Source of the DNA: Candidatus Anstonellales archaeon
Lineage (GTDB): Archaea > Micrarchaeota > Micrarchaeia > Anstonellales > J096
DNA: 64,000 nt
Reading direction: 5' to 3'
Assembly (NCBI GenBank): GCA_038890745.1
Contig: JAWAFD010000002.1
Coordinates: 1 to 64,000 of the forward strand
Part shown: in pieces, positions 1-64,000 of the stretch
Position numbering within the stretch: the stretch's first letter is position 1
How the letters are laid out: each line of letters opens with the position of its first letter
Notes under the pieces: model-generated
Databases searched by the model: none
The model's input: only the letters and a program-made list of their open reading frames with translations
Told to the model about the DNA's origin: nothing
Position numbers and translations under genes: made by a program

Positions 1-278
1 CTTTGCTCCTAATAAGATAGGGGGGTAGAAGCGTGAGGGGGGAATAAGAATATGCTTAAGTCCCCCCTTGGCTAGTGGAAGAGGCAGGTGATGCGGCGAA
101 ACAAGTGCGACCCAGAAGTTTAGGTGGTTTGGGTCGCACCGAAGCCCTTCGGGTTGTTTCACCGCATCAGGGGGTCTGAGAATAAGTTAAAGTACCCCCT
201 GGTCTAACTTTTGCTCGTATAAGATAGGGGGTGGAAGAGGCAGGGGGTCTGAGAATAAGTTAAAGTACCCCCTGGTCT
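1..278 (+). repeat. Cluster of tRNA-intron-related repeat modules (5' end cut by window edge)
   Basis: 38-bp exact direct repeat at 168-205 and 241-278; TTTTGCTCGTATAAGATAGGGGG at 209-231; diverged copy at 2-80; all match the introns at 45528-45663 and 48472-48607. Confidence 0.9.
89..169. mobile_element. MITE-like palindromic insertion
   Basis: Terminal inverted repeats 89-104/154-169 (15/16 match); inner stem GTGCGACCCA/TGGGTCGCAC; interrupts GAGGCAGGGGGTC, which is intact at 237-249. Confidence 0.5.
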
Positions 279-280
279 CA

Positions 281-427
281 CGGGCCCGGAGGGATTTGAA
301 CCCTCGACCTTCGCCTTTCTCCAAAAACTTCTAAAGACATTAATGGATAGAAGCTGAGGACCACTTACTACTCTTAGACCCTCCGGCTTAGGAGAGCGCC
401 GCTCTATCCAAGCTGAGCTACGGGCCC
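281..427 (-). tRNA. tRNA-Arg(CCT) with 72-nt intron at 37/38 (317-388)
   Basis: Acceptor GGGCCCG/CGGGCCC, D-arm, GGTTCAAATCC T-arm; anticodon CCT at 392-390; central helix CTCC/GGAG. Confidence 0.9.
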
Positions 428-486
428 TAGGCTAATTTAATAACAAAAAGAATTAAAAATCAAGAGCAAAAAAGGGGAAGAAAAAA

Positions 487-582
487 TTACTCGAACTCTT
501 CCTCCTCTTCTTCAAAATCTTCATCCTCGTCGAAGTCCTCTTCCTCCCAATCCTCTTCCTCATCCATTCTTAGTGGTTTCAT
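487..582 (-). CDS. 31-aa hyperacidic small protein
   Basis: MKPLRMDEEEDWEEEDFDEDEDFEEEEEEFE; AGGTGA SD at 592-587; T-tracts after the stop. Confidence 0.65.
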   Translation of the reverse strand: MKPLRMDEEEDWEEEDFDEDEDFEEEEEEFE

Positions 583-700
583 CCGATCACCTTAAGTGCT
601 AACCGATAAATAGCAGAAAGGTTTTTAAGTTTTTGTTTGATTTGGGCACTCGCATGAAAAAATGATAATGTATAAAAATCCTTTTGCGCATTTCTAATCC

Positions 701-1516
701 ATGAAGCGCGCTCTTGCATTACTGTTATTGTTTTTTCTTTCCAACGCTGCATTCTACATTCAGCAGATAAACATAGATTTTTATGTGAAAGATGATGGAA
801 CCGTGACCGCAAAGGAGAGGATAAAGGTTTTGGTTGAAGGAGAAACCGATGTTGCGAGGTACAATGCCGCGCTTAACAAGGATGACCTTGCAACATGGGC
901 AGAACTCATAGGAAGCGGTGATATAAGGGTGCATGTAAACCGGGATGTTGTGAACGTTCAGAACCTTGCAGTCAGACCGCAACCGCTTAGCCACAGCTTA
1001 GCTTCTGACACATGGAGAGGAGAGATAATCATAACTTACGATGCATTGGAGTATACATCAGAAGATGGAGAAATTGTAAAAGGGACCGGAATGTTTAATG
1101 CAGTTGACATAAGCCCGAGAATTACGCAGTATGAGCTAAGGGACAATGCTCTTTCTTTGAGAACAACAACCGGTGGCGACTATATATTGGAAAGTGGCCA
1201 AAAGCTAACCTTCTATCTTCCTGACAATGCCGTTGTGATGGACCTTAACCCCATGCCACGCTCGCTTGCCATATCCCTTCCGGCTAGGCTTGAAAGCGTT
1301 AGCTGGTCAGATTCTATTCTTGTCGGTCATACCTTTGTTTTCAAGGTTGAGAAAGGGATGGATGATGAGATCTATACTTTTTTCAAAGATGCAGAAAGAA
1401 GGCTGGTATACATTGGAAAAACTACAGAGGGAATGGCCTTGATTGTGATGTTTGGTGCGATTCTTCTCACCTATGTTTACCTTCAGTACAGTAAATCCGC
1501 GAGGAAGAGAGCATGA
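701..1516 (+). CDS. Secreted protein with C-terminal membrane anchor
   Basis: Signal peptide; C-terminal TM helix followed by basic tail. Confidence 0.75.
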   Translation: MKRALALLLLFFLSNAAFYIQQINIDFYVKDDGTVTAKERIKVLVEGETDVARYNAALNKDDLATWAELIGSGDIRVHVNRDVVNVQNLAVRPQPLSHSLASDTWRGEIIITYDALEYTSEDGEIVKGTGMFNAVDISPRITQYELRDNALSLRTTTGGDYILESGQKLTFYLPDNAVVMDLNPMPRSLAISLPARLESVSWSDSILVGHTFVFKVEKGMDDEIYTFFKDAERRLVYIGKTTEGMALIVMFGAILLTYVYLQYSKSARKRA

Positions 1517-2901
1517 TACTCCACGAGTATGAAAGTAGCATTTTAGAATATTTGAAAAAGACAAAAAGAGCAGAGGATGGGGAGCTTGTAAAGAGTCTCT
1601 CTCTCCCGCTTGATGGTGTGAGAAGGGCAGCGTACTGGCTTAGCGAAAAAGGGCTGGCTAAAATTTCCGAGAAGGAAGAAATAGCATACGAGATTACGGA
1701 TGAGGGAAAGCGCTTTCTTATGGAGGGTTTTCCCGAAGAAAGAGTTCTTGAATACAACGGAAAAAGCATAAATGCGCTTGAAGAGGAGCTGAAAACAATA
1801 GGGCTTGGGAAAGCAAAGAAGGAAGGATGGATAGAGATCGAGAACGGAGTTATAAAAGTTTTGAAAAGGCCGGAAAAATACCACCTGCGCGAAGCTTTGG
1901 AAAGAAAAAAACCTGAGCCAGAGCTTCTGCATAGAAAACTTCTCGTTGAGAAAAGGGAGAAGCATTATTCTATTCAAATTACAGAAAAAGGAATGGAGTT
2001 CTCTACAAAAGAAGAAAGGGGGATAGGTGAGCTGACTTCGGATATAATAAAAAGCGGCGAGTGGAAAGAGAAGGGGTTTAGGCCATATAACATAAAATTT
2101 GAGAAAGGAGGGATTAAACCCGGAAGAAAACACCCAATCACTATTGCAATAGAAAAGATAAGCAGAATTTTCAGGGATATGGGTTTTGTTGAGATGCAGG
2201 GCGGGTATGTTGAAACTGCCTTCTGGAACTTTGATGCACTTTTCCAGCCGCAGGACCATCCGGCAAGAGACCTCGCAGACACTTTTTATTTAGATGGGGA
2301 AAGCAAAGAGAAAATAGATGAACAGCTTATAAAAAGGGTAAAAAAGCAACACGAGAAATCTTGGAATTACAAGTGGAGTTTTGAAGAGGCAAGAAAGCTT
2401 GTTCTCAGAACGCACACAACTGTTTTGAGTGCGCGAACACTTGCAAAATTAAAAAAAGGGACTGGCAAATTCTTTTCCATAGGCCGTGTTTTCAGAAACG
2501 AGGCAACAGATTTCAAGCACCTTGCCGAGTTCCATCAGATAGAAGGGATTGTTGTATGGAAAAAGGCAAACTTCCGACACCTTCTTGGTGTGCTGAAAGA
2601 GTTCTACTCAAGACTTGGTTTTGAGAAGATAAGGTTCAGGCCGAGTTATTTTCCGTATACAGAGCCGAGCTTGGAGGTTGAGGTATTTTTTGAGCCGAAA
2701 AATGAGTGGATGGAGCTAGGGGGTGCAGGAATATTTAGACCTGAGGTGTGCAAGCCGTTAGGTGCAACCTGGCCTGTGCTTGCATGGGGGCTTAGTTTGG
2801 AAAGACCACTCATGATGATGCTTGGGCTTGAGGATATAAGAACATTCTACAAAAACGATTTGAGATGGCTTGATTCGGTTTCATCCAAGGGGGTATTCTA
2901 A
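1513..2901 (+). CDS. pheS: Phenylalanine-tRNA ligase alpha subunit
   Basis: NFDALFQPQDHPAR, LRTHTT, FRNE..EFHQIEG, FPYTEPS motifs. Confidence 0.98.
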   Translation: MILHEYESSILEYLKKTKRAEDGELVKSLSLPLDGVRRAAYWLSEKGLAKISEKEEIAYEITDEGKRFLMEGFPEERVLEYNGKSINALEEELKTIGLGKAKKEGWIEIENGVIKVLKRPEKYHLREALERKKPEPELLHRKLLVEKREKHYSIQITEKGMEFSTKEERGIGELTSDIIKSGEWKEKGFRPYNIKFEKGGIKPGRKHPITIAIEKISRIFRDMGFVEMQGGYVETAFWNFDALFQPQDHPARDLADTFYLDGESKEKIDEQLIKRVKKQHEKSWNYKWSFEEARKLVLRTHTTVLSARTLAKLKKGTGKFFSIGRVFRNEATDFKHLAEFHQIEGIVVWKKANFRHLLGVLKEFYSRLGFEKIRFRPSYFPYTEPSLEVEVFFEPKNEWMELGGAGIFRPEVCKPLGATWPVLAWGLSLERPLMMMLGLEDIRTFYKNDLRWLDSVSSKGVF

Positions 2902-4641
2902 TTGAAGAAAATCTTCTTCTTGCTTTTGGCTATCTGCTTTTTGTATTCAACCAGCGTTGGGATTGCGCAGGATGTACTCTACTCCTATGTTGGAAACAAA
3001 ACTGGTGTTCTTGCGTCGTTGAAATACCCGCCTTCCAAAACAATAGTGCTTGTGAATGGGGAGTATAAGGAAACGATCAAGGATAAGGTTTCAACCTTAA
3101 GCCAGTATGGAATAACCATAAGAGAGCTCTCACCCTCAGCAGCGGTCTCATCCAGCAATTCACTCATTATAATATGCTCTTCAGCGATGCCAAGAGAATT
3201 TCTAAACAGTAGCGATGTTTTTGACAGGAACAGAGTTGTTTATTTTGGAAGGATGAACCTCGTTCTTGATGAGGATGGGATGAGAGAGGAGGATTGGTCC
3301 TTAAACTTCGCAAAAAACTTCGTTGCCCTTGATGGTGTGGATACCCTTCTTGGAAAAAATGATGCCTATTTTCTCTTTGATGTCTATGAGATAGAAGATA
3401 TTAGGGAAGGAAAGGGGATGGTGTATGTTTCTGCAAAGGAATCCAAAAATGGGAGGGTTTTGGTTGGGAATGAAGTTATCGATGGTTCATTTGAAATCCT
3501 GCCCGTTCGCATAAGCGGGAAAAACGAGATATATGTATGGGAGAGCACAGAGCTTGCGTTTACGGTTCCAAGGGCAGATGGAGCCGGCTTTTTCTCGATT
3601 GAAAAAGACGGTAAGAATGTTTATGAAAAGAAGTTAGGGTTTATCACCTCTCCGAAAGCTTTTGTGGAAAGGCTCTCTTTCAACGAGAGCGGGATGTATA
3701 TTGCAAAGGTATATGACCGGCTGAACCTGCTCGGTGCTATGCTCATCATTGTAAAGGGGGTTGAGATTGAATATATCGGTAAAAAGGATGTTAACCAGAT
3801 TTTCAACATTACTATAAACGGAGAGCCGGTTAATTCCGGGTTTGCTTATGTTTCTGTTGGAGGAGGGGTGGAGAGAAGGTTGCCTATTGTCGATGGGATT
3901 CTTGTTGTTCCCGCGAAGTTGAAAAAGGGAGACAACGTTTTCAGAATAAGGTATTTGAGTTTTGAAAAAGAGATCAACGTACAGAGTGAGGTTTCGAGTG
4001 TATGGGATGTGTATATCACCTATGGAATTCCCGGTGCGATACTCATCATTGTAGCTTTTATATATGGTAAAATGGCAAGAAAACCAACATACCGAATAAT
4101 AACGCACGAGGCTGCTGAGGAGCTGCTTGGTAGAAAGGCTGTTAGCGTAGAGGATATAAAGGATGTTTTTAGGTATGTGGAAAAGCATTTTGGATGGAAG
4201 GATGTTCCGCTCACCGTAAAGGATGTTTCTTGGGGAATAAAGGAGACAATAGCAGAAGGGATGGATGTAAGCGAGGGAAATGTTGAGGAGATTCTGAAAA
4301 AGCTTGAGAAGAAGGGAGTGGTTGAGAGCTATGCGGGATATTATCAGATAAAAGGAACCGGTGATATAAAAACAAACGTTATTAGAAGAATAATCCGAGA
4401 TATCCTTGTTGAAAAAGGGGTGTCTTTCAAGGAGGATGCCGGTGTTTTCAAGACAGACAGCTGGAAGATCGGTCCGCCAAGGAACAAGCTTGGGAAGAAT
4501 GAGATGATCGTTGTATTCGATGAGAAGGAGAAAAGAGAGTTCATGCGCGGATTGGGAGAACTCGAGCCGAAAATTCGGTTGAAGATGGGGAATGGAATAG
4601 TCCGGCTGGTTACTTTGGATGAGTTGAGGGAAATTTTATGA
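2902..4641 (+). CDS. Hypothetical single-pass membrane protein (TTG start)
   Basis: Signal peptide, beta-rich extracellular part, internal TM helix, cytoplasmic C-terminus. Confidence 0.7.
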   Translation: MKKIFFLLLAICFLYSTSVGIAQDVLYSYVGNKTGVLASLKYPPSKTIVLVNGEYKETIKDKVSTLSQYGITIRELSPSAAVSSSNSLIIICSSAMPREFLNSSDVFDRNRVVYFGRMNLVLDEDGMREEDWSLNFAKNFVALDGVDTLLGKNDAYFLFDVYEIEDIREGKGMVYVSAKESKNGRVLVGNEVIDGSFEILPVRISGKNEIYVWESTELAFTVPRADGAGFFSIEKDGKNVYEKKLGFITSPKAFVERLSFNESGMYIAKVYDRLNLLGAMLIIVKGVEIEYIGKKDVNQIFNITINGEPVNSGFAYVSVGGGVERRLPIVDGILVVPAKLKKGDNVFRIRYLSFEKEINVQSEVSSVWDVYITYGIPGAILIIVAFIYGKMARKPTYRIITHEAAEELLGRKAVSVEDIKDVFRYVEKHFGWKDVPLTVKDVSWGIKETIAEGMDVSEGNVEEILKKLEKKGVVESYAGYYQIKGTGDIKTNVIRRIIRDILVEKGVSFKEDAGVFKTDSWKIGPPRNKLGKNEMIVVFDEKEKREFMRGLGELEPKIRLKMGNGIVRLVTLDELREIL

Positions 4642-5855
4642 GTCTGCTGAGAGTTTTTTTGCTCTCGCTGTTTTTTTCTTTTATTTTTTCTGGTGCTTAT
4701 GAAGACCCACCGATACCTGAGGTTTTTGCTCATAATCAACAGATTGCACCCTCACTCGTAGACTACATCCCTCCAGGACAGGAAGGGGTTCCTACGTATG
4801 ATGAGCCGGTTTCATATGCAAGCATGAAGCTTCTAACAATAGACCCTAGCGTTGATGATAGGATTGCTGCAGAGGATATGCATTATTTAATCTGGACATG
4901 GGGGGAGCATCATGGGGATGATTTGCACAAGGATGTTGGAGGGGGATGCGATGGGCATAAAAACGAGAATGTTCTGGTGTCAAAAGGAAAGCCGAAAGTT
5001 TCCGGAAACATCACATTCTCTTTTATGGGAAAGAAAAAAACAGTTGAGATAAACCCGGATGAAACAAGAGTTCAAGTCCCATTTGCCACGCATGATCTCT
5101 GGATGACAAATGGCCATTCTGAGCTTAAAGCAACCCTCGATGGACAGATAGAGTTCCCATATACATTGAAAAAGATAAGATGGCATGAGGAATGCGATGA
5201 GGATGAGGAGGGGGGCGAGGATTGTCATTGCGAGAAAGACGTATTTATAGAGGATGCAACCATACTAAAAGAGTTTTACAGTTCTATTGCTTACACTGTA
5301 GAAGGCGGGAATGTTGTTTTTTTTACTTTTCAGCCACCAATCGGTGAGCAGTGGTATGTGAACAACCACTTCAACAATCTTATTTTTTCAAAGAGAAAAT
5401 TCTACAGGTTTGTTTTCTACATTGATGGGATGGAGTACGGAAGAAGGCAGCTTTACACTTTTGATACCTATGATGATGTTTATGGCGTTTGGTATATCGA
5501 AAGCGAACGGGATGAGTACGGGGATGGGGAGAGCGAGGAGACATGGTACAAACAAAATGTAAAACCATATTTAATAGAAGAAATACCGGAAACATTCTGC
5601 TATATTTATCGCTCAGATTTTCCGCACTACCCTTCCTTTGGTCCAAAAATCATTTCAACAGAAGCATACGACCATTTTCTAAGAACATACAAATATGATA
5701 GATTTATCGCGCACAGGGAGAATACCGCGGGCAATTACTACGGAGATGCTTTCTACCGGCCGAGCGTGAGCTATGATTACGGAAAGATAAACATGATATA
5801 CTTTGTATTTCCGTTTTTACTCGTAATTCTGATTGTGCTCATTTTCTATAGGTGA
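4638..5855 (+). CDS. Secreted, C-terminally anchored hypothetical protein
   Basis: Signal peptide and C-terminal TM; ATGA overlap with upstream gene. Confidence 0.7.
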   Translation: MSLLRVFLLSLFFSFIFSGAYEDPPIPEVFAHNQQIAPSLVDYIPPGQEGVPTYDEPVSYASMKLLTIDPSVDDRIAAEDMHYLIWTWGEHHGDDLHKDVGGGCDGHKNENVLVSKGKPKVSGNITFSFMGKKKTVEINPDETRVQVPFATHDLWMTNGHSELKATLDGQIEFPYTLKKIRWHEECDEDEEGGEDCHCEKDVFIEDATILKEFYSSIAYTVEGGNVVFFTFQPPIGEQWYVNNHFNNLIFSKRKFYRFVFYIDGMEYGRRQLYTFDTYDDVYGVWYIESERDEYGDGESEETWYKQNVKPYLIEEIPETFCYIYRSDFPHYPSFGPKIISTEAYDHFLRTYKYDRFIAHRENTAGNYYGDAFYRPSVSYDYGKINMIYFVFPFLLVILIVLIFYR

Positions 5856-5859
5856 TTGA

Positions 5860-6447
5860 TTATCTTATTTCAATACTTATGTTTAAGCCCTCAATAGGTA
5901 CGGCTATTCCGTATGAAGTTATTTTGTACCAGTGGCCATTTACTTTTTCAAATATCTTGACCCCATCTTTATCATATATAACCGCTGTTTTGCTATCTAC
6001 CTCTACAACCCTTGCGTTTTCGTAGATCGTTGAACCGTATACAACAGTTGCGGTTTTTTCTTTTGAGGTTGGAATACGGAATTCATCAACTTCTGGTTTT
6101 TCATCAACATAAGGGGTTATACTTAGGTTAAGGGCTATGCTGGGGTTTGAGGTAGGCCTCCACCCTCTACTTGACGGATCCCATCTATAAACGACATTCC
6201 CTCCATTGTCTTCTATCCATTTTCCTCCGCCGGGCTCTTCAACGAGCACCATCTGAGTATTCTCCCCACGTGCCGTCCCTACATTTATTTTTGTTCTTTT
6301 TATATTCACATTTTCAACAATCTCTGTTCCAACCCAGCCCACTTTACTCTCCCCTCTTCCAGATGCGCACCCAGATGCATAAGTACCCGCTCCGCTTAAC
6401 ATAAAAAGAGCAAGTGCCTTTACTCCAATGTTTTTCATTTTTCCCAT
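5860..6447 (-). CDS. Secreted or lipoprotein-like orphan
   Basis: Basic N-terminus, hydrophobic stretch and ASGC; GGGGGA SD. Confidence 0.65.
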   Translation of the reverse strand: MGKMKNIGVKALALFMLSGAGTYASGCASGRGESKVGWVGTEIVENVNIKRTKINVGTARGENTQMVLVEEPGGGKWIEDNGGNVVYRWDPSSRGWRPTSNPSIALNLSITPYVDEKPEVDEFRIPTSKEKTATVVYGSTIYENARVVEVDSKTAVIYDKDGVKIFEKVNGHWYKITSYGIAVPIEGLNISIEIR

Positions 6448-6560
6448 GCTATCCCCCAGAGCAATGTTTATGTTCAGTAATGTTTAAATATGTATGCCAA
6501 CATAACAGGAAAACATTTAAATAAGAAATGCTCCAAAATTAAAACTCTTAAGGTGAGAGA

Positions 6561-6977
6561 ATGGTTACAGCATTAGATGTAAATCCAAACAAGCTTATAA
6601 AAAGCGTTGCAGCCATCCTCGAGAAGGAAGGGCTGGAGAAACCGAAATTTGTTGGCCATGTGAAGACGGGAAGCCATGCAGAAAGGCCGCCTGAGCAGGA
6701 GAATTTCTGGTACATAAGGCTCGCATCACTCTTAAGGCAGGCGTATGTTCGCGGGAAAATAGGGACAAACAGGTTAAGAAGGCATTACGGAGGGAGAAAA
6801 AGACATAGGGTAAAACCAGAGCATTTCAGGCCCGCTGGGGGAAGCATTATAAGAAAAGGGATGCAGGTGCTTGAAAAGGCCGGCTACCTTACGAAAGCCC
6901 CTGATGGAAAAGGAAGAGTGCTTACGGCAAAAGGAAGAAAACTATTGGATAGCGCTGCGAAAGGGGTTGGGAAATGA
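6561..6977 (+). CDS. rps19e: 30S ribosomal protein S19e
   Basis: VKTGSHAERPP, WYIRLAS, YGGRK motifs. Confidence 0.97.
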   Translation: MVTALDVNPNKLIKSVAAILEKEGLEKPKFVGHVKTGSHAERPPEQENFWYIRLASLLRQAYVRGKIGTNRLRRHYGGRKRHRVKPEHFRPAGGSIIRKGMQVLEKAGYLTKAPDGKGRVLTAKGRKLLDSAAKGVGK

Positions 6978-7270
6978 ACGAAGAGGAAATAAGAAGAAAA
7001 AAGCTTGAGGAGTTTAGAAGAAGGCAGGAGGAAAGTGAGAAACTAGAGCAGATAAAAACAGCGCTAAGGGTTGCCCTCCAGCCGGATGCATACGATCGAG
7101 TCATGAATGTCATGCTCGCCAACCCTGAGCTTTTTCAGGGTGCCGTGCAGTACATAGTTGCCCTGTACCAAAAGGTCGGAAGAAAACTTACAGATGAGGA
7201 GGTAAGAAGGATACTCATAAGGTTGAAAGGAGAGGAAAAAAAGCCTGAAATAAGCTTTAAAAGAAAATGA
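6974..7270 (+). CDS. PDCD5-like DNA-binding protein
   Basis: EEIRRKKLEEF..LQPDAYDRV; conserved position after rps19e. Confidence 0.9.
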   Translation: MNEEEIRRKKLEEFRRRQEESEKLEQIKTALRVALQPDAYDRVMNVMLANPELFQGAVQYIVALYQKVGRKLTDEEVRRILIRLKGEEKKPEISFKRK

Positions 7271-7284
7271 GAGATGGTGAAAAT

Positions 7285-7467
7285 ATGGCTAAGAATAGTC
7301 TTGCTTTGAAAATGAGGCTGAACAAAGAGAGAAGGAAAAACAGGAGAATACCGAATTTCATAGTTGCAAAAACAAAGAGGAAGGTTGCGTATAACAAATT
7401 CAGGAGAAACTGGAGAACGGATAAACTCGGAACGAAAAAATGGAGGAGAGAGTATGGAAGGAAATGA
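7285..7467 (+). CDS. rpl39e: 50S ribosomal protein L39e
   Basis: NRRIPNFIVAKT..RRNWR; GGTGA SD before 7285. Confidence 0.92.
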   Translation: MAKNSLALKMRLNKERRKNRRIPNFIVAKTKRKVAYNKFRRNWRTDKLGTKKWRREYGRK

Positions 7468-7870
7468 GAGAATATATACTGTTCCGCTTGGGGATGCTTT
7501 TGTTAAGCCAAGAAACAAGAGAACGCCCAGGGCCATAAAAATTCTTAGGGAATTTGCAGCTAGGCACATGAAAACAGATTTCGAAAATGTTGTAATCAGC
7601 AACAGGGTGAATGCATTTATCTGGGCGCGCGGGATACAGAAGCCACCAAGGAGAATAAAGGTTAAGATGATCGCAAAAGACGGAAAGGTCCACGTTCTCA
7701 TGGTGGATGAGAAGCTTGAAGAAAAAGTAAAGGAAGTAAAAGCAGAGAAGAAAGAGGAGAAAAAAGAGGAGCCGAAGACCGAGGAAAAAAAGGAAGAGAA
7801 GAAAGAGGAGAAGGAAGAAAAGAAAAAAGCACCAAAGCACAACTGGGAAGAAAAAGGTAAGAACAAATGA
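7454..7870 (+). CDS. rpl31e: 50S ribosomal protein L31e with Lys/Glu-rich tail
   Basis: ERIYTVPL, RAIKILREF, IWARGIQKPP. Confidence 0.95.
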   Translation: MEGNERIYTVPLGDAFVKPRNKRTPRAIKILREFAARHMKTDFENVVISNRVNAFIWARGIQKPPRRIKVKMIAKDGKVHVLMVDEKLEEKVKEVKAEKKEEKKEEPKTEEKKEEKKEEKEEKKKAPKHNWEEKGKNK

Positions 7871-8523
7871 AAACCGCATATCATGGAAACCAGTACATAG
7901 GTCTTTTTGGAAAAGCTAACGATAAAGTAGTATTCCTACCGCACGATGCAAACAAATCCTTTTTTTATGCAGTAAAAGAAAGGATGGGGGCAGAGGTTGT
8001 GAAAACAAGCATTCTCCAGAGTAATCTGATTGGGGTATACATGGCCCTTACAGAAAGTTTTGCGATACTACCCCATGACATTCCTTCGTATGAGGAGGAG
8101 GTAATTTCCCAGCATGTTGAGGTTGTAAAAATAAAAAGCAGGTTCAACGCATGGGGGAACAACATAGTTGTTGGGAAATCTGTGATTGCAAACCCGCACA
8201 TAGGAGAGAATGAGATAAAGAAAATCGAGGATGCGCTCGGGAAAGAGGTTTTCAGAAAAAGTATAGCCGGCTACAGCACGGTTGGTTCGCTTTTGTGCAG
8301 GACCTCAAAAGGTTTTGTTGTTCACTACAAGGCGAGCGATGAGGAGATGAGATTTTTGGAGGATGCGCTCGGGGTGAGAGGGAGCAGGGCTACAGTGAAT
8401 ATGGGGAATGGTTTTGTTTCCATAGGGATGATGGCAAATTCAAAAGGGTATGTTGTTGGTGAGGGTACAACTGGGATAGAGATAGCAAGAATAGAGGAAG
8501 GTTTGGGATATTTGGAGGGATGA
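7867..8523 (+). CDS. eif6: Translation initiation factor 6 (aIF6)
   Basis: GNNIVV, TVGS, TVNMG, TTGIEIARIEE; operon context. Confidence 0.93.
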   Translation: MKTAYHGNQYIGLFGKANDKVVFLPHDANKSFFYAVKERMGAEVVKTSILQSNLIGVYMALTESFAILPHDIPSYEEEVISQHVEVVKIKSRFNAWGNNIVVGKSVIANPHIGENEIKKIEDALGKEVFRKSIAGYSTVGSLLCRTSKGFVVHYKASDEEMRFLEDALGVRGSRATVNMGNGFVSIGMMANSKGYVVGEGTTGIEIARIEEGLGYLEG

Positions 8524-8852
8524 AAATGGAGAGTGTGGAGTTTTCGGATTTTGCAAAAATTGTTTTAAAAACAGGAAAAATAATTTCTGCGGAAAAGGTT
8601 GCGGGGACGGATAAGCTTGTGAGAATAGAAGTAGATATTGGGGAAGAAAAGAGGCAGCTTGTTGCGGGTATAGCAAAGGACTATCCTGCGGAAAAACTGG
8701 TTGGAAAAACAATTATCGTTGTCGCGAATCTTAAGCCAAAAAAAGTTTTTGGGATAGAGAGCCAGGGTATGCTTCTTGCGGTTCAAGATGAGAAAGGGGT
8801 ATCCTTGCTAACGACTGATAGGGAGGTAAGGCCCGGGTTAAGGGTTTCGTGA
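8520..8852 (+). CDS. Stand-alone tRNA-binding OB protein (Trbp111/MetRS C-terminal/CsaA family)
   Basis: RQLVAGI..VVANLKPKKVFGIESQGMLLA. Confidence 0.92.
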   Translation: MKMESVEFSDFAKIVLKTGKIISAEKVAGTDKLVRIEVDIGEEKRQLVAGIAKDYPAEKLVGKTIIVVANLKPKKVFGIESQGMLLAVQDEKGVSLLTTDREVRPGLRVS

Positions 8853-8909
8853 TATCTGCATGCTTAAAATCCTTTACGGTTGAAAAATACAATTACATGG
8901 GGTGCTAAC

Positions 8910-9086
8910 ATGGAATATGTTGTAAAAGGAATGATAAAATTTGGCGATGGTGGAGAGAGAAAGTTTGAGAAAAGGGTAGAGGCAAAAAGCGAGAGGGATG
9001 CGAGGGAGAAGGTGTATGCTCTGTTCGGGTCTTCGAACAGGGTGAGGCGGGACAGAATAAAAATAGAGGTGGTTGAGCATGCCTGA
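8910..9086 (+). CDS. rplX: 50S ribosomal protein L18Ae/LX
   Basis: FEKRVEA..AREKVYALFGS..RDRIKI; operon context. Confidence 0.88.
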   Translation: MEYVVKGMIKFGDGGERKFEKRVEAKSERDAREKVYALFGSSNRVRRDRIKIEVVEHA

Positions 9087-9468
9087 ACTTACTGAAGAGC
9101 AGCAGAGGATTCTTTATGAGGCCAGGGTGCTGGATGCGCAGCTTAGGATGCTGAGGGCGGAGTTGGATAAGGTAGGACTTGCCCTTCTTGACCTTACGAA
9201 TTCCCTACATAGCGTTGAAAACATAGAAGTTAAGAATGCACTTGTTCCGATAGGTGGAGGGGCATTTGTAAAAGCGCAGGTTTCCGAAAGGAATATACTT
9301 GTACCGATTGGGGCAGGATATCTTCTTCTTATGGATGAAAAAACAGCAAAACAAGAAGTTGAAAAAAGAATAGAAAAAACAAAAGAGGCGGCAGAGAAGC
9401 TTAACGATGAGATAAAAAAGGTTGAGATTCGGCTTAAGGTTCTTTTGGAAAAAGCAAAAGGGTTGTGA
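9079..9468 (+). CDS. pfdA: Prefoldin alpha subunit
   Basis: LVPIGGGAFV and LVPIGAGY hairpins between coiled coils. Confidence 0.95.
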   Translation: MPELTEEQQRILYEARVLDAQLRMLRAELDKVGLALLDLTNSLHSVENIEVKNALVPIGGGAFVKAQVSERNILVPIGAGYLLLMDEKTAKQEVEKRIEKTKEAAEKLNDEIKKVEIRLKVLLEKAKGL

Positions 9469-9471
9469 TGG

Positions 9472-10668
9472 ATGTTTGGTTTTCTTAAGGAGAAGATAGG
9501 TGGATTTATCCAGAAGATAGTTGGGAAGAAGAAAGAGGAGAAGGTAAAGGAAGAAAAAAAGAAAGAGAAAAAGGAGGAAAAGAAGGCCGAGAAAAAAGAG
9601 GAAAGAAAGGGGAGAGCAGAGGCAAAGCCGAAAGAAAAACCAAAGACAAAGCCAGAGAGGAAAGAAAAGCCTTTGGTGGAAAAAAAAGAGATAAAAAAAG
9701 AAATAAGAGAAGAAAAAAAGGAGAAAAAAATAGAGGAAAAAAAGATTGAGGTACCGGAATTCCGGGAGGAGAGAAAGCCGAGGGTTAAGGTTGGGCTGCT
9801 CAAAACAATAACGAGCATGCTCTCCGGAAAGGTAAGGATTGATGAGAGCGATATAAGCGATGCGCTCGAGGATTTTGAGCTTTATCTTATTGAAGGGGAT
9901 GTTGCGATAGAGGTTGCTGAGGAAATAAAGAATGAGTTCAAGAAGAAGGTTGTTGGTAGCGAGGTAAAAGATGTGGAGGGTTTTTTGAAAAGCGCGTTCG
10001 AGAAAACGCTCGTGGATATAATGGAGGGACCCGATGTTGATATCGTAAAGCTCGCAAAAGCAAAAAAGGAAAAGCCTTTTAAGATAATGTTTTTTGGTCC
10101 GAATGGAGCGGGAAAAACAACAACGATCGCAAAGGTTGCGAATCTTTTTTTGAAAAACAAACTAAGCGTTGTTCTCTCTGCTTCTGATACTTTCAGGGCT
10201 GCGGCAATAGAGCAGCTTGAGGAGCATGGAAGAAGGCTTGGTGTCCCAGTTATAAAATCTTCATACGGTGCAGACCCGACAGCAGTTGCGTATGATGCGG
10301 TTGAGCATGCGAAAGCAAAGGGAATAGATGTTGTTCTGATAGATACAGCAGGAAGGCAGGAGACATCCTCAAACCTCATGCGCGAGATTGAGAAGATGGT
10401 AAGGGTGATAAAACCGGACTTGAAAATATACATCGGGGAGAGCATCGCGGGTAATGCCCTTCTTGAACAGGTGAAGGAATTCCATGAGAGGGTTGGGATG
10501 GATGGTGTAATACTTACTAAGATTGATGTTGACCCGAAGGGAGGGACGATACTCTCAGTTAGAAAAGCAACATCTGTACCGGTTATATATGTCGGCACAG
10601 GCCAGAACTACGATGACCTGGAAAAATTCGATGCAAGGGAGATAGCAAAAAAAATAGTTGAAGGATGA
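9472..10668 (+). CDS. ftsY: SRP receptor FtsY
   Basis: GPNGAGKTTT, DTFRAAA, DTAGR, TKID. Confidence 0.97.
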   Translation: MFGFLKEKIGGFIQKIVGKKKEEKVKEEKKKEKKEEKKAEKKEERKGRAEAKPKEKPKTKPERKEKPLVEKKEIKKEIREEKKEKKIEEKKIEVPEFREERKPRVKVGLLKTITSMLSGKVRIDESDISDALEDFELYLIEGDVAIEVAEEIKNEFKKKVVGSEVKDVEGFLKSAFEKTLVDIMEGPDVDIVKLAKAKKEKPFKIMFFGPNGAGKTTTIAKVANLFLKNKLSVVLSASDTFRAAAIEQLEEHGRRLGVPVIKSSYGADPTAVAYDAVEHAKAKGIDVVLIDTAGRQETSSNLMREIEKMVRVIKPDLKIYIGESIAGNALLEQVKEFHERVGMDGVILTKIDVDPKGGTILSVRKATSVPVIYVGTGQNYDDLEKFDAREIAKKIVEG

Positions 10669-11054
10669 GTATGAAAAAAATAGTTGTTGATACAAATTTT
10701 ATGCTCCTTCCATTCTATTTCAATGTGGATGTTTTTGACCAGATATTCTCCCTAATTGAAGAGCCTTTTAAAATAGTGATAGGAAGGAATGTTCTTTCTG
10801 AGCTTGAAAGGTTAAGAAAGGGAAGGGGAAAATCTGCGAAGGGTGCTGCGGTTGCACTTCTTTTTATTGAAAAGTACAAAAAATTTATACAGGTTGTTGA
10901 GGCGAAAGGGCATGTGGACAGATGGATTTTAAATTATGCTAAAGAAAATGATGGAATAGTCTGCACAAACGATATGAAGCTTAAAGAAAAGGCAAAGGGA
11001 ATCGGGTTGAAGGTGATAGTTTTAAAAGGAAAAGCGAGGATTGATTTTGCATGA
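10665..11054 (+). CDS. PIN-domain protein (Fcf1/Utp24-like)
   Basis: VVDTNF..ELERL..VCTND. Confidence 0.88.
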   Translation: MSMKKIVVDTNFMLLPFYFNVDVFDQIFSLIEEPFKIVIGRNVLSELERLRKGRGKSAKGAAVALLFIEKYKKFIQVVEAKGHVDRWILNYAKENDGIVCTNDMKLKEKAKGIGLKVIVLKGKARIDFA

Positions 11055-11329
11055 TTGAGTATGTAATAATTGTTGTTGCAATCGTTATTTTTATTGTTGC
11101 ATTCATGATCACGCGGCCGATCTCAGTCAGCAAGGTAAACAAAGGAGCACGTGATATAATTACAATAACAGCAAAAAAACCAATAAAAAAACTTTTCATA
11201 AAACGGGCGCATTTGGTTGTTGTGAGGAATAATCTGAAAAAGGGGGAAAAGATTGAGGTTGTTCTCCCTCATAGCACAAACCCGGTTTCCATAAGCGATG
11301 GGGAAGGGAAGATAAATATTAGTGTATGA
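11051..11329 (+). CDS. Small membrane-anchored hypothetical protein
   Basis: N-terminal TM; overlaps upstream stop. Confidence 0.65.
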   Translation: MIEYVIIVVAIVIFIVAFMITRPISVSKVNKGARDIITITAKKPIKKLFIKRAHLVVVRNNLKKGEKIEVVLPHSTNPVSISDGEGKINISV

Positions 11330-11389
11330 GGATCCCATGATCGCAGCATGGAGAAAACCTTAAATATCTCTTCTCAAGTAAATGAACTT

Positions 11390-11836
11390 ATGAAGCTTAA
11401 AACAGCTTGGAGAAATATTAAAAATACTGGTTTGATTCTAGTATCATTACTGCCTGCTTTAAGCTGCGCATTTGCTCATAGGGAGGTTCAGCCAACCGAA
11501 AGCCCTAAAAGCGCTCCCACTCAGAATACCACTCAGAATACTAGTGATAGTATGATAAGTGCTCAAAAAACAAAAGAAGTAGCCAAAGATACGATTCCTG
11601 TAAAAACAGATACAACAAAAGTTTTTGATGAGAAAAGCGAGGAAAAAATAGAGAGCTACATAAACGAACTCATAAATACGGGTCGGATAACACTCCCCAA
11701 AGAAGATGGGTGGATGGCTAAAGTAATACAGGATAGGCTTAATCCTAAGGATGGATACTACTACATGATATCAATTCACAGAGATAGCAAATCAGGAGAT
11801 ATTGATATATATCTAATTGTTAGAATGAAATTTTAG
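11390..11836 (+). CDS. Secreted orphan protein
   Basis: Signal peptide from MKLKTAW; TATA-like CTTAAATA upstream favours this start over 11348. Confidence 0.6.
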   Translation: MKLKTAWRNIKNTGLILVSLLPALSCAFAHREVQPTESPKSAPTQNTTQNTSDSMISAQKTKEVAKDTIPVKTDTTKVFDEKSEEKIESYINELINTGRITLPKEDGWMAKVIQDRLNPKDGYYYMISIHRDSKSGDIDIYLIVRMKF

Positions 11837-11847
11837 CTGATGCAAAG

Positions 11848-13902
11848 CTACTTTGTTATTCTTTGAGGCCATTTTTCAATAATTGTTTTTTTAATTTCGT
11901 CCATTGCTTTTAAATTTTCTTGTTTCTCGTAGACCGCTAGAAGCAGATCATATCCACCAAAAAATCCAGGATAGTTTTTGATTAAAGCTAATCCAATCTC
12001 TTTAGCTTTATTTAGATCGCCACTGTCAAAAGCCAACCGCCCTTCCAAGCATAAACTTAATTCATCTTTGTTTCCGATCTTGCCTAAGTAAGCTAAACTT
12101 AACGTTATTGGCTCACCCGCAAGATAGCTAAAATAAGCAAGTCCAAAATAGACATAATCTGCTGTATATCCATACTCTAAAGCCTGCTCCAACCATTCAC
12201 TATTTTGATAAGAACCACCAAATTCGGCCATGTAAATTCCTTTTATTTGGTTATCTTCGGTTGAGACATAGTAATCACCCAAAACATGGTAGCCAGGAAA
12301 GAGTGCGTTAACATGAGAGTAAACAACATCTTCTAGACTACCCTCTTCAAATTTGAATACACCTGCAGCTGAGTCAAGGATGTAATAGCCGTTAGAATAG
12401 TTAATAACACAGAAACTATGCCCTTTTGGTTCAAGCACTCCATTATCTAGATTCTTTCCTACTCTAATAGAAACCACTTGTATATTCAAACCTAATTCTT
12501 TTCCAATCGCATATGTTAAAGATACGAAATCTGTGCAATCACCTGCTTTTCTTTCAATAAACTCGTTTGCCGTGGCAGGAGGTAATCCTTCTTGATAGGT
12601 CAAACTTAGTTTTCCTCCCTGCTTTATAAAATCCCACACAAGTTTGATCTTATCCTTATCATCTAAATTTGTGTGCATTTCTTTCCTTACTTCTTCAGGA
12701 AGCTCTAGCAATTTTTCTGGCTCTGGGGTTTTTCCGCTCTCAAGTCTTTCTTTTGTTTCTCCACCCAAAGTTAGGGCAAGCCATCCAACCTTTCTAGCGC
12801 TTAAAGGATTTATTGGAAGTTTTGGGTTTGTGATTAAATAAGCAGGAAAATCCTTTTCATCAACTCTTTTTACATTCAAGTTTGAATCAACAGCATATAG
12901 ATAGATTCCATCTTCTTTAAACGCAATCAGAGGAAACTCTTTTTGTTTATACCCATAATACCAGTAGAACAGAAATTTTCTGTTATCTATACCAAGTTTG
13001 ACAAGAAGCTCATCTTCTTTATGAGGGTTCACAAAGGTAGGAGCTCCTTGTATTAGTTTTCCTTCTTGCCCTGATTTTTTTATCACAGTCAGCTCATAAG
13101 AATCATCAAAAGAAAGCTGAATTCTAAACTTTTGAGCATGCTGAGCCGCGGTTAGTGTATCTTTATCTTCTTTATGCACTGGGCAATCCTCATCCATTTC
13201 CTTTATTCTTAAAACCTCCTCAACCGTCATGTGCCTTGGTCTTTTTTTCCTCAAACTTTCAGGAATCTCCGCATTTATTTTTTTCAGCGCATTCTCGACA
13301 GTTTTGTTTTTGTGCGCGTAGAGTTCGCGGATTAGTTTTTCCTCCCACTCCGTAAGCTTTCTTTTCTTTTTTAGAACCATCACGATGGAATCAACTTTTG
13401 GCTTAGGGAAAAAATTTTCTTTTGAAATCGCAAAGCCTTTTTTTACCTCAAAACAAATCTGGGAGGTTACGCTCAGCCTCCCGTAGTTTTTCTCCCCGGG
13501 CTTTGCAACCATCTTCTCCCCAAACTCCTTCTGCACCATGAGCACCGCTTCCTTAAATTCCCAGTCCAAAAGCCTGAATATTATTTTTGATGAGATGTAA
13601 TAAGGAATGTTTCCAAAAATTACATCAACCTTAAAGGGCCTTAGTTTTAGAAAATCCCCAGAGATTATTTCCACATTATCTTTTCCCTCGAATTTATTTT
13701 TCAATAACTCCACAAGCTCTTTATCCAGCTCGACCAAAAAAAGCTTTTTAGGTTTTCTGGAAAGCAGGATCTCGCTAAGCCTCCCGTCTCCGGATCCGAT
13801 TTCCAAAACTTTTTTGTTTTCTATCTCCGCCAGGTTCGCCTCTCTTTCGAGGATACTTCTGTTTTTTAGAAAGCTCTGGCCGAGAGATTTTTTTATTTTC
13901 AT
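11848..13902 (-). CDS. rsmA: 16S rRNA dimethyltransferase RsmA/KsgA fused to a transglutaminase-like and TPR-like region
   Basis: LGQSFL, VLEIGSGDG, GNIPYYIS, FFPKPKVDS in aa 1-235; then GDCTDF..GHSF..ILDS. Confidence 0.85.
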   Translation of the reverse strand: MKIKKSLGQSFLKNRSILEREANLAEIENKKVLEIGSGDGRLSEILLSRKPKKLFLVELDKELVELLKNKFEGKDNVEIISGDFLKLRPFKVDVIFGNIPYYISSKIIFRLLDWEFKEAVLMVQKEFGEKMVAKPGEKNYGRLSVTSQICFEVKKGFAISKENFFPKPKVDSIVMVLKKKRKLTEWEEKLIRELYAHKNKTVENALKKINAEIPESLRKKRPRHMTVEEVLRIKEMDEDCPVHKEDKDTLTAAQHAQKFRIQLSFDDSYELTVIKKSGQEGKLIQGAPTFVNPHKEDELLVKLGIDNRKFLFYWYYGYKQKEFPLIAFKEDGIYLYAVDSNLNVKRVDEKDFPAYLITNPKLPINPLSARKVGWLALTLGGETKERLESGKTPEPEKLLELPEEVRKEMHTNLDDKDKIKLVWDFIKQGGKLSLTYQEGLPPATANEFIERKAGDCTDFVSLTYAIGKELGLNIQVVSIRVGKNLDNGVLEPKGHSFCVINYSNGYYILDSAAGVFKFEEGSLEDVVYSHVNALFPGYHVLGDYYVSTEDNQIKGIYMAEFGGSYQNSEWLEQALEYGYTADYVYFGLAYFSYLAGEPITLSLAYLGKIGNKDELSLCLEGRLAFDSGDLNKAKEIGLALIKNYPGFFGGYDLLLAVYEKQENLKAMDEIKKTIIEKWPQRITK

Positions 13903-14465
13903 AGAACCACATGGAATAAGATTGCGCTAGCCATCGGAATAATAAAGTTATCATCTATTCCTTGCGGGATGGTCTCGACAATGGCCATTACTAGGGAAAA
14001 AACAACCACCGCCGGGCCTATGAAAAAATAGGATAAGAGCGTCCCGATAAAGAATGCGCACATCCCTTCCAATGTTTTTTGATTGTTCCATGGGATTTTT
14101 GTTTTTCCAGCCCTTCCGAAAATGTTTGAGAATGAATCACCAACAGCAAGAGCGATTATAGATGCCGCGATCTCCTCTTGGTTTTGGAGGAATGCGGAGC
14201 ATATCAACAGACCCGAGACATACCAAACAGTGGACTCACCAAGAAATTTTGCATCCTTTCTCTCAAACATACTCACAATTTTTTTTATCGTTGGAAACCT
14301 TCCGAGTATAAGCTGGTTTATGAGCAACACCCCTGATATGAAAGCTATTGAAAGGGCTAGCAGGAGGCTGTTCCTCCCCCTTATGACAAGAAGGATAAGG
14401 AAAAATATCCCCAATGCAAGATGAAGGATCTGCCTGCTTGTTTCTTTATCAAGTTTTAATCCCAA
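13899..14465 (-). CDS. Polyprenol/dolichol kinase (CTP-transferase family) membrane protein
   Basis: RQILHL, GDSFSNIFG, KTLEG, DDNFIIP. Confidence 0.88.
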   Translation of the reverse strand: MGLKLDKETSRQILHLALGIFFLILLVIRGRNSLLLALSIAFISGVLLINQLILGRFPTIKKIVSMFERKDAKFLGESTVWYVSGLLICSAFLQNQEEIAASIIALAVGDSFSNIFGRAGKTKIPWNNQKTLEGMCAFFIGTLLSYFFIGPAVVVFSLVMAIVETIPQGIDDNFIIPMASAILFHVVL

Positions 14466-14949
14466 AAACCCACCCCCAAAGAATGTTTGAGAAATGAAAG
14501 ATCAAAGGAGCCATGGCAATGCTTCCAGCAACATCCACTAGGGTATGCACCCCAAGGTACATCCTCGTTAATGCTACGAGTATAGTGAAGAGCCAGAAGA
14601 AGATAAACTCCCTTTTATTCAAATAAGCAAACATTACAGAGGCTGTTATCAGAACATGACCGCTCGGAAAGCTGAAATCTGAAGGGCAGGGAATCTTTGA
14701 CTCTATCTCAGAGACGCAGGGCCTCTGAACACCAAAAACATTCTTCAGCCCTTCTGTCAGGATATATGCGAGGAATATTATGAAAAGTATCTTGCTGATC
14801 CTTGCGAAATCCTTCTCCTTCCTTTCAAAAACAACTATCAAGAATGCAATGGCTATAATGAGGAATGCCTGGCTGTTTATCAGGGTTGCAATCCCATCCA
14901 GAAAAGGGCTGTTTAGGGAATAAACAAAATATGTTGCCTTATCTATCAT
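14449..14949 (-). CDS. PAP2-family lipid phosphatase
   Basis: K..RP, SFPSGH, RMYLGVH. Confidence 0.92.
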   Translation of the reverse strand: MIDKATYFVYSLNSPFLDGIATLINSQAFLIIAIAFLIVVFERKEKDFARISKILFIIFLAYILTEGLKNVFGVQRPCVSEIESKIPCPSDFSFPSGHVLITASVMFAYLNKREFIFFWLFTILVALTRMYLGVHTLVDVAGSIAMAPLIFHFSNILWGWVFGIKT

Positions 14950-16533
14950 CTACCCAACCCCGCTGCTTCCTGCGAAATAGAATATTCCAATGGATACGAC
15001 CGCAATCCCAACAAAATAAACAAGCCCTTTTGACGGCTTTCCTTCGCTATCGCTTATGTAGAAAGCCGTGAGGCAAGAGTAGATTATTAAGTAGAGCGGG
15101 ATGACTGAATGCGCAACATCGATAATATCGGATTGCTCCTCCATAAGCCCAGCAATTTTCCCAACAAGCCCGAGAGCGGTTGAGAGTATGAGCGGGATTA
15201 TGATTGCTCCGGCCAGAAGGGTGTATTTCTGCATGCTCAAAACATTCGCCCTCTCTCTTTTCATCTCATAGAAAAGAAGCATGTCCTCAGCAAGCTCAGC
15301 AAGCCTTTCTCCTATGTGCCCCCCTGCCTCAAAAACCTTCACCATTATCTCTCCTGCTCTTGTGAGCATATCGCTTCCAACCCTCTCGCCCAAATCCCTC
15401 ACAACGATCTCAGGTTTCACATTCGCTTTCATCTGTTTGCTTGCGGTTTCAAATTCCATGCTAAGCCTTCCGAAGCCAGCATGGGCTATCCTTTCGAATA
15501 TTTTTTCAATGTGCGCTCCTTTTGGCATTCCCGCTATGCTGAACAATGCATCTGGAAGATTGCTTTCTATACTCTCAACTTCCTTTCCTTCTTTATAAGA
15601 AGAGTAAAAATTTTTTGCACTAAAAAGCAGGATTATACCAAGGATAGGGATTTTAAAAATCATATCAACCGGAACAAGCCATACTCCAACAACAATTACT
15701 GTTGCACCGGCAAGCGGCAGGTATGCCTTAAGTTCCCTCCTCTCTTTGAAAAGAGATGGTGGGAGAGAGGATTTTGATAGGAGAAGGATGAGGAGGGAGA
15801 GAAGAGGAAAAACGATGAGGTACATTATGTAAACCATCTCACCAGACATATTCATCTGAAAGGCAAACCTTCCAACAACGCTCATCACAAGGAAGAACGT
15901 TGGGGCCACAGCGGCCATAACAATAAAGAAAAGACCATACATTGCGCTTTTTGAGGAGAATTCCTTTATCCTATGCCTTTGTATGCTCAGCAGTTCATTT
16001 GCTATTCTTTTTATCTCATTCCCTCCTGCCCCCTGCTCGTAAGCAGATATCACCTGCGCAATCGCCCTCTTTACAGCTATGCTGTTTATTCTTTCTGCTA
16101 TGTTGCCTAGGGCTTTCGGAACGCTCGACCCTCTCTCTATCTCCTTCACCGCATTTTCCAATTCATTTCCGAATGGGGTTTTACTTTCTGCTATTACTTT
16201 CAGCGCCTTTACAAAAGGAACATTCATGTTTATGAGCATACCAAGGGTTCTGAGGGAAAGTGGCATTTCTGCTTCTATATCCGCAACCTTTTTTGCCAGC
16301 TTCATCTGTGGGTAGTAGATCACGTATGCATACCCAAAAGCAAAAAATATCACTCCGAAAACAACCCCGCCTAAAAGAATTCCCAAAACAAAAAACAGCA
16401 GACCGGTTGCTATCGCAAGGGAAACAAACCTCCCTTCATCTATCTCATACCCCAACCCCCTGAGCGCCTTCTTTACGCTCTCTGCTTTAACATTCAGCGC
16501 AGGGAATTTTTCAGCAAGCTCAAAGAGATTCAT
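14950..16533 (-). CDS. Type IV pilus/T2SS platform protein (TadB/TadC-like, two T2SF domains)
   Basis: IEAEMPLSLR and IESNLPDALF repeats, multiple TMs; start overlaps upstream stop. Confidence 0.88.
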   Translation of the reverse strand: MNLFELAEKFPALNVKAESVKKALRGLGYEIDEGRFVSLAIATGLLFFVLGILLGGVVFGVIFFAFGYAYVIYYPQMKLAKKVADIEAEMPLSLRTLGMLINMNVPFVKALKVIAESKTPFGNELENAVKEIERGSSVPKALGNIAERINSIAVKRAIAQVISAYEQGAGGNEIKRIANELLSIQRHRIKEFSSKSAMYGLFFIVMAAVAPTFFLVMSVVGRFAFQMNMSGEMVYIMYLIVFPLLSLLILLLSKSSLPPSLFKERRELKAYLPLAGATVIVVGVWLVPVDMIFKIPILGIILLFSAKNFYSSYKEGKEVESIESNLPDALFSIAGMPKGAHIEKIFERIAHAGFGRLSMEFETASKQMKANVKPEIVVRDLGERVGSDMLTRAGEIMVKVFEAGGHIGERLAELAEDMLLFYEMKRERANVLSMQKYTLLAGAIIIPLILSTALGLVGKIAGLMEEQSDIIDVAHSVIPLYLIIYSCLTAFYISDSEGKPSKGLVYFVGIAVVSIGIFYFAGSSGVG

Positions 16534-17072
16534 TTTATCCTCTCCCATCCTCTTTCACACCTAAAAATTTTTTTATCTTTCTTTATCTGGCTTTTAAGAG
16601 CAAACCTCCCATATGGGGTTGATTTGGTTTTTGCTCTCTCAATATCCTTATTTTTGTGGAATACTATCTCGTCTCCATAGAAAGAAAGAATGCGAGCAAG
16701 TTTTTTCGCCCTGAATGTTTTTCTGGACAAGTTCGACTTTATCCTTTTTGCTATGTTTATTCTTCTGCTTATCCTATTGTTTGCGATATGCACCCTTTTT
16801 GTTGGTCTCCATCTTATACCAAAATATTCTTCTGCAGTTTCGCAGGTATAATAGAAATTGTCTACCCCAAGAAAGACTGCCGTAGCCATGGTTAATACTC
16901 GTAAAGGTTTTTCTATGAACCATGCTTTCTTTTCCTCTTCACTCGGGACGTAGTATATCCCCTTAAAAGGTGTTGGGAAAATTTTGAGTGAGGAAACCAA
17001 ACGTAGAATTTCCTTTTTTGTAAGCCCTTCTTCTCTGAGCTGTTTATAGCTTACTACTTGTTTTGGAAGCAT
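16530..17072 (-). CDS. Putative AbiEi-like antitoxin / DNA-binding protein
   Basis: wHTH-like N-terminus with FKGIYYVP, YYTCETA..FG; coupled to an AbiEii-like gene. Confidence 0.65.
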   Translation of the reverse strand: MLPKQVVSYKQLREEGLTKKEILRLVSSLKIFPTPFKGIYYVPSEEEKKAWFIEKPLRVLTMATAVFLGVDNFYYTCETAEEYFGIRWRPTKRVHIANNRISRRINIAKRIKSNLSRKTFRAKKLARILSFYGDEIVFHKNKDIERAKTKSTPYGRFALKSQIKKDKKIFRCERGWERIK

Positions 17073-17640
17073 TTTTCACCACCTTTGCAAATTCTTGGTA
17101 TCTTTTTTCATCTGTCAGTATTCTTAACTCTTCCATATTTTTTGGGGGCCCAAATTTTTTTATTATTCTATTGATTTCTTTTCCTTCTTTTTTTAGAATA
17201 AAAAAAATATCGAATAGGTCCCTTGCCTCTTTCCTCTGAGCATAACTTCCCATTTTTAACTTCAGAATCTCTTCAATAGAAGCAACCAGTAGTCTTGAGT
17301 TTCCGAATGCATAATAAGAAAAGCTTTTTATTTTTTCATCTGGTTCAAAAAATTCAACCTTTATGCCGGTATCCTCAAACTGAACAACAAACTGATCCTT
17401 ATAGGCCCCCCTAATTGTTCTATATCCCTTTTTGCTCAGACATCCTTTTAATTCTTCTTTTATTATCTTACTCTCCCCATCAGCAGCTACGAAGTCCAGG
17501 TCTATGCTTATTCTATGCTTTAAGTAAAAAAGCGCAAGGGCAGTCCCACCGATTAAAATCGCTCTTTCGTGCAAACATTCTGCCACGTCTGGCAGGATCT
17601 CCATAACTTTTTTGTATCTTCTGAGGAATACCTCATCCAT
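17044..17640 (-). CDS. AbiEii-family nucleotidyltransferase (type IV TA toxin)
   Basis: LIGGTALALFYLKHRISIDLDF; K..RKEARDLFDI. Confidence 0.9.
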   Translation of the reverse strand: MDEVFLRRYKKVMEILPDVAECLHERAILIGGTALALFYLKHRISIDLDFVAADGESKIIKEELKGCLSKKGYRTIRGAYKDQFVVQFEDTGIKVEFFEPDEKIKSFSYYAFGNSRLLVASIEEILKLKMGSYAQRKEARDLFDIFFILKKEGKEINRIIKKFGPPKNMEELRILTDEKRYQEFAKVVKNASKTSSKL

Positions 17641-17677
17641 GGATAAAATTTAAAGCAAAATATTTATATTCGTACGT

Positions 17678-17716
17678 GTTCTACCTAGATTAAAATTTTT
17701 ATAATCTAGTTAGAAC
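17678..17716. promoter_or_regulatory. Operator-like inverted repeat upstream of the AbiE-like pair
   Basis: GTTCTACCTAGATTA-N9-TAATCTAGTTAGAAC (14/15 match); TATA-like AATATAAATA on minus strand at 17670-17661. Confidence 0.65.
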
Positions 17717-17719
17717 GGC

Positions 17720-19066
17720 CTATTTCTCCAACCCATAAAATCCTTTCTGCACGCTCGCAAAAAACTCATTAAACTCTATCGGTGCTTTTTCTATTTCCTT
17801 TTTTCTTTTTACATACTCTTTTTCTACTTCCTTTTCCTCAATCCCCAGCTTCTCGCTCAGCATCGGGAATATTCTTTCAATTCCTTTTTCCTCCCACGCA
17901 TCTTTTGCAGCGTTGTATTTTATCACAGGAACAGCCTTTGCATTCTCAACCATGCTGAGCTCAACAACCCTCCTAACTTCAACATTCTTTCTTTGTTTTA
18001 GGTCGTATATAAGCATCCTTCTCTGCACCAAGATCGCATCTATGCTGTTTAGGTCCATCTCGCTTATTCCAAAGCTTTCCAATCTTAAGAGTGCTTCCTG
18101 AGCGCTTTGGGCATGGAATGTTGCGTACGCTCCCCTTGCCTGCCCTCCTAAAAGAACATCCACAAGAGCGCGTGCCTCCTCTTTATTCCTTACCTCCCCG
18201 ACAACTATCCTGTCCGGCCTCATTCTCAAAGAATCATACACCAAATCCATCAAGCTTACCCCCATCTCCTTGTTTGCAACCATTCTTACTTTGTGTGCAT
18301 GAGGGATGTTTATCTCAGGGGTTTCTTCAGTAATTAGGATCCTTTCGTTCAGCGGTACGAATGAGAATATCGCGTTCATCGTTGTTGTTTTTCCGCTTGC
18401 TGTGTTCCCAGCAATCAGGATGGAGCTATCGCTCTGCATTAGGAGAGAGAGCAGAGCCATGGTTTCTACGCTCGCAGTTTTCAGTTCAACTATCTCCTTT
18501 GGAGAAAACGGTCTATCCCTGAACCTTCTTATTGTTATTTCACCATCAGAAATGGGTGGAAGGGATGCGTGCAATCTTGAACCATCAGGAAGCATGGTGT
18601 CTAATCTTGGGTTTTGCAAAGTAATCCTTCTCCCAAGGGTTTTAGCCATTTTGTTTATTACATCCATAAGGGTTTTTTCATCTGTAAATGCAGCATTAAC
18701 CTTTTTCCATCCCTGCTTTCTTATGTAGACATATGCTGGTTTCCCAAGCCCGACTATGCTTATCTCCTCAATGTTTCCATCTTTCAGTAATTCATCTATA
18801 AAAGCAAAACCATATATGTGATGGTAGGCAACCTTTGAGAGGTATTCCTCCTGATCGCTATCCAAATATATCCCCTCCTCGCCAGCAGTGTTCTGGAGGG
18901 TTTCTTTTATTGCCTCAAGGATTTCCTCCTTATTGCTCATCTCCCGGAGCCGGGCAACTTCCTTAAACCTTTCCTCAACAACCTCAACCATCCGCTCCTC
19001 ATCTTCGCTGAGCTGAGGCATTTCTATTCTATACTCTCCTTCAGGAAGAATCCTCCATCCGAGCAT
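17720..19066 (-). CDS. Type II/IV secretion-pilus ATPase (CpaF/TadA/VirB11 family)
   Basis: GNTASGKTT, LRMRPDRIVVGEVR, ATFHA. Confidence 0.95.
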   Translation of the reverse strand: MLGWRILPEGEYRIEMPQLSEDEERMVEVVEERFKEVARLREMSNKEEILEAIKETLQNTAGEEGIYLDSDQEEYLSKVAYHHIYGFAFIDELLKDGNIEEISIVGLGKPAYVYIRKQGWKKVNAAFTDEKTLMDVINKMAKTLGRRITLQNPRLDTMLPDGSRLHASLPPISDGEITIRRFRDRPFSPKEIVELKTASVETMALLSLLMQSDSSILIAGNTASGKTTTMNAIFSFVPLNERILITEETPEINIPHAHKVRMVANKEMGVSLMDLVYDSLRMRPDRIVVGEVRNKEEARALVDVLLGGQARGAYATFHAQSAQEALLRLESFGISEMDLNSIDAILVQRRMLIYDLKQRKNVEVRRVVELSMVENAKAVPVIKYNAAKDAWEEKGIERIFPMLSEKLGIEEKEVEKEYVKRKKEIEKAPIEFNEFFASVQKGFYGLEK

Positions 19067-19080
19067 ACAGTTAAATTTAC

Positions 19081-19407
19081 CTAATAAGATTTAAAAACAC
19101 TTTTTTCCTTTTCTCTACGTATTACTTCCTGAGAAAGCTTTATTGCATTTTTTATCATGCGTCTATACAGCCATTTCTTTATTCTATCCTTCATGTTTTC
19201 TGGTCTGTCAGCTTCTATCTTTCTTAATTCCTCATAGAAAACCAGCTTCATCATAAGTGGATTTCTCATAAAATAAGAATACTCTTCTTTGCTTACACAC
19301 GTAGCCACTCTTGCCACATAGCTCTTAGCGTTTTTATTGTCCCTCAAATCCTTTAACATCCGTGTTGTTCTCCATATTTCCTTCCATGTCATTTCTCGAT
19401 ATCCCAT
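19081..19407 (-). CDS. Hypothetical protein
   Basis: ORF with GGTGG SD; no motif recognised. Confidence 0.6.
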   Translation of the reverse strand: MGYREMTWKEIWRTTRMLKDLRDNKNAKSYVARVATCVSKEEYSYFMRNPLMMKLVFYEELRKIEADRPENMKDRIKKWLYRRMIKNAIKLSQEVIRREKEKSVFKSY

Positions 19408-19553
19408 CCTACCACCAATCTATTATTTTAAAGTATGAAAATTTTTTAAATCTGTTCCCAATAAGCCATTTTCTAGAACAGCAAAAGCATGTTCGCCTTA
19501 TGCCGAACTACATTTCGCTAATTTTTTAAACCCTTCCAAAAAAACAAAACCCC

Positions 19554-20720
19554 ATGAGAGAAGTAGCAGTGATAGGCGTAGGTATGACTAAATTCGGAGA
19601 GCATTGGGATAAAGGGTATAGGGACCTGGTATTAGAAGCAGGATTAAAGGCAATACAGGATGCAAACTTAACAGGAAGCGAGATAAGCGCAGGGTATGTT
19701 GGAACAATGGCGAGCGGAAGCTTAATAGGGCAGGAGCATGTTGGCTCTCTCCTTGCGGATCAGATGGGCCTTACCCCAATTCCTATAACAAGGGTGGAGG
19801 GTGCATGCGCATCAGGAGGGCTTGCTCTTAGGCAGGGTTATTTGGCTGTTGCAAGCGGAATGCATGATTTTGTGGTTGTTGGCGGAGTGGAGAAGATGAA
19901 CGATCTAAGCGTTGAGCAGGTTACAGAAATTCTCGGTGGCGCAGGGGATCAGGAGTGGGAACTCTTCTTTGGCGCAACTTTTCCCGCTCTCTATGCGCTC
20001 ATAGCAAGAAGGCACATGCATGAATACGGAACAACAGAGGAGATGATGGCAAGCGTTGCTGTGAAAAACCATGCCCATGGAGCAAAAAATCCTTATGCTC
20101 AATTTCAGAATGAAATAACGATAGAAACAGTCCTCAACTCAAAGGTTGTTGCCTCCCCGTTAAAAATTTATGACTGCTCTCCAATTACAGATGGTGCCGC
20201 GGCTGTGATCCTTGCTCCGTTGGAAAAGGCAAAGGAGATCCTTCCTCGGGATAAGATAGTTAGGATTGCAGCATCTGAGCAGGCAACAGACACGATTGCG
20301 CTTCATGATAGAAAAACAATTACGAGCCTTAATGCTGCAAAGGTTGCTGCGCAAAAAGCATACGCGCGCGCAAGAATAAAACCAGAGGACGTTGATGTTG
20401 CTGAGGTGCACGACTGTTTCACGATTGCGGAGATTATTGCAACTGAGGATTTGGGCTTCTTCAAGCCTGGCGAAGGAGGAAGGGCTGCTTTAGAAGGAGA
20501 GACAAGTTTTGGGGGGAAGGTTGTGATAAACACTAGCGGAGGATTGAAGGCATGCGGGCATCCTGTTGGAGCAACCGGAGTAAAGCAAGCGGTTGAGATT
20601 GTATGGCAGTTGAGAGGTGAGGCAGAGAAAACTCAGGTTGAGAACGCAGAGATAGGGCTTACACACAATGTTGGAGGAAGCGGTGGGACAGCAGTTGTCC
20701 ATATATTTACGAGGGTGTGA
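19554..20720 (+). CDS. Acetyl-CoA acetyltransferase (archaeal thiolase)
   Basis: [22 protein letters not shown]. Confidence 0.96.
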
Positions 20721-21115
20721 AAATGAGAGAGTCTGTTCCTTTATCTTGGAGAAGGTATCCTGAGAGGTACAGGATGGAGGGTACCCAGTGCACAAATTGC
20801 GGGGAAAAGTTTTTCCCTCCAAGAAAAGTTTGTCCAAATTGCAGGAGAAAGGGAAAGATAGCGCCTTTTAGGTTTTCTGGGAAAGGAGAGGTGTACAGCT
20901 ATACCATTGTCTTCTCCCCCCCAGCAGGTTTTGAAGAGCAGGTTCCATACACAATAGTTCTCGTTAAGCTTGATGAAGGAGCGATGGTTCTTGGGCAGCT
21001 TGTTGATAATGGAGATGTTAAAATAGGGGATAGGGTAGAAGCCGTTTTTAGAAAAATTCAGAGCGATGACCCTGAAGGGCTTATACATTATGGGTTCAAA
21101 TTTAGAAAAATATAG
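20717..21115 (+). CDS. DUF35 Zn-ribbon/OB-fold thiolase partner
   Basis: CxxC..CPxC plus OB fold, YGFKF; directly after thiolase. Confidence 0.93.
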
Positions 21116-21148
21116 GGTTAAAAAGGTTTTTACACATAAATTTATTTT

Positions 21149-22207
21149 GTGAAACTAAGATTTTTTGATGAAAGGAAAAAAGGGGAGTTCTACAAAACCG
21201 TTAGGAGCTCTGTTATGGAGGAAGAGAGTGGTGAATCTTATATTCTCCTAAGGTATAAAGGCTCTAAACCAAAAACAGCTTTTGCAGAGTATCTTCTTGA
21301 AAACCTTGATAAAATAAAAAAAAGAGCCCGTGCGAACAAGGAAAACATAAGGAGCAAGAACCTTGTTTACGAGATAGAGTACCCACCAGGAAAGCAGGAA
21401 AAGAAGAGCTATATCATAAAGATGCCAGATTTTGACATCATGGAGGATAGGGGGATGAGTGAACAAAAGGCAAGGAGCATAGAGCATGAATTCTATTCAA
21501 ATGTTTATCTTCATGAGCTTTTAGAATACCCCATGGAGTATGGGTTTGGTGAAAAGGAGAGGATAGTCCCCCTTCCATCCTGTTTGATATTCAATCAAAA
21601 AACAAACGAAATCATATTTGTTAGAAACAGCGTAATAAACACCCCGCTTTCCATAATCGCAGGGGAAAGGGTTTCTGATATTGTGGCTAGAAATACAATT
21701 CTGAATACTGCAATAGCATTGGCGCTCTTTACAAGGCTTGGTATACATCACGATATGCATTTCGCAAACATAGGTGTGGATTTTTCAAGCAACAAATGCA
21801 GTGTTGTGTTTTTTGACCTGGAGAATTTTATTCCTATTGAGTGGATTAAGAAAACAAAGGTTCCTGAAAAAATTTTTTCCTCGCTTTCCTCCACCCTGCT
21901 GGTTTTGATTGGGGTTGGAATAATACGGAACGTTGAGCAGGTCGAGATGTTTAAGGATAAATATTTGGAAGTGAATGAAACATGGATTCTTGAAAACAAC
22001 CCAGAGATAATTCGTGCGTTAAACAAAAAAAACCCGTTCGCATCAAACGATAGGGAAATAGCCCTTTACCGTGCGCTCACAGAATTAAGACTTAAGAATC
22101 TTGCAAAGCCGGCTTTTTGGATGCCTGAAGAGATAACACAAAGAGTAATGGCAGCACTATATTTCCTCTGGAAGGCTGTGAGGATACTTACAGCAGGTAG
22201 GGTGTAG
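21149..22207 (+). CDS. Protein-kinase-like fold orphan
   Basis: YIIK, EHE, HHDMHFANI, FFDLE. Confidence 0.6.
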   Translation: MKLRFFDERKKGEFYKTVRSSVMEEESGESYILLRYKGSKPKTAFAEYLLENLDKIKKRARANKENIRSKNLVYEIEYPPGKQEKKSYIIKMPDFDIMEDRGMSEQKARSIEHEFYSNVYLHELLEYPMEYGFGEKERIVPLPSCLIFNQKTNEIIFVRNSVINTPLSIIAGERVSDIVARNTILNTAIALALFTRLGIHHDMHFANIGVDFSSNKCSVVFFDLENFIPIEWIKKTKVPEKIFSSLSSTLLVLIGVGIIRNVEQVEMFKDKYLEVNETWILENNPEIIRALNKKNPFASNDREIALYRALTELRLKNLAKPAFWMPEEITQRVMAALYFLWKAVRILTAGRV

Positions 22208-22255
22208 CCCCCAAACCCTTTAATTCTTTTGCTGTTTTTAAAAATAGGTGCTTTT

Positions 22256-22540
22256 ATGAAAATTTCAGAGTTGAAAGCAAACCGGAATGCCACTGTTGAG
22301 GGAAAGGTTGTGAGCAAGGATGAGCCAACAGAAGTTACTACAATGGCAGGGAAGGTTGTAAAGGTTGCTAATGCGGTTTTGCAGGATGAAACCGGAAGAA
22401 TCACTCTTGTCCTCTGGGCTGAGGATGCTGAGAGGATAAAAAAAGGGGATAGGGTAAGAGTGGAGAATGGATGGGTAAGCGCGTACGGAGGGATTCTGAA
22501 GCTCTCTGCAGGAAGGAGCGGAAAAATAGTAAAGCTGTGA
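22256..22540 (+). CDS. ssb: Single-OB-fold ssDNA-binding protein
   Basis: MKISELK..DETGRITLVLW..VENGW. Confidence 0.88.
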   Translation: MKISELKANRNATVEGKVVSKDEPTEVTTMAGKVVKVANAVLQDETGRITLVLWAEDAERIKKGDRVRVENGWVSAYGGILKLSAGRSGKIVKL

Positions 22541-22551
22541 TGCCTGCGACC

Positions 22552-23235
22552 CTATATTTTTCCCAAAGCTTCCTTCAATTTGCTTATCTCCATCTTCGTT
22601 ACTATAACCGGTATTTTTTCTCTCTCTGAGATTTTTAGAGCAAGCGGGTCAACCTTTTCGAGGTTGAAAAGAACAACTGCTTTTGGTTTTGTTGGAGCAA
22701 CCCGTATGACTACAAGCGGGCTTCTTCCGGTGCTTACCCCGGTGAATATGAATGCCTTGTCCCCTATGCTTCCATAAAGCTTTGGGAAGTGTGGGTAGGG
22801 CATTTCCAGGATAACTTTCATGCTGTCTATGAGGGTGTATCCATAGATTTTTATTTCATCCAAAAGCTCCTGGTTTGTGAGAACCTTTCCTTCTATAAGC
22901 TTCACAAAATCAGAAAGAAGAATTCCTCTTGTAAATTCGTGCACTTCAAAGTACTCTTCACTCTCCTTTTCTTCTTGGCTCAGCTTTTTTGCAATCATCC
23001 CCCCTCTTTTTGCATCTATCTCAAAAAGCGCATTCACAAACCTTTTTATCACATTTATCCCGGGGCTTTTTCTTCTGTTGCTCTCGTAATCGCTTATGGT
23101 TGAAGAGCTTATGTTAAGATGTTTTGCAAGCTCTGCTTGGCTTATTGCAAAAAGCTCCCTCCACTTTCTCATGGTTTCTCCTGGGCTGCTGCTCATCGTA
23201 ATCTCGCCAGCTATGGAGAGCTTTATTTTTTCCAT
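22552..23235 (-). CDS. XRE-HTH transcriptional regulator (conserved archaeal family)
   Basis: PGETMRKWRELF, ISDYESNRRKSPG, VSTGRSPLV. Confidence 0.9.
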   Translation of the reverse strand: MEKIKLSIAGEITMSSSPGETMRKWRELFAISQAELAKHLNISSSTISDYESNRRKSPGINVIKRFVNALFEIDAKRGGMIAKKLSQEEKESEEYFEVHEFTRGILLSDFVKLIEGKVLTNQELLDEIKIYGYTLIDSMKVILEMPYPHFPKLYGSIGDKAFIFTGVSTGRSPLVVIRVAPTKPKAVVLFNLEKVDPLALKISEREKIPVIVTKMEISKLKEALGKI

Positions 23236-24588
23236 CTATATCTCCTCTTCTGGGTTGAACAGCACCCTCCCCCCTATCCTTTCTATTCTGTAATCCTCCT
23301 CAAACCCTAAAAACATATCTGTTGGCAAAATATTAAATATTTTATTAACATATATCCTGTCGCCCTCAAAAACATTAGCATACGCTATGGATATTTTTTT
23401 TGCGCTTTCAACCTGCCCCATAACTATTACATCACCGGGAAATGCCCTGTTTCTGTATATGGATGCAGTCCGAATGGAAGCGCCTATATCATTCTTTACA
23501 TTTTCTCCCCTTTCATCATAAGAGAGACGGATGTAAAACCTCTGGGAGAACATCCTTTTCATTCCCATCCCAATTATCGTTGATAGTTTTGCTACGATCT
23601 CTCCTCCAGAGATGATGTAATCTACTCCTTCCTTTAGCCCTTCTTTTTTGAAAAACTCGATGAAATCCGGGCTTACTATAACTTCACTGTTGAATGCCCG
23701 TTCTCTCCTCTTTCTCTCTTCATTAAACATCTTCGCATCCCCGCCAAAATTCATCATGTATACTCCTATTCTTTTTGCTCTTTTCATGTTTTCAATCCTT
23801 CGCTCCATTCTTGTTCTTTCCACTCCCTCAAAGGATGGGATGATCTCCTTTGCAAATTCTGTATTCAGGAGGATTTCATGCCATGGAATATTCTTTGCTT
23901 TTTTTATTCCTCCAAAGATTACATTATCAAGCCTTTTTTTAGCTTGGCAGAGGGCGACGAGAGGGGAGGAGCTTAGGGAGAGCACCCTTTTATTCCATGA
24001 GTACACGCTTTCTTCATCAACTATAAAAACAACGCTTGCGAGCGAGAGGTTCATGTCCCCTTTTTTATCAGAGAAGTACAAGCATGGCTCTATGCTATCG
24101 GTTTCATAACAAACTGCAAACGGTGGCTTAAGAAAAGGGAAGGGAGGTTTTGTTGTTTTTAGTTCACCAACGAGCTTTCCGCTCTGGTCGAATATTTCTG
24201 TCTTATTTCCGTTGTTTATGAGAATTCGCTCTGTTCTTTTTATTCCTAATGGGGTTTCAACCGGGAATGAGAGGATTTTTGAAATTTCTGAAAACCTCTT
24301 TTCCAAAAGAATTGGGAGGATGTTTGATTTTGCTATCTTATCGAATACAAAGGCCTCCCACTCAGTTTCTCCGAATAATTCAACATGCCTTGCCATGTAA
24401 TCCAGAAATATCCCGGAGAGTACGATGCTTCTTGCATCCCCTTCCTCAGCCCTTCTCAAAACCCTTCCTAAATACGAGGTGCTTGGAGCGAAGAGTGTTC
24501 TTGCTGCGCTTTCTGAGAGAAAGCCCTCCTCAACCTTTGAGAAGTATTGCATGCCTTCTTCCCTAAGCAGTTTTTCTATCTCTTCCAT
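23236..24588 (-). CDS. Hypothetical protein
   Basis: 450-aa ORF coupled to its neighbours. Confidence 0.7.
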   Translation of the reverse strand: MEEIEKLLREEGMQYFSKVEEGFLSESAARTLFAPSTSYLGRVLRRAEEGDARSIVLSGIFLDYMARHVELFGETEWEAFVFDKIAKSNILPILLEKRFSEISKILSFPVETPLGIKRTERILINNGNKTEIFDQSGKLVGELKTTKPPFPFLKPPFAVCYETDSIEPCLYFSDKKGDMNLSLASVVFIVDEESVYSWNKRVLSLSSSPLVALCQAKKRLDNVIFGGIKKAKNIPWHEILLNTEFAKEIIPSFEGVERTRMERRIENMKRAKRIGVYMMNFGGDAKMFNEERKRRERAFNSEVIVSPDFIEFFKKEGLKEGVDYIISGGEIVAKLSTIIGMGMKRMFSQRFYIRLSYDERGENVKNDIGASIRTASIYRNRAFPGDVIVMGQVESAKKISIAYANVFEGDRIYVNKIFNILPTDMFLGFEEDYRIERIGGRVLFNPEEEI

Positions 24589-25583
24589 ACCCTTCCCTCC
24601 AGGAAAAGTGCAAGGGTTTTTCCATCAGGCTGGCCGAAAAAGAAAAGGAATTTTGGAAGTTTTGCGAATATTCTTAGAAGAACTGGATTTGCCTTTATCC
24701 TTCCTCCCATACTCTCCTTCATCATCTGCTTTAGAATATCGCTTAGGTTCATGCTAACCATTCCGCATGCATAAAGCGCTGGCAGGACTCTTCTCAAAAA
24801 AACGTACCTCAAAATTGGGTCAAGGGAGGAGGCAAAAACCCTCAACTCTCTCAGCTTTGCCCTTCCTATTGCCTTTAGCAGCATGAGGTATTTTTCATCG
24901 CTTAGAACCTTCGCGTACGCCCTTAGGAGCCTTATAAGATGGGTCTTTCCCTTAACTCCGAAAATTTTTGCAAATCCTTTTTTGTTTATAGGGAACGCTT
25001 TTTTCAGGAAAAACCTCGCCTCCTTTTCGCTCATGATAAAATTTATCGCATCCACAAAAGCCGGGTGTTCCTTCCCTATCTCAGAAAGCGCTTTCTCCAG
25101 CCCCTTTTTGTCATTGCTCTCGATCAACCTCGCTATTTCCAGCAAATTTTCAGGGGGAATGGATTCAACTTCATAGGAAAGGGTTTCTAAATAGTTTCCC
25201 ATACTCTCTGCTTTTGCAACAAGCTCCCTTCCCCCTTCTTCAAATCCTTTCTTTTCGAAATAATACTCTGCGATTTTCCTTGCCCTTTCTAGCTCCTCCC
25301 TTTCCCATTTCTTTTTCTTTTCCTCCATCTCCGCAGAAAGCGCAAAATAATTGAAAAACTCTGCTTTGTTTGCCGGCTTTGCCATCTCCTTCAAATTATC
25401 CCGGATCGCGTATTGGTTTAATGGGTTGAAGGGGTTTTTGAAGAAATCCATAAAATAGTTGAAGAAGATTTTCGGAAAACTCTCCTGCTTTTTTTCTTCT
25501 TTTTTCGGTCTTTGCGCCTGCTGGAGCGCAAATACCTCTATACTACTTGGCCTTTCTTCTCTTATGATAATAGGCTGAACCAT
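24576..25583 (-). CDS. Hypothetical protein
   Basis: Long helical-looking ORF. Confidence 0.7.
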   Translation of the reverse strand: MVQPIIIREERPSSIEVFALQQAQRPKKEEKKQESFPKIFFNYFMDFFKNPFNPLNQYAIRDNLKEMAKPANKAEFFNYFALSAEMEEKKKKWEREELERARKIAEYYFEKKGFEEGGRELVAKAESMGNYLETLSYEVESIPPENLLEIARLIESNDKKGLEKALSEIGKEHPAFVDAINFIMSEKEARFFLKKAFPINKKGFAKIFGVKGKTHLIRLLRAYAKVLSDEKYLMLLKAIGRAKLRELRVFASSLDPILRYVFLRRVLPALYACGMVSMNLSDILKQMMKESMGGRIKANPVLLRIFAKLPKFLFFFGQPDGKTLALFLEGRVWKR

Positions 25584-25660
25584 CAAAATCTATTACTTTG
25601 CCAGGATTTTTATTTGTTGCGTTTGGAATTCGCTAAATAAAAAGATAAAATAAAGAAAGA

Positions 25661-27919
25661 TTATGCCGTCGGTCGCGGTGCTTTCAGACTACCATCGCAC
25701 TTATACGTTGGTTTTCCGAAGAAAGCAGTCCTCCAATCTTGGAACTCACCATCACGCCCTCTCAGTCTTGAACCGTCTTCTGGCTTCTCCTCTTGCATCT
25801 CTTTTAGCATCTCTTTTTCCACTTCCTTAACCGCTTCATTTATAACCTGCTCTATATCTGTTCTTCCTCTGTTCAACTTTTCAGCAATTATTTTCAGACT
25901 CTCCTTTCTCCACAGATCGTTTTGGTCTCCGAGGTTTGTTGCTTTTACCGGTCCTCCCTCAATAATTACAACATGCTCAGGGACTTGTAGCGTACCTAAG
26001 TATTCACCAATCGTAATTGGATGATCTATGTAATCTTTGTTGCTCGGCTGGAAAAGAATTTTTTCAGCACTATCCACGCTTATTGTTCCTCCGCCAACAC
26101 CGATTTCAAATGTTCCAACAGAACCTGGTGGTGTGTATCCTGGCGGTTGTGGGAGATCCTGGAGACCCTGTCCTCCATATCCTGGAATCCCCAGCTCTTG
26201 CAGAACCTCATCCGCAGATGGAATTCTACGCTGTTCTTGTTCTGCCTCTGGTGCTGGTTCGTATTTCTTACCGGTAAGCTGCTCATAAATCGATGGCTGT
26301 AAACTAACCCTCATGGTTGCTTCCAACTCTCCTATCTGCTCCAAAATCTCCTCTTTCTTTTTAGGATCGGTTTCCGACTTATATTTTTCAACGAGCCTTT
26401 TTAGTTCGGATAGCTGCCTTATCTGTGAGTCGTATTCTGAATCGATTTCACTTTTTCTCCCCGTTTGAAGGCTTTGATAGTTTGCAATCTGCTTCTGTAA
26501 TGCCTCCACTCCACCATCTTTGCCCTTCGTATTAAGAGCGTCAACTAAAACCTGGCCCTCCGGAACAAGGTAAATTCCCGCCTCCATTAATGCTTTTGCC
26601 AGCGTTTTGTCAAAGTTTTCTCCGCTGAGATTTCTCTTATTCGCCATTTCTTGAAGAGTTTTATTAAGTGTTTCTATGTTTTTACCCCAGTTTCCTTTAT
26701 CCTTATACCCGCATTTTTCCTTCAACACTCTTACTGCTTCAGGTGTGAGGCATGCTTCCCATTCTCCATTCGCCGTGGAGTAGTAGCTTACAAGTCCGGC
26801 TCCATTAGCTTCGATGAGAATGATATCTATCGTTGAGGATTTGGTTTCTATGGTGTACAACATCTGGCCATAATTTATAATCGGGTCATAATACCCGACC
26901 TTTTGTTGGTATTCACTCTGTCTCCCACTTTCTAATGTGTTTATGACTGAGTTTATTCTATCAAGCGCATTTTGTACTTTTATCTGCTCTTGCGTTGGCG
27001 GTTGTGTTTGTTGTGTTTGCTGACTTGGTGTCTGTTGGCCGCCGCCGCTGGGCATCTGCTGGGAAACCCCCGGATATGGTTTTGCAGCTTGAACAGGGGG
27101 AACCTGATAGCCATAATCAACATACGCCCTGTTATAAATTCTATAAACATCAGAAATTACGGATTTTGGAAAGTCTAGGCTTACCCATCCTTGTGGAGTT
27201 TGGATTCCTAGTGGTAGATATTGCAGTGCAAGTGTAAGCGTCCACTTCGAAGAATCAACATTTGCCATCATTGTTGCTACTGCTATATCAACAGCTTTTT
27301 CCATATTTGGCCTGCCTATTCCATACCCGAGCGTAGCAATAGAAGCATAAGCAACTGCAAACTCTTCCACTTGGACAGAATCAGGGTTTATTCCAAGTAT
27401 AGCACACAATTCAGGTACTTTGTGGTTTTTTGCGTACTGATATTCTTCCAAAAATAGCAATTGTTTATATTGGTAATCAGTTAATCCTGTTCCGTATCTT
27501 TGCTGAAGAAGATACCTGGTTCCTGGGCTTAATGCCCATGCAGGAAGGACAATTTCTAAAACACGTGGGTCAACTGTAGCCTTAAGTTCAGCGATCCTTG
27601 AATTTACTTTCTTCATATCTGCTTTATTCATGTCTGCTGGTTTTGGTTCACTAGTCTGAACTTGTTGGGCTTGCTGAGCTGCCATCTCTGCTTCTTTCTT
27701 TTCCCATTCCTTTTTTGCTTCTTCGATCTGCTTAGAATAGTCTTTAATATTAAAATAGCTTCCAGATGAGCCTCCTGAACTTGCTACCAAGCTGGTGTCT
27801 GCCGTGGTTCTACCACTATAAAAAATGTTAAAAATATCGCCTGGCGTGTATGCATTCGCAGCCCCAAACATACCCAAACCAGCAATTAGCATTTTATATG
27901 CCCAGTCCTTTACTCCCAT
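25661..27919 (-). CDS. Large secreted orphan with Gln/Pro-rich linkers and coiled coils
   Basis: Signal peptide; GGTGAG SD; low-complexity linkers. Confidence 0.75.
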   Translation of the reverse strand: MGVKDWAYKMLIAGLGMFGAANAYTPGDIFNIFYSGRTTADTSLVASSGGSSGSYFNIKDYSKQIEEAKKEWEKKEAEMAAQQAQQVQTSEPKPADMNKADMKKVNSRIAELKATVDPRVLEIVLPAWALSPGTRYLLQQRYGTGLTDYQYKQLLFLEEYQYAKNHKVPELCAILGINPDSVQVEEFAVAYASIATLGYGIGRPNMEKAVDIAVATMMANVDSSKWTLTLALQYLPLGIQTPQGWVSLDFPKSVISDVYRIYNRAYVDYGYQVPPVQAAKPYPGVSQQMPSGGGQQTPSQQTQQTQPPTQEQIKVQNALDRINSVINTLESGRQSEYQQKVGYYDPIINYGQMLYTIETKSSTIDIILIEANGAGLVSYYSTANGEWEACLTPEAVRVLKEKCGYKDKGNWGKNIETLNKTLQEMANKRNLSGENFDKTLAKALMEAGIYLVPEGQVLVDALNTKGKDGGVEALQKQIANYQSLQTGRKSEIDSEYDSQIRQLSELKRLVEKYKSETDPKKKEEILEQIGELEATMRVSLQPSIYEQLTGKKYEPAPEAEQEQRRIPSADEVLQELGIPGYGGQGLQDLPQPPGYTPPGSVGTFEIGVGGGTISVDSAEKILFQPSNKDYIDHPITIGEYLGTLQVPEHVVIIEGGPVKATNLGDQNDLWRKESLKIIAEKLNRGRTDIEQVINEAVKEVEKEMLKEMQEEKPEDGSRLRGRDGEFQDWRTAFFGKPTYKCDGSLKAPRPTA

Positions 27920-28029
27920 GTTCTCACCACTATATTTTTATGGAAATACATATTTTTAAACCTTTCTACACCATACTGAAAAACAACAACGTTTTTAAGC
28001 ATTTCATATGAGTTTTTTTCGGTGGTTTT

Positions 28030-28479
28030 ATGAATTTGGGAAAGGGATTTGGAGCGGCAAAGATACCTGTAATCATTCTGGTTGTTCTTGCGGCTCTTAG
28101 TTCAGTGTTGGGTGCGATACCAGTAATAGGAGGGATGCTTACATGCTTAGTCGGGCTGCCGATGTTTTTAATATCTGTAGCGCTCTACCTCTGGCTTGGC
28201 TTCCTTATATACAAGGAAAAGCTTGAGATTGTGGATGCCGCAGTTGTTGGCGGACTGACAGGCCTGATTGCAGCAGTTGTTGGCGGAGTAATCTCTCTGA
28301 TAGCAAGCATGCTTGGTATAGGAGTGGGAATGGCAACTGGCAGTACGGATATGTTCGGAGCTGCTTTCGGTGCGGGAGTAGGAGTGATTGCGATAGTGTT
28401 CGGCGCAGTGGTTGGATTTGTGTTCGGCTTAATTCTGGCAGCAATCGGCTACTTCCTAGGGAGCGTGCTGAAGAAATAA
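28030..28479 (+). CDS. Gly-rich membrane protein (paralog 1)
   Basis: About 4 TMs; LYLWLG..DAAVVGGLTG. Confidence 0.8.
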   Translation: MNLGKGFGAAKIPVIILVVLAALSSVLGAIPVIGGMLTCLVGLPMFLISVALYLWLGFLIYKEKLEIVDAAVVGGLTGLIAAVVGGVISLIASMLGIGVGMATGSTDMFGAAFGAGVGVIAIVFGAVVGFVFGLILAAIGYFLGSVLKK

Positions 28480-28484
28480 CCTAA

Positions 28485-28512
28485 ATTTTTTATTTTTTCT
28501 TTTTTTACTTTT
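28485..28512 (+). terminator. Oligo-T archaeal terminator
   Basis: Several T-runs right after the stop codon. Confidence 0.55.
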
Positions 28513-28565
28513 TAGCGGCGCAGTTAAAGTTAATATTTTTTAAATTATCGTATTATCATAATACC

Positions 28566-29054
28566 ATGGATATTGGGAAGGCTTTTGGAGCGGCTAGGGC
28601 CGCGTTGCTCCTTATATTCTTGTTTGCTATTGTTCGTTCAGTTGGACTTTTTTTATCTTCTTCCATTTCTGAGATTGAGATATTCGGCGAGTTGTTTGAG
28701 AGCGTATTTGTTTGTGTTGTTGTACCAGTAATTCTTATCATAAATGTTTTGATATACCTCTGGCTGGGCCAGCTAGTATGCAAGGCAAAGCTTGGGATGT
28801 TGGATGCAGCAGTTGTTGGCGGGCTCACGGGAGCGATAGATGGTATAATTACCGGAGCGATTTTCACAATTGCCTCCCTCTTGGGGGTAAGAACAATGGG
28901 TGGTATTACCACGGGCACCATCGGCACAGTGTTCTATGGGCTAGGAGTTGGATTTATTGCAACTATTCTTTTAGTAGTACTGTTGCTTTTCGTTGGTCTA
29001 GTTCTTTCAGTGATAGGATACATGATGAGCCAGGGTATTAAAAATAAAAAATAA
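28566..29054 (+). CDS. Gly-rich membrane protein (paralog 2)
   Basis: IYLWLG..DAAVVGGLTG shared with the upstream gene. Confidence 0.8.
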   Translation: MDIGKAFGAARAALLLIFLFAIVRSVGLFLSSSISEIEIFGELFESVFVCVVVPVILIINVLIYLWLGQLVCKAKLGMLDAAVVGGLTGAIDGIITGAIFTIASLLGVRTMGGITTGTIGTVFYGLGVGFIATILLVVLLLFVGLVLSVIGYMMSQGIKNKK

Positions 29055-29062
29055 TAAAAAAT

Positions 29063-29386
29063 TTAGAATTCCGGCAGGATAGTTTTTTCTCCTTTTGCAT
29101 AAAGGTAGGTATCATAGGTTACTGCAACAACATATATTAATGGGATCACAAATGCTGGAAGGCAGAGAAGGCCTCCAACACCGAATGTTAAGAGACTGCT
29201 TACAAAATATGCCGCGACTATCACCCCATAAAGCACCCAGCATACAACCCCATATATCAAGCCCCTTTTCATGTTGTCCATGTACATGTAGCCAATTCCT
29301 GGAAATGCGATTATAATCCCGCCAACCAAAGCCAGGATGGCTGCGATCGCCGGATCCTTTTTTCTGCTTTCTGTTTTCTTTGCCAT
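29063..29386 (-). CDS. TM2-like small membrane protein
   Basis: KDPAIAAILA..PGIGYMY..KRGL. Confidence 0.75.
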   Translation of the reverse strand: MAKKTESRKKDPAIAAILALVGGIIIAFPGIGYMYMDNMKRGLIYGVVCWVLYGVIVAAYFVSSLLTFGVGGLLCLPAFVIPLIYVVAVTYDTYLYAKGEKTILPEF

Positions 29387-29436
29387 GCAGAGAATTCCTA
29401 CAAATTGTTTATTAATCTTTCCCCTCTTTCTTACTC

Positions 29437-30123
29437 ATGGAGGAGCAGTATCTTTTCAGGCAGAATAAGATTTCAACAGGAATAGAAGAGCTTGACATCA
29501 TGCTGGAAGGAGGATACTCAAATCCCGGTTCTGTTGTTCTCATTGGACCTGCAGGGATCGCAAAAGCGGTTTTTGCATTTCATTTTGCGTATGATGGAAT
29601 AAAAAAAGGCGATGCCGTATACTACCTCGCTTCAGACATGCTTCCGAAAGAGGTTGAGTCAAAATCAGCAGGTCTTGGAATGAACCTAAAAAATATAAAG
29701 TATATAGATTGCTATTCCGCAACTGTTGGGGTTAAGGATGAATCAAGGAAGGATGTTTTTGTAGATGGACCAACAGCTCTAAACGACCTGAGCTTGGTTG
29801 TGAACGATGCAATAAGGGAAAGCGCAGGGAAGAGAATAAGGTTTATATTCCACTCTTTTTCAACATTCCTCCTTTACAATCCGCAGGATTCCATTTTGAA
29901 ATTTTTCCAGGTTGTGGAAGGAAGGCTGAAGGCAGCAAACGCAACCCTTTTCCTTCTTATAGAAAAAGGGATGCATGATGAGAAGCTCCTGAATACATTT
30001 TTGCATTCTGTAGATGAGGTTTTTGAATTAGAAGAAAAGGATGGCGCGTATGAACTTTCTTCTTCTCTCCTTCCGGCTAATGTTCCTGTAAAAATCGGTC
30101 CTACAGGGGTGGAGATTGTATGA
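29437..30123 (+). CDS. KaiC/RAD55-like protein with degenerate Walker motifs
   Basis: ISTGIEELDIMLEGG; GPAGIAKA; FIFHS. Confidence 0.85.
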   Translation: MEEQYLFRQNKISTGIEELDIMLEGGYSNPGSVVLIGPAGIAKAVFAFHFAYDGIKKGDAVYYLASDMLPKEVESKSAGLGMNLKNIKYIDCYSATVGVKDESRKDVFVDGPTALNDLSLVVNDAIRESAGKRIRFIFHSFSTFLLYNPQDSILKFFQVVEGRLKAANATLFLLIEKGMHDEKLLNTFLHSVDEVFELEEKDGAYELSSSLLPANVPVKIGPTGVEIV

Positions 30124-30422
30124 GCATAGTGGATGAGCTTATGGGAAGAGGGATAGAGTCTGCTCTTATAACGAGGGATGGAAGGGTAAAAGAGCAGAGC
30201 GGCAAGTTTGAGGATGCAGCCATCAATCTTTCTACAAATATAGTAAACAGAATGGCAGTTATATTTGAGCAGATGAAGGATAGCGTGGATGAGATTGTTA
30301 TAGAAACAGCATCAAGAAAAATAATATTCATTCCTTTTGAGAAGGAGTTTCTGGTCGCTTTTGTTAAAACAGAGCAGGAGAAAAAAATTGTAAGGGAAGT
30401 AGTGGGAGCAAATGTACGCTGA
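30120..30422 (+). CDS. Roadblock/LC7-like protein
   Basis: SALITRDG..EIVIET pattern; ~100 aa. Confidence 0.6.
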   Translation: MSIVDELMGRGIESALITRDGRVKEQSGKFEDAAINLSTNIVNRMAVIFEQMKDSVDEIVIETASRKIIFIPFEKEFLVAFVKTEQEKKIVREVVGANVR

Positions 30423-31659
30423 GAGAAGAAGGGAGTGGAGCGAGGAAGTATTTCTCAGCATTATAAATGATGAGTTTAAGATAAATTCTGGAATGAGCAG
30501 CGGTGTATCCGCGAGGGTTTTAAAAAACGGCTGGGGGTTTGCTTCTGGAAGCAACGAGAGGGAGGTTTTTGAAAAAGCTAAAAGAATTGCCTCCCTACGC
30601 GGAGAGAAGATAAAAATAATCCCTTCCTATGCAAAATATAAAAAAAGGATAAGCAGCGGTGTTCCGGATAGTGAGGAGTTGGCCCGATTCGTGAAGGAGG
30701 TGTATGATTCCATACATGCATACAAAAAACAGGTTTCCATAAAAGTATGGAAGATAAAAAAGGAGTTTGAGAACACCGAGGGTGCCGAAATAGAGGAAGA
30801 AAGTTTCTATGTTTATGGTGGGGTTGGTGCTTTTGCGAAAAAAGGGAACAGGATAGAGAAGTACTTCTCGCGGGTTGGGGAAAGAAAATTCGATGAAAAG
30901 ACAAAGCAAAGGTTTTTTGATGCGGCTAGTGAGGCTGAGAGATACGCAAAAGAGCTGCTGAGAGCTAAGACGGCAAAGCCCGGCGAGTATGATGTTGTGC
31001 TCGATAGCGAGATAACCGGCCTTCTTGCGCACGAGGCAGTTGGGCATGCGAGCGAGGCTGACAGTGTTCTTGAAGGAGAGTCGCTTTTTAAGGGAAAGAT
31101 AGGAAAGAAAATAGGGAAGGAGAGCCTTACAATAGTTGATAATCCAATGATTGGGTTTGGGGGGTATTATTATGATGATGAGGGACACGAGGGGAGGGAA
31201 GTGAAAATTATTGAGAATGGGGTTTTGAAAGAGTATTTGAAAGACGAGCATGCTGCAAAGGTTTTTGGAAAGCCGAATGGACATGGAAGGGCGCAGGGTT
31301 TTGCGTATCAGCCGATTGTAAGGATGAGCAACACGTATGTTGCTCCTGGGGATGCAGATGATGAGGAGATGTTTGATGGAAATGGGGTGTTTCTTAAGGG
31401 AATGAATGGGGGGAGCGTTGACCCTTTTACAGGAGGGTTTATGTTTAAGGCTGCGATAGGATGGAGGTTTAGAAATGGGAGGTTTGGCGAGGTTTTGAAG
31501 GATGTTGTTGTTTCTGGAAATTTTCTTGAAACGATAAAAAATGTTGAGATGGTTGGAAAAGAGGTTAGATTGGACCCTGGGTTTTGCGGAAAATCGGGCC
31601 AGAGTGTGCCTGTGAGCGATGGGGGGCCAAAAATAAAGATAAAGGGGTGTTTGGGATAG
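30412..31659 (+). CDS. tldD: TldD/PmbA-family metalloprotease
   Basis: HEAVGHASEAD, DDEG, RMSNT, CGKSGQ. Confidence 0.93.
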   Translation: MYAERRREWSEEVFLSIINDEFKINSGMSSGVSARVLKNGWGFASGSNEREVFEKAKRIASLRGEKIKIIPSYAKYKKRISSGVPDSEELARFVKEVYDSIHAYKKQVSIKVWKIKKEFENTEGAEIEEESFYVYGGVGAFAKKGNRIEKYFSRVGERKFDEKTKQRFFDAASEAERYAKELLRAKTAKPGEYDVVLDSEITGLLAHEAVGHASEADSVLEGESLFKGKIGKKIGKESLTIVDNPMIGFGGYYYDDEGHEGREVKIIENGVLKEYLKDEHAAKVFGKPNGHGRAQGFAYQPIVRMSNTYVAPGDADDEEMFDGNGVFLKGMNGGSVDPFTGGFMFKAAIGWRFRNGRFGEVLKDVVVSGNFLETIKNVEMVGKEVRLDPGFCGKSGQSVPVSDGGPKIKIKGCLG

Positions 31660-31742
31660 GAGGATTGTAACTATAGTTACATTGGAACCCAGGTCCCCAA
31701 ACATTTATAAATAAAAAATTTCTCATCCCTTCGGCGACTGGA

Positions 31743-32009
31743 ATGATAGAGGATGAGGTAGTACATTGGTGGAAGGATGAAAAAGGGGAGCAGCACAAAA
31801 CAATTCTTAGATTGGAAAGCGAACCTGCTTCTGAAAACAACGGCTTTCCTAGGGATGGCATTATTATTATAAGGTTGATAAACACAACTGGAAATGTTGC
31901 AATGAAGCTAAACCCAGATGAAGCCCTAAGGCTGAGCACCCAGCTTCTTGCAATCGCAAAAACGCTTTTAAATGAAAAAAGAAAGCTCTGGAATGAGAAA
32001 GAGCTATAG
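31743..32009 (+). CDS. Hypothetical protein
   Basis: Own TATA-like TTTATAAA upstream. Confidence 0.65.
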   Translation: MIEDEVVHWWKDEKGEQHKTILRLESEPASENNGFPRDGIIIIRLINTTGNVAMKLNPDEALRLSTQLLAIAKTLLNEKRKLWNEKEL

Positions 32010-33368
32010 TTTTTTCAGCTCCATCCCAACCTCTAACAAAAACCTATTCAATTTGTCTTTTGGAATCTCTGCACCTGCAGCTAGATGATGCCCACCCCCT
32101 ATCCCTCCAACCCTTTCAGCTGCCACTCTCATCACACCCCCAAGGTTCAGTCCCCTCTCAAGCATCCTCCTATTCCCTCTCGAGCTTACCTTTATTCCTC
32201 CCTCTTCGCTATTGCTTATCCCAATAACTGGCTTATCATAACTTACCCTCATAACCATTCCACAAACAATCCCGATTATCCCTTCGTATATCTTTTCCCT
32301 CCCATCTATAAAATAGAAACTACCCATATCTACAAAATTATTCCTAGCAAACATGATCCCTTCCCTTATTGCGTTTTTATGCATCCGCAGAAGCCCCTCT
32401 GCTTTTTTGTATGCTTCTCTGTTTCCTAGCGCAGCCTCAATCCCAACATCCGGCTCATGATGCCTTCCGCACGCATTGAGCATGGTAGAAAATTCATGCG
32501 CATCATACATTATTGTTTTTTCATCGTAATTCGGCAAAGAATAAACATTCCCAACAAGCTCGCCAACGTCCTGATCATACTCAACCATTATACTCGCAAG
32601 CGCAGAGATAAGCTTTTTTTTCTCTTCCTCCCTCAAATCCGAATAAGTCTTCCATCCATTCTCCTTCATTTCTATTCCAATTTCGGTGAGGAGTCTTATT
32701 GCACTATCCTCATTATAACTTATTGTTGGTATGTATGGCTCATCAGAATACGCAAGGAAAGCATGCAATGGTCTGGAATGTCTCCCATAAAGGGTAATAT
32801 CATACTCTTCCTTAACCTCACCCATTTTCTTTCCTTCCTCAACAATATACCTATTTGCGCTTTCAAATGGGTATTGCATATCCCCAAGCGCTCCAACAAT
32901 CGCCAGGTCTCTTCTGCAACCGAAAACAATACTCGCAACCCCGCTTGAAGAAACCTCCCTTCCCCCATCCATCCCAAACATCCATGGGTTTATCTGCGGT
33001 TTTTCTATTTTGACCGGCTGGTGGTGGTCTATTATTATCACATCCCCGAGTTCATTCACCCTCTCATTCCCACTTCCCAAATCAACAAAAATTATTTCCC
33101 TCTCTTTCCTTAATCTCTCTATTGCATTATCATCCAGTTTTTTTATTGAAACTGCCCTGTATTTTTTCCACTCCCTTCTAAGCGCATACTCAACTATCGC
33201 TCGCGCCGCCAATCCATCGCAATCATAATGGGAAACTATCAATGGATTCTCAAAACTGAGAGCAATCCTCCGCATCTCCTCTCCATGTTCCAGCATCCTT
33301 TCTGTTTTCTCTTCCACGCCTTTCATTCTCTCCTCCTTAATAAAAATATTTGCTCGCTTCACCGCCAA
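32004..33368 (-). CDS. RecJ/Cdc45-like DHH nuclease
   Basis: HYDCDG, DLG, DHH, GGGH motifs; start uncertain. Confidence 0.92.
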   Translation of the reverse strand: MAVKRANIFIKEERMKGVEEKTERMLEHGEEMRRIALSFENPLIVSHYDCDGLAARAIVEYALRREWKKYRAVSIKKLDDNAIERLRKEREIIFVDLGSGNERVNELGDVIIIDHHQPVKIEKPQINPWMFGMDGGREVSSSGVASIVFGCRRDLAIVGALGDMQYPFESANRYIVEEGKKMGEVKEEYDITLYGRHSRPLHAFLAYSDEPYIPTISYNEDSAIRLLTEIGIEMKENGWKTYSDLREEEKKKLISALASIMVEYDQDVGELVGNVYSLPNYDEKTIMYDAHEFSTMLNACGRHHEPDVGIEAALGNREAYKKAEGLLRMHKNAIREGIMFARNNFVDMGSFYFIDGREKIYEGIIGIVCGMVMRVSYDKPVIGISNSEEGGIKVSSRGNRRMLERGLNLGGVMRVAAERVGGIGGGHHLAAGAEIPKDKLNRFLLEVGMELKKL

Positions 33369-33401
33369 ATTTTAAAAACATTTTTATTTATAAAAAACAA
33401 C

Positions 33402-33929
33402 ATGCAGTTTAGGCAGGCGTTCAGGGAATTTGGAAAATTTTCAAAAAGAACAGCAGCCGCGCTTTTCCTCTCCATTGGTTTAGCATACGCTCAGGAGATT
33501 CAAATGAACCAAAAAACCCAATCAAATAACCCAGCCTACACAGCCGTGATGGACAGCATTTCTACATACAGCTCCAATTCTTTTTCTGTTGATACCTCGC
33601 AGATAGATTCTATTATTGCAAAGATTAAAGCAGGAGGATATGCAGCAATCAAAACTTCATATTTGAATGTTGTTGAATACGGAACTGCCGCCGATCCTTT
33701 TGGTGGGGGCTCCTACTCCTATGCAAGCGACCCTTTCAACTGCAAGATTTATAGAATACTAAAGGATGGTGAAGTTGTTGGGTGGATTGTTGATAAGGAA
33801 ACAAAACATTATTCTATGAACGAATTCGGCCAACCAGACCCTTTTAATTATTACATAGACCGCTCCATCTTGCTATTTTTTGCAAAAACACAAAAAGGAG
33901 AAGAACTTAAAAAATTTTTAGGATACTAG
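33402..33929 (+). CDS. Secreted orphan protein
   Basis: Signal peptide ending AYA-Q. Confidence 0.65.
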   Translation: MQFRQAFREFGKFSKRTAAALFLSIGLAYAQEIQMNQKTQSNNPAYTAVMDSISTYSSNSFSVDTSQIDSIIAKIKAGGYAAIKTSYLNVVEYGTAADPFGGGSYSYASDPFNCKIYRILKDGEVVGWIVDKETKHYSMNEFGQPDPFNYYIDRSILLFFAKTQKGEELKKFLGY

Positions 33930-34162
33930 ATCTCCCTAACCCCATCCTTTTCCACATGGATGCAGTTTACAGGACAGCTTTGGGCGGCAGTAAGATTGCA
34001 TCCCTCTTCTTTTGCATTAAGCTTGAAAACTCCTCCCTCATTTTTCGCTCCCTTTAACTTACTCTTCCCATCATTAGCCATCTCCCAGTATGCAGAGCAG
34101 ACAGCAGCGCAAGCACCGCATCCTATGCACTTGTCCCTTTCATGAATTATGATGACTGTCAT
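33926..34162 (-). CDS. Ferredoxin (single cluster)
   Basis: CIGCGAC..CPVNCI. Confidence 0.92.
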   Translation of the reverse strand: MTVIIIHERDKCIGCGACAAVCSAYWEMANDGKSKLKGAKNEGGVFKLNAKEEGCNLTAAQSCPVNCIHVEKDGVREI

Positions 34163-34192
34163 ACCATCACGCAAAGAATTCGCACGCAAACT

Positions 34193-34708
34193 TTAAAACT
34201 GTTTCCTCCTCTTTTTTCCGCTCTTTTTCTTTTTGATTGTCTCGTTTAGTAGTGGAAAGGCGATGATAAAGAGTATGAAAGCAAAAAGCCCTATCGGGAT
34301 AATAATATCCCAAGAAAACCCTCCCCCTTCATCCTCATCCCCTTCTTCATACGGCGCTACAACAACCTTTTCATAATCTGTTTCATCGCTAGTATACTCC
34401 CCATCCCCGTTCATGTCCAAGCATGCAAAATATTCATGCGTTCCTATGGACGGAATGTTGAAATAGCATTCACCCTGGCTTAGTTCAAAAGAGCAAACAA
34501 CATTCCCTTTGCACGACCCTTCACTTATGTTTATCTCCCCTATGCAGTTTTCCAACCCGCTTACCTTAGCAACTATTTTTTTACCGCTTACATCAATAGT
34601 TAGGTCCATGTCTCCGTAGCATTGGGTTGTTTGTTCTTCTTTCTGTTCAGCATAAAAAATAGGAATAATGAAAAGCATGAGTAGAACTGCTAAAATTTTT
34701 TTATGCAT
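34193..34708 (-). CDS. Secreted Cys-containing protein with C-terminal anchor
   Basis: Signal peptide, DMNGDG Ca-loop-like motif, TM and basic tail. Confidence 0.7.
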   Translation of the reverse strand: MHKKILAVLLMLFIIPIFYAEQKEEQTTQCYGDMDLTIDVSGKKIVAKVSGLENCIGEINISEGSCKGNVVCSFELSQGECYFNIPSIGTHEYFACLDMNGDGEYTSDETDYEKVVVAPYEEGDEDEGGGFSWDIIIPIGLFAFILFIIAFPLLNETIKKKKSGKKRRKQF

Positions 34709-34732
34709 GGCTTAATTTTTCAGATAAAAAAT

Positions 34733-35254
34733 TTAAATGTATGCCAATGCAAAGTTTCCAATATACGCAACCGCAATAAACTTCAAAATTTTTCCAGCCC
34801 CGACCGCGAGCAGGAATCTCCAAACAGGAATCTTCAACGCCCCAGCAGCTATTCCTGCAACATCGAATATTGGGTTTGGAAGGGCTGCAAGGACAAAGAG
34901 CACGATCACATCCGCATTCCTCAACCATTCTTTCTGCCTTTTATATTCCGGAAGTTTTTTGCTATCAACAACCTCCCTTCCCCCATACCCTATCATATAT
35001 CCTGTAAGCTCCCCAAATGCAGACCCAATCCCCGCGCATACCCCAAGAATGAAGGGGTTGAGAAATGAAGCCATACCCGCAACAATAGCCCAACCAGGCG
35101 CAGGAAGAATAACTGTTGCAGAAGAAACGAGCGCAACAAAAAAACCACCCGCATACCCCCATTCTTGTAAGAAGGTAAGCTGGGAAGAAAGATAGAATGC
35201 AACAACCGCGACCACAGCACCTAAAACCATACCAAAGATTTCCTTTTTTCTCAT
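34733..35254 (-). CDS. VTT/DedA-family membrane protein
   Basis: GSAFGELTGY, PNPIFDVAGIAAG, GKILK. Confidence 0.88.
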   Translation of the reverse strand: MRKKEIFGMVLGAVVAVVAFYLSSQLTFLQEWGYAGGFFVALVSSATVILPAPGWAIVAGMASFLNPFILGVCAGIGSAFGELTGYMIGYGGREVVDSKKLPEYKRQKEWLRNADVIVLFVLAALPNPIFDVAGIAAGALKIPVWRFLLAVGAGKILKFIAVAYIGNFALAYI

Positions 35255-35883
35255 CCTTCAACCTTTTCCATTATCTGCTCAGCAGTCCTAAACCCAGTAA
35301 GCTTGTATTTTTCATCTATCACTATTGTAGGATAGTGTACTACGTTATGCTCTTTTTTCAGTGCTCTTACGATGCTGCTTTCGCTCGACCCATCAAAGGA
35401 AAACACCTTCAAACTCCAATTGCTCTTTTCTCTAGCAAGCGTAAGTTCCTTTCCCTGTTTTTCACATTCCGGGCAGTCCTTTGAATAAAAATAAAGCGCG
35501 AGCGAAAAGTTCCCCCCGCACATCTCTTTAACTTTTTTAGCCATAAGATAGTTCCTAAGCTCAAGGGAGAAATATTTATTTTTTAGTTCCGGGTCGTAAA
35601 CCTGTTTCTGCTTCTCAAGGTATTCAAGCTCCTGCCCGAGCGCCTCTGTTTCTCCAAATGCTTTCGCCAGTCCCTCCTCATAAACCGGACAGAAAGATGG
35701 GGATTTTTCAATAAGAAGTATGAGCTGCACATCGCTGATCCTCCCCATCGACTCCTCGATGGATGAGCGAATGCTTTTTGCTGCCTCCTGTTCAATTACT
35801 ATCCCTAGATACAACCCTGCTCCGAATATGAATGTTGCAATCAAAAACGCAGCAACATAAAGCGGAAAATTTATCTTTCGCAT
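35251..35883 (-). CDS. Membrane-anchored thioredoxin-like protein
   Basis: FYSKDCPEC..YPTIVI. Confidence 0.8.
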   Translation of the reverse strand: MRKINFPLYVAAFLIATFIFGAGLYLGIVIEQEAAKSIRSSIEESMGRISDVQLILLIEKSPSFCPVYEEGLAKAFGETEALGQELEYLEKQKQVYDPELKNKYFSLELRNYLMAKKVKEMCGGNFSLALYFYSKDCPECEKQGKELTLAREKSNWSLKVFSFDGSSESSIVRALKKEHNVVHYPTIVIDEKYKLTGFRTAEQIMEKVEG

Positions 35884-35884
35884 A

Positions 35885-37084
35885 TCACCACCTCAATTTT
35901 TCAAACCTTAGCTCTTTTGCTATCGCGCTTATCCAAAATATTGTTATGAGATATGCATAGCTAAAAATATAAATCAGTATCATCGGCATGTCTATTTTTT
36001 CATTCCTGAAAACCTTTAGCCCAAAATATATCCACACGAGATTCAGTATGAAAAGCATAACCCCGATTATTATGGCGGGTGTAAGCGCAAGAAGAATAAA
36101 ATGCTGTGTTAAAGGAATCTGCTCTGAATAAAACCTCCCGTATATAAGAATGAAGAATATCGCAAATATCGCGAGGACGGATAGAAAGCCTATGGGAAGA
36201 ACGATCAGCCCTAAGTCACCATATTTCGGGCTTATCAGGTGCAGGTATTTGTAAGAATTTCTTAACCCTCCCCTGTGCCATCTTATTCTTTGCTTGAGCA
36301 GAGAACCAAAAGTTCTGGGTACTTCTGTGTAAACATCAGCATCCAAGCTAGACCTTATCTTGTAGTTGTAGCTTTGTATCCGCATCGCCATTTCCTGATC
36401 CTCTAAAATGTTGTTTCTGTCAAACCCACCTATCTTCTTGAACAACTCTGCTTTGAACATGCTGAAAGGACCGGGCGTTACATATATTGCATCTATAAAT
36501 TCCATCACCTTTCTTGAAAAAAGGGTATAGATGTACTCAACCGCCTGCAGCCTCTCCAAAAAACCCTCCCTGTTCGCGGCTTTAACCGCAGCGGTTACTG
36601 CCATCACCCCCTCTTCTTTAAAATACGGAAGCATTTTCACTATTGCTTTTGGGGTGATGTATGAATCAGCGTCCAGCGTGGCTATTATCTCTCCGCTCGC
36701 TTTCTCTATCCCCATATTCACGCTGTCAGCTTTCCCAGAGTTTTTCTTCCTGAAAACCCTTATGTTTTCTGGGTGTTCTTTTTGCAAATTCTTTGCAATC
36801 TTATACGTTCTGTCCGTGCTCCCATCATCCACTATTATGATTTCTATTTTGTTTTTTGGGTAATCTGCATTTAGAACAGACATTACGCACCTTTCCAGGT
36901 TTTTCTCCTCATTATAAGCTGGAACAATCACACTTATTTTCGGCTTCCATTTTTTATCCGGCCTTGGCTTTTTCAGTATTTTTTCTCTATTTTGTATAAG
37001 TACAAGCATGAAGAATACCATTATGAATAATGCAAGGTAAAGGATGAACAGCTCAATAACAACCTTTATGTTGAACTCCATCAA
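35885..37084 (-). CDS. GT2 processive glycosyltransferase
   Basis: VPAYNEE, DDGSTD, DADS, ED, QRIRW. Confidence 0.95.
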   Translation of the reverse strand: MMEFNIKVVIELFILYLALFIMVFFMLVLIQNREKILKKPRPDKKWKPKISVIVPAYNEEKNLERCVMSVLNADYPKNKIEIIIVDDGSTDRTYKIAKNLQKEHPENIRVFRKKNSGKADSVNMGIEKASGEIIATLDADSYITPKAIVKMLPYFKEEGVMAVTAAVKAANREGFLERLQAVEYIYTLFSRKVMEFIDAIYVTPGPFSMFKAELFKKIGGFDRNNILEDQEMAMRIQSYNYKIRSSLDADVYTEVPRTFGSLLKQRIRWHRGGLRNSYKYLHLISPKYGDLGLIVLPIGFLSVLAIFAIFFILIYGRFYSEQIPLTQHFILLALTPAIIIGVMLFILNLVWIYFGLKVFRNEKIDMPMILIYIFSYAYLITIFWISAIAKELRFEKLRW

Positions 37085-37133
37085 AGGAGATTTGTTGCTA
37101 AGTTTTTAAAACACTGCTTGCGCAAACAAAACC

Positions 37134-38183
37134 ATGCTTTTCGAGATTGGAATATTCGGGCTTCTGCTTACAATCCTTCTCTCCCTCCCTCTCATCCTTT
37201 CCCCTCCCCTTAGCCAAAAAATAAAAAAATCAAGACCCAAGCAGGTTGATGTTGTTCTCTTTGCCCTCAACGAGCCGGAGGGTATAGTGAAAGACAGTCT
37301 CCTTTCCCTAAAAAAACTAAAAGGAAAAAAGAGGGTTTTTTTGATAAAGGGCGGGGCGGATAGCAGGGAACTGAGAAAATTCTGCGAGAAAAACAAAATA
37401 AATTATATTTTTGATGAGAGTCAGGGAAAAGCAAAAGCCCTAAACAATTTTATAAAAACCAAAGCAGGCGAATACATCGCAGTTTTCGATTGTGATGAGC
37501 GTGTTATAAACAAAAATTTTCTGCTCGATGCGCTCGCTTTTTTGGATGAGCGGGCGGCCTATGTCCAAACAGTGAAGAGCTTTCCAGCAGAAAACATTTT
37601 TGAAAAATCCATGCGCATAACAAACGAAACGTTCCTTGCAAAGGTTCAGGAAACTGAGGGAAAAAAGGAAACCGCGCTTTTTGCTGGAAGTGTTGCGGTG
37701 TTAAGAAAAAAAGCAATAATAAATTCTGGCTTTTTCAGCGAGGACGCGGCAGTTGAGGACATAGATTTTTCTTTTAAGGCTTTCAAGAATGGCTACCGCG
37801 GTAGGTTCATTCCAAAACTCTACGCCATTGGCAGAACCCCCTCTTTCTTGGGTTTTGTGAAGCAACATTTAAGGTATGTGTATGGGAACGGCCAACTCGT
37901 AAGAAAATTCGGTATAACCAGAATCCTTCTAACCCTCCCTGCCCTTAGTTTTTTCAATTCCCTCCTTCTTCTCTCCCTCACCCCTTCCGGGTATGCAGCA
38001 ATTTTCTTGGAGATTGTTTTCGCTGCAGTCATAGGAAAATTGCTATTCAGGGAATTTTTTGCGTCCTTCCTCTCAGCATTCATCAATTTTGTTCTTCTTC
38101 CCATCCCGCGCTCCCTTTATTTCCTTTTTGGTCTTCTCAGCATTAATGTGATTTTCGGACCGACCCATGAACACACGCCATGA
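37134..38183 (+). CDS. GT2 glycosyltransferase
   Basis: GKAKALN, FDCD, VED, QHLRY. Confidence 0.85.
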   Translation: MLFEIGIFGLLLTILLSLPLILSPPLSQKIKKSRPKQVDVVLFALNEPEGIVKDSLLSLKKLKGKKRVFLIKGGADSRELRKFCEKNKINYIFDESQGKAKALNNFIKTKAGEYIAVFDCDERVINKNFLLDALAFLDERAAYVQTVKSFPAENIFEKSMRITNETFLAKVQETEGKKETALFAGSVAVLRKKAIINSGFFSEDAAVEDIDFSFKAFKNGYRGRFIPKLYAIGRTPSFLGFVKQHLRYVYGNGQLVRKFGITRILLTLPALSFFNSLLLLSLTPSGYAAIFLEIVFAAVIGKLLFREFFASFLSAFINFVLLPIPRSLYFLFGLLSINVIFGPTHEHTP

Positions 38184-38380
38184 GTGCTGATGCATTTTGT
38201 AAATTATTTTTTACAAAATGCATGCGGATTGTAAATTTAGATTTACAAAATGAAGACTCTCGGTTGAAAAACCGCACCTTAAGATAATTTTAAAAATTTT
38301 TCGCGCATAAGAAAAGGACACCATTAATTTTTTCAGCAAGAATAACATAAATACTTCTGAAAAAATAAAAGGGTGAGAAT

Positions 38381-40033
38381 ATGGCAAAAATAAGTGGAGA
38401 AGGAGGAAATATAATGGGCGAAGGAGCCCAGAGGATAATAGGAAGGGACGCGATGCGCCTGAACATAGCAATCGGCTATGCAATGGCGAACATAATAAAG
38501 ACAACGCTTGGGCCAAAGGGAATGGACAAGATGCTGGTCAGCGACCTTGGGGATATTGTAATAACAAACGATGGCGCAACAATTCTTGAAGAGATGAACG
38601 TGGACCATCCAACAGCAAAGATAATGGTTGAGATTGCGAAAACGCAGGATAAGGAGGTTGGGGATGGAACAACAACGAGCGTGGTTATAGCCGGTTATCT
38701 TCTGAAAAACGCAGGTCAGCTTCTTGACAAGAACATCCATCCGACAACCATAATAAAAGGTTTTGAGCTTGCAGAAGCAAAATGCATGGAAGCGCTTTCA
38801 AAAATATCCGAACCAGTCACTCCTAAAGACACAAAGATACTTAAGCAGATTGCGATGGTTGCGATGGGAAGCAAGGGAATAGGAAGTCAGAAGGAGAAGG
38901 AAAAGATTGCTGACATTGTTGTTGAAGCAGTCGGGCAGGTTGCCGAACAGATAAATGGAAAAACAGTAATAGATACTGATTTCATACAGATTGAGAAAAA
39001 GGCAGGCGGCGAAATAATGGATACCTCCCTGATAAAAGGCGTGGTTGTGGATAAGGAAATTGTAAATGCAAGCATGCCGAAGAAGGTTGATAACGCAAAA
39101 ATTGCCCTTCTTGATGCGGCGCTGGAAATAGAGAAAACAGAAACCGATGCAAAAATAGAGATAACCTCTCCGGACCAGTTGGAGGCATTTTTGAGGCAGG
39201 AGGAAAAGATGCTGAAAGATATGGTGGATAAGATAAAGAAAACCGGAGCAAACGTTGTTTTTGTGCAGAAAGGAATAGATGACTTAGCTCAACACTACCT
39301 TGCAAAAGAGGGGATAGTTGCTGTACGAAGAGTGAAAAAGAGCGATATGGAAAAATTGGCAAAGGCAACCGGCGCAACAATAGTCTCAAGCATAGATAGC
39401 TTGAGCCCGAATGACCTTGGAAATGCTGGGTCTGTGACAGAGAAAAAGATTGCAGGCGAAGCGATGGTTTTTGTTGAGAAGTGCAAAGACCCGAAGAGCG
39501 TATCCATATTTGTAAGGGGAGGAACAGAGCATGTTGTGAATGAAGTTGAAAGGGCCATAAAGGATGCGATCGGTTCGGTTTCCTCTGCTCTTGAAGAAGG
39601 GAGCTATGTAACCGGGGGAGGGAGCGCAGAGATGGCGATTGCAAAAATGCTCAAAGATTATGCAACGGAGGTTGGCGGAAGGGAGCAGTTAGCGATTGAA
39701 GGTTTTGCGGATGCGCTTGAATCCATCCCAATTACTCTTGCTGAGAACGGTGGGATGGATGCCATAGACACGATTGTTGAGCTGAGAACAAAGCATGGAA
39801 AGAAGGGAACAACATGGGGGGTTGATGTTATAAACGGAAAGATTGCTGATATGAAAACCCTTGGCGTTCTTGAACCAACAAAAGTAAAAAAGCAGGCGAT
39901 CTCTTCAGCAACAGAGGCGGCGAGGCTTATACTTAGGATTGATGATATAATAAGCTCAAAAGGAAAATCTAGTGGAGGAAGCTCTGGAAAGGGCGGTAGC
40001 GAGACTGGTGAGATGGGCGGGGATATAGACTAA
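38381..40033 (+). CDS. ths: Thermosome subunit (group II chaperonin)
   Basis: [24 protein letters not shown]. Confidence 0.98.
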
Positions 40034-40034
40034 G

Positions 40035-42968
40035 CTAAACCATTCTTCTTATTTTTCCTATTCCTCTGCTTTCTTCTGTAAAAAAAGATATTGTTACTTT
40101 TCTTCTAGAACCAAGCCTTATTTCTACGTCTTTTTTACCACTCCCAAGATGTATTGCAGCTGTTACTATGATTTGGTCAAGCGTTCTTATATCCTCCGGT
40201 TTCCATATATTCTTAACCGCTTCTCTTACCTCATTCAATTTTCTAAACAAGCTTCCAAAATAGAATTCCCTTATTTCAGGGATTTTCATTTTTTCTTCCG
40301 ATACCTTATTTCCTATCATTCTCTGAATCGTGTAGAGTAAGAAATTGATATCATGCGAGGGTGTTTTCAGAGAGTCTATAATCTTAAACAGCTGATCATG
40401 GTATTTATTACTTGCGTATATTAGGTAGAATTCGTTTTCAGTATATTTTGAAACAACCTCCATTATGCCACCTAGCATCAGCAGATCATCTTCTGTTCGT
40501 TGGATCTTTTTCTTCTCTTGTTCTGTTTCAATTTCTATTACTCTATTGCCTATGTATCTAACCACGTCTGCGACCTCTTTCATCAGTTCTTTATTATCAC
40601 CAACCAAGTGATCAATGGTATTGATGACAGTATGGGCGTCTTCAATAGTTTGGATTGAGCTGCAGAGCGCTTCTTCTACTATTCTCTTCATCGCTATCCT
40701 TGTTTCAGTTTCATAGTTATAGTAAGGTACGCGTATCTTTCCCCATTTTTTCAAGACATCGAGGAAGTTTATCAACATTCCTATCATAAAAATGCTTTCA
40801 GCATATTTTAGCTTTCTCTCAACCCGACCCTTTTCATTCTCATCTAAAACATACGGTACTTGAAATCTTATCACAAACTTTGAGATTAGAGCAGCAGCCG
40901 CCTCAAAAAGAATCTCTAGGTCTCGCATATAATTTTTGTACTCATCCTCTTCTATCATTCTTATAATCTGTCTCATATGGGCTATAAGGGGATAGGCTTT
41001 ATCCCTTGCTCCTTTCAGCAAGACTTTATCATGGTCTATCCCGTCGACTTCAAAAAGTTTATCTATCTGTTCATCGCTAAGCCGTTTAAAGATCGGATCT
41101 TTTTTCATTATAATGTCTTCTACTAGTATGCTAATGCCATCACTTATATCCACAACTGTTTTAACATAATCCTCCCGTTCTTTTCTGAATCTTACGATAT
41201 TCTGTCTCTTTGTTTCTAGATACAGATCGTACATTCTCTCCATCAGTTTAAACGCAGAGGTCTTTGCAACATCATTGCTGGTTTCCATACCCTCAAGATA
41301 CCTTATAGTTGTAATAATCTTTTGGGCTATCTCATCTGACTTAATTGCGAACTCATCAATTCCAGACTCATCAGTTTCGTTTTTAAGCTCTTTTTCTTTC
41401 TTAAACTTTTTTTCCAGCTTTTCCCAAACAATTTCTAACAGTGCAATCAATCCTTCGTGCTGATCCTGTTGGTTAAAAATCAATCTTCTTCCTATGTTTT
41501 CTAACAACTCTCCAAGCTCTTTGCTATCCAGATTCTCTACATCCTTCTGTAAAGATTTTTTCATTTCCTTAAATGCCCATTCTCTCTGAATGCTTATCTC
41601 CTTTGCTATAAGCTCTCTCTCTTCATCAATGTTCCCTAATTTTATTTCTTGCTCATCCACGTTCCAGAATTTTTTATGTGGATTTTTAAGGTATACAATT
41701 CCGTTTCTTATCTCCCAAAAATCTCTCCTATGCTCCTGAGTAATTATTCCTGTTTTTATGATGTGTAGGAGCTCTAGCGATTGGGTGATGGAGGCATACC
41801 GCATCTTTGTTTCATCGCTTAATCTCATTCTTTCTACCTGTTTCATCAGTCTTCTCATTACGCTCATGTCCTCAACAGCACCATTCAACCCCCTAAGAAC
41901 CTTTGTTTTATCCATTTTTTCAATTTTTTTGAGCTGTTTTTCTGCTTTTTGCTCTTCTCTTTTTTGAAGGTACGTATAAAACAAATCCTCCATTCTCTTT
42001 TTGTTTTCTTCCAATTTTTTCATCACCATTTCCTTTTTTACCTTTTCTTCTTGTTCAAGTGTATCGAATTCAGCCACACTTTTTTCACTATCCTCAGTAC
42101 CAAATATCTTGCTCAGTGTTGCAAAAGCTTCCTTTAATAGTCCTTCACCATCTTTAATACTAATACTCTCCAAAGCTAGACCGCTCTCGATTTTCCTTTT
42201 TAAAACTCCATTCTCATCGGTGAAAAAATCCGGCATGTTTGCGTAAACATCATCCCACGTACCCAACATATCTTTTTGTAGCATTTCTTCAAAAATTCTG
42301 TTGCTCTTGGTTGTTTCATATTTTATGTAATTCTCATTTGCTTTTCTAATCTGATCATCTACCTCATCATCAAATTCCTCAGGGTTATTTTGGTACTCAT
42401 TTTCTATTTTTGACTTTAAAATTTTATATACTAACTTAAGGCCAGTCCCCTGTTCCTGTTCATTGAAAAGTAATCTTTCAGATACATTTCTCAAAAGAAT
42501 TGCCAATGTGTGTATATCCATCTGCATTTTTTCATGCATCTCAAATATTTCTTTTTTTTCTTCACTACTTGATGCATTCTCATCCAAAGCCTCTATGTTT
42601 AGAGTACTAAAAATACTCACTAAGTCGAGTACGATCTTCTCTCTTAATTTGATAAGTTCCTGGATTGTGTCATAGTTTGTTACAATCCCTATTCTTTTCC
42701 ATCCTCCATCAATTTTTACGTACGCCACACCTCTTTTTATTTTTGTGTATTCAGATTCATAATCCCTCGGAGCGTTTTCTACCATGTTCGCTGTTTTAAG
42801 CATACTAAGAAGCTCCATACTCTCTATCATTTTATTCAGTTCCGTCCTTACTTCACTCGGAATATTCAATCGGTCTATTTCTTCATAAAGTTCATGTATT
42901 TTTGCTACATCTTCAACTATTCTCGCAATTCTCAAAATATTCTCATGTGGCATCTCACCATTATTCAT
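40035..42968 (-). CDS. Large helical orphan with internal duplication
   Basis: 977-aa ORF; two related N-terminal units. Confidence 0.75.
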   Translation of the reverse strand: MNNGEMPHENILRIARIVEDVAKIHELYEEIDRLNIPSEVRTELNKMIESMELLSMLKTANMVENAPRDYESEYTKIKRGVAYVKIDGGWKRIGIVTNYDTIQELIKLREKIVLDLVSIFSTLNIEALDENASSSEEKKEIFEMHEKMQMDIHTLAILLRNVSERLLFNEQEQGTGLKLVYKILKSKIENEYQNNPEEFDDEVDDQIRKANENYIKYETTKSNRIFEEMLQKDMLGTWDDVYANMPDFFTDENGVLKRKIESGLALESISIKDGEGLLKEAFATLSKIFGTEDSEKSVAEFDTLEQEEKVKKEMVMKKLEENKKRMEDLFYTYLQKREEQKAEKQLKKIEKMDKTKVLRGLNGAVEDMSVMRRLMKQVERMRLSDETKMRYASITQSLELLHIIKTGIITQEHRRDFWEIRNGIVYLKNPHKKFWNVDEQEIKLGNIDEERELIAKEISIQREWAFKEMKKSLQKDVENLDSKELGELLENIGRRLIFNQQDQHEGLIALLEIVWEKLEKKFKKEKELKNETDESGIDEFAIKSDEIAQKIITTIRYLEGMETSNDVAKTSAFKLMERMYDLYLETKRQNIVRFRKEREDYVKTVVDISDGISILVEDIIMKKDPIFKRLSDEQIDKLFEVDGIDHDKVLLKGARDKAYPLIAHMRQIIRMIEEDEYKNYMRDLEILFEAAAALISKFVIRFQVPYVLDENEKGRVERKLKYAESIFMIGMLINFLDVLKKWGKIRVPYYNYETETRIAMKRIVEEALCSSIQTIEDAHTVINTIDHLVGDNKELMKEVADVVRYIGNRVIEIETEQEKKKIQRTEDDLLMLGGIMEVVSKYTENEFYLIYASNKYHDQLFKIIDSLKTPSHDINFLLYTIQRMIGNKVSEEKMKIPEIREFYFGSLFRKLNEVREAVKNIWKPEDIRTLDQIIVTAAIHLGSGKKDVEIRLGSRRKVTISFFTEESRGIGKIRRMV

Positions 42969-43045
42969 AGTTGTAGTTTATAATTAAAAGTGTTTTTAAA
43001 CTTTTCTCTAAAACCTTTTATTCCTTTTCCATGAAAAAGTTGTAG

Positions 43046-44350
43046 ATGATAGAGCCTCTTACACTATACGCGTTTTTGTTCATATCCGGTGCACTTTTTG
43101 CTTCGTTCATAGGAGATCTTATATACAGAGCAACCAATATACCAAGTATACTTTGGCTCATGATTATTGGATTTATCCTAGGCCCATACATGGGAATCCT
43201 TGACCCAGTTGCAATGAGAGAAATCCAACCTATAGTTGGACCCATCGCCCTTTCCCTTGTTTTTTTCGATGCAGGTTTAGTGTTGGATATTTTCAAATTC
43301 TTTTTCCGTTCTGTAAGACCCCTTTTTTTCAGTTTTGTTGTTGTTGGATTCACAATGATTGGTGTTGCTGTTGTAGCAAACGCCATATTTGGTTGGAATT
43401 ACCTAGTTGGTGCAACGTTAGGGGCGATTTTTGGTGGAACCGGAACCGCCATAGTCATATCGCTCTCAAAAAAACTCCCAGTTATAGAAGAGGTTAATCA
43501 GTTCTTAACTGTCGAGGGTGCGATCACGGGTGTTTTGGCGGTTGTTTTAACAGCAACACTTACGGACGCTCTAATTTTTGGAACAGCAGATGTACACAGC
43601 GCAGGTATGCAGATAGCTTTCTCACTTGGCAAAGGTCTTGGGCTTGGGTTTGTTATTGGGGTTGGATGGATGATGGTTCTTTACATTTTGAGAGACCTTG
43701 AATACTCCTACATGATAACCCTAGCCGTTAATTTTCTTACTTATGCTGGGTCTGATTACATTGGTGGAAATGGACCGCTCTCAGCCCTTATTTTTGGTAT
43801 GGTTATGGGAAACAACCCGACCATTGCAAAAATGCTGAGGCTCAAACATACCCCAATGCCTATTGAGAAGCTAAAGGAATTTCAAAGCGAGATTATGTTC
43901 TTCTTAAAAGCATTCTTTTTCATCTACTTGGGAACCCTCATAAATCTTGGAGAAGACAAAACTCTTCTTATAAGCGGCATTCTTGTGCTTGTTATACTTG
44001 TGGCGAGGATATTTGCGGTGTTTGTGAGCACTGTTGCAGCAGGGCCTCTTTCATACTACCGGCTTATAATATCCCTCATGTTTACGAGAGGTCTTAAAAG
44101 TGCTGTTCTTTCTACCTTGCCACTAACAATCGTCCATAACTATATGAAAACCCAGCCGTACATCCCTCAACTCTATCCACTTGCTTATGTTTTCAGGCAG
44201 TTTCCGGACATAGTTTTTGTGGTCGTAGGGGTTTCGATTATTCTTACAACTTTTCTTGTTACCCTCTGGTCACTAACGCATAAACAAAAAAAGGAAGCGC
44301 ATCTCCCTCTTCAATCAAAAATAATCCATGAAACGGAGTTGTTTGAATGA
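43046..44350 (+). CDS. Cation:proton antiporter (CPA1/NhaP-like)
   Basis: FFDAGL, FFFIYLG, TRGL; many TMs. Confidence 0.88.
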   Translation: MIEPLTLYAFLFISGALFASFIGDLIYRATNIPSILWLMIIGFILGPYMGILDPVAMREIQPIVGPIALSLVFFDAGLVLDIFKFFFRSVRPLFFSFVVVGFTMIGVAVVANAIFGWNYLVGATLGAIFGGTGTAIVISLSKKLPVIEEVNQFLTVEGAITGVLAVVLTATLTDALIFGTADVHSAGMQIAFSLGKGLGLGFVIGVGWMMVLYILRDLEYSYMITLAVNFLTYAGSDYIGGNGPLSALIFGMVMGNNPTIAKMLRLKHTPMPIEKLKEFQSEIMFFLKAFFFIYLGTLINLGEDKTLLISGILVLVILVARIFAVFVSTVAAGPLSYYRLIISLMFTRGLKSAVLSTLPLTIVHNYMKTQPYIPQLYPLAYVFRQFPDIVFVVVGVSIILTTFLVTLWSLTHKQKKEAHLPLQSKIIHETELFE

Positions 44351-44736
44351 TCATATACACAGATGGTGCTTGTTTCGGGAACCCAGGGCCGATGGGAATT
44401 GGGATAGTTTTTGTGAAAAACAACCGGGTAGTAAAAAAAATAAGCATGCTTATCGGAAAAGGAACAAACAACATAGCGGAATACACCGCTGTTCTTGTCG
44501 CGTTGCAGGAAGCAAAGAAAATTGGGGAGAGAAACATAGTCCTGCGCGCAGACAGCCAGCTTCTTATAAAACAGCTAAACGGCGAATACAAAGTGAAAGC
44601 AAAACATCTCAAGCAGCTTCATGCTGCGGTTGTTTCTCTTGCAAAGGAATTGAATGTAAGATTTGAGTGGGTGGAGAGGGAAAAGAATAAAATTGCAGAC
44701 TGGTTGAGCAAAAAAGCAATAGAAAATAAAAGTTAA
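44347..44736 (+). CDS. rnhA: Ribonuclease HI
   Basis: YTDGACFGNPG, TNNIAEY, DSQL, NKIAD. Confidence 0.95.
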   Translation: MIIYTDGACFGNPGPMGIGIVFVKNNRVVKKISMLIGKGTNNIAEYTAVLVALQEAKKIGERNIVLRADSQLLIKQLNGEYKVKAKHLKQLHAAVVSLAKELNVRFEWVEREKNKIADWLSKKAIENKS

Positions 44737-45368
44737 AAAACAGATGCAAACTCCCTTAAAAATTCTTTTGGGTTTTCAGCTTTCACAAATGCAGACGCGA
44801 GAAGCACCCCTTTTGCACCTAATCTAAGCGCAACCTCCACATCCTCTTTACTGCTTACCCCAGCACCTGCGAGAACAGTCCCTTCTATTTCTTTAACCGC
44901 ATTCTCTATCAGCTCAGGCCTGTACTTGCTTATGCTCCTTCCTGAACCTATTAGCTCTGGTGGCTCTATTGCTATGAATTCAGGTTTAACTTTTGCAACC
45001 TCCTTTCCTTCCTCAACCTTTTCAACGCACACAACACTTTCCAATCCATACCTTTTCATACTCTCAACAGTTTCCTTCGCCTTTTCCACCCCCACCCTTT
45101 TCTCAGAGTGGTTTATCATGCTTCCCTTTACCCCTATTTCTTTAAGAGCAAAAGGAATGACTGCTCCGGTATTCGCACCCGGCTCGAAAGGGTCAGCGTG
45201 CTGAGCAAAAACATCAGAGTAGATTTTTCTTCCGTCTTTCAGAATTACTGCTGGAAGCGCAACCGCAATCCTTACCCCGCTCTCTTTGCTAACCTCTTTT
45301 GCTGCCTTCAGATACTTTGCAGGCTCTCTTATGCTCTGCTCATAATTCTTCAAGTTTAGCAAAATCAT
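44733..45368 (-). CDS. tpiA: Triosephosphate isomerase (archaeal type)
   Basis: NLKNY, NHSEKR, EPPELIG, LLASA. Confidence 0.96.
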   Translation of the reverse strand: MILLNLKNYEQSIREPAKYLKAAKEVSKESGVRIAVALPAVILKDGRKIYSDVFAQHADPFEPGANTGAVIPFALKEIGVKGSMINHSEKRVGVEKAKETVESMKRYGLESVVCVEKVEEGKEVAKVKPEFIAIEPPELIGSGRSISKYRPELIENAVKEIEGTVLAGAGVSSKEDVEVALRLGAKGVLLASAFVKAENPKEFLREFASVF

Positions 45369-45410
45369 AAGCTTTTAATTAGTTGCTTACATTTAAAATA
45401 TTTATCTATC

Positions 45411-45677
45411 GCCGAGGTCGCATAATCCGGTAGTGCGTCGGTCTCGAATAGCCCTTTTTCGCCTTTGGCGAAAAAGCATTTAATCGGAAAAGAGAAAACC
45501 GATCCCGCAAGGGATTGCAGGTTCAAAACCAAACCTAGGGGGAAGTTTCCCCCTAGGTTCCAGGTCTCCTCCTTAACCCCCTCATTTTTGCTCGTATAAG
45601 ATAGGAGGGTTGGAGTTAGGGGGCTCATCTAATAAGCTGAGCTCCCCCCCTGGCTGGTGGAAATCCTGCCCTCGGCG
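45411..45677 (+). tRNA. tRNA-Ser(CGA) with two introns (37/38: 45449-45496; 59/60: 45528-45663)
   Basis: GCCGAGG/CCTCGGC acceptor, anticodon CGA 45445-45447, long variable arm TCCCGCAAGGGA, T-stem GCAGG/CCTGC split by a BHB intron. Confidence 0.92.
45528..45663 (+). repeat. 136-nt structured T-loop intron, copy 1
   Basis: BHB: TTCA/TGGA helix with AAA and AAT bulges; 92/96 identical to copy 2. Confidence 0.88.
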
Positions 45678-45759
45678 TTTAATATCTTATCTAAAGCACA
45701 CGCAGGGCCAAAATGATAGGGGGTGAATGGCATGCATATCCCCCGCTATTCTTGAGATA

Positions 45760-46326
45760 TTAACTTAACAAACTGAATAAACCAAACAGGATGAATAGGA
45801 TAGAGGTGATTGCGTTTATCGCTTTGCTTGGAATTCTCTCTGCAAGTTTTGTGCCTATCGAAACATATATTGCGATCACTAATGCAAGCGCTGAAATCAA
45901 TCCTAGTAGAACAAGGATGGGAGACTGGTATCTAGCAGCCAATAGACCCGAGGTTATTTGTGTCTTGTCTCCAAATTCACTAATAAAAACTGTTAGAAAT
46001 AAAGTTGCCAATGGCAGTTTGGTTGAAATCTTCTTTTTATTTCTTTTGACTCTAATGAGATATGGCTGAGCAAAAGTCCATAATCCAAAAAGAATAAACA
46101 AAACAGCAATTAATATTTTGATTAGATCAAATGGTAGATAAAAACTAAAAAGGGCACCAACCAAAATACCAAGCACATCCATCAGCACCTGAGCAGATAA
46201 CCCAATAAGAAAAATCTTGACTGGTGATTTATATTTTAATGCTAAGCCCAGGATTACCAGTTGGGATTTATCAGCGATCTCTGAGATTAATACTAATACA
46301 AAGGTAGCGATTAATGGTTCAAGCAT
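45760..46326 (-). CDS. TMEM165/GDT1 (UPF0016) Ca/Mn transporter
   Basis: EIADKSQ and EFGDKTQ motifs; start uncertain. Confidence 0.92.
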   Translation of the reverse strand: MLEPLIATFVLVLISEIADKSQLVILGLALKYKSPVKIFLIGLSAQVLMDVLGILVGALFSFYLPFDLIKILIAVLFILFGLWTFAQPYLIRVKRNKKKISTKLPLATLFLTVFISEFGDKTQITSGLLAARYQSPILVLLGLISALALVIAIYVSIGTKLAERIPSKAINAITSILFILFGLFSLLS

Positions 46327-46434
46327 ATTTTCTAGTTTTGAGTAAGGGTTTAAAAATACCACCGCTAACTTCAGCGAAAAGCCCTAACTCTTTTGCTTGA
46401 TATAATATCCATCATATGCTCTTTTAAGTGTGTA

Positions 46435-47070
46435 TTATAAAAAATTCTTCTTTTCCTCCTCTTTCTCCCTCTTCTCCCTCTCCAACATTTTCAATTTTCT
46501 TTTTAAGAATTTCCTCATCGCTTCCCTGTTGTTTCCTGCGTATTTCGTATAGAGTGCAAGCATCACGAATATTTTGTTCGGCAAAAAACTCAGCTCCTCA
46601 ATGGTTATCTCTCCCTTTGTTTCGAGCATCGCAAGTGCCTTTTTCACAAGCTCTATCCTGCTTGTTCTTTTTCCCTTTCTCTTCTCAAAATACTTAAGCA
46701 ATCTCTCCGGGTTATCTATTTTTTTGAAAAGAAGCCACTCATAAATTTTGAACCTTTTTGCACCTATTCTGTGCAGCCGGTCTATAAGCGCCTCTATCTC
46801 ATAATTCTGCTTTATGTGGTGGAAGTGCGAGTATATTATCTGCTCTTTTTCATGCTTTCTCAATTCTAAATAGTGCTCATAATTCATTGGGATGAGAAGC
46901 TGGTGCTTCTCCATCTCCAGCTCAACTTTACTGAGTTTTCTTATCTCCTCTTCTACGGGCTGGGTGATCTGTAAGGTAAGAGGTTGCTTTTCTTCCTCTA
47001 GTATTGTCACCAACGCATCTAACCTAGAGGGCTTTAGCCCTGATGCGTTGACGGGGGAGTGACTGAACAC
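46435..47070 (-). CDS. Hypothetical protein
   Basis: 211-aa ORF, GTG start. Confidence 0.6.
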   Translation of the reverse strand: MFSHSPVNASGLKPSRLDALVTILEEEKQPLTLQITQPVEEEIRKLSKVELEMEKHQLLIPMNYEHYLELRKHEKEQIIYSHFHHIKQNYEIEALIDRLHRIGAKRFKIYEWLLFKKIDNPERLLKYFEKRKGKRTSRIELVKKALAMLETKGEITIEELSFLPNKIFVMLALYTKYAGNNREAMRKFLKRKLKMLEREKREKEEEKKNFL

Positions 47071-47108
47071 ATTAAGTATTCAATGAGAATTTTTTTAAAC
47101 CCTTCTTT

Positions 47109-48359
47109 TTAGCCCTTCTCCCTTTTACCTCTCTCAACATACCTTATCTCGTTCTTTTCAATCGGCATTATCGTATCCATGGCCGATTTTTCTATCTCCT
47201 TTATTTTCTTACTGGAGTGAAACAATAGCCGCGTATAGTCATACTGCAGCGCACCTGGCACCACCCATGTTAAGAGGGATGAGAGGAAAACAACCCCGGC
47301 GGTAAAACTTAGGATATCAATCGTGAATGCCGGTGAAAATTCTTTTGCCATGATCATCGAAAACTCTCCAGTCGATATCATCAATAATCCTATGAGCGCA
47401 GATTTTGCCCAGTTATTATTTGTTGCTATCAGCATGAGCGTTGATGAAGAAAGTTTCGCGACGCAGCTTACGAGAGTAATTATTATAATTGCAAAAGCAA
47501 AAACGGGATTCAGGAAAAATAGGATGTTTGCATTCATACCTAATGAAAGGAAGAATATTGTTATAAAAAGCGAGGTGAGGATGTTCATTTTTTCTATTGT
47601 GTTTTTCAACCCCATTTGCGTTGAGGAAAGAATGCCTGCGATGAAAGCACCAATGCTCTCAGGGACTGAGAAAACATGCGCCACAAGAATTACAACAACT
47701 GCGAGCGCTATGTAGAATAGAAAGTATGTTTCATCATTTTCAGGAAGGTGCCTTGCAACCATTCTTGAAATGCCGACTATCAAAAAAAGCGGAATAGCAA
47801 ACATCAGCATGCTTACCAACGCAGAAATCCCAACACTCCCGGTTTTTATGAACGATGTGGTAAAGAGGATAAAAAGAACAGCAAACAGATCCTCCCATAT
47901 AAGTTCTACATACATCGTTGTCGTTTCCCTTCCATAAACTATTCTAAAATCCTGCAATGCCTTGGAAAATATTGCAGTACTTGTAATCGAGAAAATCACG
48001 CCAAAGACTAATGCTTCAAATGGTGATAATGCGAACAGAAGCATTCCAACAGCGCCAACAACAGCCGCTGTAAAACCCATTTTCATAATAGAGATACCAA
48101 GTGAGTTTATCCCAACCTTTTTTATCAAATCCACCCTCATTTCCAAACCTATAAGATACATTAAAAGAATTGCGCCTATGGAAGAAAATATATCTATACT
48201 CTGTTGGTTTATGATTGAGAAACCATTTGGCCCGGCAAGCGCTGCGATTATAAGAAGGAGAGGAACGGATGGAAGCCTGAATTTTGCGGAAATAAAACTC
48301 GCTATGAATGCAAGCGTGAGCGCGATGAGAAAGCCGAGCGGGGTTACGGAAACATCCAT
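47109..48359 (-). CDS. Cation:proton antiporter (CPA2/Kef-like)
   Basis: LMYLIGLE, TSTAI, IWEDL, GAFIAG, GEFS. Confidence 0.9.
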   Translation of the reverse strand: MDVSVTPLGFLIALTLAFIASFISAKFRLPSVPLLLIIAALAGPNGFSIINQQSIDIFSSIGAILLMYLIGLEMRVDLIKKVGINSLGISIMKMGFTAAVVGAVGMLLFALSPFEALVFGVIFSITSTAIFSKALQDFRIVYGRETTTMYVELIWEDLFAVLFILFTTSFIKTGSVGISALVSMLMFAIPLFLIVGISRMVARHLPENDETYFLFYIALAVVVILVAHVFSVPESIGAFIAGILSSTQMGLKNTIEKMNILTSLFITIFFLSLGMNANILFFLNPVFAFAIIIITLVSCVAKLSSSTLMLIATNNNWAKSALIGLLMISTGEFSMIMAKEFSPAFTIDILSFTAGVVFLSSLLTWVVPGALQYDYTRLLFHSSKKIKEIEKSAMDTIMPIEKNEIRYVERGKREKG

Positions 48360-48413
48360 AAACCTAATTCTCTAGTTCAGTTTAAAAATATTCTTTTACA
48401 TTAATTCTATCAC

Positions 48414-48621
48414 GCCCCAGTAGCTCAGTGGTAGAGCGACCGCCTCGTAAGCGGTAGGTCGTGGGTTCAACACCAAACCCAGGGGGAAGTTTCTCCCTAG
48501 GTTCCAGGTCTCCTCCTTAACCCCCTCATTTTTGCTCGTATAAGATAGGGGGGTTGGAGCTAGGGGGGTCTGAGAATAAGTTAAAGTACCCCCTGGTCTG
48601 GTGAGAATCCCATCTGGGGCT
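48414..48621 (+). tRNA. tRNA-Thr(CGT) with intron at 59/60 (48472-48607)
   Basis: GCCCCAG/CTGGGGC acceptor, ACCGC-CTCGTAA-GCGGT anticodon arm, T-stem GTGGG/CCCAT. Confidence 0.93.
48472..48607 (+). repeat. 136-nt structured T-loop intron, copy 2
   Basis: BHB: TTCA/TGAG helix with ACA and AAT bulges; 48564-48599 identical to 170-205 and 243-278. Confidence 0.88.
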
Positions 48622-48690
48622 TATTTTTGCAAAATACCAAAACCGATAACCTTTTATTTGTTTTGTAATATAGTAATTAATGGTGGTAAA

Positions 48691-49170
48691 ATGGCAGAAG
48701 AGCTACATACGAAAAGAGCATTGAAGAAAGAGATGATGGAAAAACCCGGGCTTAGGAAGTTAGTTGAAAACAAACCTCTAGTAGTAGAGCATATAAATAA
48801 GTTTATTAAAGGAAATCTTGGGGTTCGTACACTTTTCAGAGACCTTTCGAATATCGATAAAGATGTAATACCATCTATTTTAAACATCATTCTAAGAAGA
48901 GCAAAAAACAACCTAGCTTTGAGTAATTTGTCTGATCTTCTCTTAAAACTTTATGGTGATAATATAATCGATGATAGATTTTATGAGGATATCCAAAGTA
49001 CCGTGATTTCTATGCTGAATACACATGATTTGGCTAAACTACAACCTATCCCTCCCGGCTCCGATGTGATGGACATATATCATGCATATACCTATTATGA
49101 AGTTCGTACTGGTTTTCCTCCGCAATACCCGCTAGGGGACCTTATCTTTAGAGAGCTTATGAACAAATAA
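48691..49170 (+). CDS. Hypothetical protein
   Basis: GGTGG SD before ATG 48691. Confidence 0.65.
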   Translation: MAEELHTKRALKKEMMEKPGLRKLVENKPLVVEHINKFIKGNLGVRTLFRDLSNIDKDVIPSILNIILRRAKNNLALSNLSDLLLKLYGDNIIDDRFYEDIQSTVISMLNTHDLAKLQPIPPGSDVMDIYHAYTYYEVRTGFPPQYPLGDLIFRELMNK

Positions 49171-49211
49171 GAATACCAAATCATTTTAAACAGTTTATTA
49201 TAATCCTTTAC

Positions 49212-50000
49212 ATGCACCCCATAATCATTTTTTCCTCAAAAAACATCGCGAGCAAAAACATAGCCGAGCATCTTATTAAACTTGGTTTTGAAAAAACAGG
49301 AGAAAACGAATGGAAATACAAAAACATTCGCATGATTGATACGAAGGTTGATTCTATTCTTAGTGTGCCAACAGATTTTGAGGAGGATTACATAATTGTT
49401 TTGAGCTCTCATAAAAGCGAGATGTCCCTACCTACCTTAACCGTTCATATTCCTGGCAACTGGGATTCTGCTGATTTTGGAGGCGAGCCAAGAACCCTGA
49501 ACGTAGCCTATGCAGGAAAGATGCTGCAGATTTTGAAGGGTTTGAAAAAATACGGATCCGAACTAGAAAAACAGGGATGGTATATTTGCTATGAAGTAGA
49601 CCATCATGGGCCTACCTGCAAAAAACCTATAATGTTTGTTGAGATAGGGAGTATGGAAAAGGAATGGATAAACGAACATGCCGGTGAGGTGGTTGCGAAA
49701 TCTGTTTTTGATGCAATAAGCAAAGATGAGGATCAAGCGTTTTGCTATTTTGGGGTTGGGGGAGGGCACTATGCACCTAAGTTTACAAAACTTGCCCTAG
49801 AAAAAAATTTTGCTTTTGGCCATATGCTTCCAAAATCTCGGGCGGGCAGCGTAGGAGAGGACACCTTCAAACAAGCAATAGAAAAAAATGTTGAAAAACT
49901 AAAGGCGATTGTTCTGGATTGGAAAGGGTTGAATAAGGAACAAAAAGATAGAGTTATTGAGTTGGCAAAAAAGTTCAATCTTGAGGTAATACGGGAATAA
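49212..50000 (+). CDS. dtdA: D-aminoacyl-tRNA deacylase (DTD2)
   Basis: SSH, LTVH.PGN, EVDHHGP, FVEIGS, GGGHY. Confidence 0.95.
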   Translation: MHPIIIFSSKNIASKNIAEHLIKLGFEKTGENEWKYKNIRMIDTKVDSILSVPTDFEEDYIIVLSSHKSEMSLPTLTVHIPGNWDSADFGGEPRTLNVAYAGKMLQILKGLKKYGSELEKQGWYICYEVDHHGPTCKKPIMFVEIGSMEKEWINEHAGEVVAKSVFDAISKDEDQAFCYFGVGGGHYAPKFTKLALEKNFAFGHMLPKSRAGSVGEDTFKQAIEKNVEKLKAIVLDWKGLNKEQKDRVIELAKKFNLEVIRE

Positions 50001-50056
50001 ACTAAAAATAAAGAAAGTGTTTTAATATTTGCCATGCTCATATTTTTGGTGAGAAA

Positions 50057-51163
50057 ATGAGAAACCCGGCAGTATTGTTTATTTTGTTGATGCTTTTTTC
50101 CGGATGTATCCAGCAGAGCGGGAATGTTTACATGACTTACGATATAACAGAGTGCAGCAAGGAAGAGCCTACTGGGATGAGTGTTGAGAAAGCCGGTGAT
50201 GTGATATACATAAAACAGGTTGAGAGCTATGTTTGCTGCGCTAATATTACTCTTGCAATGAACACAACTGGAAAAACAATAAAGATTTATGAAGAGAATG
50301 TCGGGGAGATGTGCAGGTGCATCTGCCCATTCAGAGCAAATATTTATCTCTACAACGCAACCGATTTTGAGAACATAGAAATCTATGGAATAAAATTCAG
50401 GGATGTCTATGGGTATGAACTTATGCACAACTATTCGCTTTTGCAAAACATAAGTAAGAATGAATCAGAAGAAAACAAAACAGATGAAAAGTTCTGCAAT
50501 GTTGATAGCGATTGCGCATGCGGTGTCCATAAGATTAGTGGGGAATGTTTTTTTGGAAACAAAAAATATGTTGATGAAACAATCCAATGTCCTGATTTCT
50601 GCACAGGGATAGCTGGAAACCTTGAGATAAGATGCGAAAATAACATGTGCGTGCAAAAGCAAAAACGCGTCATCGGGATTCCGAACCCGGCTTCTGTTTA
50701 TTGCGAGGAACATGGCGGAACCCTTGAAATAAGAAAGGATGAGAAAGGCGGCGAGTATGGCGTTTGTATTTTTGGTGATGGGAGCGAATGCGAAGAGTGG
50801 GCTTTTTACAGGGGGGAGTGCCATCCCGGAGAAAGGTTCTGCAAGGACATGTGCGGGGATGGAACATGCCAGGAGGTTGTTTGCATGGCTGTTGGCTGTC
50901 CATGTCCAGAGACGCCAGAAACATGCCCGCAGGATTGCAGAAGCAGCATCATAGCAGAGTGCAGTTCTGATTTGGATTGTGTTCATGTTCCTTCATGCTG
51001 CCATCAGCAATCCACGGAATGCGTTCCTAGATTTCAAGTTAAAGAATATCCAAATTGCGATGGGGTTGCATGCACTTTGGAGTGCAGGCAGTGCACAGAA
51101 TGCAGGTGTGTAGGTGGAAGATGCGAAACCATTCCTTTACCCATCGATATGTGCTGCGGCTGA
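50057..51163 (+). CDS. Cys-rich secreted/lipoprotein containing DUF333
   Basis: FSGC lipobox-like; IPNPASVYCEEHGG..CEEWAFYRGEC; two C..D.DC modules. Confidence 0.85.
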   Translation: MRNPAVLFILLMLFSGCIQQSGNVYMTYDITECSKEEPTGMSVEKAGDVIYIKQVESYVCCANITLAMNTTGKTIKIYEENVGEMCRCICPFRANIYLYNATDFENIEIYGIKFRDVYGYELMHNYSLLQNISKNESEENKTDEKFCNVDSDCACGVHKISGECFFGNKKYVDETIQCPDFCTGIAGNLEIRCENNMCVQKQKRVIGIPNPASVYCEEHGGTLEIRKDEKGGEYGVCIFGDGSECEEWAFYRGECHPGERFCKDMCGDGTCQEVVCMAVGCPCPETPETCPQDCRSSIIAECSSDLDCVHVPSCCHQQSTECVPRFQVKEYPNCDGVACTLECRQCTECRCVGGRCETIPLPIDMCCG

Positions 51164-51664
51164 GCTGGTTTCAAATCTACTAGAAAGAAAATAGACCAGC
51201 TTGTGGTCGTATCTAGAGAACATTTTGATTATCTCCTCCTTGTTTTTTAATCTTATGAACCCGCTGCTTAAGTAAAGTTTAATAGCACGGCGGTTATTCC
51301 TATGGGATGCTATAACAGCAGTTTTATTTTTTTTCGAAGCAATCTTCTGCAAATGATCAAGTATGAGCTTGCCGATTCCTCTTCCCCACAGATCGCTCCT
51401 TACCCATAGGCTCAGCTCTGCAAAGTGTTCTTTAATTTTTATACCTCCAAACCCAACCACTCCCATACCCTTTTTTCGATAAACGTAATAGCAGCTTTTA
51501 TCTTTACTCATTTCTCTGATTAGCTTAATTAGATATCTCTTTTCTTCTTCTAGGCTTTTAGGATATGGTGATTTAAGATACAAAAAAATCTCTGGAGAAA
51601 GGGCCGTATATAGTTCCTTAGCATCCGTTACCTTCAATCTCCTTGGCCTTATTTTTATCTGCAT
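51137..51664 (-). CDS. GNAT N-acetyltransferase (RimJ/RimL-like)
   Basis: VGFGG, WGRGIG, N.RAIKLY..GF. Confidence 0.88.
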   Translation of the reverse strand: MQIKIRPRRLKVTDAKELYTALSPEIFLYLKSPYPKSLEEEKRYLIKLIREMSKDKSCYYVYRKKGMGVVGFGGIKIKEHFAELSLWVRSDLWGRGIGKLILDHLQKIASKKNKTAVIASHRNNRRAIKLYLSSGFIRLKNKEEIIKMFSRYDHKLVYFLSSRFETSSAAAHIDG

Positions 51665-53874
51665 GGTAACCCCTTTTTATACAAATCTGAGATATGGGTT
51701 AAGTTATTCCAATAGAAAAACAATAAATTATTTTCTGTGGTTTCTGGAAGAACTTTCTTTAATGCAGCTCTGGTATAGATAGGATCGATGTCGTAAAGGC
51801 AGTCAATGATTTCATCCGAGAGAGTTGTGTATATCTGGTCATTTTTCGCAAAAAGGTTTTCGAGTCTTAATCGCTGTAGCAGAGCCTTCAGCCCTTCTTT
51901 TTCTAAAAACTGCGTCTTTGGGGGTTTGGAATATTTTAATTTATGAAACATTTGAATACTTCGTTCGACATTCTCTGAGAATTTTATAGCAAATATTTTT
52001 GCAGTTGTATCGTCTAAATCGTCTAATCGGAAATAAAAATTGATGACCTTGATAAAAGCTATGAACTCTTTTTTCGTTAGTTCGGTGTCAATAATTTTAG
52101 ATAAAAGCAGCAAATAATTTTTTATTTCACTTGTCTCAAAGTCTCTTGTCGCTTCGTGCAGGCATTCTAGAACCATTGTCCTTTTGCAAAGTATCTCAAA
52201 AAATTCTGCTTTGAACATTTTATTTGCGAGTTGTCTTCGCTGCTCTAAAAAGAGCTTGTAAAAAGAGAGAACCTCGTTTTCATCAAACAAATTCTTACTA
52301 TGGGCGATTATTGAATACCATCTTAGATAATCTATCGTTCTTTGTAATCCAATGGCTTTTTTAATTAAGTCTGTTGGTAAAACTTTTGTTTTGTCTATGC
52401 TTTTGATCTCTTCTTGAAGTATCTTTTCGAACAGATATCCTTCAAAAAGCCCTTCTATTAAGTATGCCCGTGAAAATTCTGGCGCTAGTCTACTAAGTTT
52501 TTTATATAGTTGTTCTTTTGTCAGATTATCAAGATTAGAATCAAGTAGCATTGAGACAAATTTCATGTTAAGTCCGTAACCAAAATCCTCTTTTGTAAAA
52601 ATCTTTAGATCGACTTTTTTCTCCTGGATTGGCTTGATGAATAAGTTCGCATTATTTTCAATGCCTGGAATTAGAATCATATCTCTGTCCGTGAAGATTG
52701 TACTGGCCGCGGAGGGGCAGACCATTTCGCTTCCAGTGTCGTACAACTTTGTTTTCCTTGGAAAGATTGTATAATCTAACACCGCGCATACTAATCCAAA
52801 CTCAGATATAATCTCATACAAATTATGGAGATTTGTTTTTTTAAAGAGGTCGATAGCTCTGCTTGTTGCTAAAACGATCGCCTTTACCTTGTTAAAATCA
52901 TAGAACACCATATTGTTTAAATTAAGTTTTCGTGAACCTTCAGTAAATGGTGTTGTAAAGTGATAGGGAAAAGTATTATTTATCCAATGCGAGATATTTA
53001 TTATTTTATTGCAAATTTTCATTACTTCCTTTATGTCGCTGTCCGTTATCTTAATTTCCTTACCTTTTGCTTTTGTGGTATAATATAAAGTTAGAACATT
53101 AAAAAATAAAGGCCAGTTTGTTTTATCTAGTGTAGCCGCGTTAAGCAGATCAGTGGTATCTATTCCCTTTCTCCAGATCCCAATCTTTTCTCTATCTAGA
53201 ATTAGTATCGGATGAATAAAAATATTATAATGATCTTGCAGTTTGCCTTTTGAATTTATCAATTTGAGGGCCTTCGTTGGCCATGCACCAATAATGTTTC
53301 CACCTAAAACAAATGTATCAATCTCATCGAATATGCAAGGAAGAGCTATGTCGATAAATTCTTGGGTCACATACAAACCGTCTTCTATTTCAAAAGGCGT
53401 TTGTTTTTTTTTGTTGACTATGTTTAATTTTTGTGCCGTCTCTAAAGAATACCGTAAATCAGATTCGAACTGCCTTCCAAATATTAGGTTTACTTCGATA
53501 TCACCCTCTTGAAGTGGGGTCAGGATCATTGTTTCTCCGTATTTTTTAAAAGAGAGCTCAGCTAACTTTCTAATTTCTTTTATAAAATAAGATTCATTTT
53601 CAACATCCAAAATTTCTGTGTTATGGCATTCGTTTTCTGTTAGAGTTTTTTTAATGGTCTCAACTAATGGATAATCAGAAACTTTTCTGAATGGTAGCAA
53701 TAAACTTTTTCTTGTCATGCGCGCTATTGCTGCAGCATTTTTGAGAGTTAGAAGCTGACCAAGGTGCAATCCAGATATGCTTAGTAAAGTAGGAATAACG
53801 GTCCTCATAACAATATACTGCCTGTTGCGAAATATAAGGGTTTGCATGGCAGTAACTGTGGGGCATAATTCCAA
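51655..53874 (-). CDS. Divergent class Ia aminoacyl-tRNA synthetase-like protein (start may be 53847 or 53808)
   Basis: GLHLGQ..AIARMTR, FP..LYDTGSEM, PTDLIKK..DYLRWY in ValRS/IleRS order. Confidence 0.55.
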   Translation of the reverse strand: MELCPTVTAMQTLIFRNRQYIVMRTVIPTLLSISGLHLGQLLTLKNAAAIARMTRKSLLLPFRKVSDYPLVETIKKTLTENECHNTEILDVENESYFIKEIRKLAELSFKKYGETMILTPLQEGDIEVNLIFGRQFESDLRYSLETAQKLNIVNKKKQTPFEIEDGLYVTQEFIDIALPCIFDEIDTFVLGGNIIGAWPTKALKLINSKGKLQDHYNIFIHPILILDREKIGIWRKGIDTTDLLNAATLDKTNWPLFFNVLTLYYTTKAKGKEIKITDSDIKEVMKICNKIINISHWINNTFPYHFTTPFTEGSRKLNLNNMVFYDFNKVKAIVLATSRAIDLFKKTNLHNLYEIISEFGLVCAVLDYTIFPRKTKLYDTGSEMVCPSAASTIFTDRDMILIPGIENNANLFIKPIQEKKVDLKIFTKEDFGYGLNMKFVSMLLDSNLDNLTKEQLYKKLSRLAPEFSRAYLIEGLFEGYLFEKILQEEIKSIDKTKVLPTDLIKKAIGLQRTIDYLRWYSIIAHSKNLFDENEVLSFYKLFLEQRRQLANKMFKAEFFEILCKRTMVLECLHEATRDFETSEIKNYLLLLSKIIDTELTKKEFIAFIKVINFYFRLDDLDDTTAKIFAIKFSENVERSIQMFHKLKYSKPPKTQFLEKEGLKALLQRLRLENLFAKNDQIYTTLSDEIIDCLYDIDPIYTRAALKKVLPETTENNLLFFYWNNLTHISDLYKKGLPCR

Positions 53875-53952
53875 TTAAAAAGATGCTTGGTTGGGAGTTG
53901 CATAGATGTTGCCTTGGCGAGTAGATTGTGCATTTATCTGTGTAGACCTATG

Positions 53953-54783
53953 CTACGTAATCTGCTCAAACTCGATCCGGACTAAATTTACCTCACAGCC
54001 TGTTATCAGAATGGAAACCCCGAGTGCAAAGCAATACACCCCAAACCACCAAAACCTTCCTTCCTTTATCATCCCAATCAAAAACTTCATAGAGAGATAT
54101 CCAACAATCGCAGAAACAAAAAACCCAGCAAGAACAGAAATTAGATTCTGCTGAATAAATTCAACTGAAGCACTCTCCATTCCCTCAAAAATTCCTGCTC
54201 CTACTATTGCAGGTATGGAGAGTAAGAACGAAAATCTAGCAATGTTTGTTTTGTCATTTCCTAGCAGCATTCCCGCTGCAATGGTAGAGCCGCTTCTTGA
54301 AATACCGGGCGCAACAGCAAAGCCCTGGAACATCCCCATGATAAGCGCATCAAAATAGGAGGGTTTTTTTCCTTTTATTGTTTTTGCTTTTTCGCCTACA
54401 AACAGAAGCAGGGCGGTTATCATTAGCGCAATCCCAACATATCTTATCTCAAAAAACATTCCCTCAAAAAAGTTCTTAAACGCAAAACCTATCACTGCGG
54501 TTGGGATGGAGGCAATAATGGTCATGAAAAATAGTTTTATTCCATAATTAATTTTCTTTGTTTTTACCCCATCAATAATCCCGGAAATAATTTGAAAAAT
54601 CTCATCTTTCAAAAAAACAACCGCCGCGAGTAAGGTGCCGATATGCAAAACAATATCAAACATTACAGGAACTTCCAAACCAAAAAAATTCTGAGCTATC
54701 GCAAGATGGCCTGAGGAGCTAACTGGAAGCCATTCCGTAATTCCCTGCAAAACCCCAAGCAAGATCGCGTAAAGAACATCCAT
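53953..54783 (-). CDS. uppP: Undecaprenyl-diphosphate phosphatase
   Basis: QGITEWLPVSSSGH, PGISRSG. Confidence 0.96.
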   Translation of the reverse strand: MDVLYAILLGVLQGITEWLPVSSSGHLAIAQNFFGLEVPVMFDIVLHIGTLLAAVVFLKDEIFQIISGIIDGVKTKKINYGIKLFFMTIIASIPTAVIGFAFKNFFEGMFFEIRYVGIALMITALLLFVGEKAKTIKGKKPSYFDALIMGMFQGFAVAPGISRSGSTIAAGMLLGNDKTNIARFSFLLSIPAIVGAGIFEGMESASVEFIQQNLISVLAGFFVSAIVGYLSMKFLIGMIKEGRFWWFGVYCFALGVSILITGCEVNLVRIEFEQIT

Positions 54784-54786
54784 GCT

Positions 54787-55797
54787 CTATATCCCCAACG
54801 GATTATCCATCTTTCTTTTTTCAAGAAATTTTTCTATCCCAAAAATTTTTAGTATGTTTACTCCAAAATTGAACATTTCTGTTGGGAGGGTTTCATTTAT
54901 TTTTTGCAAAACATTAAACTGCGTAAGCGCCAGTCCATACCTTCTTCTCCACTCTCTTTCATACCCCTCCGGTCTTTCAATATATTGCGCAGAAAGCTCA
55001 GCAGTTCTCAAACCATACGCAAGCCCTCCTCCGCTGAATGCCTTCACATGCCCAGCAGCATCCCCTACAAGCAGAACATTCCTTCCATTTTTTTTCATTC
55101 CAGTTTTTCTCCTAACGGCTATGGGAATTATTGCGCTTTCCTCCACTCTTGTTTTTATTCCGATTTCTTTTGTGAATTTTTCAAATGCTGCATTCACGTT
55201 GTTTGGCAAAACAACCCCACACCCAACCTCCTGCATTTTTCCTTGGTCAACAATCCAAGAAAAAAACCCTTTTGTGTATTCATTAAAATAGAGATGGACG
55301 CTTTCTTTATCTATAATCTCCTCATTTACTTTTGCTATCGCTGCTGAAACAAACTTTTCAATCTTCGGAAACCCAAAATTTTTTGCAACAACAGAGTTCG
55401 CCCCATCTGCGCCGATAATATTTTTTGATTTGTACTGCGACAATCTTTCGATTCTTCTTCCGTATTCTACTGTCGCGCCCCGCCTTTCAGCCTCCTTTGC
55501 CAGCAAAAAATCCATCTTTTTTCTATCGATTACGTAAGCTCCTTCCCTATGTTTTATTTCTAATTTTGTTTTTCCAAAATGGAAAACCGCCTTTTTTATT
55601 CTCTGCAGACCTATTCTTTCAGTTTTTATGTATTTTTGCAAGAATTCGAGGGTCTCTTTTGAGACAAGCCCGGTGCATATAGTGTTCGCACCAGGTTTTT
55701 TCTCCTGCTCGGAAGCATAAACCTCATACCCATTACGGAGTGCGGAGAGGGCAGCAACAGAACCAGAACAACCAAGCCCAACGATATGTACATTCAT
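54787..55797 (-). CDS. Geranylgeranyl-reductase-family FAD oxidoreductase
   Basis: GxGxxG, CTGLVS, LVGDAAG..GGG. Confidence 0.88.
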   Translation of the reverse strand: MNVHIVGLGCSGSVAALSALRNGYEVYASEQEKKPGANTICTGLVSKETLEFLQKYIKTERIGLQRIKKAVFHFGKTKLEIKHREGAYVIDRKKMDFLLAKEAERRGATVEYGRRIERLSQYKSKNIIGADGANSVVAKNFGFPKIEKFVSAAIAKVNEEIIDKESVHLYFNEYTKGFFSWIVDQGKMQEVGCGVVLPNNVNAAFEKFTKEIGIKTRVEESAIIPIAVRRKTGMKKNGRNVLLVGDAAGHVKAFSGGGLAYGLRTAELSAQYIERPEGYEREWRRRYGLALTQFNVLQKINETLPTEMFNFGVNILKIFGIEKFLEKRKMDNPLGI

Positions 55798-56189
55798 TTT
55801 TTCATCCTTTTCAACGCATCCATTAAGATTTTATTATGGTCAAAAGCAAGCTTAATTTTTTTCGCTTTCTCAACATCAAACCATCTCACTTCCTCAGCAT
55901 CATCGCTTGCTTTTAATTTCCCGCCGGTAATCCGGCATAAAAACGCAACCCCAACAATTTTTCTTGGGTCCCTTTTTGGGTCAGAATAAACCCCAACTAA
56001 TTTTTGTAATTTTACCCTAAGCCCGGTTTCTTCCATACATTCCCTTTTTGCGCATTCCTCTATTGTTTCGTTCTCCTCTAGCCTCCCCCCGGGAAAGGCC
56101 CACATTCCTTTGAATGGTTCATTTTTTCTTTTAACCAAAAGCACAGAATTATCTTTTATTATTATAATATCAGCGGCTATGGGGCGCAT
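55794..56189 (-). CDS. NUDIX hydrolase
   Basis: GG.LEENET..AKRECMEETG. Confidence 0.95.
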   Translation of the reverse strand: MRPIAADIIIIKDNSVLLVKRKNEPFKGMWAFPGGRLEENETIEECAKRECMEETGLRVKLQKLVGVYSDPKRDPRKIVGVAFLCRITGGKLKASDDAEEVRWFDVEKAKKIKLAFDHNKILMDALKRMKK

Positions 56190-56238
56190 GGGGAGTGTAG
56201 AGCAACATAATTTTTAAATTTGCAGGGCATATACACAC

Positions 56239-57465
56239 ATGCGAGTTTTTTATTTTGCTGCTCTCCTTCTCATTTTTTCATTTGCGTTTTGCGCAGATGC
56301 AGAAAATGTTCCATCAGAGGAGGAGCTTATAAAAATTTATGAAGAGAATTTTGCCGACGCGAGCATAGAGGATTTTATAGTTGTTGAGGGAAGCGGCCTG
56401 AGCACAGCAGAGGTTGCGGCCATTGAGTATATAAAATCGCAGTATCCTGAGTTTGTGCCATACTACCATCCTCTCAATGATAGTGAACACTCATTTCAGG
56501 TTGTTAAAAATGCCCCGCAGGATAAGATAATCATCCTCGTTGGTGGGCCCAGCCAGAATAGAGTATCAGAAAAAATTATTTCCTTGGGCTGGGTGAAAGA
56601 AGAGAGCAAGGCAACATACTATACTCAGCTGGTTGTTCAGAATGGAACAAACCCAAATGGAGCAAAAATATTCATCTTTTCAGATAAAAAAGGGTACAGC
56701 AATCTTCCGAGAAAAAGTGTGGAGTACTCTCCTCTTTCAAAAGTTATTCCGCCGGAATACGTGCCCCCAGCAGCAACTGGAATAAGCGCAATCCTCCTCC
56801 ATGTTTTCAACCTCGGCCAGACCATGCTTGAAGAGTCTCTGGAGGAGTTTGGAAAGAAAAAAAAGAAAAAAGGGAAGAAAAAAGAGAGCTTGATAAAAAA
56901 ATATGGGATGGAAATCCTTTCTTTTCTCCTAGCCTCATTCATCCTTGCGATTGGGGTGACATGGACCTTTGTCGGGGCGAGTTTGATGTTTATCCCATAT
57001 CTTATCCTTAATATGGCAGTGTGTTTCTTCATCATCCTAACCTACGATGGTTTTAGATGGGTTGCAGCAAAAATACTCGGAATACCCGCAGAGTATATTT
57101 TCTGGCCTGCAGGTGCATTAATAACGCTCGTAAGTAGTTTCCTTGGAAATCCTTTCGGGCTTTCGGGCGTTTTGGTTGAGGAGACAGAAAAAATAAAAGC
57201 AAAATGGAAGGTTGGAATAATGAATCTGGCGGCATCCTTTTTCAGCATTTTTATAGCAGCTGTTTTTTTCTTAATAAACTTCCTTTTTCCATTCGAACTT
57301 TTCCAGATGGTATTTAGCGCCTCCTCAACGATAGCTATGGTCAGCATGCTTCCTATCGGTTCGCTCGGTGGAAATGAGATAAGGAAGTGGAATTTATTTG
57401 TATGGTTTTTTGGATTTGTTTTTGTTTTCGGGGTTTATGCTGTGATTACTTTCTTGATCATCTAG
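56239..57465 (+). CDS. Membrane protein: S-layer-like N-domain plus degenerate M50-peptidase-like domain
   Basis: IILVGGPSQN; TYDGFR where HExxH is expected; SMLPIGSLGG where NxxPxxxLDG is expected. Confidence 0.55.
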   Translation: MRVFYFAALLLIFSFAFCADAENVPSEEELIKIYEENFADASIEDFIVVEGSGLSTAEVAAIEYIKSQYPEFVPYYHPLNDSEHSFQVVKNAPQDKIIILVGGPSQNRVSEKIISLGWVKEESKATYYTQLVVQNGTNPNGAKIFIFSDKKGYSNLPRKSVEYSPLSKVIPPEYVPPAATGISAILLHVFNLGQTMLEESLEEFGKKKKKKGKKKESLIKKYGMEILSFLLASFILAIGVTWTFVGASLMFIPYLILNMAVCFFIILTYDGFRWVAAKILGIPAEYIFWPAGALITLVSSFLGNPFGLSGVLVEETEKIKAKWKVGIMNLAASFFSIFIAAVFFLINFLFPFELFQMVFSASSTIAMVSMLPIGSLGGNEIRKWNLFVWFFGFVFVFGVYAVITFLII

Positions 57466-57512
57466 CCTCTCTAAACAAAACCATTAAAAACATTAATTCC
57501 TAAGTTATCATC

Positions 57513-57761
57513 ATGCTGTTTGAGATAGTAGCATTCATTCTTGCCCTTCTGCTCGTTGCGGCCGTATTCAAATTTATATACGAGTTCAGCTGGAAAAAAC
57601 TTATTCTGAATGCAATAGCCGGCTTTCTTTCTCTCCTCATACTCAATCTCTTTGGAATCGGAATCCCGATAAATCTCCTTACGATATTCATAATTGCAGT
57701 AACAGGAATGGTCGGGCTGATCATAATCCTCCTTTTTCATTTTTTTGGCATTGCGTTCTGA
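57513..57761 (+). CDS. BofA-like (pro-sigmaK processing inhibitor family) small membrane protein
   Basis: LILNAIAG..LN.FGI.IPIN..T..G..G pattern. Confidence 0.75.
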   Translation: MLFEIVAFILALLLVAAVFKFIYEFSWKKLILNAIAGFLSLLILNLFGIGIPINLLTIFIIAVTGMVGLIIILLFHFFGIAF

Positions 57762-57773
57762 AAGGGGAGAGGT

Positions 57774-59075
57774 ATGGATTTAGGAAAAGGGCTTAGGGAT
57801 GCGCTGAAAAGGTTTGCTGGCAAATCTGTTATTGATGAAAAGGCGGTTAAATCCCTAGTGAAGGAGTTGCAGAGAATTCTGATTGCAAGCGATGTTAATG
57901 TAAAACTGGTTTTTGAACTTAGCAAAAGAATAGAGAAAAGGGCGCTGGAAAGCGAAAAATTGGAAGGGCTTACTTTGAGAGAGCATGTGCTCAAGGTTGT
58001 TTATGATGAGCTCGTTTCCTTTCTGGGTGAGGGATACGAACCAAAGCTATCTCCTCACAAAATTCTTCTTGTTGGTTTGTATGGAAGCGGTAAAACAACA
58101 ACAGCAGGAAAGCTTGCATACTTCTATAAGAAAAAAGGTCTTAGGGTCGCTCTCGTTGGTGCGGATGTAGATAGACCGGCTGCAAGGGAACAGCTTAAAC
58201 AATTGGCTGAAAAAACAGGTGTTTCGTTTTATTCCGAAGGAAAAAAGGAAAACGAGATCATAAAGAATGCGCTTGCAAAAGCGAAGGAGGATATTATAAT
58301 TGTAGATTCAGCTGGGAGGAGTGCTTTTGATGAGGAGCTTGCGCGAGAGCTCGCATCGATATATAAAATGGTCAAGCCAGAAGAGGTTTATCTGGTGATA
58401 AGCGCGGATATAGGCCAGGTTGCAAAGAAACAATCCGAAGAGTTTTCGAAAATCTCCCCGCTTACAGGGGTGATAATTACAAAGATGGATGGCTCTGGGA
58501 AAGGAGGAGGGGCTCTGAGCGCGGTTGCAGCGACAGGAGCAAAGATTGCGTTCATAGGAACAGGGGAAAAAATAGATGCGTTTGAGGTTTATGATGCAAA
58601 AAGATTCGTCTCCCGCCTTCTCGGAATGCCGGACATAAAATCCCTGATTGAAAAGGTTGAGGAGCTGAAAAAAGAAGAGGGAATGGAGGAATTGGTTGAA
58701 GAGGAGTTTACAATAGAGGCATTCTACAAGCAGATGAAGGCGGCCAAAAAAATGGGTCCTTTGAGTTCTATTCTGAGTATGATAGGAATGCAGGACCTAC
58801 CTAAGGAGATGGTGGAGAAAAGCCAGGAGCAGCTGAAAAAATACGAGGCCATGATAAACTCCATGACCCCGGAGGAGAGAAAGGATGCCCTTCTTGTAAG
58901 AAAAAGCAGGGAGAGAATAGAAAGGATTGCAAGAGGTTCGGGTACGAAACCAGAAGAGGTGCGCGCATTCCTAAACCAGTTCAACAGAATGAAAACCATG
59001 GTGGAGAGGTTCAAGCATGATAGAAGCTTCAAGAAAAAAATAGAAAAACTTATGGGCGGAAAACTACCAACTTAA
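57774..59075 (+). CDS. srp54: Signal recognition particle protein SRP54
   Basis: GSGKTTT, DSAGR, TKMD, RLLGMPD, M domain. Confidence 0.97.
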   Translation: MDLGKGLRDALKRFAGKSVIDEKAVKSLVKELQRILIASDVNVKLVFELSKRIEKRALESEKLEGLTLREHVLKVVYDELVSFLGEGYEPKLSPHKILLVGLYGSGKTTTAGKLAYFYKKKGLRVALVGADVDRPAAREQLKQLAEKTGVSFYSEGKKENEIIKNALAKAKEDIIIVDSAGRSAFDEELARELASIYKMVKPEEVYLVISADIGQVAKKQSEEFSKISPLTGVIITKMDGSGKGGGALSAVAATGAKIAFIGTGEKIDAFEVYDAKRFVSRLLGMPDIKSLIEKVEELKKEEGMEELVEEEFTIEAFYKQMKAAKKMGPLSSILSMIGMQDLPKEMVEKSQEQLKKYEAMINSMTPEERKDALLVRKSRERIERIARGSGTKPEEVRAFLNQFNRMKTMVERFKHDRSFKKKIEKLMGGKLPT

Positions 59076-59515
59076 AAAACCCCCGCCGGCTCCTTTACTA
59101 TTGTTAGTACTGTTGCTGTGTTTGTTTTTTTCACGCCCGGACTTGTTGCTATTGTATGTATTATCTCCTTAAAATTGCTTCTGTTTTTCGCAACAACCAA
59201 GCAAATAGCATCATATTCGCCGGTTATCTCATAAACGCCAATAACCCCGCTTATTTTACCAAGCTCTTCGAGGGCATACTTCCCAAATTCATACTGAACA
59301 AAAACAAAAGCAGTTATGGTATAACCAAGCTTTTCGTAATCAACATTTATTGTATATTTTTTTATTACCTTCTCCCTTTCCATCTCTTTTATTTTTTTTA
59401 TCACGGTTGCGGGGTGCATCCTCAGCAAACTCGCTATCTCCCTGCACGAAAGCCTCGAGTCCTTGCTCAGAAGTCTTAGGATGTACAAACTTTTTTCATC
59501 AATTTCTTCCACCAT
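59072..59515 (-). CDS. Lrp/AsnC transcriptional regulator
   Basis: N-terminal HTH, YEKLGY, ITGEYD. Confidence 0.93.
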   Translation of the reverse strand: MVEEIDEKSLYILRLLSKDSRLSCREIASLLRMHPATVIKKIKEMEREKVIKKYTINVDYEKLGYTITAFVFVQYEFGKYALEELGKISGVIGVYEITGEYDAICLVVAKNRSNFKEIIHTIATSPGVKKTNTATVLTIVKEPAGVF

Positions 59516-59629
59516 ATCCTAAATCATTAGGACAAAATATTTAAATACTTTTGTTTTTTTATATCAAATGTTATAGTTTTCTTGCGAAACATATAAAAAT
59601 ATAACTAGTGATATACTCCTGGTGGGCTT

Positions 59630-59962
59630 ATGGTGAGAGAGAAGGAGAGTAAAATTAGAAAGAAGGGTGAGGAAAAAAAGCCTGCTATACGGGTGGATGA
59701 ACACACGCTGATCCTGAAAATAATAAGCGATGCGAGCAAAGAGCTGAACAAACAGAATAATAAAAATTTTCTGGAGATGGCATATGCCCTGAGAGATAAC
59801 ATAAACAAGGCAAATGGCGCTGGCTTTTCCGAAAATGAGAAAAAGGAAGTGAAGGAATTTTTGAGGAAGGCCAAGATTACAATGCTTTTGAACGATAAGG
59901 AGGAGGAGTTCAAGGCGCTTTCACAAATAGAGAAGGATATACTGAAAGCATTGAGAGGGTAA
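59630..59962 (+). CDS. Hypothetical protein
   Basis: GGTGG SD; divergent from the Lrp gene. Confidence 0.6.
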   Translation: MVREKESKIRKKGEEKKPAIRVDEHTLILKIISDASKELNKQNNKNFLEMAYALRDNINKANGAGFSENEKKEVKEFLRKAKITMLLNDKEEEFKALSQIEKDILKALRG

Positions 59963-60030
59963 AATTTAATCACCAGCAATAGCAGCAATCAGCGATATTT
60001 TTTTAAATATATAAGTTTAAACTAATATTC

Positions 60031-60279
60031 GTGAAAACTAAAATTATAAAAGCAATCAGCGATGGAACAAGGCTTGGGTTGCTCGGAATTATAAGAAAAA
60101 AAGAGATTTGCGCATGCGAGCTTCCACATTTCGTAAAAGTAACCCAGCCTGCGGTTTCCCAGCATCTAAAAGTTCTTCTGAAAGCAGGGCTGGTGAAGGT
60201 TCGAAAAAAAGGCACAAAAAGATTGTATTCCCTCTCTCCTCTTGGCAGAAGGGTGATTAAGGATATTTCAGGATGGTGA
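60031..60279 (+). CDS. ArsR/SmtB regulator
   Basis: KAISDGTRL, CACEL, QPAVSQHLKVL. Confidence 0.93.
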   Translation: MKTKIIKAISDGTRLGLLGIIRKKEICACELPHFVKVTQPAVSQHLKVLLKAGLVKVRKKGTKRLYSLSPLGRRVIKDISGW

Positions 60280-60283
60280 TGGA

Positions 60284-61063
60284 ATGATAGAGTATATAAT
60301 ATATTTTGTTGTTGGGATTTTTGCTGGCGTAATCGGTGGACTGCTTGGTACTGGTGGTTGCGCGTTGATGATGCCAGTTTTGCGTTTTGGCTTTGATTTT
60401 CCAGCGGCGTTTGCTGTAGGAACAACCTTAACCGCAGTGGTTTTCACGGCCGCATCCGGGGCGATTCAGCACATGAAAATGGGCAATGTTGATAAGCAAA
60501 CTGCGATATTTACCGGCATTTCTGGAATTTTGGGTGTGATCATTGGTTCAATCATTTTTATGTACATAAGCAGTCAAAGCGCAATGATAGACCTTATTGT
60601 AGGGGTCGCTTTTTTGGTTGTTTCTATCCGCATGATCTATGAAGGGGTAGTTCTAAAACAACCGGCTGTATCAAAGTCAAAAAACATTCCGGGCAAGCCG
60701 GTTTCGAAAGGAATTCTTGGAGCCGGGGTGGGTATGCTGACTGGGGTAATAGGTTTGGGCGGTGGCTATGCTCTTGTACCATCATATATCCTTCTTTTTA
60801 AGGCTCCAGTAAAACTCGCAATTGGAACATCCATGGCGGCATTTTTTTGGATTGCTCTTGTGGGGGCGCTTTTCAAGATCTACAATGGAGTTGTAGACCT
60901 CCCAGTGGCAGTGGCTTTAGGTTTTGGGGCTCTTATAGGTGCGATATACGGTGCAAAACTTGTTGCAAGGTTTAAGCCAAATATACTGAAAACATTGTTC
61001 GGTATTTTATTTTTCTATGTTTCCCTAAAATACATTTTGGTTTACTTTAATATCTATATCTAA
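60284..61063 (+). CDS. TauE/SafE (TSUP) family transporter
   Basis: GLLGTGG and GVIGLGGG repeats, A.GT motifs. Confidence 0.92.
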   Translation: MIEYIIYFVVGIFAGVIGGLLGTGGCALMMPVLRFGFDFPAAFAVGTTLTAVVFTAASGAIQHMKMGNVDKQTAIFTGISGILGVIIGSIIFMYISSQSAMIDLIVGVAFLVVSIRMIYEGVVLKQPAVSKSKNIPGKPVSKGILGAGVGMLTGVIGLGGGYALVPSYILLFKAPVKLAIGTSMAAFFWIALVGALFKIYNGVVDLPVAVALGFGALIGAIYGAKLVARFKPNILKTLFGILFFYVSLKYILVYFNIYI

Positions 61064-61074
61064 TATCTAACCTT

Positions 61075-61257
61075 ATGGCAAAAGGAATGGCTGTTGGCAC
61101 AGCCCTTGTCCTCATGATGTCCATTACCGCGCTTTCATTTCCACAGCTCCTAATACTCAGAAGGGTTGTGAAAATAAAGCTCCTGGCCGTTCTTGTGGCG
61201 GTACTTGCGGTTTCGTTCATTTTTATTGGGTATGTGTTGAATTTTATTCTGCAATAG
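61075..61257 (+). pseudogene. C-terminal fragment of an ArsP/DUF318-type permease
   Basis: KGMAVGTALVLMM..LSFPQL.IL resembles the permease C-terminus only. Confidence 0.6.
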
Positions 61258-61308
61258 GCTATTCAGCAAACTACAATCAATTTAAACATTTTGTTTTTTA
61301 TTTTCCCC

Positions 61309-61521
61309 ATGGCTGTTAAAATAAATTATGAGGGATGCATTCTCTGCGCTGGCTGCGCTGCTGTATGCCCAAAGAGCGCACTAGAACTTGTTGGTACAAG
61401 GATAGAGCACTACCCAGAAAAATGCATAAGCTGTGGAATATGCGTGAAGGCATGCCCTGCGAATGTGATCTCGCTCGTTAAGGCGAGCGAAAAAATAAAA
61501 AAACCAAAGAAGAGAAAGTGA
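61309..61521 (+). CDS. 2x[4Fe-4S] ferredoxin
   Basis: Two CxxCxxCxxxCP motifs. Confidence 0.93.
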   Translation: MAVKINYEGCILCAGCAAVCPKSALELVGTRIEHYPEKCISCGICVKACPANVISLVKASEKIKKPKKRK

Positions 61522-61525
61522 TCTT

Positions 61526-62734
61526 ATGGAAGAGTATGACATTCTCGTTATAGGTTCTGGACCAGCAGGCTCAACATTTGCGAGGATTGTTGCATCTGAA
61601 AGAGAGGTTCTCGTCGTGGATAAGAGAAAGCAGGTTGGGGTGCCGGTAAGATGCGGGGAAGGGCTTGGTGCAAGGGAGGTTTTGGCCCAAGGTCTTGAAC
61701 TTCCAAAGCATGTTATTTCAACAGAAATTTTGGGTGCGAAGGTTGTTGGGCCAAGAGGGGAAAAAATAGTATGGAAGGATGAAGAGACAAAGGGCTGGGT
61801 TCTTGAAAGAAAGGCATTTGACCAATGGCTCGCAGAACTCGCAACAAAAAAAGGAGCAAAAATAAAGGTTTACACGCGCGCCCTTGATATCAAAAGGGAT
61901 GGTGATGGATTTGTTGTAAAGCTTCAGCACGGCGCGGACGAGCCATACGAGGTAAAAGCAAAACTTGTGGTTTCTGCAGAAGGGATGGAAGCCCACATTG
62001 CAAGAAAGATGGGTTTTAATGCTATTCACTCTCTTTATGATGTTGATACATGCTACGAGTATGAGATGGCGCCATACAATCATGAAAACCTGATTGAGTT
62101 GTATTTTGGAAATAATGTCGCACCGAGAGGATATGTGTGGATTTTCCCAAAAGCGGATAAGAAGGCAAATGTTGGAATAGGAATAGGCGCGCATCTTGTA
62201 ACAGGAAAAAAACGCGGGGGGCTTGATGGCGCAACCCCAAGAACTTTTCTGGATAGATTTATACAAGAGCATTCTGAGCTAAGGGATGCAAGTGTATACA
62301 ACGATTTTGGAGGGATTATAAGCGTGGGTGCTCCGATGGATTCTTTTGTGAAGGACAATTTCCTTGTTGTTGGTACCGCAGCAAAGCAGGTTGATCCGAT
62401 ACATGGCGGAGGAATCGCGCTTGCGATGGAGGCTGCTGCCCTTGCAGGAAACGCGGCGTTGCGAGGATTCCATGAGAAAAATCTTTCAGCTGATTTTCTC
62501 TACAGGTACTATGAAAAGCCGTGGAGGGAAACAGCGGGTAAGAAGATGGCAAAGAGGCTCCTTCTGAGAAAGGTATTGGAAAAACTGAACGATGATGATT
62601 TGAGCCACATTTTCTCAACCATAGCAGATTCAGATTTAAACCAGGTTATGAAGGGGAATTTTGCAGGGCCTGTTGCAAAGGCGGTTGCAGGAAGGCCGCA
62701 GCTACTTAAAGTGCTTTCTGCTCTGTTGGGTTAA
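61526..62734 (+). CDS. Digeranylgeranylglycerophospholipid reductase
   Basis: GSGPAG, PVRCGEG, PRGYVWIFPK, GGGI; preceded by a ferredoxin. Confidence 0.92.
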   Translation: MEEYDILVIGSGPAGSTFARIVASEREVLVVDKRKQVGVPVRCGEGLGAREVLAQGLELPKHVISTEILGAKVVGPRGEKIVWKDEETKGWVLERKAFDQWLAELATKKGAKIKVYTRALDIKRDGDGFVVKLQHGADEPYEVKAKLVVSAEGMEAHIARKMGFNAIHSLYDVDTCYEYEMAPYNHENLIELYFGNNVAPRGYVWIFPKADKKANVGIGIGAHLVTGKKRGGLDGATPRTFLDRFIQEHSELRDASVYNDFGGIISVGAPMDSFVKDNFLVVGTAAKQVDPIHGGGIALAMEAAALAGNAALRGFHEKNLSADFLYRYYEKPWRETAGKKMAKRLLLRKVLEKLNDDDLSHIFSTIADSDLNQVMKGNFAGPVAKAVAGRPQLLKVLSALLG

Positions 62735-62765
62735 GATTTAAAAATTTGCACTCCCCATTCTGTCT

Positions 62766-64000
62766 ATGAGTGTGATCGAGACGCGGTATAGAACTGAGAT
62801 GGCGGATATTTTTAGCGATGAGAACAGAATAAGAAAATGGGCTGAGGTTGAGCTTGCCCTTCTGAAGGCACATGCAAAACTTGGAAATGTTCCAAAGGAA
62901 GCTGTTCCTGCTGTTGAAAAAGCGGTGAAGGAGATCTCGCTGAAGCGAGTCGAAGAAATTGAAAAAGAGACCCATCATGACCTAATGGCGGTCGTAAAGG
63001 CGATTGCTGAAAAAAGCGGAAAATATGGCGAGTATATCCATCTTGGTGCAACAAGCTATGATATTGAGGACACCGCAACTGCGTTGATTTTCCGTGAAGC
63101 GTTTGACCTTATTGAAAAAAGAATGCTTCTTTTAGGAAAAGAACTGAAGGCAAAGGCGCTGAAATATAAAAATAATGTTTGCATAGGAAGAACGCATGGC
63201 CAGCATGCAATCCCAACAACCATAGGAATGAAGTTTGCCCTTTACTACTCCGATAACAAAAGAAATCTTGAGCGATTGAAGGAACTTAGGAGGAGGGTTG
63301 AGGTGGGGAAGATAAGGGGAGCGGTCGGGAACTACGCTAGCTTTGAGAATTATGGTTTTGAGAAAGTTGAGGAACTCGTTCTGAAAGAGCTTAAGCTTGG
63401 AAAAGCAGATGTTTCAAACCAGATAATCCAAAGGGATGTGCATGCAAGCGCCATGTTTTTCTTGGCCGTTGTTGCATCCAATCTTGAGAAGATTGCGAAG
63501 GAGATAAGGAATTTAAGCAGGACAGAGATTGCAGAATGGTTTGAGCCATTTGGGAAAAAGCAGGTTGGTTCTTCAACCATGCCCCAGAAAAGAAACCCGC
63601 ACAAAAGTGAGAGGATATGCTCCCTTGCAAGGGTTGTTCGCGCGAATGTTCAGGTGGCTCTTGAGAACATCGCGCTGGAGCATGAAAGGGATTTGACCAA
63701 CTCAGCAAACGAAAGGATAATCTGGCCAACGAGTTTTTGTATTACTGACTACATGCTCAAGCAAATGATAGAACTGATGAGCGGGCTTGAGGTTGATGTT
63801 AAGAAGGCAAGGGAGAACGTAGATATCACAAAGGGCGGCGTTTATGCTGAAAGGCTTATGCTCGCGCTTTCAAAGAAAATAGGAAGGCAGAGGGCGCATG
63901 AGGTTGTAAGGGAGCTTACGCTTTCAGGAAAAGGGAAAAACCTTCAGGAGATTTTTGAAAAGAGCAGATATGGAAAACTGATCGATAAGAAAGAAATAGA
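62766..64000 (+). CDS. purB: Adenylosuccinate lyase (runs off window end; absent from ORF track)
   Basis: THHDLMA, HLGATSYDIEDT, GRTHGQHA, GSSTMPQKRNP. Confidence 0.95.
   Translation, partial: MSVIETRYRTEMADIFSDENRIRKWAEVELALLKAHAKLGNVPKEAVPAVEKAVKEISLKRVEEIEKETHHDLMAVVKAIAEKSGKYGEYIHLGATSYDIEDTATALIFREAFDLIEKRMLLLGKELKAKALKYKNNVCIGRTHGQHAIPTTIGMKFALYYSDNKRNLERLKELRRRVEVGKIRGAVGNYASFENYGFEKVEELVLKELKLGKADVSNQIIQRDVHASAMFFLAVVASNLEKIAKEIRNLSRTEIAEWFEPFGKKQVGSSTMPQKRNPHKSERICSLARVVRANVQVALENIALEHERDLTNSANERIIWPTSFCITDYMLKQMIELMSGLEVDVKKARENVDITKGGVYAERLMLALSKKIGRQRAHEVVRELTLSGKGKNLQEIFEKSRYGKLIDKKEI

Follow-up and report, generated by a model that had tools for sequence, protein, structure and literature searches.

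Bacterial REP, BIME and REPIN sequences are short, GC-rich extragenic hairpins that occur in many copies, in mosaic arrays and in both orientations (excerpts of PMC3733652 and PMC6006769; see also PMC3116915). Their ends touch or provide stop codons, and their distribution among relatives is patchy (excerpts of PMC3733652 and PMC6006769). A second group, the BoxC/PIT/TMECO repeats, combines a G/C-rich hairpin with a mirror tail in a purine-triplex symmetry; these repeats are intergenic, have no linked transposase and are associated with local rearrangement (excerpt of PMC4666352). According to the same excerpt, purine triplexes cannot form in RNA, are linked to intergenic deletions and have no tie to transposons, and BoxC has a class II layout without strand bias; the word "tRNA" is absent from the text of that paper. 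In archaea, similar bulge-helix-bulge introns occupy unrelated tRNAs of Thermoproteales (Fujishima 2010, as reported in part of PMC4090602), and ARMAN-2 carries introns at position 59/60 (part of PMC3239211). Gain at the DNA level has been proposed for these introns, the mechanism being described as not known (parts of PMC4090602 and PMC3239211). Finally, integrating elements with att duplication use tRNA genes as targets (part of PMC3293823).

A repeat family in the genome of a Candidatus Anstonellales archaeon shares traits with each of these systems. Like REP sequences, it consists of numerous short GC-rich extragenic hairpins in mosaic arrays and both orientations, with ends that touch or provide stop codons and a patchy distribution; like BoxC, it joins a G/C-rich hairpin to a mirror tail, is intergenic, is associated with local rearrangement and has no linked transposase. 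As in Thermoproteales and ARMAN-2, similar bulge-helix-bulge introns lie in unrelated tRNAs and at position 59/60, and, as with integrating elements, tRNA genes are targeted and tRNA ends are duplicated around some copies. No published description of the family was found in the main texts of the openly available literature.

Genomes and searches

The source genome (G000) comprises 989.5 kb in five contigs (C1-C5) and is 93.8% complete. The window, the whole stretch analysed here, covers the initial 64 kb of contig C2, base 1 being the start of the contig; it is contained in four hot-spring metagenome runs, all from one study. Two congeneric genomes, G001 and G002, were used for comparison. Repeat copies in G000 were located with 13 module references taken by coordinate. 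The list of tRNA genes holds 44 entries, 39 found by script and five by hand, whereas ARAGORN with intron search reports 20. A 19-base pattern of the family matched 11 loci among 185,579 species genomes, a set from which the G000 records were possibly excluded; all 11 are titled Ca. Micrarchaeota or Micrarchaeales.

An array at the start of the window

The array and the tRNA genes of the window that bear on it are listed in Table 1.

Table 1. Features of the array and of associated tRNA genes in the window
Feature	Position	Strand	Remarks
Repeat unit U, variant 2	2-73	+	Left part missing at contig start; conserved end at 73
Fusion joint	68-87	+	Intron-type 3' end joined to U spacer via 7-nt microhomology
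Module P	89-169	.	Branched palindrome of 81 nt with terminal inverted repeats; fold z -6.3/-8.5
Hairpin H1	168-205	+	G5, 20-nt loop, C5, conserved end; 170-205 is Thr intron sequence
Complete U unit	209-278	+	Tail, G-run, spacer, hairpin H1; conserved end 278 towards tRNA
Linker	279-280	+	2 nt, from element end to N73 of tRNA-Arg
tRNA-Arg(CCT)	281-427	-	Complete acceptor stem; found by ARAGORN with introns
tRNA-Ser(CGA)	45411-45677	+	Missed by ARAGORN and Rfam
tRNA-Thr(CGT)	48414-48621	+	136-nt bulge-helix-bulge intron at 59/60

In the first U unit, a G-run (20-25), a spacer, a second G-run (37-42), a 19-nt loop and a C-run (62-67) follow one another. The original prediction had likened the stretch 2-80 to the end of the Ser intron; a resemblance exists (73% identity to 45587-45662), but it is closer, at 96% identity, to the T-loop intron of tRNA-Gly(CCC) on C5. 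That prediction was right in holding 170-205 and 243-278 each identical to 48564-48599 of the Thr intron, 209-231 identical to the loop of its second hairpin (48530-48552), and the array to adjoin the 3' end of the opposite-strand tRNA-Arg(CCT), whose N73 lies 2 nt away. Its description of the array had overlooked palindrome P, the fixed polarity and the flush junction. Module P is nested between the spacer and the hairpin of a U unit and is present 15 times in the genome. The tRNA-Arg(CCT) gene has an unrelated anticodon-loop intron of 72 nt (about 317-388).

The intron-type 3' end at the fusion joint is the strand with which the T-loop pairs in a bulge-helix-bulge. The joint is found at five places genome-wide, the U spacer at 14, and the intron-type end also at C5:50601. 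The joint bears the 3' splice strand of an intron, so that copying from intron to array likely took place, probably as DNA.

The array begins at base 1 of C2, six contig ends fall in such arrays, and no clean unitig bridges 278/281 among the unitigs listed; these observations would suit a contig-end artefact or an intron of another RNA gene, the two outcomes that the original prediction named as fatal to it. Against an artefact, the assembly contains a single copy of the internal stretch 186-248, and unitigs at about single-copy depth match it with zero differences in two of the four runs (X1 and X2), all runs being from one study and X1 possibly the assembly's own source. Equivalent arrays also lie mid-contig: positions 1-205 recur at C1:21306-21510 with 99% identity and two differing positions. 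The depth across 1-300, about 3-35 times the single-copy level, is expected for a repeat family. In G002, an array built from other modules likewise stands directly behind the orthologous tRNA-Arg(CCT). Against an intron, the array is not flanked by exons: it follows a complete tRNA-Arg, there is no 3' exon on either strand, and Rfam reports nothing but tRNA above the gathering score, with weak miRNA-type matches below it. At base 128 the window has T, and all contigs of all four runs as well as the C1 paralogue have G; the T is probably a consensus error.

As to the sequence beyond base 1, synteny with both congeneric genomes ties the start of C4 to C1:156.8 kb, and synteny with G002 ties the end of C2 to the end of C3 and the end of C4 to the tRNA-Arg(GCG) side of the N gap in C1, so that the start of C2 would be left to join the start of C5. 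An exact 127-nt overlap of the end of C4 with the start of C5 favours another partner for the start of C2, the tRNA-Arg(GCG) array. Both candidate partners are arrays of module Q in the same order as in the C1 paralogue, neither has a 5' exon, and they lead to the 3' end of another tRNA or to a protein gene. The G002 array itself is no guide to this join, the gene after it being located mid-C1 in G000. At the N gap, C1:156809-156906, synteny in G001 and G002 suggests a place for contig C4, and the scaffold joint across the Q repeats there is therefore probably wrong.

The repeat family and the tRNA introns of G000

The genome-wide count that the original prediction had proposed yields 123 non-overlapping module copies in 27 clusters: 36 copies are inside tRNA genes, 71 in clusters at most 60 nt from a tRNA gene and 16 elsewhere. 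The interior of the introns is thus commoner outside tRNA genes (87 copies) than inside. Twenty-two clusters touch one of the 44 tRNA genes; the other five comprise three at contig ends, one chance-like 20-nt match and one intergenic cluster. Modules are shuffled, nested and tandemly repeated, in arrays of up to 500 nt. The idea of a REP/MITE-like family with shuffled modules thereby holds for its REP-like part, the repeats being present in introns as well as outside and concentrated at tRNA genes; a true MITE is not supported.

T-loop introns of G000 carry the unit in both orientations and reach 407 nt. Two introns interrupt the tRNA-Ser(CGA) gene: a short one in the anticodon loop (about 45449-45495) and one of 136 nt in the T-loop (45528-45663), the latter made up of modules A + L + H6. 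The intron of tRNA-Thr(CGT), at 48472-48607, consists of modules A + L + H1, and its excision in silico restores a normal 72-nt tRNA. Both inserts display a bulge-helix-bulge at the exon-intron joints at position 59/60 and are predicted to be spliced; a splicing-endonuclease gene of 383 aa is present in G000. The longest insert is that of tRNA-Trp(CCA) (C4:58113-58679), which has an anticodon-loop intron and, in its T-loop, 407 nt with nine modules in mixed orientation. A second family of 59/60 introns, single hairpins of 32-51 nt, occurs in at least 13 tRNAs of G000 and may provide the scaffold into which the long modules go.

At three tRNAs, the gene's own 3' arm is tandemly duplicated between units. 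The array that follows Ala(GGC), located on a different contig, contains the T-arm of Ala(CGC) as well, which shows copying between tRNA loci with the flank included.

Two further loci were noted in the same genome. At C2:135070-135175, a relative of palindrome P, of the kind seen in G002 arrays, occupies the entire junction between two ORFs: the frame of the upstream ORF extends about 15 codons into the palindrome, and the likely GTG start of the downstream ORF is in its last bases. From their motifs we take the upstream ORF to be aminotransferase-like and the downstream one Trm56-like. Two hairpin inserts that resemble each other, each about 50 nt long (C3:13993-14044 and C1:185793-185844), probably form a shared rRNA intron family, their hosts presumably being the 16S and 23S rRNA genes.

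Polarity and flush ends

In 12 of the 44 tRNA genes of G000 the conserved end of the element is 1-2 nt behind N73 (0-3 nt as the general range), facing the gene in one orientation throughout and never reversed. A random intergenic position would place a conserved end so close with a chance of about 0.1% per site, a figure to be read in the knowledge that copies are not independent. Flush ends were likewise found at four of 20 tRNA genes detected by script in G001 (a fifth, doubtful match was dropped) and at five of 27 in G002, where three more were seen by eye in genes missed by the script. Linkers between element and boundary vary from 0 to 3 nt, and none contains CCA. The conserved end reads GTCT, GGCT, GTCG or GTTGT; a strict "CT dinucleotide" end was abandoned, since some subfamilies end in GTCG or GTTGT.

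The rule extends to a sister module, B, of which G000 has one copy and G001 and G002 have many. Its pattern matches 11 of 176 genomes of the order, with no control matches; in a BLAST search of 401 genomes drawn from the phylum, 13 carry it at 87-98% identity, every one of them in this order, in four families. In a first set, 13 of 14 solo or first non-intronic B copies abut a boundary (at most 2 nt) or overlap it: four tRNA 3' ends, two tRNA 5' ends, four stop codons and three start codons. The remaining copy (L093) was assigned no boundary, and three matches inside introns or arrays were not counted; orthologues served to check four of the seven coding boundaries, and the other three were judged by eye. 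In a set fetched after the prediction had been made (29 loci, counted without two duplicates, seven intronic copies and array-internal copies), 13 of 15 B copies are flush, with eight tRNA 3' ends, four stops and one start. The exceptions are L163, where B is 10 nt before an ATG and against an SD-like sequence, and L143, where the other end of B is at the stop and a 36-bp duplication is present. Before start codons, B ends in an SD-like GAGGT 5-9 nt upstream. Four outward element ends before genes in G000 halt 1-3 nt short of boxes, recognised by eye, that we take to be BRE/TATA-like promoter motifs.

Empty orthologous sites were compared at four loci, where the intergenic DNA is too diverged for exact joints. 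At L111 the stop position is ancestral and the spacer is not shorter than in the empty relatives; L121 lost one codon; L097 kept about 45 of 52 spacer bases; and at L117 the promoter region was replaced, contrary to a strict rule of stopping at function. Across these four sites there is no consistent loss of flank.

Turnover between orthologous tRNAs

Orthologous tRNAs of the three congeneric genomes, paired by similarity of their first 40 bases (rows of low similarity were not counted as orthologues), differ in their introns. For tRNA-Gly(CCC), the three states are a forward intron of 138 nt, a reverse intron of 178 nt with an array, and no intron with an array. For tRNA-Thr(CGT), they are forward (136 nt), reverse (97 nt) and short (52 nt); for tRNA-Pro(TGG), short (38 nt), forward (135 nt) and reverse (138 nt).

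Beyond the genus, family f9 has a tRNA intron (L098/L168; at a contig end of genome G170) almost the same as the B+P module of G002, a match suggestive of recent transfer or mis-binning. In G001 (L148:1-1900), long direct repeats containing module arrays enclose two ORFs of 260 and 150 aa, the longer without a Pfam match. A separate repeat is found near tRNAs of G002 (L022:900-990, L036 and L198:1-150), and we assume that it resembles IS200/IS605 ends. At L198 it adjoins the promoter at which G000 carries a Q module; G002 has a TnpB gene.

Loops and triplex layout

A G-N(1-2)-A loop is present on the G-rich strand in 46 of 61 distinct B hairpins, a set that includes duplicates of one locus and close kin, and in 16 of 26 loop variants; on the other strand there is none. 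All four GNA triloops occur, and five of eight tetraloop variants have a pyrimidine where an RNA GNRA loop needs a purine. GCGNAGC/GCGNNAGC mini-hairpins are far more stable as DNA than as RNA (excerpt of PMC13037366); the B loops match them and are accordingly read as DNA-type. Folding calculations are less discriminating: ViennaRNA also favours the G-rich strand as RNA, and with DNA parameters the strands differ by only 0.3-2 kcal/mol, in a method blind to these loops and to triplexes. A K-turn or C/D-box reading of the large loops was rejected, as no conserved tandem G-A pair was seen by eye.

The order G-run, G-run, C-run of unit U occurs 39 times in G000 and has the layout of a class I purine-motif intrastrand triplex, a structure predicted from sequence. 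Of 17 variants, 15 have beside the runs a base compatible with a T*A-T or A*T-A triad, and one three-way co-change was seen; at the next mirror position only five of the 17 are compatible, and the stem comprises only about six triads.

Relation to described repeat classes

With REP/BIME sequences the family has in common many extragenic palindromes and mosaic clusters in alternating orientation, as in the alternating B units of L158 and L163. Unlike them, it is archaeal, has units of 60-120 nt with nested inserts and neither a GTAG nor a CGTC end tag, and no RAYT/Y1 gene is linked to it or present in pattern-positive carriers; it also differs in being strongly biased towards tRNA genes, in keeping a fixed polarity and in serving as spliceable introns. 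The purine-motif triplex symmetry of BoxC/PIT is present in the sequence, on a short stem. The layout is class I (tail first), in contrast to class II in BoxC, and the stem is shorter with a loop of 17-20 nt (excerpt of PMC4666352). In contrast to the Thermoproteales and ARMAN-2 introns, the interior is more frequent outside exons, is found in both orientations and is up to 407 nt long. The inserts measure 60-500 nt, come without an integrase and mostly lack a duplication, unlike elements that integrate into tRNA genes (part of PMC3293823).

Terminal inverted repeats of the MITE kind are confined to module P and its relative at C2:135070 and are missing from U and B. In place of a regular target-site duplication there are sporadic 13-36-bp repeats, with a possible TA duplication around the relative at C2:135070, and DDE_3, the only DDE family searched, is absent from five genomes. 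A tRNA-primed retroelement or SINE is not indicated, neither an RT match in G000 nor CCA or intron loss at junctions having been found. For an integrative element or casposon, there is no tyrosine integrase in G000 and no stand-alone Cas1 in five carriers, and tRNA ends are duplicated in a minority of copies; for a non-autonomous IS110/IS1111 element, the IS110 recombinase is found in none of five genomes. Lacking the REP tag and RAYT, the class II layout of BoxC and the target-site duplication of MITEs, the family is filed under no known class.

How the repeats may move

The reading that we prefer, and to which we give about an even chance, is that of G/C-run hairpin repeats that move as single-stranded DNA, are copied between tRNA loci by template switching and gene conversion and have no enzyme of their own. 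The G-rich strand, exposed at the replication fork, would fold into mini-hairpins and a short purine triplex; the polymerase would stall at one end of this structure and restart on short homologies, namely the near-identical T-arms of tRNA genes or the G/C runs of other copies. Such restarts would shuffle modules, duplicate tRNA 3' arms and seed new tRNA loci. Deletions from the conserved end would continue until something essential is reached—N73, a stop or start codon, a ribosome-binding site, a promoter or a splice motif—and would leave the end flush. Copies landing in the 59/60 or 37/38 intron scaffold would be tolerated because the splicing endonuclease removes them, and introns would be a refuge of the repeat rather than its source as RNA. 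The observations that speak for this reading are the mosaic arrays, the fixed polarity, the flush junctions, the turnover between orthologues, the DNA-type loops on one strand, the triplex-type symmetry and the absence of the mobiliser families tested. End-anchored deletion with selection is preferred for the flush ends since the many kinds of boundary are visible to selection and not to one sequence-specific enzyme. Against it stands that the movement is, at every step, a reconstruction. Moreover, the near-identity of module B across four families in spite of its patchy presence is easier to reconcile with a mobile element carried by a vector than with passive copying. The empty sites, the short triplex stem, the kinship among the loop copies, the small strand difference in folding and the limited set of mobiliser families tested weigh against it as well.

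Should a helper enzyme be the agent, the repeats would be non-autonomous elements moved in trans by an HUH/RAYT-like or other single-strand nuclease, encoded on a plasmid, a virus or a since-lost gene, which would recognise the hairpin, cut at the conserved end and either insert at gene boundaries or trim to them. This is a serious alternative, if on balance an unlikely one. One end of the element is precise and the other ragged, the loops are those of DNA mini-hairpins, and occasional 13-36-bp duplications surround a copy (L103, L146, L113 and L143); REP ends, too, often provide the neighbour's stop codon, and one REP superfamily is without a linked transposase (excerpt of PMC3733652). The junctions, however, have no common target sequence, and the search for a mobiliser that the original prediction had called for, HUH/Y1 and RT included, found none among the seven families tested, in genomes that are incomplete. 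G000 (93.8% complete) has no match to Y1_Tnp, tyrosine integrase or RVT_1, and a motif scan of its 1052 ORFs for HUH, RT and GIY gave four unconvincing matches. Among five carriers, IS110 and DDE_3 are absent from all, TnpB is clear only in G002, and Cas1 is present only at the CRISPR locus of G000. Of the 176 genomes of the order, 44 have Y1_Tnp; none of these is among the 11 pattern-positive genomes, and one is among the 13 obtained by counting two weaker matches as well (Fisher P = 0.19), hence no positive link. Four module patterns gave 0, 3 (chance), 0 and 0 matches to 2.9 million viral contigs, with no true copy among them. Two side observations concern the same searches. The Cas1 gene of G000 is beside a 4.7-kb CRISPR-like array (C3:29536-35531), in which no 16-mer of the array at 1-278 is found, and neither G001 nor G002 has Cas1. 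Nor does G000 have any tyrosine recombinase match whatsoever, and hence no XerA-like gene was found at its 93.8% completeness.

A bolder reading, which we put forward tentatively and consider rather doubtful, is that of an undescribed, gene-boundary-seeking class of minimal mobile DNA in DPANN archaea, made of single-stranded-DNA structures of 60-120 nt and spread horizontally across families. Some machinery would place its active end at tRNA processing sites, stops and starts, and entry into the T-loop in either orientation would create and replace tRNA introns. Archaeal tRNA-intron gain would then have a visible, ongoing route.

Copying could also have been templated by RNA. An RT would extend processed RNA 3' ends (tRNA N73, 5' exon ends) onto element RNA, jump as well from RNA 5' ends and add 0-3 untemplated bases, and the cDNA would recombine into the gene; the deposition from reintegrated intron RNA envisaged by the original prediction falls under this heading. 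The junctions at N73, tRNA +1, leaderless ATG and the splice sites at 59/60 and 37/38 do all coincide with RNA-processing ends. Both classes of junction can be served by a single physical end of the element, the linkers vary from 0 to 3 nt, and the G-rich strand folds better as RNA. We nevertheless consider this route improbable: no RVT_1 and no convincing RT motif is found in G000, linkers contain no CCA, T-loop introns beside arrays are retained rather than lost, introns carry the element in both orientations, the loops are DNA-type, and neither an overlap with a stop codon nor an end flush with a promoter corresponds to an RNA end. A related idea, that the tRNA 3' end acts as a primer, is weakened because the same element end also abuts tRNA 5' ends, promoters and the starts and stops of coding sequences.

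That the repeats serve mainly a host function—as terminators or processing signals where they follow a gene, as ribosome-binding sites where they precede one, with selection alone setting orientation and position—strikes us as quite improbable. Behind genes, the transcribed strand reads as a hairpin and then a pyrimidine run, and the SD-like end of B before start codons has been described above, but 32 of the 44 G000 tRNAs have no array, gain and loss among orthologues are free, arrays reach 500 nt with nested inserts, and the arrival of copies is left unexplained. As a filter, host function may explain the orientation bias. To a contig-end artefact or an intron of another RNA gene we give next to no credence, in view of the single-copy internal joint, the comparable mid-contig arrays, the G002 orthologue, the partner ends and the lack of a 3' exon and of Rfam matches other than tRNA.

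Implications

What this analysis adds is the counted rule of polarity and flush ends over several kinds of boundary, the DNA-loop signature on one strand, the intron states of orthologous tRNAs and the order-wide distribution. The interior of an archaeal tRNA intron is found as a free repeat family, and at one and the same tRNA three congeneric genomes display the states none, forward and reverse. The family accounts for tRNAs missed by standard tools and for assembly breaks in these genomes, and it extends REP/BoxC-like repeats to ultrasmall archaea. With a defined active end and a DNA-type structure, intron gain becomes experimentally testable. If the preferred reading is true, these repeats would offer a testable explanation of how introns are gained and exchanged by archaeal tRNA genes.

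Follow-up and report, generated by a model that had tools for sequence, protein, structure and literature searches.

How two tRNA genes of different isotype came to carry the same long insert at the same point of the T-loop is the question raised by this archaeal contig. The window analysed was the whole stretch of 64,000 nucleotides from the contig of a Candidatus Anstonellales archaeon, and the genome under study (G000) was compared with two sister genomes of the same genus (G001 and G002). The host is a tiny hot-spring archaeon. An earlier note made from the letters of the window had described the insert as a single, recently mobile RNA element which targets the T-loop, is removed by host splicing and may form a functional circle.

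The two inserts and their predicted splicing

The inserts are located at position 59/60 of tRNA-Ser(CGA) and tRNA-Thr(CGT), exactly where they had been placed, and each is 136 nt long. The genes and their parts are as follows.

45411..45677, + strand: tRNA-Ser(CGA) gene with two introns (exons 45411-45448, 45497-45527 and 45664-45677; spliced form called tRNA-Ser(cga) by ARAGORN)
45449..45496, + strand: 48-nt 37/38 intron of tRNA-Ser(CGA), its start resembling the small F3 intron family, its central helix 3/4 paired by inspection
45528..45663, + strand: 136-nt 59/60 intron of tRNA-Ser(CGA), family F1, a BHB frame with an inverted doublet of hairpin units
45532..45584, - strand: Ser 5' (head) unit, inverted, conserved in the genus and with order-wide relatives; the conserved stem mismatch is lost in this copy
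45585..45655, + strand: Ser 3' unit, consisting of G-tract, spacer and G5-loop-C5 hairpin with loop type Z
45656..45663, + strand: Ser 3' BHB frame (GG, helix partner TGGA, bulge AA)
48414..48621, + strand: tRNA-Thr(CGT) gene with C59 (exons 48414-48471 and 48608-48621)
48472..48607, + strand: 136-nt 59/60 intron of tRNA-Thr(CGT), family F1, a patchwork of blocks matching other F1 introns
48476..48528, - strand: Thr 5' (head) unit, retaining the conserved C.A mismatch of the stem
48529..48599, + strand: Thr 3' unit, recombinant, with TTG-type spacer and loop type X (1 of 10 TTG-spacer units)
48600..48607, + strand: Thr 3' BHB frame (GG, TGAG, AA)

The Ser and Thr inserts differ at four positions within the first 96 nt (nt 9, 23, 79 and 89), as had been counted, and at 19 over the full 136 nt. 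They share the AATAAG loop, no ORF was found in them and the Rfam check gave no family match. Across nt 79-96 the spacer of the Ser 3' unit shows no differences from that of the Glu(CTC) intron. The enclosure of hairpins by CCAGG/CCTGG was recovered in the predicted fold of the Ser insert but not in that of Thr, and the description of the Ser gene was right for the 59/60 insert but had overlooked the additional 48-nt intron at 37/38 (45449-45496).

A full BHB with a 4-bp helix and two 3-nt bulges is present in both genes, T54-A57 (TTCA) pairing with TGGA in Ser or TGAG in Thr. Removal of the inserts restores the 7-nt T-loops TTCAAAT (Ser) and TTCAACT (Thr), and after in silico splicing ARAGORN recognised perfect cloverleafs of tRNA-Ser(CGA) and tRNA-Thr(CGT), the former requiring removal of the 37/38 intron as well. 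The folding z-scores of the Ser and Thr inserts were -5.5 and -3.4, respectively, against 200 shuffles, and the BHB fold lies above the predicted minimum by 2.9 (Ser) and 5.8 (Thr) kcal/mol at 37 °C. The genome encodes an RtcB ligase and an epsilon2 EndA, a type able to cleave non-canonical sites, the latter enzyme matching the epsilon2 EndA of ARMAN-2 with an E-value of 2e-88 over 370 aa. ARMAN-2 (Ca. Micrarchaeum acidiphilum; PDB 4FZ2) has the same intron position 59/60, BHB geometry and EndA type, and its epsilon2 EndA cleaves a 59/60 intron in vitro; according to the part of the source available (PMC3239211) that substrate was 13 nt long, whereas the 59/60 introns of G000 are 131-407 nt long and are built from a repeat found also outside genes. 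The geometry, the encoded EndA and the restored cloverleafs support the prediction that both inserts are BHB introns which the host epsilon2 EndA should excise, in line with the earlier note. ARAGORN and Rfam missed the Ser(CGA) gene and gave wrong ends to Thr(CGT); in practice, tRNAs with such introns escape standard tools.

Misassembly, named beforehand as what would overturn this picture, is unlikely based on contig pieces of sequencing runs. In run X1, which may be the source run, the Ser 5', Ser 3' and Thr 3' junctions were bridged by at least 31 letters, and the Thr 5' junction by 30 letters only; the bridging contigs were at single-copy depth (60-64). The Ser 5' and Thr 3' junctions were bridged too in another sample (X3), and the Thr 5' junction in another study (X5). 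The shared middle of the introns appears as a collapsed 55-nt piece at depth 200. Among the pieces listed, none spanned a whole intron, none showed a joint skipping either intron, and no recombinant join of the Thr intron was visible. Pairing between the two outer exons in the acceptor stem of each gene supports the phasing.

A dispersed hairpin unit and its mosaics

Each 136-nt insert is an inverted doublet of two units, a unit being a hairpin of ~60 nt: read as its reverse complement, the 5' half shows the unit pattern of the 3' half. This pattern had 55 matches in the genome and 0 in each of five block-shuffled genomes. As many as 46 of the 55 units are inside or at most 600 nt from one of the 42 tRNA genes (5.5 % of the genome); 14 of these units are inside, 29 downstream and 3 upstream, although the arrays make the counts non-independent. 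Outside tRNA genes there are 41 matches, mostly in arrays adjoining tRNA 3' ends. Units occur on both strands and in tandem arrays, and the first unit after a tRNA 3' end was hairpin-first in 10/10 cases, 2-15 nt from the end. Tandem copies of a tRNA 3' fragment together with a unit were found at Ala(CGC), Ala(GGC) and Thr(GGT). A GTAG/GTGG/GTTG tetramer is located 6-8 nt ahead of the G-run in the 40 tabulated units and is absent from the head unit. One free array opens the window.

1..278, + strand: free tandem array of 3'-type units (hairpin cores 37-73 and 243-278), ending 3 nt from the 3' end of tRNA-Arg(CCT)
281..427, - strand: tRNA-Arg(CCT) gene, its only intron noted being at 37/38 and none in the T-loop, anchoring the free array

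The array contains a nested 81-nt palindrome (89-169) and continues past the contig start.

A 59/60 intron is present in 25 of the 42 tRNA genes, and a partner of at least 80 % identity was found for 20 of the 23 G000 introns compared. Family F1 alone is carried by 7 tRNAs, so that, with 55 unit matches genome-wide, the element is not one of two copies. The near-identical introns in different isotypes bear out recent spread between isotypes. The 136-mer as a single mobile unit is contradicted by the doublet and mosaic structure and by the units outside tRNA genes, and the latter also speak against the T-loop as the target. The Thr intron is composed of four exact blocks (nt 1-41, 42-83, 84-99 and 100-132), for each of which an identical counterpart exists in other F1 introns, and the linkage of spacer and loop is broken in it. 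The position within the unit at which the 81-nt palindrome is nested is always the same; in the Leu(GAG) intron the palindrome is inverted, and its orientations in L053 and L086 are opposite.

Orthologous tRNAs of the sister genomes have different occupants. The Thr(CGT) intron belongs to F1 in G000, F2 in G001 and F3 in G002, and in the genera sampled outside the genus Thr(CGT) is without such an intron; Ser(CGA) has an F1 intron in G000, none in G001 and F3 in G002. At Gly(CCC) the unit is present only in the flank in G002 and in both intron and flank, with identical head sequence, in G001. Only 3 of 54 introns end in TA, and these are the three Ser(GGA) orthologs, which span two families; the confinement of TA ends to them indicates that the frame stayed while the inside changed, an argument from a single locus. 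Base 59 was retained through intron-family changes, with C59 in Thr of all three genomes, which fits a precise junction but also an RNA route and to that extent counts against the explanation preferred below; Gly(CCC) has A59 in G000 compared to T59 in both relatives. The intact helices (54/54) and the occurrence of C opposite base 57 only in G57 hosts (13/22; A57 0/32) were partly built into the search filters and are not taken as evidence.

The head unit was identical to five genus homologues at 51-55 of 58 nt, compared to 46-48 % at four-fold sites; the head unit alone was used, the 3'-half identities in this comparison being alignment artefacts. Such conservation could also stem from horizontal exchange or from selection at the RNA level. 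In 16 of 17 sequences the same stem position lacks a pairing partner; the bases at this conserved irregularity form a C.A mismatch in the RNA and a T.G wobble on the opposite strand. Two of the 13 hairpin pairs were changed on both sides, in sequences that are kin and not independent.

A model of the 5' unit had matches in 40 of the 150 genomes searched in the order, on either strand and in many cases at a tRNA end. Reading of the 27 best non-genus matches, two of which (both non-tRNA) were seed rows of the model, showed that 16 adjoin or lie within tRNA sequence and 11 are away from tRNAs. Six of the 16 are antisense, one of these six adjoining a tRNA 5' end, and two non-genus matches begin T-loop-region inserts in another family (L269 and L278). 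Eight of the 27 loci have a 15-55-nt duplication whose end is at the head, compared to 0 of 98 control positions, and the other 19 had no long duplication (background level); breakpoints varied from the anticodon arm to the tRNA 3' end. The T-loop junction pattern was found in 17 stretches from genomes, 3 of which passed the hairpin filter, and in 52 from metagenomes, 7 of which passed; several of these duplicate sequences already in the comparison, and lineages were added only by L053, L066/L071 and L086.

Routes of spread

The explanation that we prefer, with an even chance of being right, is that the inserts are two inverted ~60-nt hairpin repeats in a BHB frame, that the repeat is likely mobile as DNA, a putative protein probably inserting it with the head first at the ends and loops of tRNAs, and that the T-loop copies should be able to survive through splicing by the host epsilon2 EndA and RtcB. 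The unit is dispersed, modular and anchored at tRNA genes, and it occurs in either orientation as well as in tandem arrays. The putative protein would recognise the imperfect hairpin in single-stranded DNA and attach it by the head to a nick in or close to a tRNA gene, and copying back across the target would sometimes leave the 15-55-bp duplication. The mosaics and orthologs suggest that host recombination or gene conversion via G/C runs may then swap unit parts between introns and flanking arrays, and the inside of an existing 59/60 intron would often be replaced with its 3' frame retained. Selection would act mainly on retention of the BHB and on folding of the insert away from the tRNA. 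It is tentatively suggested, with more doubt, that Micrarchaeota contain a class of non-autonomous mobile DNA. This would be a ~60-nt mismatch hairpin, placed head-first into single-stranded, tRNA-shaped DNA of either strand by an enzyme that is neither Y1 nor RT, tyrosine integrase or Cas1; the insertion would leave duplications of 15-55 bp, and doublets of the hairpin would become self-excusing BHB introns.

The search for a mobilising enzyme covered Y1, RT, IS110, tyrosine recombinase and Rep_OBD, and none of these turned up in the three genomes of the genus (completeness 94, 82 and 88 %). Among 121 genomes of the order, RT matches occurred in 28 and integrases in 62, and neither Y1, RT, integrase nor Cas1 co-occurred with the unit (p 0.32-0.61). 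Both tyrosine recombinase and pMV158-type Rep were absent from 19/19 family genomes, and a profile of G000 units had no match among 30 Y1 loci. An IS200/IS605 origin was rejected, as no Y1 was found in the genus, TnpB ends are unlike the unit and a guide/target pairing scheme misfits by eye; the TnpB-domain match of G000 is a weak zinc ribbon, and TnpB and IS110 flanks are by eye unlike the unit. Unlike that of a class II MITE, the target site duplication has no fixed length (15-55 nt in 8/27, background in 19).

It is possible, with lower probability, that no dedicated enzyme is involved and that template switching, replication slippage and homologous gene conversion spread G/C-run hairpins among tRNA loci, selection for the BHB filtering the T-loop copies. 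The lack of a linked transposase, RT or integrase, duplication lengths varying from none to 55 nt, the mosaic breakpoints in G/C runs and the tandem copies at the two Ala genes and Thr(GGT) would all agree with such passive spread. Harder to account for in this way are the fixed head-first junction 2-3 nt past many different tRNA ends, the mismatch conserved in 16/17 sequences and the head conservation far above neutral sites.

Movement as RNA, as proposed in the earlier note, is improbable. Excised introns would have to enter other pre-tRNAs or their 3' trailers by reverse splicing, and an RT from outside would make the DNA copy that then recombines with the genome. The exact 59/60 junctions with the host base 59 retained and the sense head-first polarity at 10/10 tRNA 3' ends in G000 are what such a route would give, and variable long duplications resemble those of target-primed reverse transcription. 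RtcB is present and RTs occur in the order, but RT is absent in 3/3 genus genomes and does not co-occur with the unit. Units on both strands, both orientations within one intron, the inverted nested palindrome, mosaic introns including the Thr copy, the 41/55 units outside tRNA genes, and the six antisense insertions at tRNA sequence, one of them adjoining a tRNA 5' end, all speak against movement as RNA.

That the units derive from viruses, islands or casposons which integrate at tRNA genes, as relics of their arms or attachment sites, with the doublets as empty mini-elements, appears very unlikely, despite the duplicated tRNA 3' fragments flanking units and the integrases of the order. Available parts of the sources propose attP-borne intron gain for Caldiarchaeum (PMC3293823) and describe a casposase targeting the tRNA 3' end with a 15-bp duplication (PMC5137440). 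The lack of tyrosine recombinase in the family genomes and the inconstant crossover point speak against an integrase attachment-site relic, and a casposon derivative was rejected since the host Cas1 is CRISPR-linked and Cas1 was not found in G001 and G002. Four viral pattern scans gave 0, 3, 0 and 2 matches, none true (three in coding-like DNA without the hairpin, two without other unit parts), and phage and plasmid BLASTN with the repeat gave none.

The excised circle as a functional RNA (guide, ribozyme or protein scaffold) whose function keeps the family is the least likely reading: the conserved 5' 58 nt, stable folds and the two pairs changed on both sides (in kin) would suit it, but we found no positive evidence, the introns showing no sign of a C box, ACA or hammerhead core and having stops in every circular frame, only single 10-nt rRNA complements, only tRNA and one RNase P match (in L269) in Rfam at gathering and E-value thresholds, a 3' half freely replaced between species, variable total length, an irregularity that is a mismatch in RNA but a wobble on the other strand, and no Thr(CGT) counterpart in genera sampled outside the genus.

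Relation to known systems

Transposed tRNA intron families in Thermoproteales were reportedly described by Fujishima et al. in 2010. Near-identical introns across isotypes occur there likewise. In contrast to those families, the whole intron is not the copied unit here, free arrays at tRNA 3' ends form a visible donor pool, the doublets are recombinant, and both phylum and EndA type are different. According to the available part of a preprint whose method differs from our G000 count, 28.3 % of introns have a near-identical partner in Thermoproteales and 1.5 % in Asgard archaea, and no general intron-gain route was found in the latter (bioRxiv 10.64898/2026.10.13.758758). The part of a review at hand (PMC4090602) calls the mechanism of archaeal tRNA intron gain unknown and supposes a DNA-level transfer route of unknown mechanism. 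In the present case extragenic donors, recombinant introns and differing 59/60 occupants in sisters are all visible, which should make DNA and RNA routes distinguishable from population reads. A repeat spread as DNA and removed by splicing would be a traceable source of new tRNA introns and, if the proposed mobile hairpin class is real, the missing vehicle of their gain.

The unit works like bacterial REP/BIME DNA but is not a member of REP/BIME. The two have in common a short palindrome made imperfect by a conserved mismatch, an arrangement as inverted doublets, and mosaic arrays in tandem, according to the parts of the sources available (PMC3333891, PMC3116915, PMC6006769), and a conserved unpaired stem position is described as REP-like in the first of these. 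REP/BIME have a cognate RAYT/Y1 (TnpA-REP), whereas 0/3 genus genomes have a linked Y1; as far as the last source extends, only the IS200 subclass of Y1 was found in archaea. The tetramer is 6-8 nt before the G-run arm and not at the hairpin foot, and, unlike REP spread over extragenic space, the unit is tRNA-anchored, is in some copies accompanied by a long target duplication and, as an intron, is predicted to be spliced. An order-wide REP-like repeat without RAYT points to a mobilising enzyme of another kind. No description of this repeat family was found in the literature searched, which consisted of main texts and few subscription journals.

Casposons and other tRNA-integrating elements are similar in having a target near the tRNA T-arm and 3' end and a direct target duplication (available parts of PMC5137440 and PMC3293823), but no linked Cas1-solo, PolB or integrase was found here, the duplication length is not fixed and the element is only ~60-140 nt. 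The host Cas1 locus is an ordinary CRISPR locus with Cas4, Cas2 and a large Cas10-like ORF (named by eye from translations), and its 54 spacers have only scattered 16-22-nt matches in the genome.

The two inserts and their predicted splicing

Both inserts lie where the earlier note placed them and have the length it gave, 136 nt. They differ from each other at four positions within the first 96 nt and at 19 over the full length. The features concerned are as follows.

Window 45528-45663: 59/60 intron of tRNA-Ser(CGA), family F1
Window 48472-48607: 59/60 intron of tRNA-Thr(CGT), family F1
Window 45449-45496: 48-nt intron at 37/38 of tRNA-Ser(CGA)
Window 1-278: free array of hairpin units behind tRNA-Arg(CCT)

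The inserts begin directly 3' of base 59, and their 3' end consists of a 4-nt partner of T54-A57 and a 2-nt bulge. Their removal restores the tRNAs: the in silico spliced tRNA-Ser(CGA) and tRNA-Thr(CGT) are perfect, the former when its 37/38 intron is removed as well. The central helix of that second intron pairs at only 3/4 positions; at this site the sister genome G002 has a different insert and the other sister, G001, none. Both insert regions folded better than 200/200 shuffles, with the BHB form 2.9 (Ser) and 5.8 (Thr) kcal/mol above the predicted minimum. Misassembly was checked: contigs of four runs back the insert junctions at single-copy depth, some junctions also in a different sample and in a different study, and no contig spans a whole intron. 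An Rfam search of the inserts matched nothing. By every sequence test the inserts are of the BHB intron class.

The source genome (0.99 Mb, 94 % complete) encodes RtcB and a 375-aa EndA, of which the best solved relative is the epsilon2 enzyme of ARMAN-2 (E 2e-88). As the ARMAN-2 enzyme cleaves a 59/60 intron in vitro (PMC3239211), splicing of the inserts by the host would be expected. Other records sharing the intron start are labelled Micrarchaeota. A second EndA-like protein of 147 aa is encoded at L022:1339-1782, a separate stretch, beside the paralogue set of the epsilon2 enzyme. The rtcB match is continuous in the source genome and split by ~1.3 kb in G001 (contig C35) and G002 (C38), as by an intein or intron; in G002 it forms one 936-aa frame.

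A modular hairpin repeat in and beside tRNA genes

The feature described in the earlier note is real and was partly misread. It is no element of two copies: 25 of the 42 annotatable tRNA genes of the source genome have 59/60 introns.

Families of 59/60 introns in the source genome
F1: 7 genes, introns of 131-407 nt, both window copies among them
F2: 4 genes
F3: 14 genes

Among the 23 introns caught by the census pattern, 20 have a partner at least 80 % identical in another tRNA; a preprint that used a different method gives 28.3 % in Thermoproteales and 1.5 % in Asgard (bioRxiv 10.64898/2026.10.13.758758). The usual T is replaced by C55 in tRNA-Gly(GCC) (C1:15939-15724), tRNA-Met (C1:37929) and tRNA-His (C2:307867); the orthologs are variable, and the C may be edited or may be an adaptation that suits the helix with the intron.

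The repeated unit consists of a G-tract, a spacer, a G5-loop-C5 hairpin and a short tail, and on the opposite strand the insert's 5' half follows the pattern of the 3'-half unit. The pattern has 55 matches in the source genome and 0 in each of 5 shuffles. Relative to tRNA genes, 14 are inside, 29 downstream, 3 upstream and 9 beyond 600 nt, these last including four that adjoin tRNA 3' fragments and three at contig ends. The first unit downstream of a tRNA is hairpin-first in 10/10 cases, mostly 2-3 nt past the tRNA end. A dispersed, modular, tRNA-anchored hairpin repeat is present, and its inverted doublets occupy BHB frames. Of the three hairpins described previously, two are unit hairpins; the third is formed by inverted G/C tracts pairing with each other. 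The Thr insert is composed of four exact blocks that it shares with introns of Glu(CTC), Ser(GGA) and Trp, and it couples a spacer and a loop otherwise unlinked (1/10), so its 3' hairpin has likely been swapped rather than diverged by drift.

An 81-nt palindrome is nested within the unit at a single fixed point; some copies are in tandem, and one intron has it inverted. It has 16-nt terminal inverted repeats and is found at window 89-169 and ~13 other places in the source genome; related forms in the stretches L053 and L086 have opposite orientations and a 5-6-nt duplication. The arrays at C1:179294-179794, C2:313720-314089, C1:252068-252358 and C2:227695-227900 consist of units in alternation with duplicated 3' fragments of tRNAs. 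In the array behind Ala(GGC) the fragment is that of Ala(CGC), and at C2:227.8 kb it is a 3' half of Leu/Ser type that has no 5' half in its vicinity.

Occurrence in sister genomes and in the order

G001 and G002 are 46-48 % identical to the source genome at four-fold sites. Their F1 heads are identical to it at 51-55 of 58 nt, while the 3' half differs. In the order source genome, G001, G002, the slot is occupied by F1/F2/F3 in Thr(CGT), F1/none/F3 in Ser(CGA) and F1/F2/none in Gly(CCC), where G002 has a flank copy. No T-loop intron was found in the Thr orthologs retrieved from the family's other genera. In G007, from another such genus, a different tandem hairpin repeat lies directly 3' of tRNA-Thr genes (L108, L124).

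For the head unit, a covariance model built from 17 seed rows (E-values rough) has matches in 40/150 genomes of the order, in six families. The best matches of the 27 genomes outside the genus, counted by eye, are at tRNA sequence in 16 and elsewhere in 11. Eight of the 16 directly follow a tRNA 3' end or belong to an array behind one, two begin T-loop-region inserts and six are on the antisense strand, one adjoining a tRNA 5' end. A direct duplication of 15-55 nt ends at the unit head at 8/27 loci, compared to 0/98 control positions. One stem position is mismatched in 16/17 seed rows (C.A in the pre-tRNA, T.G on the opposite strand).

Route of movement and candidate enzymes

The explanation we consider best as a whole, at about even chances, is that the hairpin unit whose doublets are held in BHB frames would be mobile as DNA and moved by a dedicated protein. 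Movement at the DNA level is suggested by units in either orientation, insertions on the antisense strand, inversions, mosaic introns and tandem arrays. With less certainty, the conserved head, stem mismatch and fixed junction polarity point to a protein acting on the unit. Purely passive spread of units by host recombination, which would need no such protein, is rather unlikely. The RNA route of the earlier note appears more doubtful still, as the same orientations, insertions and rearrangements point to DNA. The rare TA intron end (3/54 introns), confined to the single locus Ser(GGA) and kept there across families, suggests that the interior was replaced by DNA recombination. Base 59 is kept (C59 of Thr in 3/3 genomes; Gly(CCC) of the source genome is a counter-example), a precise 5' junction compatible with a DNA or RNA route alike; the two junction details thereby lean different ways.

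Searches of the three genomes of the genus found no Y1, RT, IS110, tyrosine recombinase or Rep_OBD. G002 has TnpB, whose ends look unrelated to the unit. Cas1 was not found in G001 or G002; in the source genome it belongs to a type III-like CRISPR-Cas locus (C3:22000-35100, L302) with Cas4, Cas2 and 54 spacers. The 34 unit-positive genomes among 121, a set assumed to be the same in all samples compared, incomplete and not independent because of kinship, have Y1 in 11 (expected 9.0), RT in 10 (7.9), integrase in 20 (17.4) and Cas1 in 5 (6.5). That the units are relics of attachment sites is improbable, and searches of viruses, phages and plasmids gave no true match to the unit. A functional RNA circle is the least probable reading. 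The introns showed neither guide boxes nor a hammerhead core, no circular frame was open, and no rRNA complement was notable. Tyrosine recombinase (PF00589), even XerA-like, was found in 0/19 genomes of family f1 compared to 62/121 in the order. In several genomes of the order, RT and integrase matches lie 3-6 kb apart on one contig (G108:C71, G106:C11, G116:C9, G042:C87, G048:C4, G094:C38), likely as parts of RT-bearing integrative elements.

According to the sources consulted (PMC3333891, PMC3116915, PMC6006769), the unit works similarly to bacterial REP/BIME/REPIN DNA, but it lacks a RAYT and is anchored at tRNAs, and thus falls outside that group. The introns resemble those transposed in Thermoproteales, but the copied unit is here smaller than the intron; for that system a review gives the mechanism as unknown, probably DNA-level (PMC4090602). 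No description of the repeat family was found in literature searched mostly without subscription papers. The feature is a BHB intron with REP-like cargo, a variant combining known kinds. With it, the way in which archaeal tRNA genes gain introns can be tested directly, and it hints at an unknown enzyme that mobilises the unit. Divergent gene pairs in a tandem array at C5:13000-21800 of the source genome (partly L167) also have the unit between them, in two diverged copies; with conserved N-termini and variable C-termini, the array has a cassette- or shuffling-like appearance.
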